A stretch of 64,000 nt of DNA from Mytilus trossulus (Eukaryota), in assembly GCF_036588685.1 (NCBI RefSeq), contig NC_086375.1, forward strand, positions 91,822,001 through 91,886,000, written 5' to 3'. The position numbers and the translations under genes are program-made. Positions 1 through 64,000 of the stretch are shown in pieces. Under the pieces are notes generated by a model, which saw nothing but the letters and a program-made list of their open reading frames with translations, did not search any database and was not told the origin of the DNA. Within the stretch, counting starts at the first letter, position 1. Each line of letters starts with the position of its first letter.

Positions 1-1338
1 AAAATCATTCAATTGATATCTTTTGTATGAAAATTTGTACCAACGAAAATAAACTAATCAACACAGGAGTGGATCCAGCCTTTTTAAAAGGGGGGGTCCC
101 AACCCAGGACCATGGGGGTTCCAACTATATGTCCCCATTCAAATGCATTGATTGGCAAAAAAAAGGGGGTATTCTCAGTAAATGTTCATGATAAGAGAAT
201 ACTGTGTGTTTTATGGTTTTGTTGAGAAGTCTGTCTTTTATAGCCTATTGAACTGATTGCCATGATGAAATGGTGACACTTTTTGCTCTGTTAAATTATG
301 CACTACTAAATGTTAATGAAACCAGCACATTGTATGATTTATCATTCATAGTTAAAATGAAACTGGACACCCTGCATTTATTAAACACCATCAAGGTGTA
401 TTTTTAATACTTAAACACTGCACTTGGTTAACATTCCTTTAAAATACAAATTATCAAGATATGGTTTTAAGTACTTCAATGCTTTGTGAATTTTAAAATT
501 ATACTATTATAATGTATTCATTTAATATATATAAGCTATAGCAGAGACATATAATACATTGTATTATATGTCTCTGGCTATAGTAATGCTCTAATAATTC
601 ATAGGTATTTGTTGATTTAAGCAATTTAATTTCAGTTCTATAAATAAATACAAGGTCATAACGTGGATATTATTGATTTTTTAAAAATAACTAGGTGAAA
701 TCCACTTCTATTTTAGAATAAAATGTGAGTAATTTGAGTAAAATATTTATGTTGTAGAAAGATGATAAAGGGATTAAGTTGAAAGTTGTACTAAGATTAA
801 GGTAAACTGTCTTGTTGCATAAAATATTAAAGAAGGGTGATATTTAGATTAAATTTTGGAATAAAATAATAATTTCAGTATGGAACATTTAAAAATGAAA
901 TATGTTGGATGACATAATATTTAAATATATACTTTAGGCACGGAGACCAATACTTGTAAATAACTGTGTCATGTGTACTCTCGTGGGGATATGTCTCATT
1001 GGCAAACATATAAATTTAAGATTGTATTTTTACAGAAGAATATTTTCCTTCAAATAAATTGTTTATAACTCCCTTTTACTTTCGGTTTAAGGTTGCTGAT
1101 TAAACTTGAAGGAATTCCTACTATTTATTGATTTGACAATTTTTTCAGCACATTTATAATTTTTCAATGGAAATAGTAGAAAGTGTGGATACTGGAAATA
1201 TAAAGATTAATTGACATTCTGATACCATATATGAGTTCATCTTTATTTCATGATTTCAAACATCATTGGACAAAAGCAAGACATGATGATGTGTATTTCT
1301 TTCACTTTCAATTGCAGTAATACAATACTGATAAAGAT

Positions 1339-2928
1339 ATGGGAAAGTTAAAAGGATTACTTTGTGGAGTAAGAAAGAAAAAGAAGCAAAAGGATGCAGT
1401 GCCAGGTAAGCATATTTCTCATTTATCAAGAGTGTCAGGATTGTAAATGAAAAAGGTCTTTTGAAGTTGGCAAATAGCCAACTATTTCAAGAGTCCATGT
1501 TGAAACTGGTAGAACTTTCAAACAGTGTTAGAATTTACTCAATATCAACATGGTTCTTTAACATGTTACATAAGAGAAAAATTAATGGTGTAATGTCTAG
1601 GGTTGATAAAAAATTCATGACACAAAATCACTTCATATACATGCAGAAGGGGCCGTAGTGATAGTCCAACACTTTGATAGTTCTATAGTCCGACAGTTCG
1701 ATGGTCCGACAGTTTGATGGTACGATGGTTCGATGATCCGACAGTTTAATAGTCTAAAAGTTCTTTAGTCCAACAGTTTAGTGGTATTTTTACATAATAT
1801 ATGTATGCGAGTCGGAAGTCATGTACCAGATTTGAGTACAGCGTATATATGATCTGATAAAAGTGAAAAGATCCAACCTACCACTTGGAGGTAAAACTGA
1901 ACATAACTTCCAGTCACTTGTGTGATTATTTAAATATTTTATTATTAGCATAAAGAATAAATAAAAGAAACGGGAGTATCTATGTGTCAGCAACTGTATT
2001 CCATTACATGATAACTTTAATAAAAATCTACCAATGATTTAATTATTTTTTTTTTATATTGAACGCATTTTGATGTAAGCACGGAGTTATAAACCAACAA
2101 AGGCGGCATAGAGGTGGGGTGAAGATTATCTGTGAAATAAGTTAAAAACATTATAGGGATTCAGTTTTAGAAAAGTTATGTCTGTCGTTTCTCCATAGCC
2201 AGGAAGAACGTCTTGTGTCTGTTATTAGTCTATATCATATCTTGTAGTATATGTCGGACTATCGAACTGTTCGGCTGTAGAACTATCTGACTATTAAACT
2301 GTTGGATTATCGAACCGTAGGACTATAGAACTGTTGAACTGTCGAGCGGACCCCACATGCAGAAACCAAAACCCGAAAAACCATCCTTTTTCTATTGCTG
2401 TTCTTCATCTCACCTCAGAGCAAGTGTAAGACAAGTTTACCACAGGCCCTTATCAAATTTACCAGATTGCTTTGCTATCTGTTCCTTTGCATTGAAGAAC
2501 GCGGCTTCAGGGTTAGATTAACAAAGTTTATATGACAACATACCAGCAAGCAATCAAACAAATGCTATCATAAATAGCCCAAAGAATCTCATTGTTAAAT
2601 TTAACAACGAATGTCAAAATACAAGTATAGGGCTATGCACCTCATGCAAGAGAACCCTTTTTTGCTTGTTTATGCTTGTCGTAATTTTTTATATGAAACT
2701 GTTTTTCAGTTATTTCAATCTTGGTCATTTTATTTTGATTTGGCTACAAGTGCGCCCTTGACAACAGGGTTCACAGTGAACACTACATATATTGGGTGAT
2801 CATCAGAAAGCAATAATGTCAGAAATGTTTATGTTATATATTTACAGATATAGAAAAAGAGAGAAAATGTGATGATAATTGTTCCAATCAAAATAAAGAT
2901 TGCAAAGGTATGATACATTGCACCTGCC

Positions 2929-2959
<31 letters not shown>

Positions 2960-5900
2960 CAATACTTATGATAGTAAACATTCTTTATTTATTGACTTTG
3001 TTTTCAATATTCTAACTTGATGTAATGAAAACTTGTTGTCCATGTATCACACCTTAGAACTATAGAATGGTTATCATCTGTCCAGTCTGTCTCTCCATCA
3101 GTCCAAATCACATTAACATGTTGTCCATGTATCACACCTTAGAACTATAGAATGGTTATCATCTGTCCAGTCTGTCTGTCCATTAGTCCAAATCACACTA
3201 ACATGCAGAATATTGTGACAATAACACCTTGTGAATGCAACTCTTCTGAGACCATTTGATAGAAAGCTTGTAGTATCTATTTGCCACAACTCCTTGTTAG
3301 GTTTGCCTCAACCAAATGTTATTAGACTCATACATATAAATACTATTACTAATTAATACAAACCCCAAATCAAGTACAATTTTGAGTAGCGTCACTAAAA
3401 CTTTTTTTGTCATGTCCCTATATAACTTTTTATGATATGCAAGCGGGGGTATCATCTGTGTCCCATGGACACATTCCCCATTTATTTTTTTTCGATTAAA
3501 AAGGAAGATAATTTTGAAACTTTTTTTTTTATTACAGATAAAGAACAAGGCGAAGAAAAACAAGCCAGCAAGAGTAAGTGATTTTCTGTCTATTAGAAAT
3601 AACATAAAAAATGTGGTGCGCGTAGCGTGTTATTCAATGTGCACCAAATTTTTTATATTATTTCTTCATAGACAGAAAAAGTATTAGTCATTCCTTAAAT
3701 TAATTTTGATAAACACATTTGTTGTTCTGCAAAAATAATATTAAGGTATATGAGACTACATTTTGATATATTACTGGTAGTTAATAAACTATGTTTTTTT
3801 TACTTTTCTTTGTAGTATTCAATATTCATATCAATGCTGGTAGTGTTTCTATAGCTGGAGGGATAATTAGGGAAAGGGAGGAACATAGTGACAGTGAATA
3901 TGAAAGTGGTATGTATTTCAGGATATTATACACCTTATCGCTAATGCTGGCTGACCCAGCCGCTTGAACTTTTGACGTCAACAACAATCACTTTTCCATT
4001 GTGGCGTCAGATATTTTGTTTTATGACGTCAAAATTTTACGGGAACCTGTGTGATTTCCAGCAATGGCGGACAAATAACGATAAGGGGTATTTATTTGTG
4101 TCATGGTTTTATACCCTATTACCCAGGTGATAGGAGGATTTGCAGAACCATCACAGTTATTGAAAGCTAGTTCAAAGCCAATAACAACTTATAAACAATT
4201 TGATCGTGTATATAAGACTAAAATATTTATCAATACACATCTAATCTTCAATGGATTTAGTTTAAAGACTTCATTAACTGTTAGTGAAAAACATTACCAT
4301 GTTTTAGGCACAAAAAAAAAAGTGAACATGGAATCATGGATCATATCTAAATGTTAGGGCTTGGTAAACAACATCACCCTGATAGCATGGATGTGCTATA
4401 CTGTTTGTCATAACTTTTCCACCAGTTCTCTGCCAGTAGTGAGAGATTTTCCAGTTTAAGAAATTAATTAAAACATATCACTAATAACATAATAAGCTGA
4501 AACATATGTTAACACTATTGTCATACGATTATGTGGCAATTTAGTCACAATATCTATGGTTAACATTTTATTCATATTGTTAAAAGATTGAATAATATAA
4601 AATCAATTTTATTAGATATATGTTTTTTTTTAATAAATAGAATGGGAAAAGACCCAAAAAACTTGTATGGATTTGTTAATTATGTCTTCTTTATAGATAG
4701 TAAATCTGCAGTAGTGAAAGATCAACTTCTAACAGAGGTTTATACTCCAGTGAATGAAACTGAAAATGGACTTATCGTAACTTCCAGTCAAGATTCTGGT
4801 ATAGGTAATTGACATAAATATGAGAGTTTAAGGGGCACCAGCTACAAGATATAAATATAAAATTTAAAATATGTTTTTTTGTTTAATCATTAATGAAAGT
4901 GAAATAATAATTTGCATTTAGCAGCCAGTATGGTTCAATTTGTAAAAATAAGCTAAGATATATTAATAATGAATAATTCACTTGCAAAAATGATAATTTG
5001 AGTCAAATCAGTGAACTTTAATTTGACAGCCAATACCTCTTTTTACTTAACAACAGAAAGCTAAATGCATTCTTACCTGAATCTTGAAAAAAAAATCGGT
5101 ATAATACCTGATTGTTAACCATCTTATCAAACTTTTCATAATGATATCTTCAGTCTGAAGTAAGCAAAGCAAATAATGTAACTAACATTGATTTTTTTCT
5201 TGTTTTTTTTAAATATTTGAAAAAACAAATGTAAATGAATTTCACAGGGTCTGAAGTAGTTTTTCCAACAACAAGCAAAGACTCAGAGACAGATGAACAT
5301 ACGTGTAAACCAGAGATAAAGAAAATAGATGGTAAGTAATGGTTTAATACATAGATAAGATAATTTGGTAGCTCTAATGTAAGTATTGAACTTATTTAAT
5401 ATTGAAATTGTGGTAGAAATTATCTTTTAATAAAAAAAAATACTATGTCATAATTTAGTTTCAGGATATCCTATACAATTTTAGAACCTCATAATAAATG
5501 ATGTTCACTATTCAAAAGAAAATATAGAGAAAGATATTAATTATTCAAACATGATAATGCTATAAAAGAGAATCAAAGGTACAAAAAGGATATTCAAAGT
5601 CCATCAAAAAACTAACTGACAAATCCATAGCAAAAATTAAAAAGATGAAAAGACAAACAAAAGTACACAAAACACAACATATGTACAAAAGTATAGACTA
5701 AGCAACATGAACAAATTAACAAATGAAAAATGGTATTCAGTATTTAAACAAGAAAATGCACAAAATTTGAATTGTAATTAACTGGTTTCAAATGAAGCCT
5801 TTACTGTGGATTCATAATTATTTATTGGATATCAATTTTTGTAGATTTCGTGGGTTAAGGTGTACCATGAAATTTAGAGTTGAAGGAATGACAATTTTCC

Positions 5901-8900
5901 TATAGTATATAAAAAAGAAGATGTGGTATGATTGCCAATGAGACAACTATCCACAAAAGACCAAAATGACACAGTTTGCCAAACCACGAAATTAAATATC
6001 CACAAACATGTATGTTTTCATTAATCCACAAAAATTGATACCCATAAAAATAAGTAAATCCCCAGTATTGGAAATGAACATTTTTACCTTTATCTTTGAA
6101 ACTTCTTTTTCAGTAATTAGCATTAAATAGGTAGAGTCAGAATCAGCTCTTCTATATTCATTCACATTTTGTTTTCTTTTAGAAATTGAAGATTTACCAA
6201 AGACCTTTGAAAATAATAATAAGTTGGAGGATTCTATATATGAGGAAGATAAAGTAGATGAAATAAGCTCTATAAACCAAGGTAAACACTATCTGTTGGA
6301 TATCATCTTAACTCATTCCTTTTACAGCAGTATCTTTTTAAGTTTGACATGAAGTCACCTAGGATAGTTAGTTTAAATTAATAAAATTTAATAGTGACTT
6401 GTTAGAAAGTGTTGCTGTCCATATATTACGGTTAAATAGAACAAATGGCGTCAGAATTCTTTTTAATGAACTGCAATATGTGAAGAGTAACACATCAATT
6501 AAGTCATAGTCTTTATTGAGGACCTATAGTCATCATCATCTGTTCATCGTTGACAATGTAATAGAATTTGACGCGACTGTCTTACAAGTGAGAGGTTTAG
6601 CTAGCTATAAAACCAGGTTCAATCCACCATTTTCTACATTAGAAAATGCCTGTACCAAGTCAGGAATGTGACAGTTGTTACAGTCTTCGTTACATTTGTT
6701 GTTTTTATAGTGATGCATGTATGTATGCCTTCAAACTTTGAACGACAAAATTATTTTTATGTCTACCTGTACGAATTTCAGACGTGCATTTTTACACCAG
6801 CAATGAAAACCTTCTTTCCTTTACGGGTAGACTTTATATATACATAAATAAAGTGGTACAAGAAAAGCAAAATGAGTAAGTTCAATTTTATGTATGCCTT
6901 TTTGTGATTCTTCGTTACATTTGTTGTTTTATAGTGATATTAACCCTTACCATGCTGAGTTGTTTTCAGAAATTGTCTAAATTTCAAGTATTTGCAAAAA
7001 TATGCAAATGATATGCAAATGAGCTGTACCCTGATGCTGATGCATACTGATTGCAATAAATCTAAAATAGGTGATCACAGGGTGGGGTAGTCTGGGTGAG
7101 GAGGCGGATTTTTTTTGGCGGGAATTTGCTCCAAAGTTGGTCCTCAGGTACAAAAAGCGTCAATTTTGACCTTTTTCCGTTCTTTTTCTCGACCTGTAAG
7201 TCCGAGAGATGCTAATAGATGCATCCATCTGTAGTTTACATGTAGCGTGGACACCAGTGAACACTTTTATCACAACAGTTGTTAGGTCGGAGTGAAACTG
7301 ATCTGGGTTCATCAGTGTAAAGAAGGTCATTTGCACCAAAATTCACCAAATTGCGGAATTTTTCCAATTTTGAACTTTAACTGGACTTGCAACCGGAAGT
7401 AGTCGTTATGTGCCTTTAGGTTAACGGTATTTGTCAAGGTTTCCGTCCTCTGAGCTCCGTGATTCAGACCTTGAAGGTAAGCCCACCCCTCCAAAAAAAA
7501 CAATTTTGTCCGATATCAAATTTTGAAGTTCGTATTTGAGCTCAAAATGAATATTTAAAGTGAGAAACATGACATGAATAGTTTCAGATTGAGGAAACGT
7601 TCATACACTACGAAATAAATGGTATTACGATGACCTCTAAATGTATGGAGCGCCATTGATGCCAAAATAACGGTATTCTGGGTACGGCCGTAATATTACG
7701 GCCCCCGCACGACAAGGGTTAAGATGATAACACAATGTTGACTGCTGTACCCCTATTTTTGACATTTTTACTCTTTGAGTATGTTTGTTTTGTTCATACA
7801 TCGTTGACAATGTAATGGAATTTGATGCGATTGTCATACAAGTGAGAGGTTTAGCTAGCTTTAAAACCAGGTTCAATCCACCATTTTCTACATTAGAAAA
7901 TGCCTGTACCAAGTCAGGAATATGACAGTTGTTATCTATTTGTTTGATGTGTTTGGACTTTTGATTTTGCCTTTTGATTTTGGATTTTCCCTTTTGAATT
8001 TTCCTCGGAGTTCAGTATTTTTGTGTTTTTACTTTTTTGTTATCCATTGGTTTGATGTGTTTGGACTTTGATTTTGCCTTATGATTTTGGATTTTCCTTT
8101 TTGAATTTTCCTCGGAGTTCAGTATTTTTGTGTTTTTACTTTTTTCATACGAAATTTGTAATTCATTTTGTAATTTATTTCAGTTTTACAGAATTCTGTA
8201 TTGTAAATATTGTATAAAATACAAAGTGAGATTTAGAGAAGTGAATGTTCCCTCTTAAAAAAAAAGGTCAAATAGTTAAGGGAGTAAAGATGCATTTAAA
8301 CCTTGTCTGTAAACAGTATGGATTTTTAAAATAGACTAATTTTTTTTCAGGAATGAATGAGGATTATATAGATATTCAAGCAGTAGTTCAATGTACAGAA
8401 TACACAGAAACAGCACCAAAAAGGAGTGAAAACAGTCTAGCTGGTATGATATGTCATTATATTTTTTGTACTACAATTTGATATATGACAGATGTACCTG
8501 TAAAAGTGGATGAAGTTACAATTATATGCAAAACAAAAGGAAAATTGTGCAACTTTTGTTAAAAAAAATAATGATTTTGGACTTTCTAGTACATGTATAT
8601 TAATTTTATATTGAATTTTCTTTTTGTTGCTTTTCTTTATACTGTTATTATGGACTAAATCATAGAGCAATGCACATGAAATTTATACTAATTTTCTTGC
8701 ATTAGGTGAGTTCTATTTGAATTTATCAAAAGGATTTTGAAACTTTGTTAGGTATCAAAATAAAAACAGCTTGCTTTAGCTGACTTTTACAAGATTTACT
8801 GCAGTATTATATAAAATTATATAACATAAAAAAGAAATACTAACTGCAAAATAAATTTAATCCATGTTCTCAATGTCTGCATGTTTTGAATTGTGTGACA

Positions 8901-9801
8901 GTTTGTCATGTTTGGGCCTATTATAACTAACTGTATGTTATGAGTTATTATTGACAGGTGATTTTGGTATTTAATTACTTAGCTAGGTGCTTTTAATAGG
9001 GCATTCTCTCCTGTACCTGTTTTTTTATATAGTAAAGCTACCAGCTAGTTCCTCCAACCTAGCGAGATGAACAACCAGGTCAGGAACGAGCATAGTACTG
9101 GCCTTGGTTATACACCTTTTTTTTTAAAGTTTATTTTTTTCTTCTTCACAGAAACAGTGGAAGAAGATGGATCTTCATTGAGTATAACAAACTATAACAA
9201 TGTTGACAACCTTGCTCAATTCAGCAAAGTAAGCAGAAGGCTAAGTACTCCTGGCAGTTTACCAGAAGGAAACTCAAATTCAGACTGTCAACTGATTGGT
9301 AGCCATGGTGGACAAGACAACCTGTCTGGTTTATCAGGAAGAGGTACCAATGAGGATAGAAGTCAAAATATAGAATGTGGCCAGAGTGGTGGAGTAAATG
9401 ATCAGTGTTCTTCTCAATCTGTCAATAGTGTGCTTAGTAGAGCAGCTAATGAAGAAACAGACCAAGCTATCCAAGAAGAGGAAAATATATCAGGGGAAAA
9501 TGATGTTGACCAGGATGCAGAGGTTTACAACACAGCCACTCCTAGCGATGGAAGACCAGAAAATAGTGAACAAAAAGATGAGAGCACTGAGAAGAAAGGG
9601 GTAGATGGAGCTGTTGTATCAGATGTTATTAACAAGATCAGCGATTTTGGAAAGGACAGCATGTGTAAAAACTTCGATATTGCTATGACACCAAAGAGCA
9701 ATAATGAAGTCAAAATAGAAATGGGGCTTGAAATAGGTAACACAGGAAGAAGTGTGGCCCAATATATGGCAAATGTTGCTATTCAGGGTTTTCAAGCTTA
9801 A
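1339..9801 (+). CDS. Uncharacterised 404-aa acidic, low-complexity protein with a putative N-myristoyl/palmitoyl/polybasic N-terminus (8 coding exons)
   Basis: Hand-spliced GT-AG exons 1339-1405, 2848-2907, 3855-3908, 4697-4804, 5248-5331, 6183-6281, 8351-8443 and 9152-9801 join into one 1215-nt ORF. All introns are phase 1. The protein starts MGKLKGLLCGVRKKKKQKD, the last exon matches ORF 9067..9801 from ETVEEDG onward, and there is an AATAAA at about 10108. No family recognised. Confidence 0.75.
1649..2354. mobile_element. Non-autonomous TIR element (Mutator/Foldback-like) with internally repetitive TIRs
   Basis: GGGG...CCCC ends, arrays of an ~20-bp TAGTCCGACAGTTCGA-type motif in inverted orientation at the two ends, flanked by a 10-bp direct repeat ACATGCAGAA (1639-1648 and 2355-2364). 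Confidence 0.75.
3032..3205. repeat. Tandem duplication, about 87-bp unit x2
   Basis: TTGTTGTCCATGTATCACACCTTAGAAC...AAATCACA(T/C)TAACATG occurs twice, nearly identical. Confidence 0.85.
3928..4090. mobile_element. Short MITE
   Basis: Imperfect TIRs TACACCTTATCG ... CGATAAGGGGTA with TA flanks. Confidence 0.5.
5802..6067. mobile_element. MITE family TACTGTGGATTCATT...AATCCACAGTA (Tc1/mariner-like, TA flanks)
   Basis: TIR motif and shared internal sequence recur at about 32537-32702, 42200-42657, 46665-46875 and 49943-50154. Confidence 0.65.
6944..7718. mobile_element. piggyBac-type non-autonomous element nested in an interspersed repeat
   Basis: TTAA|CCCTTACCATGC ... GCACGACAAGGG|TTAA (TTAA at 6940-6943 and 7719-7722). 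Contains the subterminal perfect palindrome GGCCGTAATATTACGGCC. Confidence 0.75.
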
Positions 9802-10125
9802 ACACTATTATCTATAGTGTTTGTCAATCAAAAGTAATAAGTTCTATTAACTTTTTGTATGATATTGTGTTTATTCTCATAAAAAATATATCTGTTAGTG
9901 GTGATACAAATGTAGCAAAAACCTGTTTGATAGAATATGAATTAACACAAAATCATAAATCTGTTCTACTTAGAATGTTAAATAATCCAGTTTTTCCAAC
10001 ATTTTATTAGTCTACATCTTTGCTAGCCTTGGCTAGCGAAGATGATAAGTCTTATACTTAAATGTGTTTACAATCTGTTTATTGCATTTAATATGTATTT
10101 GTAGTGGAATAAAATTCTTAAATAT

Positions 10126-11246
10126 GTAGGACTCTAAAGTGCTATGGTAAAGCTAAAGTGCGATGGTCTACGCTAAAGTAAATGGCGTCTCACGCTAAAG
10201 TGCGATGGTTGTTTGTTCCCTAAAGTATGATGGTGTGTCATGCTAAAGTGCAATGGTCCAAAGGGTAAGATTTGAAGTAATAAAACATCGAGGTTAAAAA
10301 AGCAGAAGCTTAGGTATAACATATGTGATAGGCTTTACAATTTACCTGTAGACTGAAGTAATTGTTTCTAAATTTACAAGTCTGACCAAGTAATAATTGC
10401 TATAAAATTGATTTATGTTTTGCAAATATCATAAATCATGTAAAATAATTTTTTAACAATTTGGAGCATATTGAATATTTGGAAAATTGGTGTAGAATGC
10501 CTTTCATACTAATCTTATAACCTCTCTTACATTTGTCAATGAAAATCAAACATACAAAATTTGTTCATTGTCGGGATATGCAACATTTATTTGTATAAGT
10601 TGTAATCTAAATGCGAGAGAATTGCAATGATCGCTGATCTTCTCATTTTTCGTAGCGAGTACAACTACATGTTTTTTATTTTCCTACAATGCACAGTAAG
10701 AACTTATGTTTTAGCAGACAATTTATAGTTCACGCATGCAAACATGTATCTCTATTTTAGTTTTCCGACGTTACTTTTCATTAAAATCGATGGCATTTTA
10801 ACGGGGATTACAAAGTAAACTGCCACATAAACAATGATTTGAATGTATCCATTCGCTTCAAATAGAAGCAGGATAAGTATGTGTAAACTATTTGGTATCT
10901 ATATAGTAAAATGGTCGACTGTAGGATACAAGTTCTTCTTCCAGCACTCGAAAAAATAAACATTGTGATTTAGCCGACAAAGAACGATTAAATTAAATCA
11001 ATAAATCGTAAGTCATGGACATTTGGTGTAAAAATTGTTAATCAAATATTCCTAATCTATCTTCTGGCATGTTCATTATTGGTTTGTATTTAAACGACTG
11101 TTAACGTCATTATCGAACTATGTTTCTATGTCTATATTTTCGCTGAGCATCGGACTTTAGCGTATGGAAGCATCCTTTAGCATAGACCATGGCACTTTAG
11201 CGAGACCATCATACTTTAGCGTCCCCATCGCACTGTAGAGTCCTAC
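10126..11246. mobile_element. Non-autonomous TIR element with long repeat-containing TIRs
   Basis: GTAGGACTCTAAAGTG ... CACTGTAGAGTCCTAC ends, inverted arrays of GCTAAAGTGCGATGG-like motifs, flanked by AAATAT on both sides. Confidence 0.7.
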
Positions 11247-11899
11247 AAATATTTGGAACTTGACCTCAAATACTAAATGAAAAAAAATGAAAATATGTGT
11301 TATCAACTGGACCAATTTTTTCAGTCACTTTGTCTCCTAATTAAGTCATGCTACATTGACTTCAATCCTTTTTACATTGTCAGATCAATTCTTAAGTTTA
11401 TAGTTTAGTTTTTGTTTAATAGTAAGCTACAGTTCATATTTCTTATAAGTCTGCATAGAATATTATTGGGTTTTTGGGAATATGTTGCAATAGAAATCCC
11501 TGCTTTAAAGTTTGAATTAGAAAATGAGGTTTCATCCTGATTTACTGATTATAAAAGTTTTACAGATGTTATGTTTCTAGATTGGGTGTATACATTGAAT
11601 TTGTAATTTTGTGCCCCAATGAACATGTTTAACCCTGCATCATTCTATGTGCCTAATCCAAAGCCAGGAGCCTTTAAATCAGTGATTATCTTCAGTTGTT
11701 TACTCTTCCAATGCACATAAGATCCCATTCAGGTTTTTTTATAGTTATTTTTGTGGATTTCATGTCTTGATACTCTGGTCTGGTCAGTCATTATCTATGA
11801 TGCATCTATTTTGGGACTCTCTTTCTTTTCTTGTATAAACACTATCCAGAACAGAACTATATCAGGGTTTTTATGGATGTTGGCAAATATATGTTGTAC

Positions 11900-12250
11900 T
11901 GTTAAACCACTGTCTTAGGTTAGATGGAGGATTGGTCAGGAATCCTGCTTACATGATTAACAATGTCACATTCTGTATGTATGTGCCTGTCCCAATTCAG
12001 GTAGTCTGTAGTTCAGTGGTTGTCTTTTGTTGAAGTTTTACATATCTGTTTTTCATCCATTTTTTTTTGTACATAGATAAGGTTGAAGGTTTCTCAAGTG
12101 AATTGTATTACATTTGTCATTTCAGGGTCTTTCAAAGCTGACAATAAGGTATGGGCTTTGCTCATTGTTGAAGGCAGTATGGTGACCAATAGTTGTTAAT
12201 TTATGTGTTATTTGGTCTCTTGCCAATCATACCACATTTTCTTTTGTTAT
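11900..12250 (+). repeat. Interspersed repeat copy (family also at about 16840-17015, 20125-20495/27264-27330 and others)
   Basis: Shared motifs GTGCCTGTCCCAAGTCAGGAGCCTGTAATTCAGTGGTTGTC ... GGCTTTGCTCATTGTTGAAGGC ... CAATCATACCACATCTT. Confidence 0.7.
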
Positions 12251-12289
12251 ATTCATACTAATTAGCTATATTAATCACACTATATTTAA

Positions 12290-12640
12290 AACAAAATATG
12301 TCTATTCAATTTAGAAGTTCTTATGCAAAATTTAGATGTGGTGTTTCACGAATGAAAATAGAAACAGGATAATATGAGAAATCCAATAAATGAAAGATCT
12401 TGTTCTATGTGTAAAAATGAAATTGAAGATGAAAACATGTATTTACTTTATGTCCTCTATATGCAGACTTGAGAGATATATTGTATAGTAAAGCAGTTAA
12501 ACATAATGATCATTTTTATAACTCGTCTATTGACGAAAAAGTTTGTATTTTTATTTTAAAATGAATAAATATGTCAGGTAGTTTCTAAAACTTGCTTAAA
12601 TATCTTATGTAGAAGAACAAATTTCTTATTTGTATCAAGC
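12290..12640 (+). pseudogene. Decayed non-LTR retrotransposon ORF2 3' fragment
   Basis: Translates as FRCGVSRMKIETG*Y..ERSCSMCKNEIEDE, matching the ETGRY...CxxC...EDExH zinc-knuckle tail of LINE ORF2 proteins. Confidence 0.55.
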
Positions 12641-12773
12641 TGGTCCAAGGACACAGTTATCATACTTTAGTTTTTGTCGTCTACAAATATAGTCCCTAGT
12701 GTAAACAGTGTATATCTTGCAAATTTTGTTCATACACTTTCCCAATTTATTTCTTGAAATTGCATTTATGAAA

Positions 12774-12979
12774 TACTGTAAACCAACTTATTTTCGCGGA
12801 TACTTTATTTCACATTTGACCCTTTCTAGTCCACTTTGCGGCTTTTTAGTTTCGCGATTGTTCAAATTTATATGATATAGTTTAAGAAGTAAAGATCCAA
12901 GTTTTACATTTTTTCGACGATTTACATTCACGTTATTTTTCTACTCGCGAAAGTTGTGAAAAGAAGTTGGTTTACAGTA
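12774..12979. mobile_element. MITE family TACTGTAAACCAA...TTGGTTTACAGTA
   Basis: Clear TIRs; a second copy in opposite orientation lies at 56029-56245. Confidence 0.7.
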
Positions 12980-13299
12980 TTAAGTAAGGGGATGAAATTA
13001 CATGTTTAGAAAATTTGGGTCCTGAATCTTTATGTTAAGTAGCAATTTGGTCTAGGAAAAAGTCCAAAATTAGTAACATCTGAAACTGTCAAACTGAATT
13101 TTAGACCCCCTTTACATAGAACTATCAATATTTAAAGTTCAGGCTGGTAGACTTTTCTATAATTTTGATATTGTTTGTTACAATAGTTGTACACTACATT
13201 GTAAAAATCTTTTTGAGTTAGAGCAGGTGCAATTTAAGCTTATGGTATTTTACAGTTAGTTTTAATACATAATATGTTTTTATATGTATTCCAATGTTT

Positions 13300-14040
13300 T
13301 ATGTTATACACAATGATTTTTATATGTGTATTGGAATGCATAATGTATAAACATGGTTTGATTCAAAATGTAGAAGATGAAATTAATATGAGCAATGTAT
13401 AGGATTCTATACAAACTTTGTAAAAAGAATTTTGGCATCATAAAGTATGGAGTGATGAAAATGTCAATGGTAATAAGTTAAGATTTCATTGATTGTTTAA
13501 AACTTGCATATGTACGGAGCCTTATGTAAAGGTAGTCAATAATAGATGCCACCGACGTATTTTGTCACTTTTCAGAGCTGGTTCGTTACAACTTTAAGTT
13601 GAAACAGGTCGATATTCAAGCCCGTAGCCAGAAATTTTCTAGGGGGGTATTTGGACTCACAAACTCGAGGTTAACAGTCACAATTCGAACAGAATGTTGA
13701 CTTTAACAGTGCTTATTTTTGTTCAAGGGGGGGTTCCTCCAAAACCCCAGAAACCCCCTGGCTACGGGTATGATATTAAAGACCACCAGAACCTCTACAA
13801 GACTGTTTATGTATTTTTTGTGATAGTGGCCAAATTGAAGATGAATAACACTTTCTTTTTAATTGTTGTTTTTACTCTGATATCAGACATGAAATATATG
13901 CCAAGCCTGTCTTTTAAATGTTGATTTTGAGTATTTATGCGATATTGAAAAACTTCGTTTTCTTATGTGTATTGAGAATATGGTTCCTCTTTTAGCTAGT
14001 TCTGTTTATTCTATGATTTACCAACGAAAATATGTCATCT
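13300..14040 (+). pseudogene. Decayed non-LTR retrotransposon ORF2 3' fragment interrupted by a MITE at about 13618-13771
   Basis: FRAGSLQL*VETGRYS, then the MITE with TIRs CCCGTAGCCAG...CTGGCTACGGG, then CIFCDSGQIEDE*HFLFNC. Confidence 0.55.
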
Positions 14041-14271
14041 AGAAATTATATTTGTGGGTTTTTTGGGTGTTTTTTTACCAAATGCTTTATAAATGTATTA
14101 AAGTTGTCCTTTTATGTATGTTTTAGATGTTTGTTTTAATGATAGTGTCTCATAAGCTGTTTTGGGCTGGCATCCTTTTATTAAATGTTAGGTTCTTATG
14201 ACTTTATGTGTCTAGATTAAAACTGACGAGATAATGTAACACCCAGCAACCAAAATCTTTATTATTATGAA

Positions 14272-14445
14272 GCCCAGGTGGTCGGGTGGTCTAGGGCACT
14301 GGATACAGTGCAGGTGATTTGGTGTCACGATATCTCAGAAGCATGGGTTCCAATCCAGGAGAGGGAAGAACAAAAAATTCGTGAAAGCTAATTTACAGAT
14401 CTAACATTGTTGGGTTGATGTTAATACGAGTTGTATATATATATA
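14272..14445 (+). mobile_element. tRNA-derived SINE-like element
   Basis: A-box-like TGGTCGGGTGG, B-box-like GGTTCCAATCC, and a (TA)n tail. Confidence 0.5.
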
Positions 14446-15525
14446 GATACTGTAATGGATGGTGACACTTTATTAAAATAAATCTGATCTTATCTTATCT
14501 TATCTGTTATAACAGTGGCGAGACTATAATAAAATATTGAAACTAATTAAATATTTGAAAAAATAAATCTCAATGGCATTATATTGAATCGAAAGTGCAT
14601 GTATAAATGACTGATTGTTTGAATTTGTACATTTTATTAACTTATAACTTATTTTTTGCAAACATTGTTTATCACAGTTTACAGTTTAAAGTCATAAAAA
14701 TAGCTTTCTTGTTTGGCTTAAGTTTGTTAAAAGCACCTGATTTCCCCCTATAAGTATTTGTTAAACTTGCAGAATTAATGTCTTTGTTTCAATAAAGAAG
14801 TACTTGGCACGAGTAGAATTTTATCCTGTCCAGTACTATGAAGTAAAAATTTCAACCCTTTTTCCTATGAAACTAGATATGACATGCTATGATTTTGTGG
14901 TATTACACCTACAACAATTTCAGTTGACTAAAAAAATATTAACATCACTTCATGCTTTTACATTATAGCAAAAAAAAAACTCTTCATCACTGCCAAGAGT
15001 TACAATGGAAAAAACAACAACATCAGCTTTGTATTAAAAAGTAATCAAGTAAGAGTACTGCCTACAAAAAATATCAGTATAACACTTTGACCTGTTGTCT
15101 ATTACAAACAATCAGTATATTGAATCAAGTGTGTACAAACTGGGATAATTAATAAGCATTTGTCCAAATGGTCAATACAAAATTGAAAAAATGGGGATAA
15201 AATATGAACCAATAATGAACCAATAATGAACCAATAATCAAAGCATCAACACAGGTGAACAGTCAAACATTAAAAGGAATGAATCAACATACTGTTATGA
15301 CAATGGATTCCTTTTAAAATTAAATGTCTGCAGTTGTAGTTCACTGGGTAATTGTGGATACAATTTTCTAGAAAGATATAATAATCTATTATTTTACTAT
15401 TTTAATGAGAAAGCACATTTCAATATAAAAAATGAATATACAAAAATACATATTTACAGAAGTATTATAATGTTCAGCAATTGATAAGGTTCACATCCTT
15501 CCCTGATTATTTGCACATATTCACT

Positions 15526-18500
15526 TCAATTTCCTTCCAGCATAGACACAAATTCTGCAACAACAAAAAATCAATTAAATTCATAACAAGACATGAGAAA
15601 GAAATTGGCTTACTCATATTATATTTAAAAGTCTAAGCAATGTACGCTTTTTTATTAGGTTTTTAACAAGATTTTTTTTCCAAACTTACCAGCTGTGTTG
15701 CTGAAAGCTTGACATAGGGATAGTTATAAGGTGGCGGCGGTGTTAGCTTACTTCTTAAAAGCTTTGTATTTTAGAAGGTAGAAGATCTGGATGATTCATA
15801 CTTTGTATATAGATGCCTCATGTTACAAAGTTTTCGTCAGTCACATGTCCAATGTCCCTGAACTCATTTTCATGGTTAAGTGACTACTTAAAAAAGTTGA
15901 GATTTTTTGTAATGTTAAATTCTCTCGTATTGTAAGTAATTGGATAACTATATTTGGTATGTGCGTACCTAGTAAGGTCCCCAAGCCCATCAGACAGTTT
16001 TCACTTGACCTCGACCTCATTTCATGGATCAGTGCACAAGGTTAAGTTTTGGTTGTCAAGTCCATATCCCAGATACTATTAGCAATAGGTCTAGTATATT
16101 TGATGTATGGAACAATTGTAAGGTGTCAGCTGGCCTTTACCTCATTTTTGTGTTTCGGTCTTTTTTTTCTAATACATGTACTATATGCAATAGGTCGACT
16201 ATATTTGGTGTATGAAAATATTTTATGATCTATATGTCAGTTGCACAACTCTTTTGAGGGGTCCGTAGGTTGTTGCATGGCAAAATTTCTGTCCCTATCC
16301 AATATTCCCTCATTTTCCAGTGGCAGTCCAAATTTCCCTGACCATCATCCCAGATGGCCTCTATTATATCAACCTACCAATTGTATTTATTGTGAATTTG
16401 TTCTCGTCCTGAATATGCATGAAATATTTGCCACTGGACGTTAAGCAACCAACAATCAATCAATCAATCAATATGTCAGTTGCACAGGTTTTATTTTACC
16501 TTGACCTTGGCCTCATTTTCACAGTTCATTGGTTAATGTACAGTTTTCTTGGTTAATGTTTAGTTAATGTGACAGTTGTAATAAAGCTTTATATTTAGGA
16601 CTATCAACATAATATTAATGATTATTAAAGAAGGCAAGACATTTCAACGTGTGCATTCTTGTCTAAGTTATCTGCTTTGTCATTTTTGGTTGAAGAGTTA
16701 ATGCATGTTCATTTCCCAACCAGGTAAATACAAGGACTTTACACTGTAAGAGGAGTTGTTTTGTATTTTGCTGTTACAACACTGTAACATGTTATGAGAG
16801 GGCTGAGCGATCACAGACTTGTTTTATCCCATTTATTTAATATGCCTGTTCCAAGTTAAAAGCTTGTATTTCAGTGGTTTTCATTTGTTGCTTTCTGTCA
16901 TATTTGTTTTAAGTTTATTGTAATTTTGTTTGCTAATAGTTGACGACCATACAGTGACCTACAGTTGCTTAAATCAACGTCATTTGGTGGATAGCTTTAC
17001 ATCTCATTGGCAATCGTTATTTGTATTTTACAGTTAATAATTTGTATGCGTAATATACGTATGATACTTGCCAATTGGCATCAGCAGCCAATAGTTCAAT
17101 CAATTACTATTGGAACTTAAGGATACCAAACACTAAATGTTTCTGAAGATAACGATTTTTTTTTAATATTCAAAACAGGAGCAAGTAACTTTTTGACGGA
17201 TTTTGGAGGGTTTTCAATTATTTTTTCATGTCCTTGGTCATGTTTCGTGGACTGCAATGTATACATGGAATTGATTAATTTGGCGGCGAAATTAATGTTG
17301 ATGGTAGATCTGTCATAGTCTGTTAAAATGATCACAACGTCTGTACACTGAGAGCTATTTCAGTCGATGTAAAAAATGAAACATTGTGTAGGCACTATTT
17401 TTGAAGCCCGTATGTTGACCTCTAAATGTATTTTGTGTTGCTTGTTTTATTGTTGCCGACTGCTATCACATTGACTGTTTACTGTGGGGTAGCCACTAGA
17501 AAAAGTGAAGGCTGGTGTTCTAGGGCGATAGCCCAATTAAGCTTATAATTACCGATTGCAATAAAATTATTGTTGGAAAACAAATGTTTTATGAAATTAT
17601 TTTTAAGCCTATGATTACAATGCTTCAATGGTGCTATGCCACGGGTTATACTAATATATCTATTTTAATTCGTATATATTTTGATATAGACATTCTAATG
17701 AGGATTCCATCGGGTTGGGTTTCAAATGATCCAGAGATTTCGGAGGAGATGTAATTGTTTTGTAAACTGAATTCACGCCGATCGACAGACAATAGACGCC
17801 AGTGTGACAATCGGTAACACTAACCATTTGGACAGTACTGAGTTCAAAAGCATAAATTCAAAGCTGATAAATTTTGGCTGACTGACTTTGCCGTTTTAAA
17901 TTTATTAACCTTCGTTGCTGTTGTAGATATAACTTTAGCGATATTATACATTCGTTGCACAACATAACTTAGTTACCTTGATAGTTTATTTTACCATCGC
18001 CATCCACATCAGCATCTTTAACCAGAGCATCTAGTTCTTCATCAGAAATCTTCTCTCCATTGTTCGATAGAATTGTTTTAAGTTCTGGTGCAGTTACATA
18101 ACCATCTCCATTTTTATCAAACAGCCTGAACGCATCGCGCACCTCATCTGCTAAGTCAACTGATTTCATCATGTCTGTAGCCATTTGGAGAAATTCAGGG
18201 AATTCTATTGTTCCGTTACCTTTGATAGAAAAAATAATTTAACAGTAATTTGACCTTGATTCCGGTTAAAAATCGATATTTGAAATGCAGATGCTGTATC
18301 CGCTTTGCTTTTATACAGCTGAAAACTAATTCCCTATGCAATCAAGTTTACTAATGTAAGTACAAACATGGAATGACATGAATACCAACAGACGGCAATT
18401 ATGTATCCCAAACTCCCAACTGAAACTAATAACATACCATCGGTGTCAGCTTTCTGTACCATTTCTTTGACCTCATTTTCTGTTGGATTTTGTCCCAGTG

Positions 18501-19133
18501 ATCTCATTACAGTGTCGAGTTCTTTGATCGTTATGGTCCCATCGCCGTCTTTGTCAAAAAGTTCAAAAACCTCTTTAAAATCTAATGAAAAATAGAAAAT
18601 ATCCATTGATATTATTGGACTTGCGGGGGTGGGGGGGGGGGGGTGTCTTGGGACAAACCCTTGTGTTTTACTTTAATAAGTAAGAAAATATTTGTTGATA
18701 CTAACAATACAGGAACTCAATGGGAAACATACAATTTTGTTATCTCAATTTTTCCATGTCCCATAAAACAGATAAATACAAAAATTGATATCATGATCGC
18801 ATATGAAATTGCTTTGTCAAACCGACAAAACAATTGACTGACTTTCTGGGTAGATAAAACGAGTAATCATGTTGTTACTAACATTTTTATACATCAGTTT
18901 AGTCTGATTTGTAAAGCAGATACGGAAATACTTGTATACATCTCACCTGATACAACTTTAGCAGATCTTTCTGAATGAGTTGTCTGAAAGAATAAATTTC
19001 ATTAATAGTAAAATTGATATATGTGCTGCATATAATGTATTTAAATCAAACCATGTAATTTGGAGAAAAAAAAGAGATGCAATGATTGAAATTTACCCGG
19101 CATTACAAAGAGGACTCTTTCATGACTTACCAT
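15526..19133 (-). CDS. Calmodulin-like EF-hand protein (151 aa, four EF-hands)
   Basis: Exons on minus: 19133-19131 (ATG|gtaagt), 18983-18947 (37 nt), 18581-18438 (144 nt), 18219-17977 (243 nt), 15554-15526 (29 nt). This is the calmodulin gene layout, including the ATG-only first coding exon. Loops are [36 protein letters not shown] and [12 protein letters not shown]. Too divergent to be calmodulin itself. Confidence 0.9.
15665..16662 (+). mobile_element. Helentron-associated (HINE/DINE-like) non-autonomous element, degenerate copy
   Basis: Collinear with the better-preserved copy at 53383-54506: 5' hairpin, GGC microsatellite, internal TGACCTTGACCTCATTTTC repeats, 3' GTGTGCA(C/T)TCTTGT. Confidence 0.6.
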
Positions 19134-20495
19134 TTCATTTTATTCGTGACACACACGTGTATAAGAAAACTGTTGACGTATTCGAGTATATACACATATA
19201 TACATTGACGTATATACCCTAGATTTCCCTTCAGTCATATTCACATATATAACATACACACCTTAAATAAAATTTTAAGTTTAAATCCTTTTTAAAGTAC
19301 AATATATATTTATATGTATGATTAAGACAAAATAAGATAGTTTACGTACCTTTTCAAACAAGGAATTAATACTACCCATTTAAAACCAGTCGGGAATAGA
19401 CTTTACACAATCATATATTATATCACCGTATAGTTAATACATATATTCTTATACACGAATTGTCCGAATTCTTATTCATTTGACGTTAGAATTCTGATTT
19501 TAAAGAAGTATGAATTTAGGCGAACATTCATTCCAGTCTGTGTTTACTTCTGTACAAAAATCTGTGCGGACAGAAGTTTAAATCCTAAGCGATTTCTTGC
19601 TTTTTTTAAATGTATTTAGTTTGTCAACCTTTCATTCAAAGTGAATGTGTGATGTAATTTGAAGCCGTGTACAGGGCTGGGAAATATGTCAATTAAGTAA
19701 GATTTAAGACGACATGTTAAAAAAAGATTTATAAAAAATGCGCCTAATATTTTATACTGCTTATGTTAAGCATGTTAAGAGCACCACATATAACTTGACT
19801 TAGAAGTAAACGGGTAACATCGAGTCCAGTACATAAAACAATGCTTCACGTCTCAGTTAAAAATGAAATGCGCTCTGCCAATACTTTGATTATCCTCCAA
19901 TGGTCGGTTGATCATTGATGTTGAAACTAACATGTTTATTTGTTGCAATTTGCAACAATTAAACATATACGGTATAGTTTTTTGTCATTGTTGAAGGTGG
20001 TAATCTTAAAGATAGTTTCTTTCGTCTAAATAATTTGTACGCTGTTAGATATTTTTCTCATTTGCAATCATATTGATCATATTGATCTAAATATTGATAT
20101 TATTGCAAATGATCAACTTGTATTTTTTATCCATCTGATGAGTTAAGCCTTTTGAAACTGATTTTTATATAGTTCGTTCTTATGCTGAGCTGTTATACCA
20201 CTGTCCCAGCCGGTAAGGGGAAGGGTTGGGATCCCACTAATAAGTTTAACTCCGCCACAATCTGTATGTATGTGCCTGTCCCAAGTCAGGAGCCTGTAAT
20301 TCAGTGGTTGTCGTTTGTTTATGTGTTACATATTAGTTTTTCGTTCATATTTTGAACATTAAATAAGGCCGTTAGTTTTCTCGTTTGAATTGTTTTACAT
20401 TGTCATTTGATGGCATTTTATAGCTGACTTTGCGGTATTGGCTTTGCTCATTGTTGAAGGCCGTACGGTGACCGAAAGTTGTTAATTTTTGTGTC

Positions 20496-20724
20496 TGTGC
20501 TGTCTCACAAGTAAACACAGCTAACCATGGTATATCTTTATTGTTAATTGTTGTACAATTGTCATATACTGAATGCGGTGAAAAGATTGTGCTTGGATTA
20601 ACAGATTATTACTTTTAGATGATAGAATTAAAACGTGATAGTTTCAAGGAAGTTATCGTAATTCAATGATAAAAAAATCAAATCGGAAAAAGCTTTACAA
20701 AATTCCGGAAATCGTTCCAGCATA
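20496..20724 (-). repeat. 3' LTR
   Basis: Direct repeat of 27035-27263. Confidence 0.97.
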
Positions 20725-20924
20725 CTCCTCGCCTGATATTGAAAATTTCACCTTAAACTCAACAATATCAAAAATAAAAACAAAAAAGAAACTTGCAACG
20801 TACATATTTACAAGTGTTTATAAGACATTGATTCATATTTAGAAGACTAAACATTTTTCATTAATAATGTCAAAATATATGCAAAAATACCAAAGTTCAA
20901 AGTTCACATGTACTTTAACACTGA

Positions 20925-23900
20925 TTATTGTTCTACAAGCAGAACCACTTCACTGATAGGACGCAAGAATGTTTTTGGGTTGCCATCTATAATCATTCTG
21001 AGTTCTACCTTTCGGACTAGTCCATCATCACTGGGCATGACTTTTGTAACAATACCCAAAGGCCAAGAATTTCGAGAGAGTTCCTTGTCACGAACGAGTA
21101 CAACGTCACCTAGTGAAACATTCTTTTCTACAGAAGTCCATTTCCTTCGATTTTGTAGTGTATTGAGGTATTCAACTTTCCAACGCTTCCAGAAGATTGC
21201 AGCGAGATTTTGAACCCTTTTCCACTGTTTACGGAGAAGATCCTTTTTGTCAACAGTTTCAAAATCTATGATGTTAGATTGCAATACATTAGATTTCTGA
21301 GAGAGTAATGTCAACGGTGAAAGAATAAATGGATTGTTAGGATCTGTTGATGTTTCGACAAGTGGTCTAGAGTTTATGATATAACTAGCCTCGGCTAAGA
21401 ATGTTGTGAGTACTTCATGAGTCAAACTACGAGATCCATATTCAAGCAGCATGGCATCCAAAATACGACGAGTCACACCAATCATCCTTTCCCACACTCC
21501 TCCCATGTGTGAAGAGTGTGGTGAATTGAAGATCCATGAAATTCCATGTTTTTGTAAGAAATTCTTAATCGGTCCATTTTCCACTTCTATGACATTTATA
21601 TTCATTTCATTCACGGTACCTACAAAATTTGTGCCTCTATCTGAACGAAATATTCTGACAGGACCACGTATTGCTTGAAATCTGAGTAACGCGTTAATGA
21701 ATGATGAAGCTGACATCTCCTCCACGACTTCGATGTGGACGGCTCGTGTTACAAGACATGTGAAGAGAGCAGCCCATCGTTTACTGTTTGCTGCACCGCC
21801 TCTGGTTTTCCTTGTTAACACCTCCCACGGACCAAACATATCAACGCCGACAGACGAAAAAGGTGGTTGTTCGGGCTCAATGCGATCAACAGGTAAGTTT
21901 GACATTTTTTGACATTGGAATTCTTTCCTGAGTTTTCTGCAAGTAACACACTTGTGCAGAATGGATGAAACAAGTCTTTTGCCACCTACTACCCAGTATC
22001 CTGCTGAACGAATTCGGCCTTCAGTAAAATGGCGTCCCTGATGTTTCACATCTTCATGGTATTTACGGACGATAAGAGTTGTAACATGATGTTTTGCAGG
22101 TAAGATGATAGGATTCTTGAAGGAAGAATCAAATTTAATATGTTTCAAGCGTCCACCTACACGTAGGAGCCCATCATTGCCGATAAATGGATCCAGTTGT
22201 ACTATAGAACTGTGTTTGTTTAGAGGCTTTGAGTCACGAATATCATTTAATTCACTTTCATAAAATTGCTGCTGTACCTCTCTTAGAACAAGCTGCTCTG
22301 TGTTGTGCAGCAATTCAACATTGTCCATGTTCTTTGAGCCATCTGATCGCTTCAAATTTAAATGACGCCGAATGAATTTTCGAACTGTAGCTAAGGCAAA
22401 ATTCAATCTATTCCAATCAGAGAATTTCTCAAATACACTGTTGCCAAGACCATTCGGTTTAACATTCTCAATATCAACTTTGTTCGAACGGATTTCCACA
22501 TCAACATCTGGCTGAATGAGTTAGAAGTCGGAATCTTTATCCAAAGATACATTAGGTGCTTCGATTCTGCTTGGCCCATGTAGTCAGAGACTATTCTGTA
22601 AGTCTGCGGGATGAATACCTCTAGTTCCTATATCGGCAGGGTTCTTTTCAGAACGAACATAGAGCCATTGAGTAGGTTCGCTATAACTTCTGATCCTTGC
22701 AACACGGTTGGCTACGTAAACAAAAAAGCGTCTCTTTTCATTGTTAATATAGCCTAAGACTACTCGACTATCACTGAAATATTTGATGTTATCAATATTG
22801 ATCTGCAAGTGGTCCACTGCAATCTGAGCAATTTCAACCCCTAGCACTGCAGAACAGAGTTCTAGTCTTGGAATGGTGGTACATTTCGCTGGAGCAACCT
22901 TGGCTTTACATAGCACGAATCCAGTAGAAGTAGAACCATCCGAATAACTAACATGAAGGTAACACACAGCTGCAATGGCAAGTTCTGACGCATCAAAGTA
23001 AATAAATAGTTCCTTGTTTACAGCATTGCTAAGATTTGGCACGATAATACGGGGTATGCGCAAATCCTCTAAGTCAGGTAAGTTTTGACTCCATTTATTC
23101 CATTCAGTCAACAAATGTTCAGGCAATGGATCATCCCAATCAAATGTTGAAGACACTATTTTTCGAAGTATGATTTTGCCTTGCACAGTTATTGGGGAGA
23201 TAAATCCCATTGGGTCGTAAAGACTATTAACAACTGAGAGTATGCCTCTACGCGTTGCTGATTTAGTTTCATTAGAGATGCTGAATTTAAAGGTATCGGA
23301 TCCTAAATCCCACAGCAGACCTAGGCTACGCTGAGTAGGTGAGTCTTTCTCAAAGTCCATATCCACGAGTCCCTTTGCTAAGTCTCCGGGTTCCAACGCA
23401 TTCATAACAACTTTGCTATTGGACGCAAATTTATGAAGTCGCAGATTTCCATGCATTTTCATGGCTTCTTGGGTTTTTAGAATCAAGTCTATAGCATCTT
23501 GGCTTGACGGGCAAGACTTCAAGCCATCATCAACATAGAAATCATTGTTTATAAAATTCTTCACATCGTCACCATGAGATTCAGTGGCTAATTCTCCTAT
23601 TCGACGTAATCCATACATAGCTATTGAGGGCGAAGGTCGATTCCCAAAGACATGTACACGCATACGGTAAGTAACAAGTGGGTTTTCAATCACATTATCT
23701 TTGTGCCATAGAAATCTGAGGAAATCTCTATGTTCTTCCTGTACCATGAACGAATGGAACATTTGCTGGATATCAGCGACTACTCCTACCATCTCTTTTC
23801 TAAATCGAATAAGTATTCCGAGAAGACTGTTGATGAGATCAGGACCTTGAAGCAGCTGGTCATTCAGTGAAACATTGTTGAATTTTGCAGATGCGTCAAA

Positions 23901-26900
23901 GACGCCGCGAATTTGCTCTGGCTTGCGAGGGTGATATACCCCGAATAATGGAAGGTACCAACGTTCTCTATCAGGAGGTAGATACGGGGCAATTTCAGCA
24001 TGGTGATTGTCAATAATTGTCTGCATGAATTCGAGTAGATGCTGCTTCTTTGTTTCATTCCTATGCAGTGAAGCATCTAGAGATTTGGCACGATTAAGCG
24101 CAAGCAGATAATTGTCTGGCATAGCATAATGTGGTGAACCAAAAGGTAAAGGCGCTACCCATTTACCATCAAAGTCTAGGCGAAATTCTTTGTCCATTAT
24201 GTCTAGAAATTTACGATCTTCAATTGACAGTCCGGGCTTATTGTCGTGACTAGTTGTTTCGAAAATGTTATATTTTGTCAATTGGGGTTGTTCACTTCTG
24301 ATGAATGTTTTTCGAACGTTAATAATTTGTTCACATGGTTTCAAACTCGTAGGGCGCCCATTATCTATGATGAAATTCTGATCACACTCCGCTGATGAAG
24401 GACAATGTTGTCCAAAGAGACAAACATCACCAATGATAGTCCAACCTAGTGGTGAACGTTGTGCAAAAGGTGACCGTGGAGGTCCTAACTTTTGTTCAAG
24501 AACGTGGTGAGCACTTGAAAGGTCACGGCCTATCAGTAACATTATTTTCATAGAAGCGTCGTGTTCATGTAATTGATGAGCAATGTCATGCAAGTGTGGG
24601 TAATGGCGAGCAACATCCGGTGTCGGAATTTCAGTTTGATTGTCTGGAATATTGTCACATTCTATAACAGGTGGTAATTTCATTTGCAGATTGTTACTGA
24701 CGCTTTCAACTACCAGTCCTCCTACAATCCGTCCACTACTTGTCGACCTTCCGGAACATGATTCCATCTTGTATTCGATTGTTTCAGATTCAACAGATAA
24801 GCTATCAAACAAACAAGTTTTTCCTAGAGTCCTATTGCTTTGGTCATCAAGCATTGCATATGCGAGTACAGCTTTGTCCGGTTGTCCTTCCGGAAATATT
24901 CGCACTGGAAGAATTTTTGCGCATGATTTGCCTGTAAAGCTGGGAATACCACAAATCTCGGTACAACGAGAGCTTACTTCTGCTGGTGTCTCCTCGCCAT
25001 GCTTTGGTGCAGCATTACCAGTTCTTTGATTCGAGTTATTGTTAATGTCTGCATTATTATTGTTAAAGTCTATATGAAGAGCAGTGCAATGAGTTGACGC
25101 TTTGCATATGTCACACTGTATCTGAGCCCGACAACGGTTTGCAAAATGGTCTGAAGTATCGCAACAACGTAAACAAATGTTATGACTTCGAAGCAGAGTT
25201 TTTCTGTTTTCTAAACTTTTGCACCGGAAAGCTTTACACTCATTAATGGTGTGTTTGGCTCCAATGTGAATCAAACAGGCATGTGTTGAGTTTGAGTTTG
25301 ACTTTGTTACAGGAGTAGAATTTACCTCCATCTTATTTGCCGTTATAAGATGCTGATCTTTTTGTTTGTACATAGTGTTTTGTGGTTTACTGTAACTTGG
25401 TTTTCTTGTTGAATGATTCATAGGTGTTTCAAAAAGGAGACTTGGGTCATTTCGAATAACACTTATTTCACCAATGAATTTTAAGAACTCGCTAAAAGGC
25501 GGGAAAATCACTTGGTTCTGCTTCTTATAATTCACCACTCGTGTGATCCATTTATCTTGAATAAACTTTGGCAGTTTTTGAACTATTGGTCTAATGCCTA
25601 GTGAGGAGTCTAAGTATGAAAATATCACACTATATTCTCGGAGTGTTTTCACAGCCTGAATTTCATTTAGCAAATCGTGTAGGTCATAAAGAACTTTACG
25701 GTCAATCATATTTGGCAAATTTGAAAGTTTTGTTTTCAAAGCAGATTCTAATAACTCTGCTGAACCGAAACGTTGGTCTAGTCTATTCCAAATATTGGTT
25801 AAACACAAGTCTGGACTGTCGGCACATGAAGCCCTGGTGCTCATGATCAGACGATAAGCATCGGAATCCTTTTTTACACAATTTGTCAACAGAGTGATTT
25901 CTTCTAATGCAGAACATTGAATGTCAGCAGCCATAACTTTGAATTGTTTTTTCCACACGATGTAACGGTCTGGCTTGTCGTCAAATCTTTGTTGTTGAAA
26001 GCTTTCTAACAATAAGTTTTTCTTAATAAGAAACGTTGATGTAAATTGTGTTTCTGCAGTAGCGCTATTGTGTGAAGCTGAGATTAAAGTGGTTGGCCCT
26101 TGGACTGGCATTGTTGGTTTTGCAGTAGTTGTTTGTTTAGGAATAGTGTGAACAATGTTCTGTACTATTGGTGTAGAAGCAGTAATATCTTTTTGAAAAT
26201 AGTCTGGCGTGACTGCAGGTACAAACAATTTTGCTTCAGCTGATAGAGGTTTGTCGTGTGGAGAAGTAGAGCCCAATCCATCTAGATAGTTTAAAGTTCT
26301 TTCGAACGCACCAATTTCCTCTTTAGGTAAGATATCAGACCCATCATGGTCAGATCCGCCTTGAGAATGTCTCTCTAGATAAGTTGCTTCTACATCAGCC
26401 GCTGCTGCATTTTTTTGTTGTGCAAGAATTTCTAGCTGTAAGGATTTTTCAAATTGTTCTTTTTTCAATGCCACTTCTTTTTCAACATATTTGAGCTTTA
26501 TTTTTTCAGATTCTGCTTTGGCTCTTAGCCCAACTGTACGACTCCCAGATGCTGACGAACGAGTTCTGTCTGATCTTTGTGACGTGTGCGATTTAACTGA
26601 TTTTGTTTCAACGGATTCCTTTGCAAACTGAATTTTGTCCATTAACATACTGTATTTGTTTTTAACATCAGTCATTATCACCCAGTATGATTCCAATTCG
26701 TTTTGGGCTTCTGAATCTCTTGAACGTGACAGAAAATCAATGTACTCATTTGCATTTTTGTCATATCTTTTGTACACAGTGTCTAAATCTGTTTCTGCAT
26801 TTTGTAATGCTGACAAAGACTTTGGTAGTGTATTAAGATTGTTCATACAATTTGATAACATGAAACTTGACACTTTTGCCCTTTTTATGTGAGTGTCCTT

Positions 26901-26993
26901 TTGTTCCTGGTGGAACAGAGTTCCCTTTTCAGTCATCTGACTAGTTCGTTGATCTGTGTCTCCTTCACGACTGTCTGTAAACATGGCGGACAT
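20925..26993 (-). pseudogene. BEL/Pao gag-pol polyprotein (about 2022 codons, one frame, two in-frame stops)
   Basis: Three Gag zinc knuckles, protease AMLDDQS, RT RGVFDAS/GPDL/DIQQMF/FYVDD, RNase H DAS/TIPRLEL/NPAD, integrase HHCC plus DMFGP/SDRGTNF/GGVWERM. Stops TGA 22584-22586 and TAA 22521-22523 separate the two track ORFs, which share a frame. Confidence 0.93.
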
Positions 26994-27034
26994 GTACCAG
27001 TGTGTTGTAAGGATCCTTCAAGTAATCTTTTCAC

Positions 27035-27263
27035 TGTGCTGTCTCACAAGTAAACACAGCTAACCATGGTATATCTTTATTGTTAATTGTTGTACAATTG
27101 TCATATACTGAATGCGGTGAAAAGATTGTGCTTGGATTAACAGATTATTACTTTTAGATGATAGAATTAAAACGTGATAGTTTCAAGGAAGTTATCGTAA
27201 TTCAATGATAAAAAAATCAAATCGGAAAAAGCTTTACAAAATTCCGGAAATCGTTCCAGCATA
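27035..27263 (-). repeat. 5' LTR
   Basis: Direct repeat of 20496-20724. On the minus strand it has AATAAA at 27081-27076 and a TATA-like TCTAAAAG at 27158-27151. Confidence 0.97.
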
Positions 27264-27819
27264 GTGTCATTTTGGTCTCTTGTGGAGATTTGCGTCATTG
27301 GCAATCATCATGCCCACATCTTCTTTTTTTGTTTGAGTGCCGATGAGACAACTCTCCATCCAAGTCAGACTTGTAAAAAAAAACCACTACAGGTCAAAGT
27401 ACGGTCTTCGACACAGAGCAACTGCAACTGCAAGCCACAAAGTGCCCCAAAAATGACAAGTGTAAAACCATTCAAACGATCAAACCTGGTAACCGTCTAT
27501 TATATGTAAAATACGAGAAACAGAAAAAAAACCCTTATGAACCACCTCAACAAACGAAAACCATCAAACACCATTCGGGGTCCTGATCCATAACACGTAC
27601 AAATATACGCAGCTGGTTCACACATTTCAACAGGTACCAACCTTCGCTCTTACATGAAACATCCGAACGCGGAGATAGAAAGAAAAGTCTACCTTTTGAA
27701 AAAACAGTTTAGCATGTGTCTCATTCTGAACGAATCGAGTTATATGTAAAATGCAGCGTTGTTTTAGATCAAAGGTTGCTGTGAAACACAACTTCTAACA
27801 TTCACACAACAAATACTTG

Positions 27820-28540
27820 ATTATATGGCAAAGTTGTCATGGACTTTCTAAAAGCGTTTGACAAAGAGACCCATAAAAGACTTATCCTAAAACTGAAACG
27901 CAAAACATCATATTGGATAGAGATATGGTTATCACATTGATCTCAAAAAGTGGTAGTTGACAGTCGCACATAATTTGGCTGTCCCATACTGTCAGACGTT
28001 CCTCAAGGCTCTGTTCTCGGCCCATGTCTGTTCTAAATTTACATAAATGACATGCCAGACAACCTCAAAAGTAATGTTCGCCTCTTTGCAGATGACACTA
28101 TAGTGTATTTCACAATAACATCACTAACTGACTGCCATATCCTTCTATCAGACTTAGATAAATTGGAACAATGGGAGCAAGAATGGCTTACGTCCTTTAA
28201 CCAGACAAATGTGAATTCTTTTAAATCATCAACATAACAAAAAAAAAAAAACATAATCAAATCATTTTTAAATACACACTACATGATCATATTCTAAAAT
28301 CAACAGATATCCACTAATGCTCTGACATGGAATTCTCTTATAAATCACATCACAAATAAAGCAAATGCATCACTGAGATTTATCATAAAAAGAAATGTCA
28401 AAACCACAAAAGAAATCGCTTACAAAACATATGTCAGACCAAAAATAGAATACTGTAGTGTTGTCGGAGACCCCCGGCAGAATTAACAACAAATACATAA
28501 AATGTATTTGAAATGATTCAGAGAAGAGCTGGCAGGTACT
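27820..28540 (+). pseudogene. Decayed CR1/L2-group LINE reverse transcriptase fragment (5' part; resumes at about 31534-31840)
   Basis: Motifs DFSKAFDK, VPQGSVLGP, LFADD, YKTYVRP and IQRRAGRY. LINE-like sequence continues after the Penelope-like insertion. Confidence 0.75.
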
Positions 28541-31533
28541 GTCGCATTTCAAAATGTGAGACCAAAGGCTGCAAAACTTGTGCTATTTTAATTACAGATG
28601 CTGAATTGACTAGCAATTTGACCAAGAAGTCATATTTTACCAGAAGTTACGATGATCTGAATTGTAAATCGATAAATGTCGTCTACAAATTAGAGTGCAA
28701 CCTTTGCGGATTGGTATACGTCGGTGAAACGAAAGGAAGGCTGAACAAACGTATGTGCGGTCATAGATCAGACATTAACCTCAATGCTAACGACATTCTA
28801 TACCAGCATTTCAATCAGCCCGATCATTCCATCGTTTCTATGACAGTTCGCATTATCGAAAAGATATACCATAGCTCTAACAATCCTAATCTTTCATCGA
28901 CTCTTCGTAGACAAAAAGAAGACTACTGGATTAGACAATTGGGAACTGCAACACCTTAAGGCTGCAATGACAAAATTGATGGTATATGTATTCTATCTAG
29001 TCCTTCGTGTAACTCGGTGAATGTGATGAATATTTTCAACTCGACTCCTTCACGTAGACGCAGTCATGGTCATCGTCATTATATATCACCTTCTCTGCAT
29101 GATGTCTCTATTAATGACTTGCTGTCATGCATACAAAAGCCGTTAGGTTTTCATCACATTCGCACGAAACTTTATTCGTTACCCCTTTCAAAACTTCATT
29201 CTCTGTTCAATTTATGTTTGGAATCCACTGTTACAAACCCTCATTCAAACCAATACAAACTTCAAGCTATAATTTCGGATATTGCAAGTCACAGACTTTT
29301 CAAGCCAGTTCGCATTGGAAAAGATGAAAAAGAGAAAAGATCTTTTCTAAATCTTTCCTCTGCCAACAGAGGTCTCGATGGCGTCAACCTAGGCAATATC
29401 CTTCATCATAAATTAGTTCAATCGAAAATACCTCCTTATTTCAAAGACCAGTCTGTACCAATAACTTCTTATACCTATACCAAACCTATTGCAACTAAAA
29501 TTTTCAATTACAAACGCGTTTTGCAGGATCTCGATATTGACGACTTCAAGTCTAAACCTCCTGATTGCACTTGTGCTAGTTCCCAATTCACATATAATCC
29601 TGCTGGCCACGTTATTACCGGTGACCTTAACATTGTTAATAACACTTTTCTACGAAATGTGTTATCGAAAGGTCCTAAATCCATCAATTGGAAATACAAC
29701 TTTAAAATTTTGATGGATTCGGTCGAGGATTATGCCAGGCAATGGGCTAAGCGCGAGAGGGAAGACGTAGCCTGACGCTCTATCCGAATGGATTAAGGCA
29801 GTGAGGTCGTTGATACAAATCAAAATATAAAACTGAATGGGTCCATCAATGCCCATGCTACGTCAATCTTTAAAGACCCAAATGTTGCTAAACACCTATC
29901 CGACCTCCATGATAAATATGTTGTTGTCCCCGCAGACAAAGCCCCAAATAGCATCGTTTTTGTGTGTAAAAGTCATTACATTAACAATTCACTTGGAAAC
30001 TCAACATATACCCTCACAACACTTACCAAAGAGGAAATCCTGGATAATCATAGGTCTGTTCGTTTTCGTTCCTTTGGAATTTCAACCAAAGATGAAGAAC
30101 TGGATCTTCCATCATTGTATTGGATACCTAAACTACACAACGGTATATTGCTTGGTCTTCCAAGTGCTCCACGAAACCTCTTTCTAGATTATTTACATCT
30201 ATTTTATCAGCAATCAAAGACAGGCTTCAAAGTTATTGTGAAACTGCCTATTCTAGAGGTGGCGTGAATCATATGTGGATACTTTAAAATTCCAAAGATC
30301 TTTTAGAGTACATACAATCTAACTCTCTTTCATCTTGTAACAGTATTAAAACATTTGACTTTTCTACTCTTTACACAAGTATTCCACATTCCAAACTAAA
30401 AGACAAATTGAAAGAGTTGGTATTACTTTGCTTCATAAAAAAGAATGGCCAACGTAGATACAAGTATCTTGTCTTAGGGAGGGATAAATCCTACTTTGTA
30501 AAGAATCACTCTAGATCTGATTCAAACAAAAAATTCTCTGAAACTGATTTTATCAAGATACTTGATTTCTTGATTGACAACATATTTGTTACGTTCGGAG
30601 GACGTGTTTTTCAACAGACTGTCGGCATTCCAATGGGAACAAATTGTGCCCCTCTACTCGCCGACTTGTTTCTTTATTATTATTAGGCTGACTTCATGCA
30701 GGAACTTCTTAGAAAGAAAGATACGAAGTTAGCAATATTCTTTAACTCTACTTTCCGCTATATAGATGATGTTCTTTCACTAAACAATTCAAAATTTGGT
30801 GACTATGTGGAACGCATCTATCCCATCGAACTGGAGATAAAGGATACTACAGATACAATTAAGTCGGCTTCATATCTTGACTTACATCTAGAAATTGACA
30901 ATGAGGGTCGGTTGAAAACAAAACTTTACGACAAAAGAGATGATTTCAGCTTTCCAATTGTGAACTTTCCATTTCTAAGTAGCAACATTCCAGCAGCACC
31001 TGCATACTGGGTATATATCTCCCAATTTATACGATATTCCCGTGCTTGCATTTCCTATCATGATTTTCTTGATAGAGGGTTACTGCTCACAAGGAAGCTA
31101 TTAAACCAAGAGTTCCAATTGGTGAAGTTGAAATCATCCCTTCGTAAATTTTACGGATGCCATCACGAGTTGGTTGACCGTTATGGAATAACCGTTTCAC
31201 AAATGATATCGGATATGTTCCTTACGTCGTAACTACAATCCCCTTCCCTTTCATGAATGTGACCTACCGAATTATACTATTTACCGGATTTGAAATCACA
31301 TAAGCAACACGACGGTGCCACATGTGGAGCAGGATCTGCTTACCCTTCCGGAGCACCTGAGATCACCCCTAGTTTTTGGTGGGGTTTGTGTTGTTTATTC
31401 TTTAGTTTTCTATGTTGTGTCATTTGTACTATTGTTTTTCTGTTTTTCTTTTTCATTTGTAGCCATGGCGTTGTCAGTTTATTTTAGATTTATGAGTTTG
31501 AATGTCCCTTTGGTATCTTTCGTCCCTCTTTTA
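28541..31533 (+). mobile_element. Penelope-like element with N-terminal GIY-YIG endonuclease (Naiad/Chlamys architecture); 5'-truncated and disrupted
   Basis: CKTC...NVVYKLECNLCGLVYVGETKGRLNKRMCGHRSDI...HF (GIY-YIG) lies upstream of RT motifs ADKA, YWIPKLH, FDFSTLYT, QTVGIPMGTNCAPLLADLFL and FRYIDD. Several stops and frameshifts. Confidence 0.85.
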
Positions 31534-32131
31534 ATCAACACAGCAACCAAAGAAGTGTAATGAACAGCTATGCTTGAACATATAAGGTGGTCAACACTAT
31601 AACAAAGAAGGAATATTGCATCAGTCACCATACAACATTCAACATCAATTAGTTTCCATCCCACCGAATACCATCAAAAGAACACAAATTTGTAAAGCCC
31701 GGCATTCTCTCACACCAATTGCCATTTATATTCATCCACCCCAGACCAATTATGTTGCGGAATTCCTTACCATACCAAGTAGCCTGTTGCCCAGTAGCAT
31801 TTAAGTCTGGTGCAAAGCCACATATGTCTTGTTAAAATTAAAATCAAATCATGTTTTTATCTATATCTATATCTATATAAAAAAAAATGTTTTGACATTT
31901 TTATTCATTCCCCAAGTATGCGCCTTTTTGTAATTTTTATAATATTTAAGTTCAGAAGTTTTATGCAGATGTAGATCTATATAAAGATTTCTTAATCAGT
32001 TTTGGTAGTTTTAATGATTTTGCCATACAAGAATCTACTAAATATTTGAGCTCAATATTTATAATGTTTTAAATGATGAAGCAGAACGCGGAAATTATCG
32101 TCTCCAATCCTGATGTTTCTAGCACTTTTTC

Positions 32132-32141
32132 AACTTCCGGT
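32132..32141. promoter_or_regulatory. ETS-type motif (ACTTCCGG) about 95 bp upstream of the symplekin ATG
   Basis: AACTTCCGGT lies in a locally CpG-containing stretch typical of housekeeping promoters. Motif match only. Confidence 0.35.
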
Positions 32142-32229
32142 TATCGGCATGGGGAAAAAATTGGGAAAATGCAAAAGTCAACAAAAATAATTGAATACTA
32201 ATTTCCCTTTTCAGTTTTATTTGATTAAG

Positions 32230-58061
<25,832 letters not shown>

Positions 58062-61000
58062 GTAAGTTACTTGTTTAACAAAAGTGTGTTTGATACTTGT
58101 CCAGAACTGAGGGAGCCATTGTTAGATCATGTCAATACATTTACAGCACATCAGGTAAATTACTTGTTTAACAAAAGTGTGTTTGATACTTGTCCAGAAC
58201 TGAGGGAGCCATTGTTAGATCATGTCAATACATTTACAGCACATCAGGTAAATTACTTGTTTAACAAAAGTGTGTTTGATACTTGTCCAGAACTGAGGGA
58301 GCCATTGTTAGATCATGTCAATACATTTACAGCACATCAGGTAAATTACTTGTTTAACAAAAGTGTGTTTGATACTTGTCCAGAACTGAGGGAGCCATTG
58401 TTAGATCATGTCAATACATTTACAGCACATCAGGTAAATTACTTGTTTAACAAAAGTGTGTTTGATACTTGTCCAGAACTGAGGGAGCCATTGTTAGATC
58501 ATGTCAAGTCAATACATTTACAGCACATCAGGTAAATTACTTGTTTAACAAAAGTGTGTTTGATACTTGTCCAGAACTGAGGGAGCCATTGTTAGATCAT
58601 GTCAATACATTTACAGCACATCAGGTAAATTACTTGTTTAACAAAAGTGTGTTTGATACTTGTCCAGAACTGAGGGAGCCATTGTAAGATCATGTCAATA
58701 CATTTACAGCACATCAGGTAAATTACTTGTTTAACAAAAGTGTGTTTGATACTTGTCCAGAACTGAGGGAGCCATTGTTAGATCATGTCAATACATTTAC
58801 AGCACATCAGGTAAATTACTTGTTTAACAAAAGTGTGTTTGATACTTGTCCAGAACTGAGGGAGCCATTGTTAGAACATGTCAATACATTTACAGCACAT
58901 CAGGTAAGTTACTTGTTTAACAAAAGTGTGTTTGATACTTGTCCAGAACTGAGGGAGCCATTGTTAGATCATGTCAATACATTTACAGCACATCAGGTAA
59001 ATTACTTGTTTAACAAAAGTGTGTTTGATACTTGTCCAGAACTGAGGGAGCCATTGTTAGATCATGTCAATACATTTACAGCTCACCAGGTAAATTACTT
59101 GTTTAACAAAAGTGTGTTTGATACTTGTCCAGAACTGAGGGAGCCATTGTTAGATCATGTCAATACATTTACAGCTCACCAGATAAATAACTAGCTTAAC
59201 AAAAGTGTGTTTGATACTTGTCCAGAACTGAGGGAGCCATTGTTAGATCATGTCAATACATTTACAGCACATCAGGTAAATTACTTGTTTAACAAAAGTG
59301 TGTTTGATACTTGTCCAGAACTGAGGGAGCCATTGTTAGATCATGTCAATACATTTACAGCTCATCAGGTAAATTACTTGTTTAACAAAAGTGTGTTTGA
59401 TACTTGTCCAGAACTGAGGGAGCCATTGTTAGATCATGTCAATACATTTACAGCTCACCAGATAAATAACTAGCTTAACAAAAGTGTGTTTGATACTTGT
59501 CCAGAACTGAGGGAGCCATTGTTAGATCATGTCAATACATTTACAGCTCATCAGGTAAATTACTTGTTTAACAAAAGTGTGTTTGATACTTGTCCAGAAC
59601 TGAGGGAGCCATTGTTAGATCATGTCAATACATTTACAGCACATCAGGTAAATTACTTGTTTAACAAAAGTGTGTTTGATACTTGTCCAGAACTGAGGGA
59701 GCCATTGTTAGATCATGTCAATACATTTACAGCACATCAGGTAAATTACTTGTTTAACAAAAGTGTGTTTGATACTTGTCCAGAACTGAGGGAGCCATTG
59801 TTAGATCATGTCAATACATTTACAGCTCATCAGGTAAATTACTTGTTTAACAAAAGTGTGTTTGATACTTGTCCAGAACTGAGGGAGCCATTGTTAGATC
59901 ATGTCAATACATTTACAGCTCACCAGATAAATAACTAGCTTAACAAAAGTGTGTTTGATACTTGTCCAGAACTGAGGGAGCCATTGTTAGATCATGTCAA
60001 TACATTTACAGCTCACCAGATAAATAACTAGCTTAACAAAAGTGTGTTTGATACTTGTCCAGAACTGAGGGAGCCATTGTTAGATCATGTCAATACATTT
60101 ACAGCTCATCAGGTAAATTACTTGTTTAACAAAAGTGTGTTTGATACTTGTCCAGAACTGAGGGAGCCATTGTTAGATCATGTCAATACATTTACAGCAC
60201 ATCAGGTAAATTACTTGTTTAACAAAAGTGTGTTTGATACTTGTCCAGAACTGAGGGAGCCATTGTTAGATCATGTCAATACATTTACAGCTCATCAGGT
60301 AAATTACTTGTTTAACAAAAGTGTGTTTGATACTTGTCCAGAACTGAGGGAGCCATTGTTAGATCATGTCAATACATTTACAGCACATCAGGTAAATTAC
60401 TTGTTTAACAAAAGTGTGTTTGATACTTGTCCAGAACTGAGGGAGCCATTGTTAGATCATGTCAATACATTTACAGCACATCAGGTAAGTTACTTGTTTA
60501 ACAAAAGTGTGTTTGATACTTGTCCAGAACTGAGGGAGCCATTGTTAGATCATGTCAATACATTTACAGCACATCAGGTAAATTACTTGTTTAACAAAAG
60601 TGTGTTTGATACTTGTCCAGAACTGAGGGAGCCATTGTTAGATCATGTCAATACATTTACAGCACATCAGGTAAATTACTTGTTTAACAAAAGTGTGTTT
60701 GATACTTGTCCAGAACTGAGGGAGCCATTGTTAGATCATGTCAATACATTTACAGCACATCAGGTAAATTACTAGCTTAACAAAAGTGTGTTTGATACTT
60801 GTCCAGAACTGAGGGAGCCATTGTTAGATCATGTCAATACATTTACAGCACATCAGGTAAATTACTTGTTTAACAAAAGTGTGTTTGATACTTGTCCAGA
60901 ACTGAGGGAGCCATTGTTAGATCATGTCAATACATTTACAGCACATCAGGTAAGTTACTTGTTTAACAAAAGTGTGTTTGATACTTGTCCAGAACTGAGG

Positions 61001-64000
61001 GAGCCATTGTTAGATCATGTCAATACATTTACAGCACATCAGGTAAGTTACTTGTTTAACAAAAGTGTGTTTGATACTTGTCCAGAACTGAGGGAGCCAT
61101 TGTTAGATCATGTCAATACATTTACAGCACATCAGGTAAGTTACTAGCTTAACAAAAGTGTGTTTGATACTTGTCCAGAACTGTGGGAGCCATTGTTAGA
61201 TCATGTCAATACATTTACAGCACATCACGTAAGTTACTTGTTTAACAAAAGTGTGTTTGATACTTGTCCAGAACTGAGGGAGCCATTGTTAGATCATGTC
61301 AATACATTTACAGCACACCAGGTAAATTACTTGTTTAACAAAAGTGTGTTTGATACTTGTCCAGAACTGAGGGAGCCATTGTTAGATCATGTCAATACAT
61401 TTACAGCACATCAGGTAAGTTACTTGTTTAACAAAAGTGTGTTTGATACTTGTCCAGAACTGAGGGAGCCATTGTTAGATCATGTCAATACATTTACAGC
61501 ACATCAGGTAAATTACTTGTTTAACAAAAGTGTGATTGATACTTGTCCAGAACTGAGGGAGCCATTGTTAGATCATGTCAATACATTTACAGCACATCAG
61601 GTAAATTACTTGTTTAACAAAAGTGTGTTTGATACTTGTCCAGAACTGAGGGAGCCATTGTTAGATCATGTCAATACATTTACAGCACATCAGGTAAATT
61701 ACTTGTTTAACAAAAGTGTGTTTGATACTTGTCCAGAACTGAGGGAGCCATTGTTAGATCATGTCAATACATTTACAGCACATCAGGTAAATTACTTGTT
61801 TAACAAAAGTGTGTTTGATACTTGTCCAGAACTGAGGGAGCCATTGTTAGATCATGTCAATACATTTACAGCACATCAGGTAAATTACTAGCTTAACAAA
61901 AGTGTGTTTGATACTTGTCCAGAACTGAGGGAGCCATTGTTAGATCATGTCAATACATTTACAGCACATCAGGTAAATTACTTGTTTAACAAAAGTGTGT
62001 TTGATACTTGTCCAGAACTGAGGGAGCCATTGTTAGATCATGTCAATACATTTACAGCACATCAGGTAAGTTACTTGTTTAACAAAAGTGTGTTTGATAC
62101 TTGTCCAGAACTGAGGGAGCCATTGTTAGATCATGTCAATACATTTACAGCACATCAGGTAAGTTACTTGTTTAACAAAAGTGTGTTTGATACTTGTCCA
62201 GAACTGAGGGAGCCATTGTTAGATCATGTCAATACATTTACAGCACATCAGGTAAGTTACTAGATTAACAAAAGTGTGTTTGATACTTGTCCAGAACTGA
62301 GGGAGCCATTGTTAGATCATGTCAATACATTTACAGCACACCAGGTAAATTACTTGTTTAACAAAAGTGTGTTTGATACTTGTCCAGAACTGAGGGAGCC
62401 ATTGTAGATCATGTCAATACATTTACAGCACATCAGGTAAGTTACTTGTTTAACAAAAGTGTGTTTGATACTTGTCCAGAACTGAGGGAGCCATTGTTAG
62501 ATCATGTCAATACATTTACAGCACACCAGGTAAATTACTTGTTTAACAAAAGTGTGTTTGATACTTGTCCAGAACTGAGGGAGCCATTGTTAGATCATGT
62601 CAATACATTTACAGCACATCAGGTAAGTTACTTGTTTAACAAAAGTGTGTTTGATACTTGTCCAGAACTGAGGGAGCCATTGTTAGATCATGTCAATACA
62701 TTTACAGCACATCAGGTAAGTTACTTGTTTAACAAAAGTGTGTTTGATACTTGTCCAGAACTGAGGGAGCCATTGTTAGATCATGTCAATACATTTACAG
62801 CACATCAGGTAAATTACTTGTTTAACAAAAGTGTGTTTGATACTTGTCCAGAACTGAGGGAGCCATTGTTAGATCATGTCAATACATTTACAGCACATCA
62901 GGTAAATTACTAGCTTAACAAAAGTGTGTTTGATACTTGTCCAGAACTGAGGGAGCCATTGTTAGATCATGTCAATACATTTACAGCACATCAGGTAAGT
63001 TACTTGTTTAACAAAAGTGTGTTTGATACTTGTCCAGAACTGAGGGAGCCATTGTTAGATCATGTCAATACATTTACAGCACATCAGGTAAATTACTTGT
63101 TTAACAAAAGTGTGTTTGATACTTGTCCAGAACTGAGGGAGCCATTGTTAGATCATGTCAATACATTTACAGCACATCAGGTAAATTACTAGCTTAACAA
63201 AAGTGTGTTTGATACTTGTCCAGAACTGAGGGAGCCATTGTTAGATCATGTCAATACATTTACAGCACATCAGGTAAATTACTAGCTTAACAAAAGTGTG
63301 TTTGATACTTGTCCAGAACTGAGGGAGCCATTGTTAGATCATGTCAATACATTTACAGCACATCAGGTAAATTACTTGTTTAACAAAAGTGTGTTTGATA
63401 CTTGTCCAGAACTGAGGGAGCCATTGTTAGATCATGTCAATACATTTACAGCACATCAGGTAAATTACTTGTTTAACAAAAGTGTGTTTGATACTTGTCC
63501 AGAACTGAGGGAGCCATTGTTAGATCATGTCAATACATTTACAGCACATCAGGTAAGTTACTTGTTTAACAAAAGTGTGTTTGATACTTGTCCAGAACTG
63601 AGGGAGCCATTGTTAGATCATGTCAATACATTTACAGCACACCAGGTAAATTACTTGTTTAACAAAAGTGTGTTTGATACTTGTCCAGAACTGAGGGAGC
63701 CATTGTTAGATCATGTCAATACATTTACAGCACATCAGGTAAGTTACTTGTTTAACAAAAGTGTGTTTGATACTTGTCCAGAACTGAGGGAGCCATTGTT
63801 AGATCATGTCAATACATTTACAGCACATCAGGTAAGTTACTTGTTTAACAAAAGTGTGTTTGATACTTGTCCAGAACTGAGGGAGCCATTGTTAGATCAT
63901 GTCAATACATTTACAGCACATCAGGTAAATTACTTGTTTAACAAAAGTGTGTTTGATACTTGTCCAGAACTGAGGGAGCCATTGTTAGATCATGTCAATA

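Follow-up and report, generated by a model that had tools for sequence, protein, structure and literature searches.

The stretch of Mytilus trossulus DNA analysed here (the window, 64,000 nt) carries on its minus strand a young BEL/Pao retrotransposon copy with a 5-bp target-site duplication (TSD) and identical 229-bp long terminal repeats (LTRs), which agree at 229 of 229 positions, start with TATG and end with GCACA (Table 1). The element is assigned to BEL/Pao because its proteins match PF05380 (E 8.6e-47), Integrase_H2C2, rve (E 9e-08) and DUF5641 (E 1.9e-26). Reverse transcriptase (RT) precedes integrase, and the RVT_1 match is weak (E 0.0012, below the cut-off). Its LTRs, TSD and polypurine tract (PPT) are likewise those of BEL/Pao elements (Belpaoviridae). 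No chromodomain was matched by Pfam and the matched Pfam families are BEL/Pao-specific, which places the element outside the Ty3/gypsy chromoviruses. The first part of the reading frame has its first ATG at 26993 and terminates at a stop codon (22586-22584); a second in-frame stop (22523-22521) lies before the other part, so that the polyprotein of this copy is interrupted. Elsewhere in the window, a tandem array of a 93-bp unit (57844-64000, about 63 copies, mostly 95-100% alike) contains long open frames with only scattered repeat-driven Pfam matches, one of them on Symplekin_C. Additionally, five open frames of 132-271 aa with stops between them (28501-31232, plus strand) gave no Pfam match and are possibly a decayed mobile element.

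Table 1. Features of the BEL/Pao copy in the window
Feature	Position	Strand	Remarks
BEL/Pao element	27263-20496	-	Mytilus trossulus window
TSD, 5' side	27264..27268	-	GACAC
5' LTR	27035..27263	-	229 bp, intron-less form, TA...CA ends
TATA-like TCTAAAAG	27151..27158	-	candidate promoter element
CA dinucleotide	27129..27130	-	13 nt upstream of primer 3' end; candidate initiator or primer boundary
Exon-1 part of predicted primer (AAT)	27125..27127	-	donor GTAAGT follows in sister copies
Point of exact intron loss	27124..27125	-	from comparison with sister copies; 530-nt GT..AG skip in contig run X15
Exon-2 part of predicted primer (CTTTTCAC)	27117..27124	-	preceded by pyrimidine tract and TAG in sister copies
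AATAAA	27076..27081	-	predicted polyadenylation signal, in exon 2
Non-tRNA primer-binding site (GTGAAAAGATT)	27024..27034	-	abuts the LTR
gag-pol ORF, part 1	22584..27017	-	Peptidase_A17/PF05380 and weak RVT_1 match
pol ORF, part 2	20925..22520	-	Integrase_H2C2, rve, DUF5641
Polypurine tract	20725..20735	-	adjoins the 3' LTR
3' LTR	20496..20724	-	intron-less, same sequence as 5' LTR
TSD, 3' side	20491..20495	-	GACAC

The primer-binding site (PBS) follows the 5' LTR with no spacer, and its complement AATCTTTTCAC lies once in each LTR (27127-27117 and 20588-20578). When the window LTR was shuffled 20,000 times with its dinucleotides preserved, 27 of the shuffles had an 11-nt match to the start of the PBS, offsets 0-5 being allowed (P 0.00135). 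The original prediction had placed the GCACA end of the 5' LTR, the PBS, the 11-mer, the TATA-like TCTAAAAG (27158) and the AATAAA (27081), all of which were found again. The PBS also lacks TGG, as had been claimed, so that no tRNA CCA end can pair with it, including that of Arg tRNA. The intron position within the 11-mer had been missed, the window LTR being an intron-less form.

A search of the genome (G000, 1.3 Gb) found other copies that match positions 1-139 and 140-229 of the LTR separately. These sister copies are 98-99% identical to the window element, and their LTRs measure 687-764 bp versus 229 bp. The extra DNA begins with GTAAGT and ends with a pyrimidine tract and TAG, as a GT-AG intron, and it splits the 11-mer into AAT and CTTTTCAC. 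The intron (458-535 bp) is kept in all seven LTRs read from the sisters L134, L149, L150 and L151. Both window LTRs lack it by exact removal, and judged by this comparison the window copy is a spliced derivative. Exact loss also affects both LTRs of L178 and L198 and the 5' LTR of L168, whose 3' LTR was not seen; in L191 the 5' LTR lacks the intron exactly and the 3' LTR retains 604 nt of it. The GT donor, pyrimidine tract, YAG acceptor and exact removal (5 copies) are those of a U2 spliceosomal intron, with a branch motif in only 7 of 21 families. L191 (G000:C1:54944521-54954520) also pairs with its PBS over 13 nt versus 11 in three siblings, and ordinary reverse transcription does not explain its half-loss pattern. 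Several copies of the window's family at G000:C5:10.535-10.559 Mb are tandem or nested, with internal duplications.

For the wider survey, 160 BEL/Pao loci were fetched, comprising 100 of 150 PF05380 matches (long frames favoured) and 60 loci from an RT search. With the window included, 97 of 161 loci had an LTR pair with a TSD, and the 64 loci without such a pair were excluded from the counts. The 97 usable elements include 40 with a TGG PBS (median LTR 172 bp) and 56 without TGG, while one with mis-called ends (L125) belongs to neither class. A scan of 56 LTRs for contiguous complements gave only 3-8 nt, which is not significant; the signal emerged once an intron was allowed. When GT donors were combined with AG acceptors within each LTR, a split complement of at least 10 nt (10-22 nt) was found at an intron in 48 of the 56 non-TGG elements, with splice sites that rank at or close to the top. 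Of the other eight, the window copy, L139 (a single-copy family) and L198 have an LTR that lacks the intron and in which the 11-mer is uninterrupted. The complement contains one mismatch in four copies defined by a TSD (L164, L169, L187, L201), and that of L132 is only 9 nt long. None of the 40 TGG elements has a split complement, their longest being 4 nt; this control is lenient, since most of these LTRs are short and contain few splice sites.

The two halves of the pairing vary together. Among representatives of 21 families, the junction of each LTR matches its own PBS over a mean of 11.2 nt, with at least 10 nt in 20 of 21. Swapped pairs average 2.9 nt and attain 10 nt in 8 of 420 cases, all between families with near-identical PBSs. 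The observed own-pair sum was attained in 0 of 100,000 permutations, the 21 families being related to one another and thus not 21 independent events. The close families L086 and L075 are one compensatory pair apart, at PBS position 11. Under splice-site scoring rules blind to the PBS, the donor chosen by complementarity had no better-scoring GT in its LTR in 20 of 21 families, and no acceptor scored better than the chosen one in 18 of 21. The introns are 121-625 nt long, and the duplex begins at the first post-LTR base in 19 of 21 families. Thus, the covariation of PBS and intra-LTR complement that the original prediction had proposed to look for is present across related families. Its tRNA-independent self-priming geometry is upheld as well, since the complement tracks the PBS over 21 families and is absent from 40 TGG elements.

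In a quick tree, whose root serves for drawing only and which omits L058 and contains no named BEL/Pao references, 12 TGG rows fall on one side of a branch (support 86), and the 21 split families cluster with 9 outside loci (support 98). L062 forms a long branch of unsure placement. The named BEL/Pao clades, as given in the available part of PMC6238403, are Suzu, Sinbad, Sparrow, Surcouf, Tas, Flow and Dan. Of 10 metagenome loci, three were readable and seven lacked the needed LTR and PBS; in L230 only a GTGAAAAG PBS is visible. L231 has a 3+8 nt split complement around a 418-nt intron, and L238 has one of 10+4 nt around a 262-nt intron. In L237 an uninterrupted 11-mer occupies the acceptor position, and a donor upstream of it carries the same exon-1 end. 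Here the exon-1 end replaces the acceptor AG at the 3' end of the intron, and the LTR still holds the intron body; this is a single contig, and an assembly effect is possible.

Several further peculiarities were met in the survey. LTRs that start with TA, not TG, occur in the window copy, its sisters and the L086/L075 families, and LTRs that end in TA, not CA, in L086/L075 and several TGG families, in all cases in young copies with perfect TSDs. In TGG families such as L058, L105, L111, L129, L141 and L143, the PBS differs between close copies past about 10-13 nt by small insertions and swaps, which suggests a short or truncated tRNA primer. When L052 and L054 are compared with L057 and L078, an extra C follows PBS position 10 in two of the four copies; such a base might arise if the end of a primer copy gained a cap-templated or untemplated nucleotide.

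Splice joints were sought in runs of assembled contigs whose RNA nature is guessed and which cannot show transcript starts. For the window's family, one of four runs (X15) contains a joint across a 530-nt GT..AG intron into exon 2, the PBS and gag, which could alternatively derive from an intron-less genomic copy. The joint of exon 1 to exon 2 is absent from X1, X3 and X12, where the intron is covered, and in X3 and X15 an acceptor or donor is joined to other sequence. In the L075 family, all four runs contain the exon-1 end, attached to the acceptor as a loose end, and the intron is kept, where read, in all 9 sampled copies. Contig depth in the runs of this family climbs toward the donor, which was not used as evidence for a start. 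Contigs of X15, X7, X14 and X3 link the donors and acceptors of LTRs to sequence unrelated to them, and these LTRs may give host transcripts first exons or splice sites.

Of 17 main-clade families, 15 have a YA dinucleotide 13 nt upstream of the primer 3' end (background 0.15), which suggests that it is a boundary. A transcript start at the YA would make exon 1 only 5-8 nt long, and one at 27127, as originally predicted, would leave a first exon of only 3-5 nt. No TATA box at constant spacing was seen by eye in the exon-1 tails of the 21 families.

Three aberrant copies resemble fossils left by the extension of a spliced primer into cDNA. All 161 loci were scanned for a primer that continues into the LTR end in reverse complement, and two have one, L108 and L170. 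The 3' LTR of L108 consists of exon 1, the spliced primer and the complement of a 3-nt PBS spacer plus about 45 nt of the LTR end, and continues near the start of exon 2. That of L170 consists of exon 1, the spliced primer and the complement of the entire exon 2 and the acceptor AG, and continues within the intron. Both are most simply read as products of snap-back copying of an RNA primer attached to minus-strand DNA, and L170 would show a spliced primer whose extension got to an unspliced 3' LTR. An inversion at the DNA level was considered and does not fit readily, as both are 3' LTRs behind the PPT and the PBS-spacer letters in L108 are found in no LTR. In L095, the complement of exon 1 has taken the place of eight leader bases, so that 22 nt are paired versus 13 in four siblings. 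Such an overwritten leader is what copying of the PBS from the primer would be expected to leave. Moreover, 17 nt of exon 1 are represented in L095 by their complement, and at least one primer would therefore have exceeded 11 nt.

The split complement, its covariation with the PBS, the splice sites, the exact intron losses and the junction in likely-RNA contigs point with good confidence to a BEL/Pao lineage that carries an intron-split self-primer in its LTR, joined by splicing of the 5' leader and put to use by fold-back and RNase H release. In this mechanism, the LTR intron splits a 10-13-nt complement of the post-LTR site, and splicing of the 5' leader would unite the halves. The spliced leader likely folds back onto the PBS, and the element's RNase H, as in Tf1, would free the primer by cleaving at the duplex's 3' edge. 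By analogy with Tf1, extension would start from the last base of the LTR. The cut would lie 5-8 nt within exon 2, and strong-stop DNA would end inside exon 2. A cut at this place means that the upstream part of the new LTR, intron included, would be copied from the 3' LTR of the RNA. This 3' LTR would usually stay unspliced, so that the intron could be inherited though the primer needs its removal. It may escape splicing because it is preceded by a 7-kb exon and because splicing 340 nt past the stop codon would expose the RNA to nonsense-mediated decay. Intron-less copies like that in the window may come from rare RNAs in which both LTRs were spliced. It is also reasonably probable, at a lower level of confidence, that this widespread lineage makes its reverse-transcription primer by means of the host spliceosome. 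Priming would then require the intron to be removed from the 5' LTR and its inheritance would require the 3' LTR to keep it, so that asymmetric splicing of the two identical LTRs would be obligatory for retrotransposition and possibly regulated. The intron-less copies, L139 and L237 imply that at least one round of copying can do without the intron.

The strongest competitor, itself unlikely, is self-priming without splicing, in which a core of 5-8 nt in exon 2 and G-U pairs with the intron tail would suffice and the intron would serve expression only. It draws on the pairing energies of the window's family (unspliced -11.4 versus spliced -12.0 kcal/mol, the unspliced form using G-U pairs and a bulge) and on the unspliced leader of L134, which folds its 8-nt core at a probability of 0.98-1.0. 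The gain from splicing is below 1 kcal/mol or negative in 4 of 21 families, the window's among them, and the unspliced form pairs better in 2 of 21. Against this, the spliced form is favoured by over 1 kcal/mol (median 4.6) in 17 of 21 families, in a comparison that allowed unspliced pairing a longer stretch, G-U pairs and bulges. Furthermore, the PBS beyond the core matches exon 1 and not the intron, since pairing extends on average 4.0 nt into the own exon-1 tail and 0.4 nt into the intron tail, the latter no further than into the exon-1 tails of other families (0.4 nt). The spliced junction is also present in the fossils L108, L170 and L095. Priming by the 3' end of the lariat was dropped on the same intron-tail average.

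Slightly less probable is a primer supplied in trans, either by a short spliced LTR transcript (from a solo LTR or a second RNA copy) or by a back-spliced circle. Priming in cis and in trans is indistinguishable from sequence, the joints of LTR donors to other sequence in likely-RNA contigs imply that separate spliced LTR RNAs probably exist, and L191 combines a spliced 5' LTR with an unspliced 3' LTR. A fold-back is favoured by intramolecular primer:PBS pairing, predicted at 0.82-0.99 in 6 of 6 natural intron-less leaders, by the covariation of the PBS with its own LTR between L086 and L075, and by the precedent of Tf1, which folds back according to the available part of PMC7175516. Whole-leader folding z-scores are weak (-2.0 to +0.5).

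Improbable to a marginally greater degree is priming by a tRNA fragment, such as tRNA-Glu cut in the anticodon loop, with the LTR-PBS duplex being regulatory or U5-IR-like. A 7-nt match to host tRNA-Glu(TTC), with its end at nt 38, is present in the window PBS; L175 has a match as well (7 nt), as has, weakly, L139. Half-tRNA priming is known in copia lineages from the accessible text of PMC6317226. The host tRNAs compared directly form an incomplete set (Lys and Met from an Rfam search, with Glu and Gly added), the best match being the longest exact match to same-named tRNA records strung together. Within these limited tests, the check for a matching host tRNA proposed in the original prediction gave at most 7 nt for the window PBS, and an 18-nt site for the 3' end of a host tRNA is absent from the window element among the four tRNA types. 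Across 22 non-TGG families the best matches reach 4-8 nt versus 18 nt for the positive control, the TGG family L050 against host tRNA-Met. Genome-wide patterns of PBS complement plus T-arm motif gave 7 and 15 matches versus 10 and 18 for controls, and none of the 7 was a tRNA. Moreover, the PBS changes in step with the LTR among families, which a fixed tRNA would forbid. In the test for a U5-IR-like stem, hairpins lie within the loop in 6 of 6 folds, but these have no structure in common and their z-scores are weak. At G000:C10:51.25-51.30 Mb (Lys/Met) and C5:45.7-46.0 Mb (Glu/Gly), tRNA genes form long tandem arrays. Finally, a chance match in an AT-rich LTR, to which the non-significant 8-nt core matches of single elements (P 0.03-0.9) could be ascribed, is refuted by the shuffle test, the 48 of 56 versus 0 of 40 elements and the own-versus-swapped covariation.

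If true, the splice-built primer would join tRNA primers and contiguous self-primers as a third means of initiating reverse transcription. It would tie transposition to host splicing and explain the persistence of the intron in the LTR. It would also explain the failure of PBS annotation on these elements, as DNA-level screens cannot see a split primer. No description of self-priming or of an LTR intron in BEL/Pao was found in a literature search of titles and the beginnings of abstracts, with subscription papers and Repbase notes outside its scope, which agrees with the remark in the original prediction that self-priming is not known to have been described for this superfamily. The accessible text of PMC554778 (Sinbad) makes no mention of PBS or tRNA, and that of PMC3118150 none of PBS, primer, tRNA, intron or "splic"; portions of PMC3601003, PMC13524379 and PMC8220671 were also covered. 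The finding amounts to a probably new form of self-priming within a superfamily otherwise reported to be primed by tRNA, with a primer that splicing likely puts together.

The window element resembles the Belpaoviridae of the ICTV profile in domain content and order, 5-bp TSD, PPT and size. According to the sections available (PMC8742986), the profile describes the BEL/Pao PBS as 18 nt for tRNA-Arg or tRNA-Gly and replication as tRNA-primed, and calls this replication poorly understood; unlike these elements, the window lineage has no 18-nt tRNA PBS. Self-primers with an LTR complement of at least 10 nt are predicted for plant Tcn1 (gypsy) and TAR/Houba/Osr-1 (copia) in the available part of PMC6317226, which makes them similar to the window lineage, although none of them is BEL/Pao. 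The screen behind these predictions, as described there, seeks a contiguous DNA complement and would miss a split primer. A further likeness is to Tf1/sushi elements such as Tf1 and Tf2 of Schizosaccharomyces pombe, which share the self-complement of about 11 nt, the PBS abutting the 5' LTR and the lack of a tRNA site. In Tf1, bases 1 to 11 anneal to the PBS, and RNase H cleaves between bases 11 and 12 (PMC7175516, in part), and the primer becomes copied into the cDNA's 3' end (from the text available of PMC11042837). The lineage studied here shows the Tf1-type complement of about 11 nt to an LTR-abutting PBS and the covariation of primer and PBS, with L231 and L238 included. The Tf1-like reading of the original prediction thus stands in its geometry and gives way as plain Tf1 priming, the primer being normally split by an intron and the window copy a spliced derivative. 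Unlike the Tf1/sushi elements, which are Ty3/gypsy, the window lineage belongs to another superfamily (PF05380, DUF5641) and has its primer split by a spliceosomal intron of the LTR.
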